Source of the DNA: Epiperipatus broadwayi
Lineage: Eukaryota; Animalia; Onychophora
Assembly: GCA_028023455.1 (NCBI GenBank)
Contig: JAQFVV010000006.1
Location: 17,980,001-18,044,000 of the forward strand
DNA length: 64,000 bases
Direction of reading: 5' to 3'
Shown: piece after piece, positions 1 to 64,000 of the stretch
How positions within the stretch are numbered: position 1 is the stretch's first letter
Layout of the letters: every line of letters starts with the position of its first letter
Notes under the pieces: model-generated
Told to the model about the DNA's origin: nothing
Databases searched by the model: none
Seen by the model: only the letters and a program-made list of their open reading frames with translations
Program-made: the position numbers and the translations under genes

Positions 1-1354
1 GTTAAGACCTTAAATTTGAACCATAGCTTAAACTTAAAATATCTTTTGTTACTAAAATATTTTTGGGAATGGAGATAGTTGTGACTATATATGCAACTGT
101 TTTATTTAGTCATTATTAATAAGTTATTAATTTTTTTATTTATTAATCTATTTAGTTTGTGTTTGTAAATCAGTCCAAATATATGATTTTGACAAGCATA
201 TGCTAGTTAATATCCACAGCCCTGAGAAATCATGCAATCCACTGGGTGGCATGCTGAGATGGTGGTAATAATTGATGAGGTTCATTCCTTTAAAAAAACA
301 TTTCCAAAAATAAACGTTTTTTTTAGGAGATTTTGTACTGAGTTTCTTTTTATTGAAACTGGAAAATAAATAACATACTTTTGGGAGTTCTTGTATTTTT
401 AAATTATAAATCACCATCATCATATTGGATAATATTATTTATATTTGAATTAAAATTTCTATTTTAATTTTATTAATCATTCAACTTTTATTTATTGAAT
501 TAAAGTACGCATCTTGAAGATTTTATTATGTATATGTGCATATCTTTGATTGTATGCATATTCCTGGTTCAAACCTGTCTTCTGTCTATCTTGTCAAAAA
601 AATATCATTGCAATACATATATAAGTATCTAAATACTATTACTTAATAATATCTATTTTATACACTGGCCAAAAAATATATCTAAAACATAGTTTGCAGT
701 AAGAAAGTATGTGTTCTTATCAGCAATGAGCTACTCACTAGCCCAAACTGTGTAAAGTATATGAAAGAAAAGTAATACAATTATTGACCCAAGAACACAC
801 AACAGCCAGAGAATTGTGAAAAGGCCTTGTTATTAACCAGAGATTATGTGGATGGCCATATAAGTGTACTTCTGTTCTTGAGATTTGGAAGATTATGAAA
901 ATAATTTCACTGGCAGCTTTTTGGAAAATTTAAAAATGAAACCATTTTTATGAAAATAATGCACACTGGGGGTAAAACATTTTATTGCTAAATAACCCAT
1001 TTCAGAGGAAAGTTTCTCCAATAGCTACTCTTACAGGATTAATTAGTCAATTTTTTACTAGAGTTGCTAATAGTTGGGTGAAGTTTGAGTAGTTTTCTAT
1101 TCTTATTTTACAGTCTCAATAAAACAGCTAGCTACTCATTGGCCATTTAATAATGGTTAATTAAATGGATTGGTTATAAGTTATCTATCTAAAAGTATTA
1201 AGACTAGCTGGAAATTGGAAAAAAAATTGGATGATGCACATAAATGTGAAATTAGAGTAAGCATAAAGCCACACTGAAATTAAGTAAAAAAATATTGAGC
1301 ACCTATTGTTAAATTTCTCAGGATTGCAGGTGAGCTTAATTTGGAACTTTATAA

Positions 1355-1830
1355 ATAGTGATCATGTGATATTTTGATGGTTTTTATTTCTATCCTGCCT
1401 ATAAGATAATGGTGACTGAGGTTTTTGAAAAACCGAAGACACCAAAATGTATAGATGCTGAACTAAGTTAAAATCTATATGACTACATAAGTGAATGAAC
1501 TTGGGTTGAAAATATTATTGTGTTTTCAGCTTTGGATCCTAGCTTTATAGTTAACCAAACAGGTAAAAAGTAGTTGCTGGAGGATAGCATTAGTTCCTAA
1601 GATCTATGTGCAGTACTCTCACATTCGTGTCTCCTCACTGATGAAAGTCACAATCTAGAAACTATTGAGGATATTGGATGAGTAGATACTAGATTAGGGA
1701 TTTAATTTTATGCATAAGCTCTATTGATTTTGAGGCTTGTACTCAGTGGAACTATTGTATGGAGAATTTGCTACTGTTATTAACAGCCTGTGTAAGCATA
1801 TGAAATGGTAATCAGGTGATATTTTGATGG
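1355..1830 (+). mobile_element. Family A element, diverged monomer with damaged HHR
   Basis: CTCCTCA-CTGATGA-AAGTCACAATCTA-GAAACTATTGAGGATATTGG at 1631-1678; flanks collinear with other copies. Confidence 0.75.
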
Positions 1831-2086
1831 CTTCATAAGATAAATACTTTTTAAGTTGTAAAATATTTTTTTTAAATAATACATATGCAATCAATAAATA
1901 GCACTTTAAAATTAGTGTAAAGTGGAACTGTTTTTATTTAAGTATCAAATAGAAATACATTTCTATTCAAAATAGTTTTTATATAGATTTTTTAAAAAAT
2001 ATTCTGCCTAAAAATAAGTGAATATGTCTATAAAATTAAACTCATATTTTTTCATCAATGAACCTTGATGTTAACTTACACTAGAT

Positions 2087-2522
2087 CAGTGGTTCCCAAT
2101 GTGGAGCATGTATAACAGGGGAGAAATTTGATTTTTAAGGGGGCAATTTGTGAATGAGTTCTTAACAGTGAACCTTTTTTGGATTTTTTTTAGTTATTAG
2201 CAGTAAAAACCTGCTAATTGTTCTTATATCTTATTATTCATAAATTAGGTTAAGAATGTTTCTTAAATATCTGTCTTTTTTGCACATCTTCTTCCCTGTG
2301 TTTTTTCTGTTTAGATAACCTTTATTCCTCTCCATTGTTATTTGGAGCATGTTAAGTGGCTTGAAACTCCATTGTGCTTCAACTTTTCTTTCATTAATGA
2401 CCCTTTAGGTTTCCTCATATAAATAGGAGTTCACTTTTTAAATAATAAGAATTATATGTCATTGGAGAGGGGCATCAGAATTTTAGAGATGGAGCCTAAT
2501 AAAAAAAGGTTGGGAAACAGTG
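2087..2522. mobile_element. hAT-type MITE
   Basis: TIRs CAGTGGTTCCCAA / TTGGGAAACAGTG; 8-bp TSD CACTAGAT / CCCTAGAT. Confidence 0.8.
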
Positions 2523-3831
2523 CCCTAGATTACTGAAGCATCTTCTTTTGATAAAATTTAAATAAAAAAGATTAATTGCAATAGAATTTATCCATGTTAA
2601 ATGTAGTCCTGAGTTATTTCTAATGCTTAAATATCACACGATCTTCTCGGCAAGTAATCATTTAATTTTAGTGAGATTTCAAAGCTGCTTGAATTCAAAT
2701 TTATACAATGCTATAATTGAAAAAGCAACATTTGGTAGTAATTAATCTTTGCTAGTTATCCTCTTAACACAATTTGGTTTGTATTTCACTATTTGAAGTT
2801 ATATCTAAATACAAGAATTGAATGGCTTTGTTTCCTGGGAGTTTAGAGGTAGTTCAAGATCAGAGGTGACAGAATGCAATCCATGGATTTTAAAGACCAG
2901 AATCTATTAATCTACCTAAACCATATAGGATAATATATAATAATATACTTATTTTAATTCTGGTAGTTCATAAAGTTTATTATCTAAAGTACTTACATAT
3001 TAGTCCAATGGTGAGATTTCACATATGTATTAGTCCAGCAATATTTGGAAAAATGATGATCTCTAAGTTTATTTAGTGGAAATGATGCAAGCATCTACTA
3101 ACATGCATTTATGTTCTTTGTGAAAAATTATCTTCCATTATATAAACTTATAAAGATTTTTTATTTTGAAAAATGACCACCTATAACTTTTAAAAAGTGG
3201 AAATGAAGCAAACACATTTACATTTTTTGCTAGAAATGATCTTCCAAGAAGTAAACTTTTATCAGTCTAAATTTATTACAAGTTGTGATCAAATCCTCCA
3301 AAAATCATATACAAATATTTATCTGTGCAATTCTGTATCTATTTACCAAATGTTGTTTCTTAGAGTCACTGCTATAGACTGAACTTTCTTACCTCAAAGC
3401 ACATTCAGTTAGAATGGCTACTCTCTGTCAATAATCCTAAATGAAGCACCACCATTGTTTGGCCATAAAATTACAACAAAATCAACATTTCAACAAAAAC
3501 TTTATTCTCATCAGAATATTATCTAATATTCACTTAAAGTGATTATTTAATATCTTCACACTTTCACTTTCAAACACTTAAGATTCGCCCATACAAAAGC
3601 GTTTGGGTTCGAAAAGATAGATGGCCATTCTATCTTTTCCAAAGACTTTATCATGTGGTTGAAGTGTTAGTATTCATTCATTTTATATTTAAAATCCAAA
3701 GCACATGTGCAACAATTTAATGCTGTTTAAATATTATTCTTAGAAGATTGTAAATATGTTTGATTTGGTCATTGTTTACACATTTGTTTGCACCAATGTA
3801 TTTCATCAATGCCAGAATAATATGTAATTAC

Positions 3832-3879
3832 CTGTCCAAATATAGAAGTTTTCGTAAAAATTTAGCCAATAATGTAAAC
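3832..3879 (-). CDS. Candidate 48-nt exon
   Basis: TTATTAG| ... CAG|GTAATT; open as LHYWLNFYENFYIWT or FTLLAKFLRKLLYLD. Confidence 0.33.
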
Positions 3880-4001
3880 CTAATAATTTTAAATATTTGA
3901 CAAACATTGAATAATTTTATAAAACATATTTAAATAATATTTTAATTTGCGAAGCACAGATAGTTGAAAATTGAAATAAATTGCAGTGAGGTTCTGCAGT
4001 A

Positions 4002-4520
4002 GCTCAATTTATTTCAAAACATATTTATATAAATTCATTGAAAAGCAGTCAACAATACCAATGTCAATACAATCAATAATTTCAATCTGTTGTCAAAGCA
4101 ACAGATTGATATTGTTTAAGTGTTGACTGCTTTCAATGAATTTACATTTATAAATCTATCTAGCATTGAGCATTATTAGCTTTATTATTTTAGTAACATA
4201 TTGTTGGTATGCAGTTTATTATTCTGCTTTTAGAACAGGGTATATTTACCAGTTTAATGAAGTTTATTTAAACTTGTTTCTATCAGTAATTTCATTCTCT
4301 GGGGTCAAGTTGCAATTTTTAGTGACTATATAAACATATTAAACCATAAATAAAAGTGAAAAATTCCATTTAAGGATTTTCATCTTTATTGTTAAAAGGG
4401 GATTATCTTGACAATAAATTGAGAATGTTGATTGCATTAATATTATTTTTTAAGTATTGACTGCTTTCAATAAATTTACATTTATAAACCTATTTAGCCT
4501 TGAGCATTATTAGTTTTATT
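4002..4520. repeat. Fold-back (4002-4172) plus ~335-bp direct repeat of its right arm
   Basis: CAATCTGTTG..CAACAGATTG centre; TTGACTGCTTTCAAT..TTGAGCATTATTAG at ~4123 and ~4457. Confidence 0.7.
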
Positions 4521-4574
4521 TATATATATCTCAATTTAATAATAGACAATGAGGTAAGATGTAAATTACTTATT

Positions 4575-4735
4575 ATTATTATTATATAGAAGCTAAATCC
4601 ACAGTCAAGATGTATTGGACCTTCTTTTGATTAGTAGTAGCTTGGATAGGTTTACTATTGTTTTTATTCAATTTTAAGAACTGCTCTGGTTAGTTGCTGC
4701 ACATCAATATACCTTGGTTGTGGATTTAACTTCAT
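4575..4735. repeat. Short fold-back element (~30-bp imperfect inverted ends)
   Basis: GAAGCTAAATCCACAGTCAAGATGTATTG / CAATATACCTTGGTTGTGGATTTAACTTC. Confidence 0.55.
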
Positions 4736-4895
4736 ATATACACATAACAGTTATTCCATTTACTAATTAATTTGCATATATATATATATATGTAATAAAT
4801 AAAGTTTGATATCTGTATTCGTTTCACAATATATGTAATATACAAATCAATATATATATCAAAATACAGTACAATTTATATAAATTATAATCTTT

Positions 4896-4938
4896 TAGAA
4901 GTACTTTCGACTATATACTTTGTAGTCTTTATCAACTA
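4896..4938 (-). ncRNA. Mirror copy of the U3-A8 hammerhead
   Basis: Left arm of the palindrome, one substitution in the stem II loop. Confidence 0.62.
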
Positions 4939-5408
4939 TATAACGTTGAATAATCAAAACGAGACAATCCTTAACAATACCCATAGTTCAATTCAGATTT
5001 CCCACAATTCTGTTATCTTAACATTTGATGACTGGCGATTCATTAACATTTGACGATTTCTTGAAATCAACATAACCTCTTTTATTTTACGTTTATTATG
5101 ACAATGTTCAATTTGAATAATTTTCATATTTTTATAATCAAATTTAAATCCATATTGACAAGATTTATTTTGATCAAAATAAATCTTGTCAATATGGATT
5201 TAAATTTGATTATAAAAATATGAAAATTATTCAAATTGAACATTGTCATAATAAACGTAAAATAAAAGAGGCTATGTTGATTTCAAGAAATCGTCAAATG
5301 TTAATGAATCGCCAGTCATCAAATGTTAAGATAACAGAATTGTGGGAAATCTGAATTGAACTATGGGTATTGTTAAGGGTTGTCTTGTTTTGATTATTCA
5401 ACGTTATA

Positions 5409-5451
5409 TAGTTGATAAAGACTACAAAGTGTATAGTCGAAAGTACTTCTA
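5409..5451 (+). ncRNA. Minimal type I hammerhead, U3-A8 variant
   Basis: UAG-UUGAUAA-A-GACUA CAAAGUGUA UAGUC-GAAAG UA CUU^CUA; palindromic stem III AGUACU. Confidence 0.65.
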
Positions 5452-5639
5452 AAAGATTATAATTTATATAAATTGTACTGTATTTTGATATATATATATT
5501 GATTTGTATATTATATATATATATATACACACATAAACATTGAGTGGAAAGTGAGATGACTAATAAAATGAAGTTATTTACCCATAAAAACATTCAATGA
5601 TACAAACTGAAATCATTTATTATAATTAAAAATAAGATA

Positions 5640-5815
5640 ATATGTACATAGGGACATTTACTAATAAAAGATAATGTCTCTATACACAGGAATATTTAGT
5701 AATAGAAAATGAAGTTTCTTATATACAGGAACATCAAAAAATAGAAATGAGATGATGTACATTCAAAAACATTCAGTAATAAAAGACACTTACTAGGAAC
5801 ATTCAGTAATAGAAG
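5640..5815. repeat. Degenerate ~40-bp minisatellite
   Basis: Recurrent AGGAACATTCAGTAATA(G/A)AA units. Confidence 0.55.
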
Positions 5816-5834
5816 GAGAGTATACTTACATATA

Positions 5835-6060
5835 AGGTTTTTTAAATATAGGGATTTGAACTCAGACTATCAAGCAACCTTCAACTATCCACACTATCTA
5901 ATATTACTGATACACATGACTACACACTTATCTTTTTTACATGTGTGTTGTCATGAGTATCAGTAGTATGAGATAGGGTGGATAGTTGAAGGTTGCTTGA
6001 AAGTCTGAGTTCAAACCCCTATATTTACAATTAAGTTCCAGGTATAAGTATGCCTGTATT
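5835..6060. mobile_element. Family D-related fold-back (post-HHR segment only)
   Basis: TATAGGGATTTGAACTCAGACTATCAAGCAACCTTCAACTATCC ... GGATAGTTGAAGGTTGCTTGAAAGTCTGAGTTCAAACCCTATA. Confidence 0.7.
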
Positions 6061-7039
6061 TCAAATCTTATAAGGTGTTTTAATAATATATGTGGTCACT
6101 GACCTAAGAAACTTTTAATAATAGAAAATGAGGTAAGATGAGATTTTGGAATTATTTTTAAAAGATAAGAATATTAGAACTTTATTATAAATTTTGCAAA
6201 ACCAAAATTCATAAAAATATGATCCAATTATATCACTTGGAAAAATTATCAATTAAAACAAATCAATTTATATTTCTACACTAAAGTAAAAAAAATCTTA
6301 AAAAGATTTGAAATCTGTTATACCAATTCAATTTACAAACATCCTGCACATTTCCTGACTGGGGATTGGAAGATCCCAGGACCGATTCTAACATTCACAG
6401 TTTCTGTAGCTTGAACTTCTTATGAACACTTGAGCAATAAAGCCATATGCATTTTGTTTTTAATTTATAAGCATGACTTTAGCATGTTTGTATAAATAAA
6501 TGCATTGTATTCACAACTCTGCCAATGATTTTTCTTCACATGCAGGTATCATGTGTGGTTCAGAGTAGTAATAGAGAGATGCACTCTAAAAAGATAAATA
6601 TTCCTGCTACTCAGATATAAAAAAATCAGTTTAATCGAGTGCTGTGCTTGGGCTGTTATATTGATACTCATATGTCACATGACTGTCTGAACAATGGCAT
6701 TTGTCACATGCTCCCACAAAAAGTATAATAAAGGCAGAATGCCAATAGTCTGTTATTCAAAATTATCCAAAAATATTTCAAAGGTAACCACTAATCTTTT
6801 ATAATAAATAAATCAGTTTACATACATTTACAAATAAATTTTTAAAAAACCATTTAGTTAATACTTGTAAATTAATAAGTCTAATTATAATGAATTGCTT
6901 GTTTTTTCCCCCCATCTTAGCAGACTTAGAGTTCATAACAAAGGGTAAAAAATCTATTATTTAAAAAATCCACAAATTCCAAAAAGTCATGAAATCAAAG
7001 ACTTTGGATTAATGTTATTTTTAAATGTAAGCCAATAAA

Positions 7040-7200
7040 TATCACATGATCACCACTTTTAGGCCACAAGCCAAAAACTAGTCTGGGGATATTGGATGAG
7101 TAGGCACTAGATGGGAATTTTATGCACAAGCCATGGCATCCATTGATTACTCTAGCTTGCACTCAGTGGCACTACTGTATGGAGAGTTTTGCCTATTTTT
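7040..7200 (+). mobile_element. Family A fragment starting inside HHR stem II
   Basis: GGCCACAAGCCAAAAACTAGTCTGGGGATATTGGATGAGTAGGC...GGAGAGTTTTGCC. Confidence 0.75.
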
Positions 7201-7829
7201 AAATGTAATATTGAAAGCTAAATAGGTTTGTCTATATCAATCCAATCTCTTCAGTAATATATCTTTCAAATATTAAATTTTTATCAATCTTCCATTATTA
7301 AAATTGTGTTGTACTTGTTATTTTAACTTTTGTTTATTTAATCTATTTTGGGTGTGTTTGTTTTATTTTTCCTCGTTTATTCTATATATTTTCAAATTAT
7401 TAAATAAAATGTATATCATTATACGTTTATTATTCTACTCAGCTTATCTATGAACAAAGAACCAAACATTTATATATTCACATTTTGTATTAACTCGTAC
7501 ATTACTACTCATATAGTAATAAAAATAATTATTCTGTAACTTTTCTTATGATATCCATACTAATATGAGATGAGTTTACTATCCTAATATGAGATGAAAG
7601 CCACTGCACAGAAGCTGATCTGGAATGTGAGTATGGAAGTACAATCTGGTAACTTTTTAGATTTGTAGATAGTGGCACTGAAATGAAAGGGTAGAGTGAA
7701 TTATTGCCTCTCAAAATATTTATAACTAAATTAATCAAAATTATTGTTTTGCAATCATTTTGTTCAGCTTACTTCAATCATTAAGGTTTCCACAAAGACC
7801 CTGTCATTATAATGATTATCTATTGAATA

Positions 7830-8390
7830 TTAAACCACTAAATATCATATAATCACCATTTTTATGCTTGTTCATAACTGTTATTAAAACAAGCAAAACT
7901 CTCCATACAGTAATACCACTCAATGCAAGCCAGAGTAATCAATGGATGCCAGAAGGCTTGTGCATAAAATCCCTATCTAGTGTCTACTCATCCAATATCC
8001 CCAGACTAGTTTCTGGCTTGTGACCTTCATCAGTGAGGAGCCTTGGATCTGAGAGCACAGCACCTAGTGCAACCCTCCAGAAGCCACCTTTTATCTCTAT
8101 TTAACTACAAAACTATGAGAATAAAATTGAAACACAATAATATTTTCAATCTAAGCTCATTAGCCTATATAATCATATAGGTCTGAACTCAATTCAATAC
8201 CCATTCATTTTGGTGTCTTTATTACTTTAATAAGCATAGTCATCACTATCCTATTAGGCAGGATTGGTATTAAACCACTAACATCACATGATCACCATTT
8301 CTTATGCTTGCTTGTAACTGTTCTGGTATCCATTGATTATTCTGGCTTGCACTGAGTGGCACTACTGTATGCAGAGTTTTGCCTGTTTTA
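7830..8390 (-). mobile_element. Family A element, full monomer plus inverted 3' segment
   Basis: Collinear with 48833-49290; CATCACATGATCACC-like motif recurs ~437 bp apart; 8322-8390 is an inverted copy of ~7880-7950. Confidence 0.85.
7990..8048 (-). ncRNA. Type I hammerhead ribozyme (family A), intact
   Basis: AUCCAAGGCUCCUCA-CUGAUGA-AGGU CACAA GCCA-GAAAC UA GUC^UGGGGAUAUUGGAU. Confidence 0.87.
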
Positions 8391-11279
8391 ATATTTATTG
8401 GATACTTCTGCACTCGATGACAATGGGCTTCTGCGTTTCTGTAATTATATATTCAATGATTCAAATTTCAATATTTTATTTTTATTTTTTCTCTCTTTCT
8501 CTATTTTTTCTATGGAGTTAGAATGGCTATATTTGTTTTCAGATACCTGCTAATAATTCAATGGACTACTGTTCAGAAGTATATACGACGATCGAGTGTT
8601 GAAAATAAAGAGCTGGGTGATAATCCATGGATTTTGAATTTCGCTCTGCTATTCTACCTCTCCACCAAACTATGCATGTCAAAGAGCCTATTAATGATGA
8701 TGATGATGATTTTATTGCCTGGTTACTTTGCCTTCTGGCAAAAAACATAGATATGACTCTTTGTTTATTACACAGCTTTTATTAAGCAAAACATTAGCTT
8801 TATACATTTAAATGTTTTATTATATATCTTTAAAAAAGAATATTATTTTCAAATGTGATCTCATCACCTAATTTAATGTTATATTAATTTAAAATTCTAA
8901 CTATTATTTTTAAAAAAATAATAATGAAATAGTTTTTTTTATCTAAAAGTAATAAATATTTTTTCTTTTTAAATTTATCTTTTTAAAATAATTTTTAATA
9001 TATAAAAAAAGATTCAATATTGCAATAAAAGAAGTTGAAAAAACAAAATTGTATTTAAAAAAAAAGAAACTTTGTTTTCATTATTGCTTTTCCATTCATC
9101 TCTTAAACATTACATTTCCATCTCCTAGAAGTCTGGGATTCACTTCCTGTTTCTCTCTCACATAGAATAAATTAGTGAATATTTTATGCTTCCTATTTTT
9201 TACTTCACTTCCTGTCTATTTAATTGTAATAACATTCAGTGGTCATGTGATTGTTTATAATATCAAATACCTTATAAAAAACGAAAATGTGAACATTTAT
9301 AATTAACAATAGGTATTTTTATTTATAAAATACATTTTAGCAATAAATATATAATTTAAAATAATTATTTTTATTTTATAAAATATGTTTTAAAAAAGTA
9401 CAACCTTCATTTTAAATTCTCTTTTTACCACTTTCAGTATGATAATATATTATTTAAAATTTATCGTATTTAAAGAGAATTCATACGCTTAAATGAACAA
9501 CAATAAACATCATGTGACTTCTTTTCTTGCACTTAACATATGCTTTCAAATGCAGATTTTTTATTCTACTCCAGGGCCATCTATAAAAATCTGGAATAGA
9601 ATGGAGCAGAGTGAAGAAATGCTTTTGGAAGCATATGCTAAATGTAAACAAAAGTGCTTAGTCAGAAAGAAAAAAGTTGCATGGATGCTATAAAACTAAG
9701 AGCACTAAAGTATATAGTTATTGATCTAGGATCAGATTTATGTAACTATACCTGAAAGTTAGCTTGAGTTCAAAACCTTAGGGTATTTTTGAATTTCAAA
9801 AATTTAGTTTTATAATATAAATAAGTTAACTAACTACTAGATATATAGATAATCAAATCTAAACTTTTCAATGACAAAGTGTGTTAACATAATAACATTA
9901 TTTATTGTTTGTTGGTGTCTCAAGCTTACTATTTGCTTAAAATAGAGTGAAGGGAAATCCACCTCTTAAGTATATATATATGTATATGTTTTTAACTATT
10001 TATATATAGTTGGCATTATGTGTGTGTTTATGTATCAATGGCGGCTAATCCATAACCGATGCAGGCTTACCCCCCCCCTCAAAATGAAATTTACTATTTT
10101 ATTACCATCATTCTTAAATTCTTACATATTGATTTTACCCAAAAAAAATTTTGTTTTTTTAATAAAATATCCAGGATGATATCTTATAAATGTATTGTGT
10201 AGCAGTCATTGTCTAATGTAGAGTTAGTGCCAATATTAAATGCTATAACTGTATTTAATACAGCCGGTACCAAATTGCATAATCCATATAGAGAGCCATC
10301 TAGTGGAAATACTATTGTGACACTAACACCTGATTTATACGAAATTTGTGCTGTTAACATTACAGTCAAAGTACCTTGATACTACATGAGTATAAACAAT
10401 ATAAAGTAATATTCTCATTGCTAATGTTATTGCCATAGGTAAATATTGTGCAGTTTTTCTTTTTTTCTACTTAATTTTAGCATATAATTCATATCTATTT
10501 AGAAATGACTGAACAAAAAAAAATTAAATATTTGCTAAACATAAAATTTTCTTGATTAGAATTACAGAAAAAAAATTGAAATTAAAGCATTGGGATATCT
10601 TACACCTGATTTAAACATCTTTTATGCCACAAAAAATAGAGCATAGAGTTACATATGAAAATTTAAGTCTTTTTAAAAATGTATTATAACTTTTTTTTAG
10701 TTAAAAAAATATTTTATTGTTAACAAACAACTATATACAAATATTAACATATTTACAGTAGAATAAATTTGTTATATAGGAAAAGTATGATGATACGGTT
10801 AACATAATGGTACAGGTAACACAATAAATTGTTTAATTGCCATGAAATGTGATCTAAATTTGAAGAGTGACAAATTCTAATATTATATAATCATGATAAC
10901 TAAACTGAAGAATAGTCCAGACATTTATTTTCCAAGAGTGAAATCTGATGGGGAGTGTTGGTCATGATGTCCTTGGATAAAAATTTGTGAAAGTATAGGT
11001 ATGAGTTAAACCATTCCTTGTTATTATTTTTTTTAGTACATTGTATTTTTTATTAGCAAATATAGAACAGTTGGCAAGTCATATAGTCTGAAAAATTTTC
11101 TTATATTTATAACAAGCATAATTAGTTAACAGATTTTACTATGAAACATGCTTTCTTTTTTTATGCCTTGTGTTTACGATAGAATGATTTACAACTAAGT
11201 TAAACTTTAAGTAAGAAATAAATAAACACAATAAAAATGTGAAAAGAATCTTGATGTTTTGTCTAAAATTATAGATTGT

Positions 11280-11680
11280 ACAGTATTTTGTAATAAATTT
11301 AAACTATGTCTGCAGGAATATAACAAAAATGGATAGTCAATGAGTTACAGAGATTTTAGAAAATTATTAGAATATGCAAGAACATTAGATCATTTTTAAA
11401 AACTCTGCAAAATAAATTTGAGATTGCAAATTTTAAATGTGAGTGACGAAGAAATATGTAATGAACTATATTTTGCTGTCATGACAGCCGATGTTTTAGA
11501 ATCTCCTCAGCAAATGATTGATTTCCATTATAAATAGGAGGTATAGTATTTGAAAGATTCTGAGATTTTTTAAACCCAAATCATAAAATAGTGAAGATTT
11601 GGCAGAATGTACTTGAGAACAATTAAAAATTATGTTAAATGCTGAACATGATGAATACATTGCACAAACATGTTGGTGGG
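11280..11680 (+). mobile_element. hAT transposase remnant
   Basis: ...AE.....IKNYVKC*T resembles AERSFSKLKLIKNYLRSTM. Confidence 0.4.
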
Positions 11681-11719
11681 ATGAGTGGAGAAAGAGGAGG
11701 TGTACAAACAATTATAAAA

Positions 11720-12100
11720 CAATCATACAGAAATGCATATTTTATAGAGTGTTATGTTAAGTATGGAGAGATGCATGTTGGGAATAACAAGAAGAGATCA
11801 AAAACACAATATATTGGTAAGAGAACAAACAGGTGTTACTGGCCTCAAGACTGAAGTGGAGTTGGGCTGGACATATTGCTAGAAGAGATGATAATAGATG
11901 GACAATTGAAATCCTAAACGGGATTCCAAGAGATTATAAAAGACCCAGAAAAAAACTACATGTGAGATGGATGGATGAAATAAGAAAGTATGCAGGGATG
12001 ATGTGGAAAAGAGAAGCTAAAGATTGGAGAAGATGGATTGAACTTGAAGAGACTTTCATCCTGCAATGGATTGATAATGGTTGATGATGGTGATGATGAT
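11720..12100 (+). mobile_element. RTE-clade LINE 3' end
   Basis: LKWSWAGHIARRDDNRW...FILQWIDNG* then TGATGATGGTGATGATGAT tail. Confidence 0.88.
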
Positions 12101-12289
12101 ATTAACCAATTTAATGAAAAAAAATTACATCACAAATTTTACAAGTTTGATTTTTTTTAGTAATCTTGTTGCATTATGTGCACTTTCCTCCCAAAATTAC
12201 ACCCATGCTTAGTTGCAATGCATATCTTTTATACACAACAGTGTCACCTAATATAAGCTCTAATAATAAATAATTGTTAAAAAGTTGTG

Positions 12290-12650
12290 TTAAATAATCC
12301 ACATCCAGTGCCTTTCAACTCAATATTGCCAGACTAGTTTTTAGCTTATGGCTTTCATCAGTGAGCAGCCTTGAATTTGAGAGCAGTGCATCTAAATTTT
12401 TGGATCTAATGAAGCTCTCCAGCATCAACTTTAACTGTAAAGCTAACAGCCCAAATTGAAACACAATAATATTTTCAATCCAAGGTAATTTACTTTATAG
12501 CCATACAGATTGAATCCAGTTCAGTATCTATATATTTTGTTTTTTTAAAACTACATTTACCATTATACGTTGTCTAAGATTGTTATTAAACCTTAAAACA
12601 TCATATAATTGCCATTTCTTTATGCTTACAGACATTATTAAAACAGTACC
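12290..12650 (-). mobile_element. Family A fragment, diverged
   Basis: CCAGACTAGTTTTTAGCTTATGGCTTTCATCAGTGAGCAG and downstream ACACAATAATATTTTCAATC block. Confidence 0.7.
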
Positions 12651-12713
12651 AAAAATAGTCAAAATAAGAGTCATAGATCACATGACCCAATTTTCTTAAG
12701 CTTGTAAGATATA

Positions 12714-12977
12714 AACAATGAGGATTGCCAATTCCTCAACAAGCTGTGTGATAAATTTTTAGCCAGAGACAGCACTTAAACTATCTCTGTCAGGAACCCT
12801 CCTCCAAACTTCTGACCATGGCTTCATGCTTTGGCACTCCTCAGATAGGCACTAGGGTAGGTTAAGACACTAAACTATGGTCAGAGGTGGGGGGGTTCCT
12901 GACAGAGATATTTTAAGTGCTGTCTCTGGCTAAGAATTTATCACAAAGCTTGTGAGGAATCGGTAATCCTCATTGTT
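12714..12977. mobile_element. Family E fold-back (~105-bp arms) with central hammerhead
   Basis: AACAATGAGGATT...TCTGACCAT and ATGGTCAGA...AATCCTCATTGTT inverted arms. Confidence 0.75.
12806..12850 (-). ncRNA. Type I hammerhead (family E), two substitutions
   Basis: GCCUAU-CUGAGGA-GUGC CAAA GCAU-GAAG CCAUGG UC^AGA; the other arm retains AAAC..GGTCAGAGG, so the consensus restores GAAA and CCUCU/AGAGG stem I. Confidence 0.6.
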
Positions 12978-12979
12978 AT

Positions 12980-13450
12980 TACCAAAAATACTCTACAAAA
13001 TAGTGCACCTAATGTAATCTCCAGTGATCAATAGATGCTAGAAGATAGTGCATAATATTCTCTATCCACTATCTTTTAATTCAATATCATCAGTTAATCA
13101 AAGACACCAAAATATATAGACCGAAATAAATCCAGTTCTGCAAGACTATACAGATGAATTAGGCTTGCATTGGAAGTATTATGGTTTTCCAGTTTAAGCT
13201 GATAGCTTTATTCTTAATCAGAAAGATAAATGTTGAATGCTGGGAGAATACATCAGATCCAAAGATGCAGATGTGCTGCTTCTAGATCCAAAACTCCTCA
13301 CTAATAGAAGTCATAAGGTATAACATACTCTGGGGATAGCCTCTACTAATTATTAAAGCTTGCGCTAGGTGGTGATATTGTGTGGGAAAAAATTTTGCTA
13401 CTATTTTAACAGCTTCTGCAAGCATAAAGATATGACAATCGCGATGTTTA
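12980..13450. mobile_element. Degenerate family A fragments in both orientations
   Basis: GTGCACCTAATGTAATCTCC/AAGACACCAAAAT blocks; GATCCAAAACTCCTCACTAATAGAAGTC...CTCTGGGGATA decayed HHR at ~13285-13340. Confidence 0.55.
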
Positions 13451-14049
13451 GTTGCACATAAGAATATTTCTAAATGAATTACTTGAAAATTGAATACTCA
13501 TTAGAATTTCAATACAATTTTAAAAATAAAGAAATTTTAAAACAATGTTTTGAATCTCTTTAAAATAATCAAAATGTAAGAAGTATACAATGAATTTTAG
13601 GACTATACTTTAAATGGTGTAGATTTTACTTTTTGGTTAATATTTTTCTATGACTTCATGCCTTATGTTGATATTTTATATTGAAAATTATGAGATCATA
13701 ATGCCATTTCACTCAGTATTTAAGTGGAAGAGTTTACAAAAAATATTGAAGAAAAAAAAAATCATTCCATCAATTAATCAGTAAGAAAATTTTCTTCATT
13801 GAAAAGACAATATTTTTGAAAGTAGGTTAACATAAAAGCAAAAGAAATGTATACTAATATTATATGCCAAGCAAAATGGTGATTTTGTTTCATAAAACAC
13901 TTGTCTGCAACAAAATTGTTTTTTTGTATTTTTCAAAATAATATAAACTATGAATGCATATTTAAATAAAGTTTGATTAGAACCAAATTACATGTAGTAT
14001 ACAGTTAGAAACTTAAAATAGAAGCAAATTTTTATATAGTAGTGTCTCC

Positions 14050-14605
14050 CAGTCCAAGCCTTACTAATCAATGGATACAAGAAGATTGTGCATAAAATCT
14101 CTATATAGTGCCTATTCATCCAATATCCCCAGACTAGTTTCTAACTTGTGGCTTTCATCAGTGAGGAGTCTTGAGTCTGACATCTTAGGATGTAACACAA
14201 CCCTCCAGCAGTCATCTTTGATCTACTTAGTTAATTATAAAACTATAAGTTCAAGATGAAAAAATATTTTTAATCCAAACTCATTTGTTTGAACCAAGTT
14301 CAGTATCTGTACATTTTGATGCCTTTGGTTTTTTTAAAACAAGTCATCATCATTGTATGGGCAGGATTGGTATAATGATCAACATTTCCTGTGCTTACAC
14401 AAGCTGTTAAAACAGTAATAAACTCTCCCAGTGCTATTCAGTGCAAGTCTTAGCAACCAATTAATGCAAACAAGGCTTGTGCATAAAATCCTTATCTAAT
14501 GCCTATTCATTCAAAATTGCCAGACTAGTTTCTAGCTTGTGGCTTTCATCAGTTTGCTCCTGTTTTAACAGCTTATGTAAGCATAAAAAATGGTGATCAT
14601 GCGCT
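14050..14605 (-). mobile_element. Family A partial tandem (two HHR cores 391 bp apart)
   Basis: AGACTAGTTTCTA(A/G)CTTGTGGCTTTCATCAG at 14131 and 14522. Confidence 0.8.
14118..14176 (-). ncRNA. Type I hammerhead ribozyme (family A)
   Basis: CUCCUCA-CUGAUGA-AAGC CACAA GUUA-GAAAC UA GUC^UGGGGA; stem II AGC/GUU. Confidence 0.75.
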
Positions 14606-14624
14606 GAAATTTAAAAATTTGTTA

Positions 14625-15055
14625 AGATATACAAAACTATGTTGAAGAATTCACACTTCTACAAATAATAATTACTACATTTATGCTATCTTGAAAAGTG
14701 TTTTTCAGTTTTCCGAAATAAGATGTTTTTTAATGAAATTCAAATACACAAAATCTACTGACGTTACTGTCTGCTTTAGCCAATTAGAATAAAGCAAAAT
14801 ATGATAACAAATATGGCAACTTTTAATGAAAAGATTATAGATAAATTTGCAAATCAAAAAGAACAAATGGAATTTAAATATAAATAATTATTTATTGATA
14901 TTGAATTGCTTTTTATATCGAAAATATTTATGTGTAACTTGACATATATTAATAAAATAATATTATATATATATATATATTGTTTTTTTCCAGCCATTAT
15001 TTTTTTTACTTTTATTGCTACAACCCACCATTACAATTTCTTATGAGCCACTACA
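14625..15055 (+). mobile_element. hAT transposase C-terminal (dimerisation domain) remnant with 3' end
   Basis: KIIDKFANQKEQMEFKYK* and ATGAGCCACTAC terminal-like motif. Confidence 0.55.
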
Positions 15056-15739
15056 GATATTAAGCCAATAAACACCACATGATTACCATTTCACTACAGA
15101 TATATAATTATCTTGAGATTTTGTCATTATTAATAATAATAATATAAAAAACACCAAAACAGAAATTAAATATGTTAATTAAACTGAGTATACATACTTT
15201 CAATGCTTGTGTGTCATCATCAAGGTTATTCTGTTAAGAATAGAGTGTTGCTAATATGAATACTGCTACATCTTTGTTCATTACATGTTCTTTTTGGGTG
15301 ATGAACCATGCCACTCTAATCTTATATTTTCTATCATTTCTTTTCTCACACATTATTTTAATAATACTAGGATCAAAACTGTGATCATATTTTTTTTGTG
15401 TGATTGTAAAATATGAATATTTTAGTTGATTTGGTCTTGACTTTTTTGTACTTCAAGATGTGTTGTATTAATCTTGTTTTCAGATTAGCTTTCATTTAGG
15501 CCCATATTACTTTGACCTAATTACAACTTCATATACATAATAAATATAAAACAAGAGTAGTTTTATACTCCACAGCCAATTGTAGCAAGTTAAGATAGTT
15601 GAGGGTAATATGTTTAAGCATTTAAAACTCAATCCTGAGATTGGTTTGAGAAATTTAAATACATGACCATCTCATAATTATTAATTACTCAAGATAAATA
15701 TGATTCAGTGCCATATTCTTTTTCTTTCATCACTGCTAA

Positions 15740-16000
15740 TCCATCTAGTAAAAGCATTAGTAAACTTATGGATGCCAGATGATTGCACTCAATAAATACT
15801 GTCCATGCTGTCCTATCCAATGTCCCCAGACTAGTTTCTAATTTATGGTTTCATCAATGAGGAGCCTTGGATTTAGAAACAGTGCATCTGGACATTTAGG
15901 ATTTAAAGCACATTTTCTCGAATAGCTATCTTTTATTTCTGTTTTACTATTAAGCTATCTGCTGAAATGTAAAATATATTGTTTTCAATCTAAGCCAACT
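15740..16000 (-). mobile_element. Family A fragment
   Basis: ATCCAATGTCCCCAGACTAGTTTCTAATTTATGGTTTCATCAATGAGGAGCCTTGGAT. Confidence 0.7.
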
Positions 16001-17439
16001 TGCCTGTCATTTGGCATCTACTAGTTACTAAAGCTGACATTAGGTGGCAGTAGTGAAAGAAAAAGACCAGCATTGTATAAGCTGAGGTCATGGGATATTT
16101 TACTGGGTAATATACTTTGCACCAGAATAGAAAGCTGCTTCTGTTTTGCCATATATTGGTTAAACTAATGATTTTTTTATTTTTAATATATCTATCCAAG
16201 AGAAAAATCTAAAACTGAGAATACTAGAATATATAGTTTTTGATTTAGGATTCAGGTCTATATAACTGTACATGCAGATTAGTTTGGCGAAAATTTTTTA
16301 GGATGTTTTGAATTTCAGGTTTTTAAAAAATAGAGTTAAAGATGGCTTCTAAATCATAACTTCTAACTTTGAATTGCAAGACCCCTTGATAAAGAAAAGA
16401 GCCAGGATATGGTTTGAAAATAAGGATTTAAATTTACTACAATCTGATAATCACTGATTACTTAAGCTTACTATAGATGGCATTAGTATAGAGAGTTGGT
16501 CTGGTTTTATCATACATTGCATAAGTTAAATAATTAAGTGATTTAATTATTTTTTCTATACCCATTTAATACTGTTTATATTTGTATAGGGTAAGCCATT
16601 CTTCATAATTGCAATAAGACATTTGGATAAGTAAGGGTATCATATGTTTCTTTTTACAACAAAGCTACCTAAATGCTTGTGTTTCCAATTAAAAAGTTTT
16701 ATAATATTTTCTACCAGGTCTCAAACACAGTCTAATACTATTCACAGTTTCTGAAAATCTTAGCATTGTCTTATACACACATCTTAAATCAAAAAATTTT
16801 TTTAAATAAAAATCTCACTCAAATAAAATATAACATGTTGAAATGAAGATAATGATATTTTTTGGATTTATATTATATATTGAAAGATGAAGACCTTCTA
16901 AAGGAACATCAAAACCTCATATCATAAAACTGCTTAATATAAAATTCATTCAGTATGAAAAAAGATTTCATTACCTGTCAAACAGACATAGAAATAATCA
17001 TCATCATCCTAATTAGCAGCTGTTCATGGTCCATAAAACTCTAAAAAGACATCAAAAAGCAAAAATAGATTGAAAACAAAGGATAAAAGTTAGAAAATAA
17101 AAAAAATGAAAAAAAGGTTGAAATTTTTTAGTACAAAATTACAGGATAAAAATGTGCTTACACAGACATACATTTCAGTTGTGACAGTTAATGTAGGAAG
17201 AGACTGATATTATGAGAGGTTCAGGATTACTAAATCTAAGAGGCAAGATAAGAAAATAGAGAGAAAATATAGCAATAATTAATTTAATTTAAAACACTAT
17301 AGCCAATAGTGAATCAATGACTGAAAAATGACAAATTTATACTCATCTTTTTCAAAACTTGGTCAAGCATATATCTTCAAAATTAAACATTTCCATACTT
17401 CAGTATAATAATAATAATAGGCACACAAAAACTGTCTGC

Positions 17440-17640
17440 TCACGGAAATATCTGTAACAGGAGACAATGGAAAATGCTTAATTTTTTTATCTGGGAATTT
17501 GTTTGGCTTGATAGATTTTTTATGCTACTGGATTCTAATGAGATAAATGAACTCCATCAGAGAATAATAAATGATCTTTTGAACAATCTAAAAATCAGAT
17601 GATAAGTACTCTAGAAAAATGCTACTTATATGATCACTAA
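17440..17640 (+). mobile_element. Possible hAT transposase N-terminal remnant
   Basis: GNLFGLIDFL resembles GNF.GL+E.L motif. Confidence 0.3.
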
Positions 17641-18409
17641 TAGTTAAAACCCAATGTGGTGGCACTTAATAACCAATAATAATCACTCTGTGTTGTTTGG
17701 TGCAGAGGTAGAAAGATCAATCTGCTGTTCAAGATCTATAGATCACAACCCAACTTCAACATTTCTTATGAACTTTTGTGTAATAAACTAATAGTTACTA
17801 CTAATAAATCTTTATTAATTTGAAATTTATAATCATGATTATCATGTGTCATATATGATCTAATAGAGTGGTATATAGATATACTCAAGACTATAGATTG
17901 CAGTCAGTTCTGTGATGACACCATGAGAGTCAAATCATTCAATTAAATAGTCATATATTTGGATACATTAACAATCATTCAGAAATTTGGCTTAATTATT
18001 TAAAATGCAATTTTTAACCGAAATAAATGTTCCCACTTTTTAAACCTACTTTGATAACTTTCTTAAATATCATAATTAATCCTTTATTCTTGTGATAAAA
18101 TTTAATCCCACAAACCTCTGAACTTCAGTGTTGCATTGAAACTGCTACTATACAAAAAAGTTAATTTTAAATGAAGTCCGACTTGAGACATTTTTTTCAA
18201 TTTTGAGAATTTAAATTTTTTTTATTTGAGCCATAGAAAGGTTGCCATTTGTGTCTAATTTAACTGTGAAATGTATATGTTGAAAATAATATTGTTTAGT
18301 TATATATGTGCATATATATTAAAATTTGGCAAAGATCAAAATAGGCAAAGATAGCAGCTTTCTGAACCTTGTTTTACCTTTTAATAAAATTAATTAGATA
18401 CCCATTTAA

Positions 18410-18620
18410 ACCATTAAGCATCACATGATCATCATCTCTTATACTTGAACAATTGTTTATAAACAAGGCAAACTCTCCATACAGTAGTGCCACCCTGTGC
18501 CAACTAGAGTAATCAATGGATGCCATTAGATAGGGATTTTATGCACAAGCCGTCTGGTATCCATTGATTACTCTGGTTGGCACAGGGTGGCACTACTGCA
18601 TGGAGAGTTTGCTTTGTAGA
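18410..18620. mobile_element. Family A-derived fold-back (no HHR)
   Basis: ~65-bp arms 18461-18527 and 18553-18618 of the GGCAAAACTCTCCATACAGTAGTGCCACC...CAATGGATGCC segment. Confidence 0.8.
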
Positions 18621-18630
18621 TACCCATTTA

Positions 18631-18633
<3 letters not shown>

Positions 18634-18674
<41 letters not shown>

Positions 18675-18691
18675 TATATATATATATATAT
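18634..18691. repeat. (TA)n microsatellite
   Basis: Direct reading. Confidence 0.95.
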
Positions 18692-19779
18692 TGGATAGTC
18701 ATCTGAATTTAATTCCAGGTTGCAATTATGGCAGCTATATGTATTGTTGTTCAACTATTAGGATTTTTATCATCAAAGAAATGTGCATTAATAAGAAAGC
18801 AAAAAAATAAGCTCACCCTAATATATAGAAAGGTGAATAAATTCATAGTACATAAATAAGCTTGTTATAATGAATTGAGTTTGCATTTGTAATTTTCATT
18901 CTGTTAAGAATCTTGGGCAGTTTAGTGCAATGTTAAGATGCAGAACTTAAGGACTTATGATCTCTGCATCCATTTCAGTTCAGTAAAATAAATAAAAAAT
19001 CACTGTTCCATCAAAAAACTGTTAATTTTGAAGAAACCTATTATTCACTGGTAATACATTCACCTGCAATGCTTACAAGCTGATTTCAAATCCATATCAA
19101 GTAAGGATATTTTATTTTTAAATCAATAATTCAGTAATATGTGTAATATATGGTTAAGGAAAATCTTTAGCTTAAGATAGCAGTTATATATGTCACAGAC
19201 CCCTCCATGAGCCAGGGTGAACAAATAGCCTATTCTCTAGAATATTAGTTACTGTACTTGTGTAAAATTGGAGCATAGGCTTCTTTCCCTTACACAAATT
19301 CATCCAAGTTATAATTTAAATAGTTTAATTATCATGCATCTTCATCATTATTCAAATGTGAATGCAGATTCAATGGAGTCATTTGAATTCCTCTGCATTG
19401 CTCTGTCAATATGTAAATTAAAGGGGAAAAAATGTTCACACATTATATAAATAATTTCTTTAATATTTGATCAAGTAGATATTTTAATTCTTGAGTTACC
19501 TTATTGGCTAAATACTTACTTATTTATGTAAAAACACGTGAATCTAAAAATTATGTTAAATTCAAATCCAATATTGCAAGGTTTTCCAAATTTTTATAGA
19601 TCAAGATACCAATTTTCAAAAATGATAATTTTTCAGGATTTATTTTCCTGTAAATAATTAACTTGTTATATAAATAATAACTGCTTTTTTCATTGTTATT
19701 GCCATCTAAGTGCATGTTATGTGAATATAGGACTTCTGTTAAAAGTTGTTTATTACAACATGAAAAAAAAAATTACAGG

Positions 19780-19875
19780 AGATAGCATCGGCCGGGAGGT
19801 GAACCCACAACCATCTGCAACTAACTACTTGCTTGCAAGGCAGCTGCGATGACCTCTTGGCTAACAACTCTTGAC
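19780..19875 (-). mobile_element. Same SINE family
   Basis: ATAGCATCGGCCGGGAGGTGAACCCACAACC...CGATGACCTCT. Confidence 0.55.
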
Positions 19876-20231
19876 TCCTTTGTGTAAAGAAATTCAATGA
19901 AAACACAGGCCATTGTCTACTTGCACTAAGGAAATATTGTCATAATATTTTTATTTTAAATACTTTTATATTAATTTGCCTTGTCTGTGTTTTTCTGGCA
20001 TGTCCACACTTTGTTTTTCTATCAATATGTCTATATTGTTGAATTAACAATGAAAAAAATCCATTTCCTTTTACAACTGAAATTCACATCCTTAAGCTTT
20101 TCATGAAAACTCCTTAGAAACTGAGACAATGGAAATATTACATTTGTAGAATAATAAATCCAATATTTCTGTTATTATAAAATATATATCATAATTTCAC
20201 AATATGACTATTGTATAACAATTTTTAGATA

Positions 20232-20269
20232 GCCTTGATAAGGACTCAAATGAATTGAAAACACTTGGC
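20232..20269 (+). ncRNA. Degenerate U3-A8 hammerhead
   Basis: GCC-UUGAUAA-G-GACUC AAAU GAAUU-GAAAA CA CUU^GGC; stem I GCC/GGC perfect, stems II/III each one mismatch; inverted repeat CAATATGACTATTGTATAA on both sides. Confidence 0.45.
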
Positions 20270-21024
20270 AGTAGTGTTTTATATTATTTTAATGTTTCTC
20301 TGTTTTATACAATAGTCATATTGTTAGATTGTGATTTACATTTATAGAAGAAAATTATGTCAATATTAATTTACCTCATACTTAATCAATTTAATTAAAA
20401 TAAATATATATATATATATCTGACAGAAATATTACATCTGTATAATAAAATTTTGTTAATACTGATTTAACTCATACTTAATTACTTAAATTAATTAAAA
20501 AGCCAGAATAAAAATATTTCTATGTAGTAGACAATCACTTGATATTTAAATTTATAATTCATTTGTTAGAAGGCATATTTTTTACTTTCACCTTTTACTA
20601 TTAAATTATAATTTTTGTCAAATTTTTTTATAGTTTTAACCATTTTTTAAAAATAATCACATGCTCTGAGGGGTTACTCCTGATTTATAATATAACTAAA
20701 AAGTAAAAAAATAATATGTAATTTAAAAATAAATAAATAATGCTTTTATTGAAATAGCCAATTATAGAGTAAAAAAATAAAACAATTTGCTTCTTGATTA
20801 AATAATTAACCAAGAAGCAAATTGCTTTATTTTTTATCTTATTTTTTTTTGAAAAATATCAGTGATCTTAAAAATCTAGACTTGTTATAAAACAATTGGA
20901 AATTTCAGGAATATTGACATTTCATAAAAGGATTTGATGCTCAAATAAATCTTAAAAATCAAAAAGACCTCAAATGTTTTTATGAAATGACAACATTCCA
21001 GCAATTTCCAAATGTTTTATAAAT

Positions 21025-21770
21025 TTATTTAATGCACATTGATTATGTAGGTAATATTTACTAAGGCAATAAACCTCAAGAGTGTGTACTTGAAAATGTG
21101 AAGGCAGGGACCTCTACAGGTCTTAACCACAAGCTTACATTTTGGAAGAAAAGAGGGGAACACTTCTTTACTTCAACCTACTTTCTATATAAATAGGTGA
21201 AGCTGAAGTGGTTAGATCTGAGAGTGTGAAGCTATTCAATACTTCACTGATTAAGTCTACAATTTCTATTACACATTAGTACTCGCAAAATCTTTTGATT
21301 TATAATAAGTCAATGGATGAACTTATAGTTAGAAATCTATTACAATAATTTAAAGTTGTAATTATAAATTTATTAAATGCACATTGATTACATAAGTAAT
21401 ATTTACTAAGGCAATAAACCTCAAGAGTGTGTACTTGAAAATGTGAAGGCAGGGACCTCTACAGGTCTTAACCACAAGCTTACATTTTGGAAGAAAAGAG
21501 GGGAACACTTCTTTACTTCAACCTACTTTCTATATAAATAGGTGAAGCTGAAGTGGTTAAATCTGAGAGCGAGTACTAATGTATAATTGGAATCATGGAC
21601 TTAATCAGTGAAGTATTGAATAGCTTCATGCTCTCAGATTTAACCACTTCAGCTTCACCTATTTATATAGAAAGTAGGTTGAAGTAAAGAAGGGTTTCCC
21701 TCTTTTCTTCCAATGCATAAGCTTGTGGTTAAGACGTGTAGAGATCCCTACCATCATATTTTCAACCACA
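21025..21770. mobile_element. Family H: 345-bp direct repeat followed by inverted segment; another fragment at ~46470-46590
   Basis: CTAAGGCAATAAACC at 21061 and 21406; ~21580-21770 is the reverse complement of the unit. Confidence 0.8.
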
Positions 21771-22124
21771 CATGCTTTAGGTCAATTGTTTTATAACAAA
21801 TCTAGATTCTTAAGATTGATGATATTTTCCAAGAATGGTAAATTAACTGAGAAGTGGATTACTTTGCTACTTTTCTACTTTTTAGTTGGCTATTTACATA
21901 AAAGCATTATATAATATATATGTTATTTTTAATAAATTTGTAATATCTTTTCATGTTTTAGTATTTAGCATGACCCAACTAAAATCACCTCATGATCCAG
22001 CAGTAAGTCATAAATCCATCTGTGCAATATTGAATTTCATTTCACATCATCAAGTTAGTTTTGCATAATAGACAGTTCACATAAGATCAACTAAACTATA
22101 AAAGTAAGATGGCAGTTACCCAAG

Positions 22125-22550
22125 AATGCACAAAGGCAAAACTCTCCATACAGTAGCACCACTCAGTGCAAGCCAGATGAATCAATGGATAGATCTATAG
22201 GACTATACAAGCTAATGAGCCTGAATTAAAAACATTATTGTCTTTTAATTTTGGACTCAAAGCTTTATAGTTAGCTAATAAGGTAAAAGGTGGCTGCTGG
22301 AGGGTTGCATTAGATCCTAAAATCTAGTTGCAGTGCTCTAAGATGCACGACTCCTCACTGATAAAAGCTACAAGCTAGAAACTAGTCTGGGGATATTGTA
22401 TGAGTAGGCACTAGATAGGTATTTTATGCACAAACCTTACTGCATCCATTGATTACTCTGGCTTGCATTGAGTGGTGCTACTGTATGGAGAGCTTTACCT
22501 TTGTGTAAATATAGAGAATAACGATCGTGTGATATTTAGTAATTTATCAC
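22125..22550 (+). mobile_element. Family A element with 5' inverted segment; HHR core CTGATAA (G8A)
   Basis: CTCCTCA-CTGATAA-AAGCTACAAGCTA-GAAACTAGTCTGGGGATATTG at 22351-22399. Confidence 0.8.
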
Positions 22551-22779
22551 CTAAGAGTGAATAAATTAATGTTGATATAATTTTAACTTTTGAAATATAT
22601 TTTGGAATCCTTTAGAGACTAAATATTATGTCCACAATAACCTTAACACTATTGATCAGATTAACACAGGAAAAATATTAATATATTACAAATTTATTAC
22701 TTAAGGTGTTGGGTTTAATCTCATAATTTTAATAATTATAGAATAAATAAACTTCTTAATATGATCTTATAAATACTTC

Positions 22780-23230
22780 TGAGTTTGTATTAATACTCTC
22801 GGCTGTTGTTTGTCTAAGATCTGGAAATAGGAAGAAGCTCAAACATTCGTAATCGGATTCAGATAAATAAATTAAAATTATGTATTGCTTTTTGCAAGTT
22901 AAATGATAAATATTTAAAGGAAGTTAAGTGGAGTTAACAACGTGGGATGGAAGTGAATGATAGTTAAAAAGAATAATAAACAAAAATAGTAAATTATAAG
23001 TTTGTTCATGTATTTCAAATCATGTCAACTTGATCCTCAAATCATTAAAATGAACCAAAGAGTGAGACGGAATTCTACTGCAAGATTTCCACATTCTTGT
23101 TCAAATCTAGTGATCCTAAGTGGATAAAGAGGTGGATTGGATTATCCAAATAAGAATTGAAAAATATTCATACTCAAGATAATCAAAAATAAGATTTTAG
23201 ATCAACTCCTATCAATATTCAAAATCATAA
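22780..23230 (+). mobile_element. Decayed LINE (RTE-like) fragment
   Basis: YLG-like TACTCTCGGCTG and ACGTGGGATGGAAGTGAATGA (YG.E.W-like) spaced as in RTE ORFs. Confidence 0.35.
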
Positions 23231-23324
23231 CTATTGCCTTTAAAATCTTCTAGACTGCCTAACTTTTACATATTATCTTTTTTAATTCGATGAACAATCT
23301 GACTATTACATTATATAAATATAT

Positions 23325-23420
23325 ATGGCGGGCGGGCGGGCGGGGGGAGGCTTCACTTTATTAAAGTGAGAAAAACTATTTGAATAGTCGTGTCTCACGT
23401 GACCTCTGGAGCTACTAACC
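23325..23420. promoter_or_regulatory. Promoter-like patch: tandem GC boxes and E-box
   Basis: GGCGGGCGGGCGGGCGGGG and TCACGTGAC in otherwise CpG-depleted DNA. Confidence 0.5.
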
Positions 23421-23814
23421 TTACGATTATTTTTATTATAAGTTTGTTTGCAATATTTTTTAGATTCAATTTTATTATGAAATAAAATACATAAAATTGT
23501 ATGCGACTAGTAAAAAAATTATTTTTCTTGGGATTATTTAAACTAGAAAATAAAAACATGTAATCAATCCCATGAGACTTAGCGGCATTTCAAAAAGAGA
23601 TTGCATCTTTTTTTAAATGGTAATTTGGTCTGACATTTCAATAATAATAATAAAAAAAATTACAGATGAAAAGTAAAAACAATAACCAATTTTATCTAAT
23701 AAATAAAAATTGTAATTGGAATTGTTATTTATAGAACCATTGATTTCTTATATAAGCAATCAATAAAAAAATTGTTAATGAGGTAATTTTAACTTGACCT
23801 TTTTTTCTCAACAA

Positions 23815-23903
23815 ATGCTTAACTCGCTCCGTTATCACTATGTTGACTTCTGTTTGTTTCCATTCAAGAGAATAATTAAAAGTGACATTATTGAATATCT
23901 AAA
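23815..23903 (+). CDS. Candidate first coding exon of unidentified gene
   Basis: ATG-open frame MLNSLRYHYVDFCLFPFKRIIKSDIIEYL ending at AA|GTAATT; phase-compatible with 24154. Confidence 0.3.
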
Positions 23904-24153
23904 GTAATTATTTCTTTTTTCCACTTTAATTATAATGTAAACTTTTAATTTATTTTAAAAATTATATAAAAACATACAAATATTCTCTTTTTATTAATTC
24001 TGAAATGTTAACACATTAGTTTCACAGACTTTAAATAAATTAAAAAAGAAAAATCCAGCTAGAAATTGGAAAATAAAAATGTAAATAATGGTCTTAATAA
24101 ATGTATGGATATTTAATTAATTTTCAAATTTTATTAAATCAAAACACTTTTAG

Positions 24154-24180
24154 AGCACGATTATATCGATATGAGATCAG
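24154..24180 (+). CDS. Candidate 27-nt exon
   Basis: CTTTTAG| ... CAG|GTCAGC; retains CpGs; reads (K)ARLYRYEI(S). Confidence 0.4.
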
Positions 24181-24250
24181 GTCAGCTTTTATATATTTTA
24201 GTCAACCTCAGTTATGACATGTTGTTTGTTATTAGTATTTACTTTCTCAG

Positions 24251-24287
24251 TCATAAAATAGAAGAAGCCTACAGTTGTAGAACTGAG
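24251..24287 (+). CDS. Candidate 37-nt exon
   Basis: TACTTTCTCAG| ... GAG|GTAATA; reads (S)HKIEEAYSCRTE, in phase across a 70-nt intron. Confidence 0.4.
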
Positions 24288-24399
24288 GTAATAGAAACTG
24301 ATTAGTATCAGATATATAAAACTATGAAAGTGGATTAGCCTGGATTTAAAATCTTATAGAAGTTTTTAAATTTCAGGTTATTAACTTTAATAGCATAAA

Positions 24400-24545
24400 A
24401 ATGACGGCTGATGCAGCATGAAATACATATATTGGAGATCATTTATTTTTTTCACATGTAAGTGGTTATGCGTATAGATTGTATAAGATGGAGTGGATAG
24501 GTAAAGGGAGCTTAAAAGTCTGTGTTCAAATCCCCTCCATTTTGC
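24400..24545 (+). mobile_element. Family D fragment with truncated HHR
   Basis: CTGATGCAGCATGAAATACATATATTGGAGATCATTTAT. Confidence 0.6.
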
Positions 24546-26633
24546 TTTCTAATTTTCTCATGGCAAAAGCAAAAACCAAAACAGACTGGTGGTGAGATTT
24601 TACAGCATTATATGAAACAGCATAAATTAATTACTCAAACTCATATTAGATGACTCTAAAATAGGGTCAAAATAAGTGCTTTTGGAAATATTATGAGAAG
24701 GCATATGAGAAAGTCATGTGATGCTATGGTTAATTTAAAATAGTATCTAGAGATTATAATATTCTATTACTTTTCCATTTAATAGTTCATAAGAAGTTAG
24801 AACACTGAAACTGGAGTTGTGACGCATGGGGCTTGAGCATCAGAGACACATTTTTTTACTGCACTATACCATATAGGGCATTTCTTTACATAACTTAATT
24901 TTTTTTTTTAAAAAAAAATTCTACTGTACAAGTATTTCATATTTATGGATGTACTAATTTTAGTTTGGTAGTTTAAATAAAAGGTAAACAGCATTTAAAC
25001 AGCTGATTTCAAAGTTTCTTTAGCAGTTCATCATAAAAAAATGCATTATTTCATAGACTTGAAAATTGCTGGGATGTGAGAGTTTAGGCAGTTTTTAAAG
25101 TTTGATTTTGCAGCTACAAATAGCTAGACATCCACTTATTGATCAATATTGTATGGTTTGTTGATTTGACTAGAAGCTGTTGATTTGAAAAAAAAAATCT
25201 GATTGGAATCTAAAAAATTTTCAAGTTTATTTGGCTTGGATTCAAACTCATGTCATAAGGCAAGGAAGAATGTGGTTTCATTGCTAAGACAATTAATTTC
25301 CATTCAGCTGTAAAATAAACATCACTAATTTTAGTATTTTTATGCAATAAAAAATTAATTATGCTTATATATTACATTCTTTGTCAAAGCAGGCATATCA
25401 ATAAAATATTGTGATGTCATAGATCTGCACAGCTTAGAACAGTAATAGAATAATGACTTTAGAACATTCTAATCAATAAATCCAATCTTTAATTTCTACT
25501 GTTTAAATGGCTTGCAATTAACTCTTCATTTATGACCTACAGATTTTAGATCATAAACAAGTAGCAGATTTGAGAGCATAAATTTCTGGATCAATTTCCA
25601 ATTAAGAATTAAAAAAAAACAACTGAAGGCATCAGACAAGAAATGTTTCAGAGGATGATATCAGGATGGATGAATGGGCAAAAAAAGAAATGGGGAGTTC
25701 AATTAAATGTGCTTGTTCACTTGAAGGGAACTATTATGTCTAGCCTACCACTCATATCTAAATGTTATTTGACTTTGTAATCAGGTGATCATGAGATAAA
25801 TAATATACTGTGAGTGGGATAATCAACATTGATGTTAGATGAAGAAAAAAAAAATCAAGACATACTTCTGAAGAATGTCTCAAAATATAGAGTGAAAAAA
25901 TTAACAGCAGATGTTTCTACAAATGGCTGCTTGGTGCTCAAAAAATGTTATCTTCAGATATAAATATGGCCATTCTCTGACTCCAACAAAAAATGGAGAA
26001 AAAATTAATAAATAAAAAGATAGAAAATAAAGAAAAATAGATTAGAATCAAAATTGCTGTGTTAGTGTGTGATCACACATCATTGTCACAGTTAGTGGAG
26101 AGAAATGATTGATGGCATGGAAGGCTCACAATGAGACTATATCAACCTAAGTGAATGAAGATATTAAGTTCTAAAATAAAAAATACAAAAAAAAAAAAAA
26201 ACCAACAGGCTAATCTAAAAAAAGATCTTCCAATCACAGCAAAGCATTATCGATATTAAAGAAAAAGACCCAGAGGATAATATAATAAAAATAGTTAACA
26301 AAAGTGGCAGTAAAGAAGAGGATAAAATTATTTAAGACAGTCATTTCAAAAGCAACAGTAATAAATTTATCAATGCTTAATTTAAAAAATCTGTTAACCA
26401 TTGTATGGTTGTATTACAACTAAATTAAGGCTAATTTGGAAAAAAAATATTTTTTCCTTAATGTGACCATATAATTGAATAAAGTTTGTGACAAAATAAA
26501 ACTATTTTTAGGATAATTATATTTATAATTAATTTTATACAATTAAAATTAAAAAATATTAAAAGCTATAAATTTATTTAATGAAATACTTGAATCAGAA
26601 TAACAATTTTTTGAATTAGTTTTTTGAATCCAG

Positions 26634-26691
26634 TGTCCTAGCTCCTCACTGAAGAGAGACATAGCACGAAACCAGTCTGGGGATGGGGATA
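26634..26691 (+). ncRNA. Type I hammerhead ribozyme related to family A, decayed stem II
   Basis: UGUCCUAGCUCCUCA-CUGAAGA-GAGACAUAGCAC-GAAAC CA GUC^UGGGGAUGGGGAUA; same stem I architecture as family A. Confidence 0.65.
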
Positions 26692-26904
26692 ATTCTAGTT
26701 AAAAATGATTTGAATGCTTACTCTTGTAGCATTTATCATAAAAATAATAAAAATACGCTTGTTTAAAGCTATTACTATGCTTGTTATATATATATAATAT
26801 TTCCAGGAGCTTCCACATAATAAAAATATAATAGCTAAATAGCTAATGTTTCAGTATAATAAATACTTTTCTCAAAGCTTCTTCTTTCTCAAATCATAAG
26901 AATG

Positions 26905-27450
26905 TATGTGGAGAGATTTAAAATCATTATTTTTTCTTTTCTTTTCTCCTCATTCCTGAATTCTATTGGTTTTGAAGATTTAAAACACATTTAATTCTCC
27001 AATAGCTTTTTCCAAATATTGTTAATTTTCTTTAATTTATACTTTTCATTTATGCTTGTAGACATTTTAAACATCTCTGTAGCTTCCCTTAGCAGTCTCT
27101 GGTCATATTGTTCAATTTTTGCCAGAATATGTGCTTTATTAAAATTGATTAGTTAATTTAATGTGTGAATAATTGGCTGATGAATTAGATTTTTTTCTAA
27201 TTGCCAAAATGTGTTCTTGCTTTCTTATGTTTATTCTATGATTGGTCTATCCAATGTATGAATGTAAACACATTTTATTTGGAATTTAATATACACCATG
27301 ACATTCCAAAGGAATTTTATCTTTAGGATGTGGAAATACTTCATTAATTTTTTTAAATATAAGTATAAATTGTGTGGATATTATTTTTCTTTAAAAGATG
27401 GCTAATTTCATCAGTTACTACCTTTATATTTGGCAGAACAGTCTTATGAT
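26905..27450 (-). mobile_element. Penelope-like element remnant, GIY-YIG endonuclease region (frameshifted, stops)
   Basis: Minus-strand translation KTVLPNIKVVTDEISHLLKKNNIHT...PHPKDKIPLECHGVY*IP...SYIG*TNHRINIRKQEHILAIRKK matches the PLE LPY...KDK...GVY...YIG.T motif order; ~26790-26905 is an inverted copy of ~27445-27560. Confidence 0.85.
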
Positions 27451-27799
27451 TTGAGAAAAAAGAAACTCTGAGACAAAGTACTTATGATTGAACTGAAACA
27501 TTAGCTATTTAGCTATTATATTTTTATTACACAGAAGCTCCCAGAAATAATACTATGATTTTATCCATGAGAAATATATATATATATATATATTGTACCC
27601 TTGCTTACTTGTTAACATTGAAAAAACTCTCTGGCTAAACTTAACTAAGTCACACTTCATTTTTAACATATAATATCTAATAAAATTATGATTTAAAATA
27701 ATTTATCTTATTTAAATAATAAAGTAAAAAAATAATAAAAAAACAACAAATTAAATACTAAGGTTCAAATTACATTCCCAGCTCTAGCTCATTATTTAC

Positions 27800-30300
27800 T
27801 CTTATAATATGGTTCGATTAAAATACTAATGAAAAACTATGAAAACTTTTGCATGAGACATTCAGCAAGATACACTGTTGGTTTAACATTGAGGATACAT
27901 CCTAAAAAGTATACTCTCAATGGCATAAGAATATTACTCCTACTTAATTTACAAAAAACTACCTTGTAACATTCTCATGGCTCACAACACACATAAAATA
28001 AATCCTAACTAAATTTATAAAATTTATTATAAAAAAAAATATTATCTTTTCATAAAATAATATTTAATTTTAATATTAACTAAAATTTCTATCCATTACC
28101 ATTTCATCTAACTCTTACAATTATTTAATATCTGAGGTTCATTTTCTAATAATAATAATAGACAAATTAATATCATGTAATTAAATATAATGAGGTATTT
28201 TACATGTATTCAACTACTCTTCCAAAACAGCAAAGAACAATTAGAATATTTTCAAGATTCTTAAAATAATACATGTACCTAACTACTACTCCTCAATAAT
28301 CATAAATAAGATTAAAAAGCATCATATATAATATTTTAAATAAATTTTAAAAACATCTTACCATATTATGCTAGACAAATCTTTTATCTTTATGTGACAT
28401 TTATAAAAACATCATACTCTTAATATAATTGCAATATTAAATAATTTATTAAAAATTAGCATTGTATAATCTTCATAATTAGCAATAATAAGATCTATAA
28501 TATTGATAATTATAATAATATATTCTTATTAATTATGTGCAATAATATAATGAGACAATATTTATAACTTGTATGTTGATACAAAGATTCAAAAACAGAC
28601 GCATCAAACAAAGAAACTACCAAGGCAATATGAATTCCAAAACATTAATGATTTTATTATTATTTAACAATACACTATATTTACAACAATATAAATCTAT
28701 AAAATTTAAAATATTTACAAAAAATAAAAGGAAATTAATTAGATTAAAATATTTACATAAGGAAACACCATGAAAATAAATAGCCTTCACTCTGATTATT
28801 TGCTGTATAAAATATAATATATGATACATTAGAGTAATAATACTATTATCTTTTACAATTACAACAATGATATTCCATTATCATTATCATAATAAACAAT
28901 AACAATAAATAAACTTAATTTATTTAACTAATAACAATATGCTTCACATTTTTGTAAAGAAATTATGATTATAGTAACGCCTATTAACTATAAAATTAAA
29001 ATTGACTCTTAATCAAAATTTAAGATTTAAAATTATCTTAAAAAACTTCATCTTTATCTTTCAGAAATATTTTAACATTTCAATGTAAATTTAAATAAAG
29101 AAAAATATAGTTACCAAAATAATACTATTCATCCCTTTGTAAAACTATTTACTTTTAAAATATTTAAAATAATCCTATAAGTTTACTTTTCTACAAGTTG
29201 ACTCTCTTATAGAATATTTAAATTATATTAAGAAATTATATATTGTTTGTACCTACTATGTTTATTCATTTCATAATCTATTACCATAATAGCATTCAGA
29301 TGTTACATTTCATCTCTCTCAGTCAAACAAAATATGCATTAAATATTTGAGTTTAATTATCTCTATTATTCATAGATCACTAGGAATATCAAATCATTCC
29401 TTTTCTTCATTTTCTATAAACAATAAATGATTAAATATATATTTGTGATAAAAAAATTTCTCTCCTCTTGCATTCACAAATATTGACGACTTTCTACAGT
29501 CCAGTTATTATTCTAACCAACTTTTAAACTATTGTTTATGATGTAATATCCAGTGGTGATTAATAGTAATTATAGTAAGGGATATGAATACAATAATAAC
29601 TCAAACAAATATGAAATATCATGGTTATACTACTTAAGGTCACATATTTATCTTGTATCCTAAATTCCAGTCATGGCTTCTACATGAGCTTTTATTGAAC
29701 TATGGAAAGATCACAACTGACCATGTACAAAATATACAAAACTTTGTTACCTGTATTTAATTTCTTAATTCACAGCAATATGATTAACATATAATATTCT
29801 TTCTCAATATCCCTAGCACCCAGAATTTTATTTTACAACTAATTTCCCAGACCACTATCATTCAACTTCCACATTCTGAATACTTCTCTTGACATTGCAA
29901 AGAAATTCTAACAATGTTACATAAAATAATGTCCAAACCATAATTTCAAAATAAATATCTAATATTAAAGTCAAGAAGGTTCAAAACATTACATACACAA
30001 ATAATTTCAATAAAATATCCATCATTATCACACATTCATTCACTTATATTATAATACAAGATAATTCAGAGACTGTATCTAAACAGATACTGTCTAGAAT
30101 GATATCTTAGAAACTCAATCATATTGAAAAGATATGCATACTTAAACATTCATAAAATTACTTAAATACCTTTAGATAACCTACAAGGCATTTTCTATCT
30201 TTATACTACATTCATAAAACAATTAATATATTCATAATTATATAAATATGATTCTATCTGATTTTAATATTCAAGCAATATGATAAATGAAATAAAATAT
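27800..30300 (+). mobile_element. Possible very old LINE body
   Basis: 2.5 kb of uniform A/C-rich strand bias with LHETF-, SHGF- and FLNI-like relics in expected order; no continuous frame. Confidence 0.3.
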
Positions 30301-30479
30301 TCATTAAAATATTATTAAAATGCCTAATAATTTACCTTTAATTCCAACAATTATTGGAATTAAATATGACAATCCCTTTCTTTTCATGGTTGTCTAGATA
30401 TATTTTATTTTTACCTTTCAGAAAATTAAATTTTTGAATACCTATTTTTTTTTTTAAAATAAATTATTTCAATGTTAAC

Positions 30480-31250
30480 CAAAAGACTGTTTTTTACGAG
30501 GCTCCTCGTCGACATCTGAAATCACTCTAACTCAGCCAGTTTTTATACGAAAATATTCGTTAAATACGTATTGAATTCGTTTTTAAAAGTTCTGTATGAT
30601 GGTGACATCTTCCGATTTATTTTAGAAGTAAAAAATAGAAAAAAACGCATTTAAACCTAAACAAAGAAGGAACATTATTTGTGATTGGTTCTTAGCATGC
30701 TCTCAGCCGAAAAAGACATTCTGATTGGCTGGAAAGAACAAAGAAACTGCCTGATCAAAGAAAATAAAGAAAAACGCTGAGATTTTCATTTTGAATACGA
30801 TTTAATTATTATAAAAGAATATTTTGAGAAATTAAAATTATTTTCAGAGAGAATAATAAAAAAACAAAATTATTTTCGAAAAATATTGAAGATTTAAGTA
30901 AATATATTGAAGATGTAGGAAAAAGAAATATTTACTTTTCTATAACGTAAAAGTCGATCTTTTTGTTTACATTATAACTTTTATGTTGCCGATATTGAAT
31001 ATCTTAGAATAAATAAATAGCAATTTATTTTTGAAAGAACTTTCGTTGTCTTCACAACCTGAAAAATTAATTATATACTTTTTATAAACGTATCTGAGTT
31101 GAATTTAATATTATAGGCGAATATGTTTTAACAATAGGCTTTGTCTTCAGTTTGTGAGTTGGCCAATTAAAAGATTTGATTTTTATCTGATACAACCAAT
31201 GATAAAATTAGCGGTTAAAAGGTTAAAACTAAGCATATTTCTAAAAAAAA
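30480..31250. promoter_or_regulatory. CpG-retaining promoter-like region with four CCAAT boxes
   Basis: GATTGGTT (~30683), GATTGGCT (~30723), GGCCAATT (~31161), AACCAATG (~31194); many CpGs relative to flanks. Confidence 0.5.
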
Positions 31251-31438
31251 ACCAACAATGTTAACTGAATATTAACAATAATAGTAATAAATATTAATAT
31301 TAAAAAATAGAAAATAATAAAATTCAAACTATGCAAAGTTCTTATTTACTTTCATTCCTCCAGCACTGTCAATAAAAAAATAGAACTCACTCCATTGCTA
31401 TGGACTATGAAAAAGTTTGAACAAAATTTCTCTCTTAC

Positions 31439-31491
31439 CTGCTGCACTGAACAAAACTTCATAATGCATAAAATTAAATCATTTAAATTCT
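31439..31491 (-). CDS. Candidate 53-nt exon
   Basis: TATTTCATAG| ... CAG|GTAAGA; one open frame NLNDLILCIMKFCSVQQ. Confidence 0.3.
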
Positions 31492-31924
31492 CTATGAAAT
31501 ACTATCCATCCATACTGGATAAATAGTCTATCTAAGTCCATTTTTTTTAACATTTCCAGGAGAACAGATAATTTCCATATTAGGTAATAATTTCTCATAT
31601 ATACATTTTTTATATACTGGTCCAGACTTATGACAAAATATAGCAAAATCTATATTCCTTCCTTAGAAAGCATTTATAAAAATATTTTAAAGAATAAGAT
31701 TATTGTTATTTTTTTCAGCAAACAACTTTCATTCTTACTTATTTCTAATGTATACACTTGTATTTAAATGGCAATAATTTATCCCAGGATGTTTTTTAAA
31801 AATTCAAGATTTTTATCTTTTCTAATATGCACATATTAATTAAATAATTTCTTGCAATATTGTACATCTCTTCATTTGGATAATGTTTTATAAAAGATGT
31901 AAAAATAATCTTAAAATAATATTA

Positions 31925-32100
31925 AAATTCATCTCTCTTTAAACAGGACAATCTTTTAAAATATAAAGTTCATTCATCTTTCTTTTAATCAGGAAAATCT
32001 TTTTTAAAATGTAAAGTTCAAAAAACATTTTCTCTTCATCTTGATACATACATATTTAAAAACATATAATGTTCATTCAGACCTTTCCCATTTAAACAAA
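31925..32100. repeat. Degenerate ~50-bp minisatellite
   Basis: Recurrent AATCTTTT(T)AAAAT(A/G)TAAAGTTCA units. Confidence 0.5.
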
Positions 32101-33489
32101 CTAATAGTAAAACATTTTTACATACACATTCACAGATAATATAAAATATATTCACATTTATAAAATTTCTTCATACATATTTAATTTACTTGTATAATAT
32201 CACTTTTGTTTTCCTTTTCATCCTTTTGAAGCACATATAACATATTAAATAGCTTTCAAAAATTATCCTCAACAGAATAATAAAATATAAATTTCTTGAC
32301 TGTTTAAATTTATGAGGATTTATCGTAATTGTTAAATATAAATATTCTTTTGCTTCATACATACTAATGATATTAAATATAAAGTTCTTACAAATCATTA
32401 GGATTTCCTCAGTTATTTGGTTGAAATTCTCATGGCTTCTTCTAAGCATTAGGCTGATGATTCAATGGCAACAATTGGTCTCCATAAACTTATCATGGTT
32501 TTGTTAAGCTTCAATGTAAAAATATTAATGACAGGGAATTAATTCATTTACTCAAACATTGAATACATTTAAATAATTATTTAAAACTATACTTTTAACT
32601 TTAATATAAAAAAAATATTTTATAAAAAAAACTTTTAAAATGAATTAAAGACAAGACCAGATTAGACAAACAAAACAAGACAAAATTAAACTAAACTAGA
32701 CTGTCTAGACTGATTGAACCTATATTTATATCTATCTTATCCAGTGATTTCATTAGTTGATCCAAATTTTTCTTAAATACTAATTTACATATAAATTAAA
32801 TTTTTGTTTACAAAATAATTTTCTAAAATAATATAATTATTTTTATATTATGTAAAATGTATTTAATATTCTATAATATAGAATTCCTTTATTTAAATAT
32901 TAAAATACTTTTATTAATTTGAATAATAATTTTAAAATATTATTTAGACAACACTATAAAGAATTAATAGTTACTTTTAAAGTAAAACTTTTCAATATTA
33001 CTTGCAACATTTTAATGTTTCAATTTTATCAACAAGGAACTAAAATTAATATGTCCGCTTAACACATGTAAGCTCAAAGACAAATACACACTTTAAAGAC
33101 ATGACACTTTTTAAATCATTCTAAAATAATTTAATTAATAATTATTTAAAATAACTTAAATAAACAAAATTATTTAAAATAGAAATATTATATAATATTA
33201 AATATTGTAATTTAATTATTGTTTTAACATTATATCCTTTAAACATAATAAACATTAATTAATTTTATCTTTCAAAAAATATATAATATATTACTTTTAT
33301 CATTAAAATTATATTAAAACAACTTTTAAAATACTTTAAATATCTTTATAAACTTTCTATCTAACAATTTTAAAACCTATTTTATTTACAAAATTAATAT
33401 AAAATAGTATGGACTAATATAAATTTTAAATTTTTTTAAAACTAGCTATTTTTAAATGATTGTGGCAAATAACATGGTCAATATATATA

Positions 33490-34015
33490 TATATGTAAAC
33501 TTATAAATAAATATTAGAAAATATAGTAATTAAAATTTGTTAAAAAGAACAAAAAATATAAACTTCACTTAGAACTGCTTTCAACTATCCTTGTAGTCTT
33601 TGTCAACTAATATTTTGAAAGGTCAACTTTCCCATAATTTCATGATCTTAATGTTTGCTGCCTGTCTATTGATTAAGTCTTGCTTGTATTTATACATTAA
33701 CATAGCTTTCTTGATTTTTCTTTTATTATTGTTTCTTTCAGTTTGCAATATTTTTACATTAAATGAAAAAAATAATAATAATAAAAGAAAAATCAAGGAA
33801 GCTATGTTAATATATAAATACAAGCAAGACTTAATCAATAGGCAGGCAACAACTATTAAGATCATGGAATTATGAGAAAGTTGACCTTTCAAAATATTAG
33901 TTGACAAAGACTACAGGGATAGTTGAAAGCGCTCCTAAGTGACGTTTATACTTTTTATTCTTTTTAACAAATTTTAATTACTGTATTTTTTAATATTTAT
34001 TTATATGTTTAAATA
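33490..34015. mobile_element. Penelope-like 3' end as fold-back (~250-bp arms, ~20-bp loop)
   Basis: Right arm reads NNNKRKIKEAMLIYKYKQDLINRQATTIKIMEL (GIY-YIG C-terminus); ORFs 33600..33875(+) and 33623..33907(-) are mirror images. Confidence 0.85.
33897..33938 (+). ncRNA. Minimal type I hammerhead, U3-A8 variant
   Basis: UUAG-UUGACAA-A-GACUA CAGGGA UAGUU-GAAAG CG CUC^CUAA; palindromic stem III AGCGCU; decayed mirror copy at 33569-33610 (-). Confidence 0.68.
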
Positions 34016-34079
34016 TATTATTTTGAAGAAATAAAGACATCAATTTGTAGTATTATTATATATAAACATTAAAAGCATA

Positions 34080-34790
34080 AAGCTAAACTAATCAATAAAA
34101 TAATCAAAATTACCCCAAATTCACAACTCAATCAGACTAGCCAAAGAAAATAAACACTAAAACATAACTAATGGTTTCACTGCTACAAGCAGACTTTTCA
34201 AATGTAAAAAAACTAGAGATAATTTATAATAATTTCATTTATATCCCATAGACCCTTAATATAAAAAGAACTTTTAAATAAGTTAATTGCATCAGAATCA
34301 AATTTTAATAATAAAAATTATTTTTATTTCATTTCTCTCAAAGAAAACAACCTTAGCCTCATCAAAATTAATAGTGCGGAGTATATCTTTTTTATGGATA
34401 TATAAATCAGAACTGAGATATTTATGTCTAACCCTAAAAAATATAAAAATAGGGTTAGAAATAAATATCTCGGTTCTGCTTTATACAACCATATTTGATG
34501 AGGCTAAGATTGACTTCTTTGAGAGAAATGAAATAAATAAAAAAATAAAGAATCTGAAGCAATTAACTTATTTAAAAGTTCTTTTAATATTAAGGGTGTA
34601 TGAGCAGGTGGGTGAGATGTAAGTAGAATTGAGAGTAATGTTTAGTATAAATATGTTGTTATCTTGTATGCCTTTATATTTGAAAAGTTTTCTTATAGTA
34701 GTGAAAACATTGGTTGTGTTCTAAAGTTTATTTATTTTGATTAGTCTGGTTGAGTAGTGAATTTTGGGTAATTTATATATATATATGAAA
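34080..34790. repeat. Older fold-back (~350-bp arms, centre ~34440), possibly PLE-derived
   Basis: TCTAACCCTA/TAGGGTTAGA, GATGAGGCTAAG/CTTAGCCTCATC, CAGACTAG/ATTAGTCTG inverted matches. Confidence 0.7.
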
Positions 34791-34828
34791 AGAAAGTTAC
34801 TGTTAACACTAACTGAAATAATTATAGA

Positions 34829-34977
34829 AAATATACAAACCATTATACAATTACAAATATCCAGTAACGCCCTCTGTTTAAAGATCTATATCTCAATAAT
34901 AGCTATTATTGAGATATAGATCTTTAAACAGAGGGCGTTACTGGATATTTGTAATTGTATACTTGTTTGTATATTTT
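34829..34977. repeat. Near-perfect spacerless palindrome (centre 34902/34903)
   Basis: TATACAATTACAAATATCCAGTAACGCCCTCTGTTTAAAGATCTATATCTCAATAATAG|CTATTATTGAG... exact mirror over ~60 bp. Confidence 0.95.
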
Positions 34978-34999
34978 ATATATATATATAAAGGGAGTC

Positions 35000-35450
35000 A
35001 ATCAACCTTTCCCCAGACTATAAATTAAATGCACTCTAAATGTTGAACAAAAGAACAAGAATAGAGTGAATTCGCCTATTGTTGGAGCTCTGATGTTTAT
35101 AAACATAGCTTCATCAACATAGTTGGTAATTAAGACTGAAATTAATTTATTATCCAGATAAAATATGACACTTAAGAGTTATTAAACTCATAATCAGTTA
35201 TAATCCCTTCCGTGTAGAACCCAAAAGAAAAGCTGAAATATTGTTACTCTTTTATAGAAACCATTTAACGTAAAATTACATACAAGCATTGGTGCGCAGA
35301 TCATCCGAATGCTGTTACAAATATTTAATGACAAGCAAATATGGCTTGCAGGGAATTGGCTAAAATTAATGTTTGCACCACTAATGCTAAATGTTTTTAA
35401 ATTTTATTTGCTGGTAATCTAAGTTGTGTGCATGCTTAAACATGTATATA
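35000..35450 (+). mobile_element. Degenerate Penelope-like RT/thumb remnant
   Basis: Translated pieces SPIVGALMF, YRNHLT*NYI, HWCADHPNAV resemble PLE SP..A...M / YRKPT.T..Y / S.HP motifs in order. Confidence 0.4.
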
Positions 35451-36184
35451 TGAACCACATATATTATTTAATATATCTCACATAATCAAATGGATTGTTA
35501 TTTGGGATATTGTGTAAGCTTTAAGCAATTTTGATCCAAGAACTTCCAGTGCACCAAATCACTAAGGACAAAAAATATTAATAGATAGTTATCTGCTCAG
35601 GAGGTCAAGTGAGGTTTTAGTAGCAAAAGTGAAGGATCTTTAGTTTTTGAATTGATCAATCTACCATTAGGTTAACAGTTAATAGCAGAGGGCTTTCCTT
35701 TCCTTGAAATATGCATTTCATACACGAAATTTAAACTGTTCATTAATGCTTTCACCATCAAATGCCTCTTGCACTTTATCTAATAGCAGCTACATATACT
35801 CATTAACTAACCAATATTAAATGGGCTGGCATATATATATATATATAAACATGCTTAAAGTGTAAAAAAATTTCAAATTCACCCAACTAGATTTGAATCC
35901 CAAAATTGTAGCATTGCAGGCAGATGCATCAACCACTATCTTTTAAAATCTTAATTTGTTATTTTCATTTTTATATCAATGGAAACCTATTATTTATTAT
36001 CAGTGGACTTAAGCATTAGATGTTTTAATGCAATAGTAGAGGAACAGCTTGAAAATCAACGGTTTCTGGATCAAAACTCAATTTGCCATTTCCGATAATC
36101 CAATGTAGTGACTAAACATTGGATTATTTATTTTATAGTGTTTAAAATGTCACTCTACTATTCCCTTCTATGTTTCATCTCTTA

Positions 36185-36490
36185 GATATATCACATGATT
36201 ACTATTTCCTACATTTATGCAGGCTGAAAACATCGTGTTTTCATAGCTTTATAGTTAACCAAATGGGTAAAAGGTGGCTGCTGGAGAATTGCATCAGATC
36301 TTAAGAACTAGGTACAATGCTCTCATATCCAAGATCCATCACTGATGAAAGTCACAAACTAGAAACTAGTCTAGAGATGTTGAATGAGTAGACAGTCATT
36401 GGATAGAAATTTTCTGCTGAAACCTTCTTGTATCTACTGATTACTAAAGTTTTCACTGGGTGGCACTACTATATGGAGAGTTTGCTATAC
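36185..36490 (+). mobile_element. Family A element, diverged, HHR core retained
   Basis: CCATCA-CTGATGA-AAGTCACAAACTA-GAAACTAGTCTAGAGA at 36336-36377. Confidence 0.75.
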
Positions 36491-38869
36491 TTGGATATAT
36501 ATGAAAAATAGCAATTTGATCGATAGATAAAAGAAAAGTTAAAATGATGATAGCACAAAGTCGATAAGACATAAAAATAAATATGTAAAAAGATCTCTAG
36601 ACAAATAATTTAATAAAAAAAAGTGCATTAAGTGTTCAGATTTATAAAAAAAAATTAAATTCAGAATCAAGTAAACTCAGTTCTATAAAAAGAAATCTAT
36701 TTAATGATATTCAGAATGGCTAAACTTATATAATCAATCATATTTACAATCCACGTCAGTGCGGCACTTAATTTAATAAATTCAACTGTTCCAGAAATGT
36801 GGTTATTTTTCTGTCAATTTTTCTAAGTTTACAGTTGGATTAACTGATGTATTTGAATTACCATGAATTGTGTTTGATAAATAATAATATCAAATAATAA
36901 TAATAGCGAAATCAAAAGGCAGTAAATATTGATGTGTACAAATATTTATTAATAAGTATTTATAGTATGTATTTTTATTTGTCTGCTTAGTGGCAGATGG
37001 TAACAACTTGGTAATTGAATGCTATGACCAAGAGACACTTCTTAATCATCTTATATCTGTCTTAATATAATTTACCTAATGTCTCAATGTTTAGAACTGT
37101 ATCATATACTTTAATAAGGATCTATGTCATTAAAATGATCAATATTTGTAGTACATATTATAAATTTTGAGATAAATTTTATGGTATTATAATTTCCCCC
37201 TAGCGGCAGTTATTAGCTTACATAGTAGAAGTGAGAAAATAAATGTTGATAAGAGTATATCACAGAATAATTCCATACCTCTAAACATTTTTACTGCAGT
37301 TTTATGAAAAGCATTTTGTGTAATGAACTGAAAAGCTAAGGAAATAAACACAAATGAATCATATTTAATGAATAATATTTCTGCATAATAATTTTCACTA
37401 CACCGATCTCACACTAGGTAGGGACTGGTTTTTATTGCTTTTAACACCTTGTGGATGTTAACTTTAGTATCACATCCTGTTAAATGATACCTGTTTGTTT
37501 TCTCAGTCACTTATTTTACCTTTGGTCTCTCCTTGTTGCTCTCAACATATCCCTCACCATGGTTTTCTGTGCAAAATAAAGTCAACGTATTACTAATCGT
37601 TTAAAAGTTTAACTCTCAGTAAGCATTGGTAAAAATATTTATTTAAACCTTTCTTTTTGAAGTACAAGAGTACATTTTTTAATAATTAGAATTATTTTGC
37701 TAAAAGCATTCTGTATTTAACCTATTAGTACATGGATACTATCAGATGCTGTGTTCAGGTTGTTAAGTATTGCAGTGACCTTTGGATATAAAAGCCAACT
37801 CTGAATAACATATGAACAGTATGTAACCAAGAACTCTTGCTGTCTTATACAATAGGATTTTAGTTCATTGAAAGATAGGTACTGTTTCCAATGCAAACAG
37901 TCTTTTCTGTACCTCTTTTTCTTCTTCAGTCATTTAAGTTAGTGTAGGACCAAATCATCATAAGTTTTTTATGACTGAGCATATTTCCTTACACTAATTG
38001 TGATAATAGAATAGTTTGCATCAACATTTCCATCCTTAATTACATGCACAACATTTTTGACATCATCTTTTTAGCTAGAATTCTCAAGATTTAAGAAAGT
38101 AGTGACAGAGGCAGATGTCCTTAGTTGTGATCTTTTCTAAAGGTAATACAATTACTAATAAGTCAGTTTGGAACTGGATTTGAGTGAGACAGTAAGTTTC
38201 AGCTGGCAAAAATTGTTTACACAGCCCTATTTAAGGATATCCCTGCCGATGATGAAAATTGAAGAGCTAAGAAAGTGGTCTAAAACTGCCTTTTTTCAGT
38301 TGTTCCACCTGGTAGATTACTCATTGCAATGGTATAAATAATAACAATAATAATTGTATCAGGTGTAATGATAAAGCAAATGGCAATTATAGTCCTATAA
38401 AGAGAGAGAATTATTTTTATTCTAAATATAGGTATATAAAGTATGCAAATTTAATTAATGCAACCCTTTAAGATCCGAGTGAAGAATTGCATTCTTACTG
38501 TAGGCATAAACACTGAAATGTGGTTACATCTAAGTTCAAAATAATGGCATTTAATAAAGTACATTAAAGATAGAAGTCAAAATATGAGAGCTTAAATTAT
38601 GCAAGCACTTACAAGCACAAATTGTTGGATGAATTATAGATTAGTATGCTTTAAAATATTAATTTTTTAAAAGAATCTAAATTTAACAAAAAAATATAAT
38701 TTGAATCATTAGGACTACCATATTACCAAAGCATGAAATCCTCTTAATGAATGTGTTATGAATACAGTTAGGTTTACAATTATTACAATTAGGTTTATTA
38801 AAAAGAAGAATTGTGACCAGTTTTCTGCCAGTGATATTATTATTACTGGTGTGACATTTTTTTGCTTAG

Positions 38870-40280
38870 TAGAATAGATTAATACTCTTATTCTTCTTTA
38901 CTTTCTTTGCATTTCTTCATATATTCATATATATTGCTTATAATAACTTCTCTCATATACACTTTAATGCAAAACAATTTTTAATAAAACTTCTTTATTT
39001 TCCTGACAGTTTAAAAGGTAAAGGAAACTTGAGTTCTGATGAAGACTGCTGGACAGTTGAAACTGTCAGAAAAATAAAGAAGTTTTATTAAAAAAATTTG
39101 TTTGCATTAAAGTGTATATGAGAGGAGTTTTTATAAGCAATATATAGAATAGATTAAATATGGAAATTCATAATAAATGTAGAGGTTTGAAGACAGAAGT
39201 TCAATGATTGACAAAAAAATTAAAAATGATTAGTATATTAAACTGCAAAGAATATGCAAACATTTCTAATCATGCTCATTCTAGATCTTTATTTGATTAA
39301 AAGCAACATATGGACCTGAAAAACATCATAATATAATTAAATTCAACAATGACCCTTTTATATGATGATAGTGAGATGGAAGGAGTATTTGATCATATTT
39401 TGAATAATGATACAAAAATTGAGATGACAACATTAAGGTTATATATACATTTTATCTACTTATTTATATTTATTCAAAGATATTTGGCTTAGTGAAATCA
39501 AAACAGCTCTTTGTATTGGAAAGGCTGCAGATCCTGATAAAATATCTTGAGAGTTTTAAAATATGGTGGTGATATATTAGATGTGAATATATTGGAAATT
39601 TTAGGAATATGCTACACAATTGTAAATTTAGATGTGTTTGTTGTTCCAAATTGAAATAAATAAGAATAGTTATTGTGTAATATTATTATTTACTTCTTGT
39701 TTTCCTATGTATTGATTTCTACTTTAACATATACCATTTACAACCTTCATAAACACTTTATCAATACTTTTATTTATATCAAACTAACAGTTTTGACTGT
39801 CCTGCAGTCATCATCAGAGCTACAATATATAATATAAATAAATGATAATAATATTTATTAAATAATAGAATAAATGTTAAAGTTTATAATTATTATAATA
39901 AATAATATTTTTAAAAAATAAAGTGATATAAAATAAATTGATGTAAAATAAATATTGATAGAATTATTTTAAGAATAAAGTAATGGGAAATGATTATTTA
40001 TAATGGTCAGATTAAGATGTATATTTATTTTTGTTTATATTGTGTATTTAATTATGCATATGAATATGTGTATAAGTGTATTAATTATATAATTATATAT
40101 TTGAATATTGTAGCTCTGATGATGACTGAAGGACAGTCGAAACTGTAAGGAAAATAAAGAAGTTTTTAAGACAATTTGTTGCATTAAAGTGTATTTGAAA
40201 GAAGTGTTATAAGCAATATATATGATTACATGAAGATATGCGAAGAAAGTGAAAGAGAAGAATAAGAGAATATACTTCTG
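38870..40280. mobile_element. Family B PLE-like terminal repeats in nested inverted arrangement, with minimal HHR-like motifs at 39031-39070(+), 39781-39822(-), 40111-40150(+)
   Basis: CTGATGA-N-GACTG CAGGA CAGTC-GAAAC T GTC; ~38870-39012 inverted against ~39060-39200 and 40140-40280. Confidence 0.65.
39470..39600 (+). mobile_element. LINE fragment upstream of RT
   Basis: IWLSEIKTALCIGKAADPDKIS*EF*KYGG resembles EI..A+..GKA.GPD.I..E..K.GG. Confidence 0.55.
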
Positions 40281-40629
40281 ATGTACTTAATGTTTTAGAT
40301 GCAACATATAATGACTTTATTTATTAATTAATTTTAAAAAAACTCAAGTCCTTTATCAATCAGTGATGGAAGAAAAATATTCAGAAATTTTTAACTTGGA
40401 TGGTTAACAAATTAGGAATATAAACCCATTGAAATGTTTTGATACTTATATAAGTAAAAAGAAAATGGACTTAGACGTTGGAGAATAACCTTGAATCTAA
40501 TGTGTTGCTGCTTTTAATAAGTTAAAAATAGAGTATTTCATCACAGGAAAATAACTATGGCAACTAAGTTAGTTGTATAAAGAGCTGTTATTTTAGTAAT
40601 TTCTTTTTTATGTTTATCTATCTATAATA

Positions 40630-40975
40630 ACTGCTTCTATCAAACCATTTTTTCCAATGCTGATTAATGTCTCTTTCAATCATTTCCTTAGACTTTCCCT
40701 TTTTTCTTTCTCTTTTCTTCTTAGTCAATCATCATTCCCAGTACTCTGTTTTTATTTCTTTTTATTATAATTTTTTTTATTTCAAACATTCCAATTTTTG
40801 GATTAGTCTTTTTCTCCACTCTTGATGCCTAATTCATCTTTTCAATTAATTCATTTCTTATGCCAACAATTTCTGTTCAATTTCTTATTAGCCACATTTC
40901 ACTCCATATAATAATGCAACTCTGAATTAGAATATTATATATAAGTCTTTCATTTTCAATATTATTACTTGTTTG
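40630..40975 (-). mobile_element. Decayed RTE-like 3' fragment
   Basis: Minus strand purine-rich K/R-rich tail and CACATTTCACTCCATA (YG.E.W) motif. Confidence 0.45.
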
Positions 40976-41009
40976 AATTGGATATTGTTATTGTATGAGT
41001 CATTTTAAA

Positions 41010-41525
41010 CTATCAAACATCACATGATCATCATTATTTATGTTTAGTGGCACTACTATATGGAGAAATTTGCCTGTATGGAAACAGCTTGTGTACACAT
41101 AAAGAATGATGATCATGTAATGTTTGATGGTTGAATACCAATAGGATTATGGTGATGGTGGCTATTAAAGAATTAAAGATACCAAAAAGTATGGATGCTG
41201 AACTGAGTTCAGATTTATATGACTATACAAGATAATGTGCTTAGCTTGAAAACATTATTGTATTTTCATTTTAAATTTAAAGCCTTATAGTTAACTAAAA
41301 AGTAAAAGGTGGCTGCTGGAGAGTTGCATTAGATCCTAAGATTTAGTTGCAGTGCTCTGAGATCCAAAGCTCCTCATTGATGAGAGTAAAAAGCTACAAA
41401 CTAGTCTGGGGATATTGGATGAGTAGGCATTAGATAGGGCTTTTATGCACAAACATTCCTGCATCCATTGATTACTCTGGCCTGCACTGAGTGGTGCTAC
41501 TATGTGGAGAGTTTTGCCTGTATGA
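41010..41525 (+). mobile_element. Family A element, HHR core mutated
   Basis: GATCCAAAGCTCCTCATTGATGAGAGTAAAAAGCTACAAACTAGTCTGGGGATATTGGAT; short inverted pieces at 41010-41080. Confidence 0.8.
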
Positions 41526-41880
41526 ATCATTTTATCAATTCTTCTATATATTTTTCTTTTCGATGATGCATTTTTTTCAAATCATAAATATTAAAAACTA
41601 TCTGCGTTAATCAACTAAGGTAACTGCATCAGGTGAATATAATAAAGAAAGCCATTATAAAACTAGGAAACTAGATTAGAGTGTAAGTAGAGAGGGAAGT
41701 ATATTTGTTTTGTCAAAAGCATTCAACAATCATTGCTGGTCAATATAAAACTGATAATTCTTCTAACCTGCGATTAGTGGACATCAGGAATTCTTTTTTT
41801 GGTCAAGTTCACGAAGTTTGAAAAGATTATGATGAGCTTTTACAATTAAAAGTAGAAATAAAAAATAGAAATAAAAAATG

Positions 41881-41975
41881 TCTCGCATTGGTGGTCGAGA
41901 GGTCATCGCGCCTGCCTTGCACTTGCAGGCAGTTGACCGGGTTGCGGGTTCGTGTCCCGGCCGATGCTATGACAC
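41881..41975 (+). mobile_element. tRNA-derived SINE, young copy
   Basis: A-box-like TGGTGGTCGAGAGG, B-box-like GGGTTCGTGTCCC, CpGs retained, A-rich tail. Confidence 0.65.
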
Positions 41976-42289
41976 TTTTAAAAAAAAAAAATTAATAAAA
42001 ACTTTTCTACTGTTTTACATTTATCTGAAATAATTTTAATAAAAAGAATGCATATATATATATATTTTCTTCTCTTTAAATTTGAATTCCTTGATTAAAA
42101 TCAATGTCAGATTACAAAAGACCTGTATCTCTGTCTGTTTATTGTTTAAAAACTTAATATTATGTTATTTAGTACTTTAAAATTTGTGTAAAATAATATG
42201 GAAAAAAGGGACCACATCTTAGAAAAGATTAGAAACTTCATAAGGTACTAAAACATTAGATTTGTATGATAAATAGAGAAGTTTCAAGA

Positions 42290-43900
42290 AAAAACTAACT
42301 ATGGATAAATCATCTTTATTTTCAATCATTATCAATCCACTGCAGGATAAAGGTATCTGCAAGTTTAATTTAGTAGCATGTCTTCTCCATATCACCCCAG
42401 CACATTTTCTTATTTCATCTATTCATCTCACATATGGTCCCTTTCTAGGTCTTTTACAATCTCTTGGAATCCAGTTCAAGATTTCAATAAATCTTTTACA
42501 ATGGCTTGGAAACCAGTTCATGATTTCAACTGAATACCACTATCATTTCTTTTAGCAATATATCCAGCCTAGTCCCACTTCAGTCTTTTAAGCCTCTTGC
42601 CAGTAACACATTTGTTTTCTCACTCATGTATTATATTTTTGATCCCTTCTTGTTATTCTTAATGTACATATCTCCATACTTTATTCAGTGATGTGATCTG
42701 AAAACTCTGTATTGCTATTCTGTTAAGTGTCTCAGTCTCAGATCCATATATAAGAACCGGTAAACACATTTATTAAATAGTTTCTTCTAAAAGACATAGG
42801 CATATTTTTTTTGATATTTTCATTTCTATGAAAAGCACTCCATCCAAGCTTAATTGTTGACTAATTTCATCTATTATCTTTCTATTCATATTAATAATCT
42901 GATTAAGGTATTTGTATTGTTATCTTCTTCTAATTCATCATTATTAATCTATTTTCTTCTTTTGTAAAAATTCATTAAACATTACTTTAGTCTTCTTAGC
43001 ATTTATCTTTAGCTGTATATTTTTACTTTCATCTGATAACTCTTGGCAATATTTCCCAACGTTCTGAAGCATTATTTACAAAAATAATTGTATCATCTGC
43101 AAAATCTAAATGTTTTTAAATATTCACTACTTACTTTAATCTCTTAGCTTTCCATTTTAATTCACAACGTAGTTCTTGAAAAACTGTTGTGAAAGATTTG
43201 GAGATGTGGAGTCACTCATTTGTACACCCTTCTTGACGTTAATCTTTTTAGTATTTCTTGGTACTCTAAAAATTGCTGTTATATTTTGATAAATATTCTT
43301 TAGGAGATGACAATATCTTGGATCTAAATCTTGGTGACCCAATGGTTTAATTATTGACAAATGCATATAGAATCAAATATATTTTCATAAACTATAAATC
43401 CAAGGCATAATGGCAACTAATAATCATTGCTTTTTTCTACAACTCTCAATATGTGGATCTGATTCACTATGTTAAAACCAAATTTAAATCCAAAGTTCAC
43501 TTTAAATGAGTTGTAATTATCTCGGTAAACATTTGTATAGAACAGATAAAGGACTGATAGGTCTGAAATTATTAATAACTCTACCATCTATCACTTTTTT
43601 TAAAATGTCACTTTTAATATTGTGTTCTTCCAATCAAACTGGTAACTCTTTATCACTAACATATTTGCCAACAATTTTTCTATTTTTCCACCAGCTTCTT
43701 TTATGATTATCAGATATAATAGATTTAACCAGATATTTCATTAAATTGAGGAACCTTATAAGAAGTATTTGAGAAAAAGCATTAGAATCACCTTGCTTGT
43801 ACCACCATCTTATTAATATATTTCACTAATATTCTGTTTTAAATCACAAAATTCATGATCAAGCCTTGATAAATCTAGTCTTTGTTTTTGAATTTAATGT
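42290..43900 (-). mobile_element. RTE-clade LINE, RT and C-terminal region, decayed
   Basis: KNIYQNITAIFRVPRNTKKINVKKGVQMSDSTSPNL (KKGVRQGD..SP.LF motif); 3' end homologous to 61160-61545. Confidence 0.85.
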
Positions 43901-44879
43901 ACTTTGCAAGCTTATTTCAAGAAAATTTTTTGAATGATTGTACCTTAAATTTTTTGCAAAGTTATTAAAATTCACAATTAGTTTTGGACAATAATTGTGC
44001 AATATTTATTTAAAACAAATAGTATATATGATTACACATTTAGTTTATGGATATATATTTTATTTATAAAATAGAGAGTAATAAGTTGTAGAATAACATT
44101 AACAAAGCAAATTCTGGAGATCTGTTAAACACACTTTTTTAAACTGATCATCAATGCATCATCTCTGCCATGGTGCTAGGATTTATTACAACATTGTAAA
44201 AATTATTTAAAAAAATGTAGTATTATTAAGCATAATTTGATAGATTTATAAGATACTGACATTTACTTATTTACTCTTTAAACACTAATGTCATTAAAAA
44301 AAAAAGCTGATTTTATGAAATCAATCTTCTCCTGAGTTTTTCAAGGATGAAAGTGTTCTTTGTTTTACATTATGATCTTATTTTACCAACATTTGCAAAG
44401 TTCAAATTTTATTTTTTACATTTCTACCAAATTGAATCCACTTTATCATATTATGATATGAATAATGATTTTTAACATATCACCAAACATCATCATTCTA
44501 ATATGAGAATGATCTATGATACGATTATAAACCTGCATTTTCCATATTGAAGCAGAAATAATCTACATGCTATTGAACTTAGCAATAATGGTTTAATACT
44601 AAAATCAACTGATGAAAACTTACAAAACTCTCACTTGGAAGAACAAGTAAATCTATCACAGTGCCAGAGGATTAATTACATGTCTCATTTTTTTCATTTA
44701 AAGTCCTGGCAATTCAGATGTAATACTTTTAGGGCATACATTCTCTTGTTCTTTATTGCTTTATAGAACTCTTCCACATATAATAGTTCTATACTTTTCA
44801 TTTATTGCAGGAATAAATTCACTACCAATACTAAGACATTGTTTTACACTTTTGATACTTTTATTCTCTTTTACAGCAT

Positions 44880-46300
44880 TCCTAGCTAATTCATAATTAT
44901 ATTTTCATATCATTATTAATTCTTTTTTATATCATTTTACAAAAATTCTAGATATTTAATCCTTCTCAATAGATCATTTCTAAATACTTTCACATTCCTG
45001 CTTTTCTTCATCCATTATCTTGTCTCAGTAGAAATTTTACGGGTCAGTTGTTTCTTTTTTATATCAATTATCTTTGTTGCAATTCTTAACAATGTCTCAG
45101 TTATCCTCCTATTGATTTTGTTCAAATTTGAATCATCTTCAAATATTTAAGACTATTTGAAGGATCTAATTTAAATTCACTGCAATGTTTCTAAAGTTAG
45201 GAATATCAACTGTCAATACTGTTTTTTTAATATTTTTTCATCTTTCTAGGTTTCACATTAACACATATCATACATTTCTCTATCGGTGATCACTTCCTTT
45301 GTTGAATTTATTAAAAAATTTTACTTTCTTAAAATACATATTTTAATGTTATTCAAATATAATTAAATTTCTATGTATCTTCATTTGGATGTTTTCATGT
45401 CCATTTCTGTTTAGCATTTTTTTCAAGAAAAGAATTCATAATATAAAGTTTTCCATTTCTATGAACTCCACAAGTCTGTTGTCTTTCTCACACCATAACC
45501 AGATTTACTCACAACATTTTCAACTTTCAGTCATTTACCAATACCACCATTAAACTTCTATGATAGTAGTTGGGCGTAATCTAAATTATCTTCATTTGGT
45601 ATTTTCCATTAAGTTGTCATTTTTAAGTTGAGTAACCAATCTTGTCATTCTGTTTAACACACAACATTATTCTTCCACTTCTTATTTATTATGAATGCTA
45701 TCATCTGTGCTTTTGATATTTATGTCTTTGTAGTAAAATATATGAATAATTTTTAAATCAATTGTCTCTTCACATTTTCTTTTAACTTTCCAAATTCCAG
45801 CAATGTCCTGTTTAATATTAGACAATTCTTTTTGCAATCTTCCTTTATTTGAAAATGATCCGCAGTTATAAGTACTTAAATAAAAAGATCATCATCCAAT
45901 GACAGCCTTGTTCAGCAATATATGGTCATAATTAAGAGATGCTAAAAATTCTGGAATATTGATAATTGATTATATATGTCATCAAGGCAATTGCTTATAA
46001 AATATTTTATGGAAAGATGAAAACTGTGATTGATATTTGAAATATTTAAGATACATATTTTGAATATTTTTTTTAAATGTGTTTCTAAATAAGATGGAAT
46101 TAGCTAATATTTCAGTAATGGCATGGTCAGATTTGCTGGTGGTAGTTCCCCCAATGTGAAAATTAAATGGCATTGAGATTGTTATTTGAATAAATTTGAG
46201 GGGAGTCATGTGATATAGATATAAATGATCTATAATGATGAGTCAATATCAAATATAGTTCACGCTAAAATGTATCAGAAAGTTGGAACTCTGAAATTGA
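44880..46300 (-). mobile_element. RTE-like LINE endonuclease/linker region, highly decayed
   Basis: LKFIQI..., GSFSNKG.RL, IWK....ETIDLKII, STDD pieces in the order of APE motifs; collinear upstream of the 42290-43900 RT. Confidence 0.5.
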
Positions 46301-46619
46301 TCTAAAAGAAATTGATACATTATTGGAAATATTTTTCTATTGTTTAGCTATAAAGACATTTAAGTTTATTAATTCTTCACATTTGTTACATTTATCATCA
46401 CCACCCTGAGGAACTATATAATCAAGTTTGGTGCTATTAAATTAATGCTGATTCTCTTAATAGTTTTCATTCCCCTCTTTTCTTCCAATGTGTAAGCTTG
46501 TGGTTAAGACCTGTAGAGGTCCCTATTATCACATTTTCACATGCACATTCCTGAGGTTACAGCCTTAGTAAATATTATTAACATGTATCTTACATTTCAC
46601 AATTTTATGATCACTTCCT

Positions 46620-47300
46620 GTGTTAAATCTATGAAGAACATTAGAATCTTAAATTTTCAGTTAGTCAAAATATAATCTAATTTTACTGTATATTTCTATA
46701 CATCAATTTCCATTTAGCATTTTTCTCAAAACATTCATATTTATTTTTCTGCAAAATCCACAAGTCTGTGTGTTCTCTAATTTTTATCACCATAATTAAA
46801 TTTATCCACGGTGCTTCATCTTTCAATCACTCATCATTTCTAGAATTACAGTCTCCCATAATTATTTTAAGATATTTGCTTTGATCAAAAGGGTTTTATA
46901 CATATAAAAATTATTCTACTTTTTCATCACAATGAGAATTTATTGAAGCATAAATATAAATTATCTTTATTAGTATGTTCTATTAATTTTAATAACTAAT
47001 CTTGTTACTCTGTCTGATAATGCATCAATCTCCATAATGTTGTTTTCCAATTTTTATTTATATTGGAATCTGACTCTACTTGTGTTTCCAATGTTTGGGT
47101 TTTTATAATGAAATATATGTCCATTTTTAAAATTATTTAACTCTTTATAAACTTTTTCTTTGTTTGAACAAAATCCAACGATGATCCGATTTAATAGTAG
47201 ACAGTTTTTTTTATACAATTTATATAATCTTCATTTATTTGAAATTGATCTGCAGTGTAGGGAGCTAAATAAAAGATCATCATTGAGCAGTCTCTTTGGA
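46620..47300 (-). mobile_element. Second decayed RTE-like endonuclease fragment
   Basis: Shares TTATTTGAAA.TGATC.GCAG, AAAAGATCATCAT and CCACAAGTCTGT blocks with 45450-45900. Confidence 0.45.
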
Positions 47301-48209
47301 TGATAGCAGAAGATTCTTAGCTATAACCATCTTTGGTTGTGAACTGCTGTATTGGCTTTACATCCTCTTGGGAATAAGAGACATTATTTACTTTTGTCTG
47401 TTATAATCATAAACAATCATTTTTTCCACACATTTATCCTGTCGTCAAGAAAAATCAAGTGATATTTCAAATAAGAAATATTAGACTAGCAAAAAGAATG
47501 TACTATGATATTTCTGACCTCAAATTTAAAGATAAAAAAATCCAATAAATTCATTTCACTCACTGATATATGTTTGTGAGCATCTCATCTGCATTTGTTT
47601 ACCGTATGGGATAAACACACAGTCATAGCTGTTATAACAAGGATATATAAAGCGGACATTAGGAATTTGCCATCTCAGTTCTCAAGATCTTAAAGGAGGA
47701 ATCAAAATATCACCTCTCATTTAATAGCAAACTCCTTTCTTTATACTATGCAAGGTATAAAAGAGTATATAAATAAAACTAAACGTTATTTTAAACAATT
47801 TACTGCTCATTCCAAAGTGCAATTTATTTTATTTGTAAAAATATAGTGTTTATAAAACATAGCCAAAAAAAGTTTGAATAAATTAAAACGCCAACTCTGA
47901 ATGGAAGTCGTATTGTTATTCTTTGTGCTTTAAAATGTTGCATTCATTTAATTAAATTAATTTTCTGTTCTTTTTTTTTTTTTTAAACTTTAAATAAATA
48001 AATCTTCATTTTATAGTCATCAACAAAACAGAACAAAAAAAAAAAGGAGTTTTTAGTTTTTGGAACAGCTCTAAATAACTTTTATTTAATGGATGATATA
48101 AAACAACAATGCCTTGTTTATAGAGTTGAATTTTAGGGGGGGGGGTATATAAAGAGAAATTCAGAAAGATGGATAGATAGTTGAATTGATAAACTTAAAT
48201 TCTGTAATT

Positions 48210-48800
48210 CATCTGTTATCTGTATTTTTCATGCATCTCTTTACCTGTAACTCTACTCATCTGTTCATATATCTAACTATTTATTTATTTGTCTATCCAT
48301 TCAATTAATCTATTTTCCGTTTTCTCTGTCGTTTATTGTCTATTTATCTACTTGTGCTTCTATCTATGTAACTGTCTATCTATCTACCTCTTCCTATTTA
48401 CATACACTATTTGGCTACCTACTTATCTATCTTTCTATTTATCTTTTCATTGGTTATCTATCCATTCATTCACATATCCATCTATGAACATGCCTATTGA
48501 TCTATCTATCCATCTATCTACTTCTTATTGACCTATAAATCAATATACCTGTCAACCTACTTACTCATTTCTCTGTATATCTGTATATTTTTGTCTATCC
48601 ATACTTTTTATCTCCATTTACTCACCCATTTATCAACTTTTTTTTCTTTTTATATATTCCTGTCTTTTTATCTGTCAATCTATTTCTCCAATTATCCATT
48701 CACTTATATATCTATATTTTTATATATATTTTTATTTCTTTATCTTTCTTTATCTATTTATTTTATTTATCTTTGCACTTATCTATTCTCCATTACAATT
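48210..48800. repeat. Degenerate (TATC/TCTA)n low-complexity tract
   Basis: Dense TATC/CTAT tetramers over ~600 bp. Confidence 0.85.
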
Positions 48801-48933
48801 TTTAAATGTTTAAACGTTGGTTAATGACATAACAAAGGCAAAACTCTCCATACAGTATGCCACCCTGTGCCAAACAGAGTAATCAATGGATGCCAGAAGG
48901 GTTGTGCATAAAATCCCTATCTAGTGCTTACTC

Positions 48934-48992
48934 ATCCAATATCCCCAGACAAGTTTCTGGCTTGTGGCCATCATCAGTGATGAGCTTTGGAT
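48934..48992 (-). ncRNA. Type I hammerhead ribozyme (family A), second copy of tandem
   Basis: Same fold; core CUGAUGA/GAAA/GUC intact, stem III loop UU instead of UA, one stem I mismatch; predicted cleavage between 48948 and 48947. Confidence 0.85.
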
Positions 48993-49388
48993 CTGAGAGC
49001 ACTGCACCTAGATCTTAGGATCTAATGCAACCCTCCAGCAGCCACCTTTTAACTCTATTTTACTACAAAAACTATGAAAATGAAATTGGAAAACACAATA
49101 ATATTTTCATTCTAAGCTCAATAGCTTATATAGTCATATGGGTCTGAACTCAATTCAGCACCCGTACATTTTGGTGTCTTTGGCTCTTAAACAACCACAG
49201 CCACCGCTATTCTATTAGGCAGGATTGGTGTTAAACCACTAAACATCACATGATCACCTCTTATACTAGCACATAATTGTTGTAAACAAAGGCAAAACTC
49301 TCCATACAGTAGTGCCACCCTGTGCCAAACAGAGTAATCAATGGATGCCAGAAGGCTTGTGCATAAAATCCCTATCTAGTGCCTACTC

Positions 49389-49447
49389 ATCCAATATCCC
49401 CAGACTAGTTTCTGGCTTGTGGCCATCATCAGTGAGGAGCTTTGGAT
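49389..49447 (-). ncRNA. Type I hammerhead ribozyme (family A), intact
   Basis: Minus strand AUCCAAAGCUCCUCA-CUGAUGA-UGGC CACAA GCCA-GAAA-C UA GUC^UGGGGAUAUUGGAU: full core, stem II, palindromic stem III (ACUAGU), stem I of 6 bp + internal loop + 6 bp; predicted cleavage between 49403 and 49402. Confidence 0.9.
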
Positions 49448-50789
49448 CTGAGAGCACTGCACCTAGATCTTAGGATCTAAATCTATTGATTACTCTGTTT
49501 GGCACAGGATGGCACTACCGTATGGAGAGTTTTGCCTTTGTTTACAACAATTATGTGCTAGTATAAGAGGTGATCATGTGATGTTTAATGACATAATGAA
49601 AGACATTGAAGCTGACATATCTGAGTCTGCACTAAGCTTAGAGCTGGCATAAATATAATACCTCTTTATCTGTAATGTACACTGTATAATATTGTATTTT
49701 TTGTTTTTAAAATCAACATACTGATACCTATTTGATCAATCCAGATTTACCTGTAACTTTTACTTTCTAGCTAATAATAAACAGATATTCCTTAATAAGC
49801 CAGTAATGGATTGTTTTTAAGGATCTCATATAGTTCAATAAGTAGCATATACATTTATCGTGAATTTGATCCAGTTCAAATGAAAATCTTAAACAGTATT
49901 TTTTTAGGAATCTTTTTTTTTCAAGTGGCCAGTCCATTGCTATCCCTAGTAATTTATTTGAGCCACATTATCTGGTTAAGTACAGCCTTCTCTTTTTTCA
50001 CTGTCCTCTATAATGTAAGGTTTTTGCTCTGAAATGAGCTTTTTAACGTTATTTACACCTTTTTTTAAATCTTAGTAAGTGACTGTTTGGATTGCTTGTA
50101 AAATGGCTATGTGGAAACAAAATATTAAGCTTGCTGTTGATTTAATATCACCCCCAAAGTTAACTCACTTTAAACTCAGCTATGACAGATGGAAATTCTA
50201 ATTCATACTGCAAAAAATCTTTTCTTTTAATAAAACAAATTTTTTTATTGATGATTTTTCATAAATTTTTTTAATTAGTTATAAAATATGGTAATTGCTT
50301 TATTGCTTTGAAGTTCATAAGAAGTTTAAGGATTAGACTGTGAGTGCCAGGATGGAACCTTTAACCTCTTGATTACTAGTTAGATACTCCACTACCTGTG
50401 CCAAACTGCGCATGGTATTAGGACAATTAAAAACAATAATAGAAAAAAATACTATAATATACTAAATATCGAAAATTAAAAAAAAAGTAGTTGTTTTATT
50501 TATTTTTTTAATTTTATATACAAAGGTTAATAAATAGATAAAAGAAAATGAACAGGATTATGAATTTATAGGCAGTTTAACTAAATCATAGTCTAAATAA
50601 CAAATGACATGGTTAATGGATGGTCTAAGCTGTTAAAATAGTGACTACATTTAATATTATCAAAACAACATTTTTTTTTAATTATGACTTTCATTGAGTT
50701 TTTTTTATATTTTTTCCAAGGATATTTAAAAATCAGTGATAAAGTTTTATTCAGTCATTTTTATGATATCATAAAAATAATATATCAGC

Positions 50790-51060
50790 TATCCGTTCTA
50801 TCTTATACAGCCGATATCTATGGCCACACACATGTAAATAGATAAATGATCTCCAATATATGTATTTCATGCTGAACCAGCACTCATCAGTTGGTCTAGA
50901 TCATGATCTGCTGGTTCAGCATGAAATTCATATATTGAAGATCATTTATCTTTTTCATGTGTGTGTGGTCATGTATATCATTGCATATGATAGAGCGGAT
51001 AGCTGAAGGGCATCTGTGTTCAAGTCCCTTATATAATTGCATCTAAACTCCAGGTACATA
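50790..51060. mobile_element. Family D fold-back element with hammerhead
   Basis: ~50790-50885 inverted against ~50909-51005; relatives at 5835-6060, 24400-24545, 57030-57470. Confidence 0.75.
50848..50902 (-). ncRNA. Type I hammerhead ribozyme (family D)
   Basis: GAUCUAGACCAA-CUGAUGA-GUGCUG GUU CAGCAU-GAAAU ACAU AUA^UUGGAGAUC; stem I 4 bp + AGA bulge + 5 bp. Confidence 0.8.
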
Positions 51061-51589
51061 AATTATACTTGTATTTCAATTAGATAAAAGTAATAGTAAA
51101 TACAAGGGGATGTGTGTTCATAAGAAGGTAAGGATTTAAAACATTGCTAGCCCACATAATGATTATCATTTGAAATTTTGACAGAGTATGCAAATAGTAA
51201 GGTTACAGAAAAAACTACTCAACATAAAATAAAACAAATAGGTAATAATATTAGTGCGATTGACACATAAAGAATTGGAATAGTTTATTGCTTCAGAAGT
51301 CATAAGTTAAAGCATCAGAAGGATCACAGCTGGACATGATCCCTATACTTTGGGCTATAGGTTACCCTCCAAACTATTTAGGGCAATAGTGAAAGATGGG
51401 TTTTTCTAGAAAGCCAAGATCAGAAAAAACAGAACTGCTTTCAGTAAAACAAATGTGTAATTGTCATTGGAAATTATGTTAAAAAGTAAATGTTCTTTTT
51501 ATATCTTTTTAAATAATGACATTTTATCCTACTTATTATTTTATACACAGTTTTTTGCATTTTAAAAATTACATATCTTTTTTATCATC

Positions 51590-51900
51590 ATTGTTCTTTA
51601 TTGTTTCAACTATCTAAACAGCTTTTCTCACAATACTCTAGATCCATCTTTTGTAGACTTAAGCAATCAATGATTCCATCGTGTAATGTTCTAATCACAT
51701 TTCCAGACTCGTTTTTGACTATTTGCTATTTTCAATGTGGAGATTTTTTTATACTTTTATCTAGCAGCTTTCATTATTACTTTCATGTTAATAACCTGAG
51801 GTGTAAACTCTCAAAGGTTTTGAACCCAATCTACCTTCCTATTTCTACATTTATGTATGTAGATATGATACTAATTAAATAATTCAATGTTTTAAAGATT
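51590..51900 (-). mobile_element. Decayed RTE-like fragment (post-RT region)
   Basis: Minus translation ...QIVKNESGNVIRTLHDGIIDC...DLEYCEKSCL resembles K..+.K.+V..V..YG.E.W...LE.FE..C. Confidence 0.45.
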
Positions 51901-52462
51901 TTTAGTTTTATGTTAGTGTGGACACTTTTTATTATTCAGTAAGTATTGTATCTATCAAACAAAAAATCACATCACTTTATCTACTTATTTTCAACATCTG
52001 CAGTTAAAGTCATAATTTACTCTGTTCTATTTATACCACTTACTGTAATTAACTCTTTAGCATACTGATAGATTTAATTGTCTTCCTGGTGAGACTTTTT
52101 ATAAGCTTTTAATTTTTGATTATATCAGAATTCAATAAATTTGACTTTATTTGGTAAAAACATACGACTGCAAATGAAAAAAATTTCTAAATAATAAGTT
52201 TGGATTTGCTGAAATTGTCAAAATCAGCAAATTTATTGCAAGTATTTGATTTCATTTGGTAGAAATATATAACTGCAAATGAAAGAAATTCTAAAAAATT
52301 ATATTTGAAGTTTATAAATATTGTAAAAAATAAAGTTGTAATCTCAACAAAAGAAGTTTTTATCACTGAATAGTAGGCAGAGCAGACTAACTCTCAGAAA
52401 AGAAACAAAATCTTTTTTAATTGAAATGGGTATCTAAAATGCAAACAAACAAATGTCAATGT

Positions 52463-52560
52463 CAAGCATTGGTGATCAAGAGGTCAGTGACAACTGCTTT
52501 ACAGGCAGTTGTCTTGGGTTAGCAGGTTGGCTTCCTGGCTGATGCTATGACACATGAGAA
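52463..52560 (+). mobile_element. Same SINE family, older copy
   Basis: GCATTGGTGATCAAGAGGTCA...GATGCTATGACAC. Confidence 0.6.
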
Positions 52561-54374
52561 AAAAAGTCAATCTCTGATAAATCTATCAAATTATGATTCA
52601 GGATATAAAAATTGCTTTCTAATTTATAGAATATTTTAAATTATCTTAGCACCATGTTGGAAATGATGTAGTAGTTACCATTTTTATAAGACATATAATC
52701 ATAATGCATGGTTCTTTCTGTTAATGTTAGTCTAAAAGTTATTACCTTCTACTTTTAAAAATAAAATATACACATATAAAATAACAATCTAATAATGTAT
52801 ACTTTTGATTTTTAATAATTATTATATCATTGTCATGTAGAAATAATCACAAATCTTAACTCTATAACAGCACAGACTGGTTATTTCATGTTGCTCTCAA
52901 ACTGCTATATTTTATGCTATTTTTCCAATTTTACCATTATTTTATCAAGAAAACCATACTGAATAATGTTGCCACCATTAAAATTGTTTACAACTAATAA
53001 ATCAATAATATTTAAATTTAAAGTTATAACAATAAAATAATAGGTTGCTTTCCAAGATGCTGATTGGTTGTTCCTTGTTTTCTACACAAGAGAGCACCCA
53101 TTGATGATTTTGACATTTCTGATTTCTTTGTTTTGATTTTCTAAATAAAAACATATGTTTTAGAACCTTCTTTTATACATTTATTATTTTTTTCATAAAA
53201 TATTTGTAGAATATTAATTATTTTTAAAAAATAATTCAGATTTTGTAGTAAAAAATATTTAATACAAATTCACAAAAAAATCATTATAAGGCTGCAATTG
53301 AGAATTGGATGACAAACATGCTTTATGTTTGCACTGTAGATTATTTTCATCAATTATAAATAGAAATTTATTATTAAAAACTTTCATTTACTTTAGTAAT
53401 CTGACAAATTATTAACTCTTTCATTCCCCCATAACATTCTAACAGATTTCTTGGTTCAACTTTCATTTTGATATTAAAACATTATTATTTATCAGAGTAT
53501 AAAAAATTTAACCTCATTTGTTAGATATTTTTATTTAGAAATTGAATAATTTTTTAAAAATCATATTTGATTTTCACAATTATTTTAAAAATTAGATTTT
53601 AATCAAAACAAAATATTGTCACATCATTAAATTTCAGATAGAGCTGAATCAATTTGCAAAATACATGAAATCTTTTTTGTTTGACATTTGTTTTAAAAAT
53701 CTGGACTAAGTTTTGTTAATAACTACTAAAATCTATCAATTTATGCTTTAAAAGTTTAACATTTTTTCATAATTTTTACAATGTCACTAAATATTATAAC
53801 TATCTGCTGGGTGACCTCATTTCTATACAGGTGTGTTTCTTTTGACCGTAATCTCTATAGTAACAATATTCAGAAGAAAATCTTTTATATATAAAAATAA
53901 AACATTTCTGTAAAAAATAAATTTGTAATAACATTTATTTTTGATTTTTAATAATAATTACATGATTACAATACAAATATAATCATAAATTTTCCAAAAC
54001 ATCAAGCTTTTAGACCATTGTAATATTATCTCGACAATTGTAATATTTTCTTGAAGTAATCTTGCAATGTTTGAGAGTGCAAAATATATAATGGTTACCC
54101 ATCATTGTCCCACCTTGAGATGATTTGATAGACTGCCTATTTAATTTTCCTGCCATCTTTTGAATTTTTTTGTATTTAAATATTAGAAAATAAATATACG
54201 TGAATTTTAAAGCCATAAAAAAAAGTTTCGCAAAATTTTCACCAGGGGAAGAAAAATACAAATTTACTTTTTAGAAATCTCAAATAAAGCTTGACAGCCT
54301 GGATTAAAAAAAAAGAGAGTTAATACATTTTAGAAACTAAACTATATCAAGTATAATTTTAAAAGACAAATATA

Positions 54375-54450
54375 TATTTTACTGTTAATTTTGTATTTGA
54401 CCAATCAAAAGTGTGAGTCTTTAATTCAATCTGCCAATAGGGGGATATTT
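54375..54450 (-). mobile_element. Possible Penelope GIY-YIG C-terminal fragment
   Basis: KTHTFDWSNTKL resembles H.FDW.N.KIL motif. Confidence 0.35.
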
Positions 54451-55488
54451 GTACTAAAAGGACAAAGAAAGAATTAATAAACTTCACAAAACATAACATT
54501 TTTAGTTTTTTCAAAAACATTCTCAAAATAATCTCACAAATAATGTGGACAAAGATTACAAAGAAGTAAATCAATTAAAGAGATAAAGGAAAGACCAAAA
54601 CACTTCTACTTTGCTGTTTATTTTAAACTGATCGCTTCTGATTTTTTTAAAATTAAGAAATCAATATGTTAAAAGGGTGTGAATTTATTACTTTTCAAAA
54701 AATGTAGTGAAATATCTCAATGGATATCTATGGAAGTGTAATTATAAAAATCACAATTACAGTGGTTTTCTAAATGTCTCTATCATAAGCAAACGGTCTT
54801 TAATGGGATATTAATGATAGTGCTTCAATAGTTGAAGAGTAGAGTGTTTGTGGTACAAATGTTGAAACTGAACAAAAAAAAGTCATTTGATACACTATTT
54901 CATTTATACAATCCTTGCCAAAGAGTGAAAAGTGCTTACATAAAACTAACGCTATTAAAACATTTAGTAGCTGGCTAATATATTATCAGATAACACACAA
55001 TCACAAGCAATGTGGATTGTGTTCAAATTCTCAGAATGTTTATATCTTAGATAAATAGATTGGATAGTAAACCCAGTGGTAATGATGACTGTTAAATATT
55101 CAAATACAATTATCTATTGATTACCCAAGCTTACACTAGGTGACTCTCAAGTAAACTAAGAAGAGAAAATCAAATCACTTTTTATCTTGCTATTTACAGA
55201 GTTGCCACATTAATCATGCTATCTAAGATTTTCATTTTTGTCTCTTAAATTTTATATTTTGCATAGTTTATTTAATAATACGGAAAGGGTAGGTGGGGTG
55301 GGGGGAGATGTTATATAAGTTTGACCAATTAAACAGAATCTTGAACTTTGTCTACCACTCACATCCTTGCATGTACTTATCAGTTTGCTATAGATAAAAT
55401 AAAACAGCCTTTAAATAGCCTATTATAAGGCAAAGGTCTTTTTAACAGCTTTTAATAGCAGAATGATAAAGCAGAAAATATTACTTAC

Positions 55489-55533
55489 CTTTGGGAGATG
55501 ATGAATCGAATGGCTGTCGGTCCCTTGTTTGAT
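55489..55533 (-). CDS. Candidate 45-nt exon
   Basis: Poly-T tract GCATGTAG| ... AAG|GTAAGT; all three frames open; CpG-rich. Confidence 0.5.
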
Positions 55534-55589
55534 CTACATGCAAAAAAAAAAAATCTTTATATTATTAAACCCTGAAAAAAATATTCAAA

Positions 55590-55655
55590 TTTCTGCCCAA
55601 TCTAGATTCGAACCCAGTCTATGGCATTGAAGGCAGCAGTGATTCCGCTCAATCA
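55590..55655 (-). mobile_element. Second tRNA-like SINE head (relative at ~35875-35940)
   Basis: B-box-like GGGTTCGAATCT; TGCCTTCAATGC / TGCCTGCAATGC anticodon-arm-like segment. Confidence 0.4.
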
Positions 55656-56859
55656 GGAATTGAGTATACAATATTAAAAAAACGACATATAAATGTTATT
55701 AGAACTCTTTATTTTTATGTGAATATTTTTCAAACCTAAAAAATGTCTTATTCCTATTAGTTAAATGGTTTTCATTCTATTATCAAACTGAACTCTTGGT
55801 CCTACAATTACCCTCGAGGCGATCGGGCACGCAGCTTCCTAACTGCTCAGTAATCTCACTTTCTAAATTTACAGTATGAAAGAAATAAGTGCAATGTATT
55901 ATGCCTGATAAAACTGATTAAATTGATCACAATAGAAGAGACAATTGTAAGATTCAGCTGTTGATGCAGTGATTAATGGTAATAGTATGCATATTTAAAA
56001 TAATCATGTCATTACAGCGTTTATACGAACGTGTAATGCATTCGATTAATGAGTAATCACATCTCTTCTCTTAATGGGCCAAAGAAGTTAGATTGAGAAA
56101 GGTAATTTGTTTGAAGAAAAATCTAAATTCTTTTTTTTTTTAATTCAGAACATGAAAAAATTTAATTCAACTTTTTTTAAAATAAAATTTGTGTACTTAT
56201 AAAAGAGAAGTAAACATTTTAATATAGTAAAACAGTACTTCAAATTTATCAGCATCCTCTTTTATAAATACTGTCATAATAGACATTTTTTAAATACATG
56301 AATCTTATCTTAATATGACATTCACTATCGAAAAAAAATAAAATAGTAATAATAATCAGAGGCCATCCAGATTCTTAAAAAGTCCAGACTGTTTCAATAA
56401 ATGTTATACATCTCTAAATTACGTCACATTGAAGGGGGGGGGTGTATAAAATCTTAATTAAAACTGTTAATTTTATATCAAATAATCCATCACTTTCCCT
56501 CTTCACAGTTTAAAATATTTTTAATTTCGTTTTTATTGTAAGAGCTTTTAATTATTTCTACATAAAATTGCTCTCAGCATTTCTATAACAGTTTTTAAAA
56601 TAACATTGCTTACTATACCAGGCACTATGTTCCCCTACTGACAACGTATGCTCATACAAGATGGTTACATCTTGCATATAATGAAGTTATTTTTGGATTA
56701 ACATGAAAGTTGTCACTTTAATGAATACAGATCAAACGTTAAATTTAATTAATTAATTAGAATTAATACTGATGATAATGATCATACCCTATATCATTTA
56801 TATAATTTATTTACCCAAATCACACTTTTCTTTATTTTGCTGTAGCATTCTATATAAAT

Positions 56860-57660
56860 ACAATTTATCCAAACTGCTTCGAACACTTTTTTAGCAAAAC
56901 TCTTTATTGGTACATATATACATACACATACGTTTCGACTGTCCTGCAATCTTCTTCAGAGCCAATTTATTTTAATCTCTTAATAACTGAAACACACAAG
57001 CTTATTATATGCCTGTGTCTATATATGTAATATATAGGATATATGAGCACAGACTTTCACATGAGCCACCACTCTCCACACCATCTCATAACCCTGATAC
57101 CCTTGAACACATATATGTTGAAAAGATAAATAATCTCCAATATACATTTTAGGTCAACATGGGTGTGACAAGAATCTCAGCCTCAGGGTGGCTTTTGAGC
57201 ATTCCATCATCAGATTTTCAATTGGATGGTTGAAGAGTTGGAGTGTGGAGTAGATTGAAGGTTTGGCTATCTTAATATATATCTGAGCACTTATAGCATA
57301 TATGTGTAGAGTAGTAATCTGGACCAAGTGATGATTGCTGGTTTAGCATGAAATATTTATACTGGTGATTATTTATATTTTCAACATATATGTGTTCAAG
57401 TGTATCAGGGTTATGAGATGGTGTGGAGAGTGGTGGGTCATGTGAAGATCTGTGCTCATATACCCTATTTAATCTCTTAAAAAACGTCCTGCAGTCTTCT
57501 TCAGAGCCAATTTACTTTATTCTCATAAACAAACATTTTTTTAAGAGACTAAAGTAAATTGGCTCTGAAGAAGATTGCAGGATAGTCAAAACGTAGGTGT
57601 ATGTATATATGTATAAATAAAGAGTTTTGCTAAAAAAGTGTTCAAAGTGGTTTGAATAAA
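56860..57660. mobile_element. Family C PLE-like inverted repeats with HHR-like motifs at 56925-56964(-) and 57561-57600(+), enclosing a family D fold-back
   Basis: GGCT-CTGAAGA-A-GATTG CAGGA CAGTC-GAAACGTA; 56865-56985 inverted against 57540-57660. Confidence 0.6.
57030..57470. mobile_element. Family D fold-back with degenerate HHR at 57317-57370 (+)
   Basis: ~57035-57145 inverted against ~57355-57470; ATCTGGACCAA-GTGATGA-TTGCTGGTTTAGCAT-GAAAT. Confidence 0.7.
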
Positions 57661-57730
57661 TGGTAGTTATAACTGCTTTATATAATATATATATATATGA
57701 TTATAACTGCTTTATATAATATATATATAT

Positions 57731-58100
57731 TGTAACAGTCAGAATCGTCTATCTCGCTAACACACTGCAGAATTCAAACCCCAGACACGAAACTGAACAT
57801 TCTAGGAGGGGTTGCCTTCTAGATATACTAAGTTCGAATCTAAAGTTCAAATTTCACAGCGCCATCTACATGATAACGCATCTGATGCCACTACTAGTAT
57901 AACCTTTGACCGGTGCCTGGTGGTCAGGGAGAAACAAAAGACTCTATACTAAAAGAAGTTTGGGTGGCTAATTAACGTCTATGGATTTACAAAAGAAATG
58001 CAGAAAATATATATATAGACCAAGACAGTGATAGGAATCAGATAAAATAAGAGATCAAATTTAGTTTTAAATAATTTCACAAAATTTATTTATATAAATT
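57731..58100. mobile_element. Possible solo LTR fragment
   Basis: Starts TGTAAC after a TA run, CpG-richer than flanks; no second LTR or PBS seen. Confidence 0.25.
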
Positions 58101-58499
58101 ATATATATAATGCCACTGTCTGCTTATATGAGACAGGGACGCGTATTAAATAATTGTGGGCATTCTATTCCAATAAATGACAAAAGGTTTTAAAGCAAAG
58201 TGATATATTCTATTCCTCGGGCTAATAGCATTATGATAATGTGCTTGATGAGATAGGAATATGTGCGAGGTGCTTTGAGCAATTATACAAGTTTAAGAAA
58301 ATATTTGAAAATTAAGTGTTCTAAAATATTTATTGATTTCGAGAATAGCACGGACTAAAATTTACTAAGCAACAAAGTGGGAATGTGATCAAAGCATTTA
58401 TTTGAGAATAATAATAATAAAATTACATTGGGAGGTCAGTATTGCTGATAATGAATTTATTAAAGTTGGAGGGTGTGACATGTTTTCATGGATGCTTTG

Positions 58500-59600
58500 T
58501 AAAATAAATATAAAATAAAACAATATTGAAGATCTGGAATGATTACAGAGGGCATCTTGCCGCTAACCTGTAGAAAAGTATTTTATGAATAGCCGAAACT
58601 TAGAAACTGGGTGACGATTGCGTTTAATTCCCAGGTGTGTTATTTGGGGACACACTCTGCCTGGAAACCGCAAACGAAGAGAACGGACTTGGCCGTGTAA
58701 AGAATCCTTGGAAAAGTAAAACACAGCGGTCTCAACAACCAATTCATGTACCAGAAATACGAGACTAGTGTATATAAAACATACTAAATGGGTTTTACTT
58801 GGATTAAGAGAAATGCCCAATCAAATTCCCAGAAATTCATTTAAAAGGGTCTGCACATTCTCGACGTCAATGAAGAACTTTGTAATTAAAGTAGAACACG
58901 GTAATTAAAATAGGAAAATGCATGCTTGTGGGTTTAAAAGTAAGTATAGATTTATATACGCAATCATGCATTAGGGGACACATTTAATCATTGACCTTGC
59001 ACATACTCTCATATTAGATTAAAATCAATAACATGTAGATTTTAAACTATGTGATTATATTATATATTAAAGAATAGAATCGCCCTCGAACAAGTGATTT
59101 GCAAGATAATAAAATTGGAAAATTATTTAGAAATTTAAAATATGCCTTCATAGCGGTGTCTTATTTTCATCAAAGGGAATAATTCACTCGGTCAAAGACG
59201 ATTCTGACACATTATCATAATAAAATAACAGAAAGCTTAATCAATAAAAAATATTAACCCAAGGATAGAGAGCAAAATGTTGAGTATATTTAAACACGTT
59301 AAAGAATACATAATGAAGTTATGTGAAATATCAGAAAACAATTTAAAATAGCTATAGCATGTTAGTAATCACAAGAGCTCTTGGTTTAATTTAGGGTTAC
59401 CTCTGGAGAAGCATTTTGGGTAGATTGATGGTCAGCAGGTTTTTATATAATTTAACAGCAAAATCTGGAAATGTTCATATTTTTGGCAGTGGCAGCAGTT
59501 CTGGGTTCCTTGTGTGATAACTTCTGATGGTCTACAGCAACATATGACCATTCCGGAGAGAAATAGCCTTCTTGTGCTCTATTTTGTCATGTCAAAATTT
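58500..59600 (-). mobile_element. Degenerate non-LTR retrotransposon remnant (RT end and possible ORF1 zinc knuckle)
   Basis: VQTLLNEFLGI*LGISLNPSKTHLVCF...QITHLGI resembles RT LQ.LL....GL.LN.SKT / YLG; CCHCQKYEH at ~59480 resembles CX2CX4H. Confidence 0.4.
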
Positions 59601-60579
59601 ACAAATTACTGCAATAATTTTGGTTAGAAACATTAGACCTCAGAATGATTTCTCTTAAAAACATTAGAAAAAAAAAACCCCTCCCTTTTATAGTAGAATT
59701 TAACAAAAGAACTGCCCTGGAGCATTACAAAAATATATCGGACTTATCAGCTATAATTAAATCTATCCGAATGGCTAAAGGAATTCAACATTAATTAATT
59801 TCTTTTGTTAATTTCCCTGTCGACATTCGAATTACAAACTAGATTTAATTAAAAATTACTTTGACTAATTAAAGAAAACCTTAAGTGGACATCTGCTGTT
59901 TTTAGATAAACTTATATAACATTAACTAATTAAACTATTGTCCCTCATTTATTTTAACAGAAATACTTGGAATGACTTTTATTAAATTAAACGAAAATTA
60001 TTTTACTTTTAAATTGCAATATTTGAATCTATTTACTAAACGAATATTTACTAATGAATTTTATATTAAATCAAAATATATTACGACGGTAATATATATT
60101 TGAAAATAGATTCAAACAAAATAACTTTAACAATTTATAATTTTGATATGTTTTAAAATGCATATCATAGTGTGTGTGCAATTACTACGACTTATATAAC
60201 CTACTTTTTAGTAAATCAAAATTATGTGAACATATACATAATCCATAATATTTTATTTTATTTGGGAATGAGTTATATATATAATATGAGCATTGTGCTC
60301 GTGGTTTAAAATTAGGCAGGATTTTCGGTATATAAGCGTATTGCAGACACACTACGATAGATTGGGGTTCGAGCTAAGGTATGAGTGTAGAAAAAAGGTG
60401 AAATGAAGATCTGCAAAGCAGACCTTACTGTTTCAATATATATATATATATTGATTATATTTTCTCATCATATCAGTTCTTAGAAGATCATACTTAAAGT
60501 TCATCCATAAATATTTATTATTATTATTATTTTCAATATAAAAAATACATACAGCGGATATACTAAGAAAAACTTTTTT

Positions 60580-60680
60580 TTTCTCATGTGTCATAGCAAC
60601 AGCTGGGAAGCGAACCCGCTAACCCGGGACAATTGCTTGTAAATCAGCTGTTGCTGACTTCTCAATCACCAATGTGTGAT
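60580..60680 (-). mobile_element. Same SINE family
   Basis: GTGTCATAGCA...GCGAACCCGCTAACCCGG...CACCAATG. Confidence 0.6.
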
Positions 60681-61159
60681 AAGAAAAAACATTTTTATTA
60701 ATACTTTAAAATAAAAATGTTAAATACATCAACATAGTATGCCGAGCTGCTTTTTAACAAGGTTTCTTAGAAAAATGTAAAACTATTGGAATTATTATTT
60801 TAGTAGATGGGATTAGAACTAATTTGAAGCACCACTTTCTTTTCAGAAAAAAAACATCTATTGATATATTGCTTTTCCCTCAGTTCAAATAGGATTTCTC
60901 AGATTCTATGGTAAATGTATGCAATTAGATCAATGAGTTAAGAATGATGCAGACAGCTAAATAATTTAAACAATAAAATTGTTTTATTTAAACATTTCAA
61001 TTGATATATGTTGAAATTACAGATTTATATACTATTATAACCCTTTTTAAAAGCACCTATGTTGGAAAGTACCTGTGAAGATAACTACCAAGTCTTCCTT
61101 TTCAACACATTTACATTATTATTTTAATGATATATTAATAAAATAATAGATGTATAAAA

Positions 61160-61545
61160 ATTAATCATCATCATTATCAACCATTATCAATCCACTGCAG
61201 GATGAAGGTCTCTCCAAGTTTAATCCATCTTTTCCGATCTTTAGCTTCTCTTCTCCACATCACCTCTGCACACTTTCTTATTTCATCCATCCATCTCACA
61301 TATGGTCTCTTTCTGGGTCTTTTACAAACTCTTGGAATCCAGTTTAAGATTTCAATTGTCCATCTATTATCATTTCTTCTAGCAATATGTCCAGCCCAAC
61401 TCCACTTCAGTCTTTTAATTTTTTCAATGAGGTCAGTAACACCTGTTTGTTCTCTTACCCATACATTGCGTTTTCGATCTCTTCTTGTTACTCCCAACAT
61501 GCATCTCTCCATACTTCTTTGAGTGGTTTGGAGTCTCTGTATTGC
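61160..61545 (-). mobile_element. RTE-clade LINE 3' end, young, 5'-truncated
   Basis: ORF 61177..61512 MERCMLGVTRRDR...LKWSWAGHIARR.DNRW...RPRKRP..RWMDEI...ILQWIDNG followed by (TGA)n tail. Confidence 0.9.
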
Positions 61546-61779
61546 TTTTAAAATAATTAATACATAATTAATATAAGTATTTATTTACATAAAATATAAA
61601 TCTACAAGCTGTACTCATGGCTTTGCTTGCATTATTAGATTCAAAGAATGCAATGTAGTTAATGATATGATTAAATGTATAAACTATTTTTTCCTTTAAT
61701 TTATTAAACCAGTAACAAAAGTTACATGTATATTATTTCTATTATACATGCAGTACACATACAAGCAGCAAAAAGTTTT

Positions 61780-62420
61780 AACCATTATCAATCCCTGCCG
61801 AATGAAGGTCTCTCCAAGATTAATCCTCTTTTGAGATCTCTAGACTTACTTTTACACATCACTCAGCACATTTCCTTATGTCATCCAATGATTTCACATG
61901 TGGTCTCTTTCTACAATCTCTTGTAATTTAGTTTAAGATTTTAACTATCCTGTTCTTATAATCTCTTTTGGCAATATGTTATGTCCACCTCCAGTTCAGT
62001 CTTTTGATTCTTTCAATAATGTCAGAATCATCTGTTTGATCTTTTACTATGTATTTCAGTTTCAATTTTATCTTTATATTTCTAACATACGTCTTTCCAT
62101 ATTCTAGTGAATAGTCTGAGGTCTTTTTATTGTTCTATTGTCAAGTGTTCAAATCTCAGATCTGTGAATAAGAATTGGAAAACACACTTATTAAAATCTT
62201 TCCTTTTCAATCATATAGACATATTTCCTTTTGATATTATTTCTACCTAAAGCATTCCATCCAAGTTTAATTATTTTCATTCATTATGTTCTATCTGTAT
62301 TAATATTCTGACAAAATATTTGTACTATTTCACTTCTTATAACTCATTACTATCTATCTTTATCTTCTTCTTTTGGCAAAATCCATTAAACATTATTTTA
62401 GTTATTTTAACATTTATCTT
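61780..62420 (-). mobile_element. Older RTE 3' fragment
   Basis: Homologous to 61180-61545 and 42330-42990 (GAAGGTCTCTCCAAG, CCAGTTCAGTCTTT, CATTCCATCCAAG). Confidence 0.75.
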
Positions 62421-64000
62421 TAGTTCTAATAAAATAGACTACAAGAAAGAATTTCTTACTAAATGAAAAAAGATTCTTTAATTCCTTTTAGAGGAAACAG
62501 AGCATGATAAATTCTAATGTCCATTCAATATATTTTTTTTATTTATAGATGCGTGTGTCTTATGTAAATGAATGTGAATGAACTGTTTACCAATGTATAT
62601 CAGCCAGTGTGAGAGTTTATTGTGTTTACATATCTGAATTTAAGATTGACCTTCTTTTCAGTTAACTGATACTTTTCAATTGAAATACCTGTCGAGTTTT
62701 TTTTTTTAAGGTAAAACGAATATGTGTGTGAATGTTTTTTCAAATATAGATTGACAATCATGGAAGACAAAACTAAATTATAGTTCTTATTCATAAGAGG
62801 CTGTAAAAACATCAGTGAAGATAACAGTTGATAAAATGGGAATTCCCTTTGATGGTCTCAGGTTATCATTCAAAAGTGACCTTTAACTCAAGCATTTATA
62901 GTGCAGATCACTTTCGAATAAAGGAATATCACAGCAACTGTAATAGAAATTGTTGGATTTTGTGAATTTAAAAGATAAGATGAAGAGAATTTTGGTTTGA
63001 AAGTGGACATAGAGAATTTTTATATGAATATACCAAATGCTTTTGATAAGTCCAAGCAATATTTTAAAATTGTAACATGAAATTTAATCAAAAATGCTAT
63101 TGATAATGGTGAGAGAAATGAGAGAGAACACAGACTTGTGAGTTTTTAGAAAGAAAAAAACATATTTTGTTTGTCTTTAAGAAAAATACTAATTATATAT
63201 GAGCACGGAATCATTCAAATAAAGACATTGCATCTATTTTGAATAAAAAATATGTATTTCAAGATTGCAATATTCTTAATAAATTCAACACAGGAAATGA
63301 GTACCAATTAGGTAGATGTAATATATGTGTTAATGCAAAACTATAAAGACAAAAGCTTAAGAAAGGCAGCATTACAGTTGATATTCCTAATCTCGACACT
63401 TCTATGAATTTAAATTAAAATGATATGCAAAATTTTAACAGAATTTGAAAATGGTTTAGACTAAACTGATATCAATTTGGAGGTAACTGAGGATCTGCTC
63501 TACTAAGAACTGCGACAAAGATAACTCTTATAAAAAGGCAGCATTTCAACAGTAAATTTCCAATTGATTCCAAGACCATATACAAACAAAGATACTTTAG
63601 TAGTAGAACTGCAACATGGATCATGTATTAGATTTACTGTGCCTGTTCACATTCATATCAGTTTGCTAATAATTTTATAATCTTGTGATCTGACCAAAAT
63701 AACGTACACAGGATCTTGTACACAATGACTTTTTTTAGCAAAAAAAGAATGTGTATTTTGTACATGATATTTTGGCAAGAATTACAAAGTTATTGGGAGG
63801 TTGATATGAATGTGAACAGGTGCAGTAAGTCTAATACATGCTCCATGTTGCAGAACTAAAAATAAGTAAAAGTAAAAAAATAGTAAAACATAATAAATAT
63901 ATAGATCATTTTCAATAACAAATGCTATTCAAATATCTACGACTTTTAACATGAACAAATTTCCAAAATAAATATGTGGCTTTCACAAATATGCACAACT

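Follow-up and report, generated by a model that had tools for sequence, protein, structure and literature searches.

The 64-kb stretch of DNA analyzed here (the window) contains, at positions 4829-5518, a 690-bp spacerless palindrome consisting of two head-to-head tails of a very abundant Penelope-like element (PLE; Table 1). Its two arms are 345 nt each and are separated by 0 nt; they are 96% complementary when compared without gaps in an inverted-repeat search and 98% identical over 345 nt in a gapped blastn alignment. A base-by-base check resolves the differences between them into four substitutions (4916/5431, 4961/5386, 4968/5379, and 5075/5272) and one TA indel. The block of mismatches at 4835-4849 is a 2-nt register shift caused by an additional TA within an internal (AT)n run. 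None of the four substitutions lies in the core or stems of the hammerhead motif described below, and one lies in its loop 2. Among the 17 inverted repeats found in the window (at least 60 nt, arms within 1.5 kb), this palindrome is the largest and the best. An initial annotation had placed a mirror symmetry with few mismatches about 5173/5174 and interpreted it as the 3' end of a PLE doubled head to head. Both statements agree with the arms defined here. The same annotation called the insertion young; the divergence of approximately 1.2% between the arms suggests an insertion that is fairly recent but not brand new.

Table 1. Features of the palindrome, its flanks, and related elements in the window
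Feature	Position	Strand	Evidence
(AT)8 microsatellite, presumed left part of the target	4776-4791		Published (TA)n preference (PMC8557442)
37-nt candidate one-sided tail, between the microsatellite and the left arm	4792-4828		Position
Left arm: 5'-truncated PLE 3' end, 3' end pointing left	4829-5173	-	Inverted repeat; 98% gapped identity to right arm; summed contig depth of 2e5-7e5
Mirror hammerhead motif, differing only at one loop-2 base (4916)	4896-4938	-	Gapped blastn; descriptor scan; covariance model
Mirror 59-codon remnant and stop, V for A at one codon	4993-5172	-	Translation
Fold-back junction, 10-nt self-complementary TTTGATCAAA of the source element itself	5169-5178		Contigs of four runs
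Right arm: same 5'-truncated PLE 3' end, 3' end pointing right	5174-5518	+	Inverted repeat; gapped blastn; contig depth
Open 59-codon remnant and stop, presumed C-terminal part of GIY-YIG endonuclease	5175-5354	+	Translation; Atlas clusters; weak match to remnant
Minimal type I hammerhead motif, U3-A8 core	5409-5451	+	Direct reading; descriptor scan; covariance model; family variant table
(TA)8 microsatellite at the outer end of the right arm, presumed right side of the target	5512-5527		Direct reading
Second, older fold-back of a related PLE with the same U3-A8 motif	33489-34018		Motifs 33898-33938 (+) and 33609-33569 (-); blastn
Canonical type I core family	1638, 8010-8033, 12313-12361, 14138-14161, 14529-14552, 36342, 48954-48977, 49409-49432		

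Each arm begins at the center of the palindrome with an open frame that runs uninterrupted to a stop codon, as initially annotated, although it comprises 59 codons and not 60. We presume that this frame is the GIY-YIG C terminus of a PLE. GIY-YIG was the only Pfam family among the named Atlas clusters nearest to it, and the frame aligns weakly but colinearly with a broken remnant at 26994-27152 on the minus strand. The corresponding frame of a second PLE family in the window (described below) is 27% identical to that remnant, with which it shares the pattern I(I/L)...R..(K/R)EA...N...KI..W, and the broken frames upstream of the remnant read GVY..YIG..R..EH. A Pfam scan of the broken pieces between 26994 and 27390 gave no match to GIY-YIG. 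The 59-residue frame had no match in Pfam, PHROGs, or the PDB using phmmer or a four-sequence profile, and a word-index search of 5.8 billion proteins returned nothing. Two lysine/asparagine-rich proteins were recovered by phmmer among 1.84 billion representatives; BLASTP aligns neither of them, they lack a relevant domain, and we rejected both. An AlphaFold2 model of the fragment is a single long helix and is uninformative, and the peptide of the second family gave one sub-threshold, unrelated Pfam match only.

Behind the coding frame, approximately 55 nt after the stop codon, each arm carries a complete motif of the form UAG-UUGAUAA-A-(5-bp stem II)-GAAAG-UA-CUU^CUA. In the plus-strand copy, the 5' strand of helix I (UAG, 5409-5411) is followed by UUGAUAA (5412-5418), an extra A (5419), a 5-bp stem II (GACUA/UAGUC, 5420-5424/5434-5438) enclosing a 9-nt loop, and GAAA (5439-5442). 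The 3' part comprises the self-complementary hexamer AGUACU, U17, and the CUA that closes helix I. Predicted cut sites lie at 5448/5449 for this motif and at 4899/4898, on the minus strand, for its mirror. The initial annotation had positioned UUGAUAA, the extra A, and the mirror copy (4938-4896) in the same way. Eleven of 13 core positions are canonical; the two exceptions, U at position 3 and A at position 8, are found in all four copies of the motif in the window (the strict core has C3...G8). Helix I spans 3-4 bp, and the pair closing the 5-bp stem II is G-C in the first family and G-U in the second. In three of the four copies the helix III hexamer (AGUACU or AGCGCU) is self-complementary, and the UA versus CG change between the two families, which preserves self-complementarity, is the sole covariation seen. 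No compensatory changes occur in stems I or II among these four copies.

The loose pattern UUGANAA...GAAA occurs 48 times in the window, which has 27% G+C, and is therefore meaningless by itself. We used a strict descriptor in which helix I has at least 3 bp, core positions 3 and 8 form a Watson-Crick pair, one extra base is allowed, stem II starts with G and has at least 4 bp, GAAA follows, positions 15.1 to 16.1 are self-complementary, and position 17 is not G. With the U3-A8 core, this descriptor has three matches in the window, whereas 200 random windows generated with a first-order Markov model averaged 0.005, which places the motif beyond chance. The three matches are the two arms of the palindrome and one arm of the second fold-back (33489-34018). 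A covariance model built from the four U3-A8 copies in the window scores the plus-strand motif (5409-5451) at 73.7 bits and finds no further U3-A8 copies in the window; motifs with a canonical core at 39032 and 40110 reach E values of only approximately 1-9 with this model.

No Rfam hammerhead family reached its gathering score anywhere in the window, nor E ≤ 10 over 4700-5650. The Rfam matches that do fall in the palindrome are spurious microRNA-precursor calls produced by the hairpin. All of the canonical C3-G8 motifs in the window were likewise missed at the gathering threshold, so the blindness stems from the minimal architecture and not from the core change alone. The expectation of the initial annotation that motif searches would overlook this element thus holds, and extends to Rfam even at E ≤ 10. 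For annotation, the consequence is that a whole high-copy class of hammerhead motifs in this genome escapes standard ribozyme models.

The abundance of the element is apparent from Logan contigs of a DNA run aligned to 4300-6100. Summed contig word depth, which is not equivalent to copy number, is 2e5-8e5 over 4788-5519, compared with approximately 30-125 in the adjoining unique flank (5520-5824). These values point to thousands of copies of the PLE family that share 90% likeness or more. Across the contigs of this family, no variant at a frequency of at least 10% is listed within the core (5412-5418); variation of 19-47% is present at 5429, in loop 2, and at 5403, upstream of the motif. The invariance of the core indicates that U3 and A8 are the fixed state of the family and not the decay of a single copy. 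We therefore reject chance or decay as the source of the U3 and A8 pair, which is fixed in thousands of copies and shared with a family approximately 70% alike. The motif first described from this locus, hammerhead-like with U3/A8 and with an additional base following A9, is real. In RNA-labeled runs, the family sequence is present and the unique flanks of the palindrome are absent; with thousands of copies in the genome, this result says nothing either way about transcription of the locus.

A second fold-back, at 33489-34018, has 250-nt arms with 91% complementarity; its axis of symmetry lies at 33753/33754, and the central 30 nt no longer pair. In a blastn comparison of the palindrome arm with the window, it is approximately 70% identical in DNA. 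Its coding remnant shares 50-57% protein identity with the first and is cut approximately 14 codons later in the frame. This later cut, together with the divergence, identifies the second fold-back as an independent event of a related family. The stretch between the stop codon and the motif cannot be aligned among the four 3' regions, its length differs by tens of bases, and the motif lies nearer to the stop codon in the second family. What the 3' UTRs of both families conserve is the island UAG-UUGA(U/C)AA-A-GACUA...UAGU(C/U)-GAAAG. The U3/A8 state is thus common to two families approximately 70% alike in DNA. One arm of the second fold-back has a decayed helix III hexamer, AGCAGU in place of AGCGCU, and the left end of this fold-back abuts a (TA)n run.

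The junction of the palindrome is resolved to the single base. In each of four runs, contigs begin to match the window at exactly 5169 and continue rightwards. In three of these runs (X1, X5, and X7), the letters directly before 5169 are unlike those of the window and continue the reading frame; in run X6, a 1001-nt contig also starts its match at 5169. These in-frame continuations indicate that longer copies exist and that the source element holds TTTGA directly ahead of TCAAA. The center of the palindrome at 5169-5178 therefore coincides with a 10-nt self-complementary site that occurs naturally in the source element. An accidental 5-nt extension of the match at the junction is unlikely (well under 1%). 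A fold-back center that is readable to the base and falls on a 10-nt self-complementary site of the element is the new detail provided by this locus, and it supplies a testable rule for the making of inverted copies by PLEs.

At the other extreme, the outer ends of both arms stop at the same position of the element and run into (TA)n, with (AT)8 and 37 nt present on the left. A search for a target-site duplication at the flanks found the TA repeat only. The locus thereby matches the insertion signature of PLEs: heavy 5' truncation, an inverted adjacent copy, a (TA)n target, and, judged by its position only, a candidate one-sided tail. The words TTTGATAT and CTGTATT are shared between 4792-4828 and the 3' end of the element in swapped order, which may be due to chance.

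We consider it likely that the palindrome records a single retrotransposition event of this abundant PLE, and we infer the order of the steps from the anatomy of the locus and from published biochemistry. In such an event, the endonuclease of the element would nick both strands of a (TA)n microsatellite, and the reverse transcriptase would prime on both 3' ends, starting in both cases from one initiation site close to the 3' end of the element RNA. Each cDNA would extend for approximately 345 nt, and the inverted copies would then be joined at the 10-nt self-complementary template site TTTGATCAAA. Joining could proceed through annealing of the two opposing cDNAs at this site or, as is equally expected, through one cDNA that snaps back at it and copies itself. 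A fixed initiation site on the RNA would yield identical outer arm ends and a one-sided tail, and the expected outcome would be two 5'-truncated element ends joined without a spacer, possibly flanked on one side by the 37-nt tail, and lacking a readable target duplication. Two independent primings would usually give unequal arms; the exact symmetry observed needs either palindromic microhomology or snap-back. In human LINE-1 twin priming, opposite-strand primings lead to inverted 5'-truncated segments joined at microhomology. That process inverts adjacent parts of one element and does not give two copies of the same 3' end, and it belongs to another enzyme class.

The exact symmetry, the zero spacer, and a center on a short natural palindrome would also fit fold-back repair, in which a single 5'-truncated insertion was later doubled at the DNA level by a template switch, or by repair of a hairpin-capped break, at TTTGATCAAA. 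The palindrome would then be a product of host repair. We regard this origin as improbable. Doubling at the DNA level would also copy flanking host DNA unless the break fell exactly at the 5' end of the element, and the head-to-head layout recurs in the window with other hammerhead elements (33489-34018, 39784-40149, 56853-57671, and 26795-27552). This layout is, moreover, a published property of PLEs (PMC8557442), and a PLE protein extends both strands in vitro (PMC11167929). We attach still less weight to the idea that the palindrome is an assembly artifact, arising for example from a chimeric fold-back read collapsed into the consensus. None of the short-read contigs joins the palindrome to its unique flanks, and complex Penelope insertions are known to trouble assemblies (PMC8557442), but four substitutions and one TA indel between the arms are not expected from a single-molecule fold-back read after polishing. 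The 64-kb window around the palindrome is also contiguous, with unique sequence that differs between the two sides, and an older, independent fold-back of the same kind is present 28 kb away.

Read as the footprint of one PLE insertion, the palindrome is a clean example of a known phenomenon, not a discovery: its layout and the U3-A8 core are already published, and every feature of the locus has a counterpart in published descriptions of PLEs. Long perfect palindromes in this genome are ordinary retroelement footprints and nothing exotic. Minimal hammerheads were defined in the terminal repeats of PLEs by Cervera and De la Peña in 2014 (PMC4209133). In that study, those of Schistosoma mansoni PLEs showed U3-A8 core covariation, for which a dedicated descriptor returned approximately 1,300 matches. 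PLE minimal hammerheads were described there as having a short helix I, an unpaired base where stem II begins on its 5' side (between 9 and 10.1), a conserved G10.1-C11.1 pair, and a palindromic 15.2-16.2 and loop 3, which implies action as a dimer; dual motifs were found on opposite strands, approximately 100-700 bp apart (PMC4209133). The novelty implied by the initial annotation for the U3-A8 covariation, the base after A9, and the opposite-strand pairs is thus anticipated by the 2014 report on S. mansoni PLEs.

The motifs in the window resemble those of S. mansoni Cercyon (PMC4209133) closely. Both are of type I, with a short helix I, G10.1-C11.1, an unpaired base after A9, the U3-A8 core, and a self-complementary 15.1-16.1; both lie in a repeat behind the coding frame and exist in high copy number, with the motifs mostly solitary or in opposite-strand pairs 100-700 bp apart. 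They differ in genome and element family and in the length of stem II, which is 5 bp here and 7-8 bp in the main S. mansoni families. A further distinction is that the opposite-strand motifs described here sit in a spacerless palindrome whose junction is readable to the base.

The architecture of the insertion is equally familiar. Craig et al. (2021) reported that PLEs are heavily 5' truncated, form inverted copies, prefer (TA)n targets, and carry a 30-40-bp tail on one side (PMC8557442); their complex insertion structure had appeared earlier in Evgen'ev and Arkhipova (2005) and Arkhipova (2006), as cited in PMC8557442. A tail of 30-40 bp at one end is a published signature of PLEs (PMC8557442, PMC11167929). 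The present locus shares with the PLEs of Craig et al. an inverted 5'-truncated copy abutting head to head, the (TA)n sequence, the lack of a readable target duplication, and an extension of 30-40 bp at one end only, represented here by the candidate 37-nt tail on the strength of its position. A typical unit in that study has a full or partial tandem copy beside the inverted one, whereas two equal short tails are present here. In a 2024 in vitro study, the protein of an Anolis PLE nicked and extended both strands of AT-rich DNA and began reverse transcription at a defined site within the RNA, from which the tail originates (PMC11167929). Such two-strand nicking and extension with fixed initiation fits the matching outer ends of the two arms, as well as the candidate tail, at this locus. 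That element, Anolis Poseidon, differs in being a vertebrate PLE with a canonical C3-G8 motif overlapping the start codon, and the joining of opposing cDNAs was not reconstituted in that study (PMC11167929).

A read-through transcript of the palindrome is predicted to form a single hairpin of approximately 345 bp with 99% of bases paired (minimum free energy, -514 kcal/mol). Each transcript direction holds only one sense hammerhead, making a dimer in cis impossible. Sequestration of the ribozymes in double-stranded RNA would follow from this geometry. The hammerhead motif in the palindrome is a passenger.

Self-cleavage by the U3-A8 core is doubtful. In the 2014 study of PLE motifs, a single motif showed no detectable cleavage in vitro, and dimeric or trimeric constructs had low activity (PMC4209133). 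One explanation, to which we give a somewhat less than even chance, is that the conserved 45-nt island is a dead or nearly dead ribozyme, kept for another role, such as a recognition site or a site of reverse transcription initiation, or through hitch-hiking. In comprehensive pairwise mutagenesis of a type III hammerhead, activity returned only with the C3G/G8C swap and was low for all other core double mutants (PMC9901934), and minimal Penelope hammerheads cleave poorly even as dimers (PMC4209133). Mutation of the hammerhead had no effect on insertion in vitro, where no RNA ends were found at the cut site (PMC11167929). Moreover, the minimum free energy fold of a single copy calculated with ViennaRNA is a competing hairpin, UAGUU/GACUA. 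Several properties of the island speak against its death. The only two non-canonical positions among the 13 of the core are exactly the pair in Watson-Crick contact, the helix III hexamer has stayed self-complementary through the UA-to-CG change between families, and the hammerhead is the best-conserved part of the 3' UTR between these families. A cofolded dimer of the motif is predicted by ViennaRNA to be more stable than two monomers. The PLE family offers a convenient natural substrate for testing cleavage by a U3-A8 core.

A more far-reaching proposal is that the U3-A8 motif is active as a dimer and that spacerless fold-backs arise specifically at self-complementary template sites and feed small-RNA silencing. 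We view this combination as rather unlikely. The ribose of G8 is thought to take part in acid catalysis by the hammerhead. If the proposal were true, the motif would represent a natural ribozyme with adenine in place of G8, its tertiary 3-8 pair kept by covariation, and the fold-backs would be sources of hairpin RNA for small-RNA silencing of the PLE family.

Other hammerhead-bearing elements are scattered through the window, and several of its 17 inverted repeats carry outward-facing motifs. Canonical C3-G8 minimal hammerheads of the form CUGAUGA-N-GACUG..CAGUY-GAAAC occur at 39784-39828/40105-40149 and at 39032-39086, and their stem II closely resembles the one in the U3-A8 family. The former are an outward-facing inverted pair approximately 280 nt apart, the left copy of which has G12 changed to A, and a canonical copy lies in a short fold-back at 38978-39094. 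The inverted repeat 56853-56986/57538-57671 also contains hammerhead motifs, which face outward like those of the palindrome. Approximately eight canonical type I cores belong to one family, CUGAUGA-N-GGCC/GUCACAAGCC-A-GAAA; some are arranged in direct pairs approximately 390 and 455 nt apart, as in retrozyme-like tandem repeats, and none of the eight or so reached the Rfam gathering score. The broken remnant compared above with the 59-codon frame is part of a third PLE remnant on the minus strand (26795-27552), which is flanked by 66-nt inverted repeats; its broken frames comprise the GVY..YIG..R..EH stretch and a C-terminal ..IL..R..REA.. stretch. A CUGAAGA...GAAA motif lies near this remnant, at 26649-26671.

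Two further fold-backs lie in the window. The one at 5840-6030, 320 bp to the right of the palindrome, has 88-nt arms and a 15-nt spacer; its arms end in a GAGTTCAAACCCC-like block resembling a tRNA T arm, and the repeat is even more abundant than the PLE (summed contig depth, 6e5-1.7e6). The other, at 34818-34987, is a spacerless palindrome with 85-nt arms that are 94% complementary; its sequence is unrelated to the Penelope tail, and its right end runs into a TA repeat. ARAGORN predicts a single tRNA-Cys(GCA) gene at 41885-41968.

Follow-up and report, generated by a model that had tools for sequence, protein, structure and literature searches.

Retrozyme-like elements with type I hammerhead motifs and Penelope-type insertion architecture in the genome of Epiperipatus broadwayi

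Introduction

Animal retrozymes have recently been recognised to give rise to abundant small circular RNAs, and the case for their dependence on Penelope-like elements (PLEs) relies mainly on co-occurrence and on pseudo-LTR similarity seen in Xenopus. Hammerheads nearly universally carry a G-C pair at positions 10.1-11.1. In the newt satellite 2 and Schistosoma Sm-alpha repeats, which are transcribed into unit-length RNAs, a weak helix III leads the hammerheads to act as dimers. The insertion signature published for PLEs comprises a partial tandem, an adjacent inverted and 5'-truncated copy, a tail at one end and a target-site duplication of variable length (PMC8557442).

The locus described here lies in a 64-kb stretch of the genome of the onychophoran Epiperipatus broadwayi (contig JAQFVV010000006.1, positions 17,980,001 to 18,044,000), which is referred to below as the window and supplies all coordinates. 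It had been predicted from the letters of the window to be a retrozyme-like element. Our analysis supports this reading: the locus belongs to a family that is mobile and non-coding, is built of tandem units and carries type I hammerhead motifs, a combination that defines an animal non-LTR retrozyme.

Results

Anatomy of the insertion

The insertion spans 760 bp (48831-49590) and holds 1.4 units. Read along the minus strand, it consists of a 110-nt inverted arm, a full 455-nt unit and 196 nt of a second unit. The full unit (unit A, 49026-49480, minus strand) is non-coding, has 40% G+C and starts at unit position 1; this position is also the preferred 5' end of arms across the family. The partial unit (unit B, 48831-49025, minus strand, unit positions 1-196) stops at the 'short' 3' terminus of the family (...GCCTTTGTT). 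The predicted head-to-tail repeat was recovered as a 168-nt direct repeat (48858-49025 and 49313-49480) with a spacing of 455 nt and 98% identity, followed by a 27-nt continuation. The inverted, 5'-truncated arm (49481-49590, plus strand, unit positions 135-244) is 96% complementary to 49237-49346 and stops at the 'long' 3' terminus of the family; the inverted segment thus exists as predicted, with a length of 110 nt in place of ∼105 bp. A 'tail' of ∼47 nt, as defined in PMC8557442 (49543-49590, plus strand, unit 197-244), is present at the right end of the insertion and missing from the other end. The flanks carry the predicted 12-bp target-site duplication, TTAATGACATAA, at 48821-48832 and 49585-49596, in which the last 2 nt of the left copy and the first few nt of the right copy are possibly element sequence.

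The longest ATG-initiated open reading frames in a unit trimer are 19 aa (sense) and 42 aa (antisense), in agreement with the predicted absence of an ORF, and a search of the unit for a tRNA-like part found none. Unit A is 3.3% off the family consensus and the arms at the locus differ by 2.6-3.6%. Judged by its distance of ∼3% from the consensus, the copy is moderately young, and the predicted youth of the element holds in a relative sense; other copies have arms 0-0.9% apart.

Two type I hammerhead motifs on the minus strand

The repeats carry two type I hammerhead motifs on the minus strand, as had been predicted, and both cores were recovered. Hammerhead A (49397-49438, core 49432-49403) equals the 36-nt consensus of the family; its core reads CUGAUGA, UGGC-CACAA-GCCA, GAAA, C-UA-G and UC, and its helix I (UCCUCA/UGGGGA) can be extended to 49385-49452. 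Hammerhead B (48942-48983, core 48977-48948) likewise contains CUGAUGA, a helix II of 4 bp closed by a 5-nt loop, GAAA and UC, with C-UU-G in place of C-UA-G. Cleavage is predicted after 49403 and after 48948, at exactly the 455-nt spacing that had been proposed. The core of hammerhead B is kept, as the original prediction stated, but two substitutions weaken the motif: a C-to-A change leaves helix I with an A.G mismatch, and the loop of helix III (CUUG) has lost its palindromic character. Hammerhead A is consensus-perfect. With hammerhead B weakened, the locus copy is likelier to be a decaying product than a source.

Both motifs contain the conserved core (C3 U4 G5 A6 N7 G8 A9; G12 A13 A14; A15.1-U16.1; H17 at the cut site). 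Their topology is that of type I, with helix I open and helices II and III closed by loops, and the strand order is helix I 5' strand, CUGAUGA, hairpin II, GAAA, hairpin III, UC and helix I 3' strand. Helix I has 6 bp. Helix III has 1-2 bp closed by a palindromic loop, as is also found in the canonical metazoan type I motifs that function as dimers (PMC4209133, PMC7229834). In an alignment of helix I, pairing is kept in 90% of the cells and two pairs are replaced on both sides, C-G by U-A, the sample being small and its sequences related. Helix II of the two most abundant sister variants contains G-C in one and A-U in the other, with G.U and A.C intermediates at ∼1 per 100. Such compensatory change lends moderate support to the predicted helices I and II.

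In place of G10.1-C11.1, this family has U-A and the most abundant sister families have A.A. The motif could be re-read as G-C plus one unpaired nucleotide on each side, and PLE hammerheads typically have one additional nucleotide following A9 (PMC4209133). The Rfam hammerhead models, the check proposed with the original prediction, reported neither motif, whether the whole window was searched at the gathering threshold, 1 kb at E<=10, or 68 nt. Since the core is present, and since RF00163 matches sister motifs elsewhere in the genome at 35-40 bits, these misses are taken to reflect the limited reach of the models where this variant is concerned. Thermodynamic folding alone does not single out the hammerhead fold (the two 68-nt motifs give z = -1.5 and -0.8), and cofolding of two motifs adds little stability.

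A dispersed family of tandem units

The element family is dispersed through the 5.6-Gb host genome. Chance occurrence of the motif was rejected: a loose form occurs 30 times in the window, where 6.7 are expected, the exact 36-nt hammerhead 4,979 times genome-wide against 0 in the control, and the wider superfamily motif 82,049 times genome-wide against 26 in the reversed control, or ∼3,000 times the control. Candidate matches to the family number at least 2,225, of which the best 30 loci are 91-96% identical, and the window contains 12 insertions of the superfamily.

Unit length is 455-456 nt across the family. Positions 1-198 form a better conserved module containing the extended helix I, the type I hammerhead and the 3' terminus, and are followed by a more variable part of 250 nt; in the same older insertions, the module is 85-86% identical to the consensus and the rest 74-78%. 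Within young multi-unit insertions the units are 0-0.9% apart, though each is ∼2% off the consensus, which fits the copying of one monomer sequence. The 455-nt unit folded as a circle has a predicted minimum free energy of -142.7 kcal/mol (z = -4.7 against shuffles) with ∼70% of its residues paired, and the circle of the consensus gives z = -6.3.

Matches to the family were found in four sequencing runs as Logan contigs, which contain no read ends, strand or circle junctions; none of the four runs is on record as RNA, and their RNA status is a guess. The module at positions 1-198 is the part that is present in runs from other species. Literature searches with hammerhead sequence strings returned no match, a weak sign that the family is unpublished. 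The suggestion that the element was possibly undescribed may hold at most for the family sequence, since the kind of element has already been described (PMC7229834; bioRxiv 10.64898/2026.07.22.740005).

Insertion architecture and termini

The family is mobile and dispersed, and its insertions are built of two head-to-head cDNA-like arms. This arrangement was present in 22 of the 26 sampled insertions with both ends in view, and in 22/26 one outer end lies at unit ∼198 (∼196-201) and the other at ∼245 (∼235-252), an offset that constitutes the ∼47-nt 'tail' (45-52 nt). The outer (3') ends of the arms are fixed and the inner (5') ends vary. Arms span from one to more than five units, and target-site duplications are 7-15 bp long, mostly 10-15 bp. 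The partial-tandem and inverted structure that the original prediction likened to PLE insertions is therefore seen both at the locus and in 22/26 sampled insertions, and this anatomy is the published PLE signature (PMC8557442).

The same features bear on the proposal of spread at the DNA level, in which the locus would be a tandem repeat of satellite type or a DNA transposon (MITE) bearing terminal inverted repeats, and its hammerhead-like strings would be incidental. Tandem units and inverted ends are indeed present, and newt satellite 2 was itself initially read as a satellite. However, the family consists of short insertions, dispersed in their thousands and each flanked by a separate duplication of variable length (7-15 bp), its motif count far exceeds the control, and the variable inner junctions and offset outer ends are not those of true terminal inverted repeats. 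We consider an origin of this sort, whether as a satellite or as a MITE, highly improbable, and rejected both on these grounds; the offset of the outer ends is ∼47 nt.

The positions at which arms begin are less favorable to cleavage. Ten of 56 arms start at unit position 1-5, eight of them without room for hidden residues, as against one of 56 near the predicted cleavage site (74-84), and every arm longer than 120 nt reads through that site uninterrupted. Many templates were therefore uncut linear RNAs or re-ligated circles, and so the insertions alone do not demonstrate cleavage. These observations can be counted toward a rival reading in which the hammerhead is a passenger or relic, and a linear transcript from unit position 1 to ∼198/245 of the same or a later unit is copied by a PLE in the manner of a SINE, with neither cleavage nor a circle. 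The non-canonical 10.1-11.1 pair, the failure of Rfam to detect the motif, and the poor or absent in vitro activity of comparable motifs elsewhere point the same way. PLE-type hammerheads cleave poorly (PMC4209133), and in Xenopus only one of nine predicted retrozyme dimers was cleaved in vitro. On the other hand, 4,979 copies keep the hammerhead perfectly, sister families retain its core and show compensatory changes in helices I and II, conservation extends to the palindromic helix III that dimers need in order to act, and the monomer circle is unusually self-paired. Related elements of corals, mussels and axolotl yield abundant circles (PMC7229834). Unit position 2-17 is, moreover, a near-palindrome, so the cluster of arm starts may mark a strand-switch hot spot instead of an RNA 5' end. 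We regard a passenger hammerhead as unlikely.

Relationship to resident Penelope-like elements

The genome contains more than 10,000 GIY-YIG candidates with open frames of up to 901 aa. Searching the RT and EN parts separately with Pfam identified RVT_1 plus GIY-YIG in one PLE frame; Pfam searches with whole PLE ORFs gave no match, probably owing to their extreme K/N/I bias. In the 3' UTRs of the resident PLEs, a minimal hammerhead-like motif is followed after ∼80-100 nt by a short end and then by a ∼58-nt tail, the layout that the retrozyme also shows. The PLE hammerhead is minimal (U3/A8), has a helix II of 6 bp and lacks loop 3.

Comparison of the unit with 30 GIY-YIG PLE loci from 7 families, a sample out of the >10,000 candidates, revealed no significant similarity (blastn with word size 7; local alignment against shuffles). 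The only lead among the sampled PLEs is a 17/20 match between the unit and the 3' end of locus L042, which was equalled by 14 of 300 shuffles. No PLE coding remnants were detected in the window at E<=1e-3 (tblastn with 11 PLE ORF pieces). The predicted Penelope RT/GIY-YIG partner is thus backed by plentiful open PLE frames, but no sampled PLE shares sequence with the unit.

PLE abundance, together with published PLE pseudo-LTRs that bear hammerheads and form partial-tandem and inverted structures (PMC4209133, PMC8557442), could suggest that the locus is a 5'-truncated fragment or solo pseudo-LTR of an autonomous PLE, with no separate non-autonomous family. Complete 455-nt units nevertheless recur head-to-tail (more than five in locus L006) without coding sequence between them, PLE protein pieces match inside no unit, and the 3' regions of the 7 PLE families not only lack significant similarity to the unit but carry the different, minimal U3/A8 hammerhead. 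This origin is very unlikely. A solo PLE pseudo-LTR was rejected on the tandem complete units and the lack of PLE similarity in the 7 families sampled.

Discussion

The locus is probably a retrotransposed copy of a high-copy, non-coding and non-autonomous animal non-LTR retrozyme, in effect a gene-less miniature PLE. We infer the following pathway for its formation. The minus strand would be transcribed through at least two units, and two hammerheads would pair via the palindromic ACUAGU of helix III, cut after GUC and release a 455-nt RNA. A host tRNA ligase of the RtcB type could circularise this RNA into a highly self-paired circle. A PLE enzyme acting in trans would then copy the circle, or an uncut multimer, from internal sites near 198 and 245, and priming from both nicked target strands would give rise to the inverted arms and the tail.

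A bolder form of this proposal is that the U-A/A.A hammerhead of the family and of the ∼80,000-motif superfamily is active only as a dimer, and that the thousands of small, complete insertions are a natural record of a Penelope RT/GIY-YIG enzyme starting at two internal sites on circular or multimeric RNA and primed from both nicked strands. The features that would make up this record are the two fixed 3' termini 47 nt apart, the preference for a 5' end at unit position 1-2, and arms that comprise from one to more than five identical units. We advance it tentatively and think it doubtful as a whole. If true, it would explain mechanistically, for the first time, both the PLE 'tail' and the rolling-circle reverse transcription of a circle made by a ribozyme.

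The family is very large and partly young, and each short insertion contains both junctions, making the PLE-type signature directly readable and countable; this should be useful for working out the poorly understood integration mechanism of PLEs. It could also be used to test the activity of a hammerhead with U-A or A.A at 10.1-11.1, a form invisible to the Rfam models. For annotation, the superfamily fills a noticeable share of the window, and standard RNA-family scans will miss such elements.

Among known systems, plant LTR retrozymes (Cervera et al., 2016, PMC4918200) are alike in being non-autonomous and in having two hammerheads that bound a non-coding RNA, which in plants circularises. 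They differ in their type III hammerheads within true LTRs, their PBS and PPT, 4-bp duplications and RNAs of 600-1000 nt, and they depend on Ty3/gypsy enzymes (PMC4918200). Newt satellite 2 and Schistosoma Sm-alpha also consist of type I hammerhead repeats a few hundred bp long, but were described as satellite or SINE-like repeats with canonical G10.1-C11.1, whereas the elements here are dispersed PLE-type insertions whose hammerheads are predicted.

PLEs (Craig et al., 2021, PMC8557442; Cervera and de la Pena, 2014, PMC4209133) have in common with the element the partial tandem, the inverted 5'-truncated neighbouring copy, the one-end tail, the variable duplication and a hammerhead at a fixed distance upstream of the 3' end. 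Unlike PLEs, the element has no RT/GIY-YIG gene, and its tail is 45-52 nt compared with the 30-40 bp reported. Its hammerhead has the canonical type I form, with C3-G8, helices I and II of 6 and 4 bp and a loop 3, in contrast to the minimal U3/A8 form of the resident PLEs, and it has no sequence homology to those sampled.

The closest likeness is to metazoan non-LTR retrozymes (Cervera and de la Pena, 2020, PMC7229834; Li, Clavereau and Pollet, 2026, bioRxiv 10.64898/2026.07.22.740005), of which the element is a good further example and not a new kind. Shared features are short non-coding tandem units with a type I hammerhead, low G+C, no LTR, duplications of more than 4 bp, a high copy number, a monomer circle with strong predicted self-pairing, PLEs with minimal hammerheads in the same genome, and a short palindromic helix III, which implies that the motif acts as a dimer, as it does in axolotl. 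With 455-456 nt, the unit lies at or slightly beyond the upper limit of the 150-450 bp reported in 2020 (PMC7229834) and inside the 51-972 bp of the 2026 survey (bioRxiv 10.64898/2026.07.22.740005). The family differs from its metazoan relatives in the U-A pair at 10.1-11.1 (A.A in sisters) that Rfam misses, and most of its copies are insertions of one to two units with inverted arms, not long arrays.

Organization of the window insertion and a recurrent insertion plan

The insertion at 49590-48831 (minus strand) is composed of three parts: an inverted arm (49481-49590; 110 nt, the reverse complement of unit positions 135-244), a complete unit A (49480-49026, minus strand; 455 nt), and a partial unit B (49025-48831, minus strand) containing the first 196 nt of the unit. 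The direct copies, units A and B, share 97-98% identity, and complementarity between the inverted arm and its counterpart is 96%. Repeat mapping reproduced the coordinates and 455-nt spacing of the original prediction, and the flanking duplication claimed there was located on both sides as TTAATGACATAA (48821-48832 and 49585-49596), bracketing the whole insertion. The inverted segment proposed at one end is present, but it is 110 nt rather than ∼105 nt long.

A search of the genome (5.6 Gb, 18,588 contigs) returned at least 2,225 candidate matches to the unit, and the insertion plan was read by mapping the unit onto the best 30 loci, which are 91-96% identical to it. Arms, each containing tandem units, are paired head to head, and both outer ends are unit 3′ ends. 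In 22 of the 26 insertions with both ends visible, one outer end is at consensus positions ∼196-201 (...GCCTTTGTTTA) and the other at ∼235-252 (...GTGGTTTAA); the window insertion, which ends at unit positions 196 and 244, fits this plan exactly. The inner junction can be at any unit position, and the target-site duplication is specific to each insertion, mostly 10-15 bp. Duplications of variable length, inner junctions at variable positions, and offset ends count against both a DNA transposon and a satellite. In the insertions of Penelope-like elements (PLEs) described by Craig et al. (PMC8557442), partial tandems are accompanied by an adjacent inverted 5′-truncated copy, and a tail of 30-40 bp is found at just one of the ends. 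The retrozyme insertions have the same structure with a tail of 45-52 nt, and the PLE-like partial-tandem plus inverted structure originally proposed is thus seen at the window copy and, as the two-terminus plan, in the 22 sampled insertions. Large inverted arms also make up the array at L031 (G000:C809:202331-205374), which is built from the ∼419-nt unit of a sister retrozyme family.

Hammerhead motifs within the unit

Every unit of the window insertion contains the elements of a type I hammerhead in the expected order: helix I 5′ strand UCCUCA, CUGAUGA, the hairpin UGGC-CACAA-GCCA, GAAA, C-UA-G, UC, and helix I 3′ strand UGGGGA. Two more stems can lengthen helix I, reaching 49385-49452; helix III is merely an A-U and a C-G pair around a 2-nt loop. 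The six nucleotides at helix III, ACUAGU, form a palindrome, a feature of canonical metazoan type I motifs that causes them to act as dimers in tandem transcripts (PMC4209133; PMC7229834). Cuts are predicted after 49403 and after 48948. Hammerhead A (core 49432-49403) matches the family consensus exactly. In hammerhead B (core 48977-48948) the core is retained, but a C-to-A change introduces an A.G mismatch midway along helix I and an A-to-U change destroys the helix III palindrome. The original description of two type I hammerheads, one intact and one with an intact core, holds. The window contains 30 matches to a loose hammerhead pattern where 6.7 are expected; a stricter pattern has 82,049 matches genome-wide against 26 for a reversed control, and the exact 36-mer of the family 4,979 against none in the control. 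The hammerhead motif is not a chance match.

The Rfam search suggested with the original prediction gave a negative result: no hammerhead model reported the unit's motif, whether searched at the gathering threshold, in 1 kb with E<=10, or in a 68-nt segment. RF00163 scores 35-40 bits on sister motifs of the same genome that have G-C at 10.1-11.1, including that of L031 (40 bits). This pair is U-A in the present family and A.A in the most abundant sister families. In PLE hammerheads A9 is characteristically followed by an unpaired nucleotide (PMC4209133), so the motif can alternatively be read as G-C with a single additional nucleotide on either side. Among sister variants, the two most frequent differ at one helix II pair, G-C in one and A-U in the other, and the G.U and A.C intermediates each turn up about once among the first 100 places listed. 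In a 12-sequence alignment, pairing of helix I reaches 90%, with C-G to U-A exchanges. Comparison of families backs the helices moderately, not strongly, because the compared sequences are few and related.

Properties of the unit and nature of the template

The absence of an ORF was confirmed, the longest in a unit trimer being 19 aa (sense) and 42 aa (antisense), and no tRNA-like part was found in the unit. The unit is 40% G+C, and its circular fold, with ∼70% of bases paired, is far better than those of dinucleotide shuffles (z = -4.7; consensus, -6.3); known retrozyme circles have the same kind of fold (PMC7229834). Older insertions are 85-86% identical to the consensus over positions 1-198 and 74-78% over positions 163-456. 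Since both parts of one insertion are of the same age, this gap reflects stronger constraint on the hammerhead-plus-3′-end module in the source lineages. In contigs from runs of four differently labelled organisms, for which the RNA label is a guess and a run search returned none recorded as RNA, module 1-198 has by far the highest contig depth, and it is almost the sole part present in the most distant organism.

All retrozyme arms longer than 120 nt pass through the cleavage site. Arm 5′ ends, which correspond to the inner junctions (L001-L030; 49480/49481 in the window), are distributed non-uniformly: only 1 of 56 starts within positions 74-84, near the predicted cut, and 10 of 56 start at positions 1-5 (∼0.6 expected under uniformity), eight of them without room for hidden residues. 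Because arms cross the cut site and few start there, the templates were multimers that had not been cut, circles formed by re-ligation, or linear RNAs with position 1 as their start. The preference for positions 1-5 marks either an RNA 5′ end, which would place a start site 78 nt upstream of the predicted cut, or a hot spot of strand switching; positions 2-17 form a near-palindrome. The insertions prove retrotransposition in the manner of PLEs and do not in themselves prove ribozyme cutting. PLE-type hammerhead motifs cleave poorly (PMC4209133), and only one of nine predicted Xenopus retrozyme dimers was cleaved in vitro, which calls for caution regarding the self-cleavage predicted here.

Age of the insertion and related sequences in the window

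Unit A differs by 3.3% from a consensus built from 42 full units (median 4.3%), by 2.6% from unit B, and by 3.6% from the inverted arm. Arm/unit divergence is 0-0.9% in other insertions (L006, L004) and 4-13% in further ones. The copy, originally called young, is moderately young. Of the ∼12 superfamily insertions in the window it is the youngest, but it does not rank with the youngest copies genome-wide. The eleven older ones (1355-1824, 7028-7201, 7830-8384, 12296-12539, 14034-14283, 14452-14553, 15815-15995, 18406-18610, 22130-22507, 36238-36483, and 41005-41519) are 72-89% identical to the consensus; several likewise combine a short inverted arm with a direct arm, and their hammerheads mostly have A, not U, after CUGAUGA.

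Other hammerhead-like motifs are present in the window. One at 50855-50890 (minus strand; CUGAUGA-GUGCUGG..CAGCAU-GAAA, with an AUA triplet) is part of a separate repeat family; a further copy is on the antisense strand near PLE loci (L041, L047). In a third family (39036-39086 and 40116-40167, plus strand; 56919-56959, minus strand), CUGAUGA is followed by an unpaired A or U, and helix II is 5 bp long (GACUG/CAGUY). A canonical-type hammerhead at 26649-26677 (plus strand), within 26634-27560, shares helix I CUCCUCA/UGGGGAU with the retrozyme family. Tblastn with 11 PLE ORF pieces (E<=1e-3) detected no GIY-YIG/RT remnant at 26634-27560 or elsewhere in the window. A 111-aa ORF at 61177-61512 (minus strand), judged by eye alone, looks like the C-terminal portion of a LINE reverse transcriptase of the RTE/jockey type; it is a remnant of an unrelated retroelement.

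Penelope-like elements as possible helpers

The genome contains more than 10,000 GIY-YIG candidates, with open frames of up to 901 aa. One 580-aa PLE frame (L054:34-1773) was blank in Pfam when scanned whole, and RVT_1 and GIY-YIG were found when its parts were scanned apart; the extreme K/N/I bias of this genome's proteins can mask domains when an entire protein is scanned. A conserved minimal hammerhead-like motif (e.g., L045 oriented 2184-2219) is located ∼300-450 nt past the stop codon in the PLE 3′ UTRs at 22 of 30 loci (L035-L064). In this motif C3/G8 is replaced by U3/A8; this covariation occurs naturally and has in vitro activity (PMC3088659). A bulged U precedes helix II, which is 6 bp long and shows compensatory changes from family to family, and there is no loop 3 (ACGU palindrome). 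The short 3′ end is 78-100 nt downstream of the motif and the long end ∼58 nt beyond, a layout common to the retrozyme, in which 118-122 nt separate the cut site from the short end and the 45-52 nt tail follows. None of the PLE families sampled has significant sequence similarity to the unit, so we infer a partner from anatomy rather than identify one. The last ∼20 nt before the short 3′ end of a family F3 PLE (L042 oriented 2243-2262) match consensus positions 179-198 at 17/20, a score equalled by 14 of 300 shuffles; this end is only a weak lead to a partner.

Relationship to known retrozymes

In sequence organization the window element, originally termed retrozyme-like, has the structure by which metazoan non-LTR retrozymes are defined (PMC7229834), and it agrees with a recent proposal that these retrozymes are non-autonomous PLE derivatives (bioRxiv 10.64898/2026.07.22.740005). 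The family is of interest as a clean system in which to study how PLEs integrate and to assay a variant hammerhead. Its distinguishing features are a unit at the top of the size range, the 10.1-11.1 variant, a longer tail, and a very regular two-terminus anatomy.
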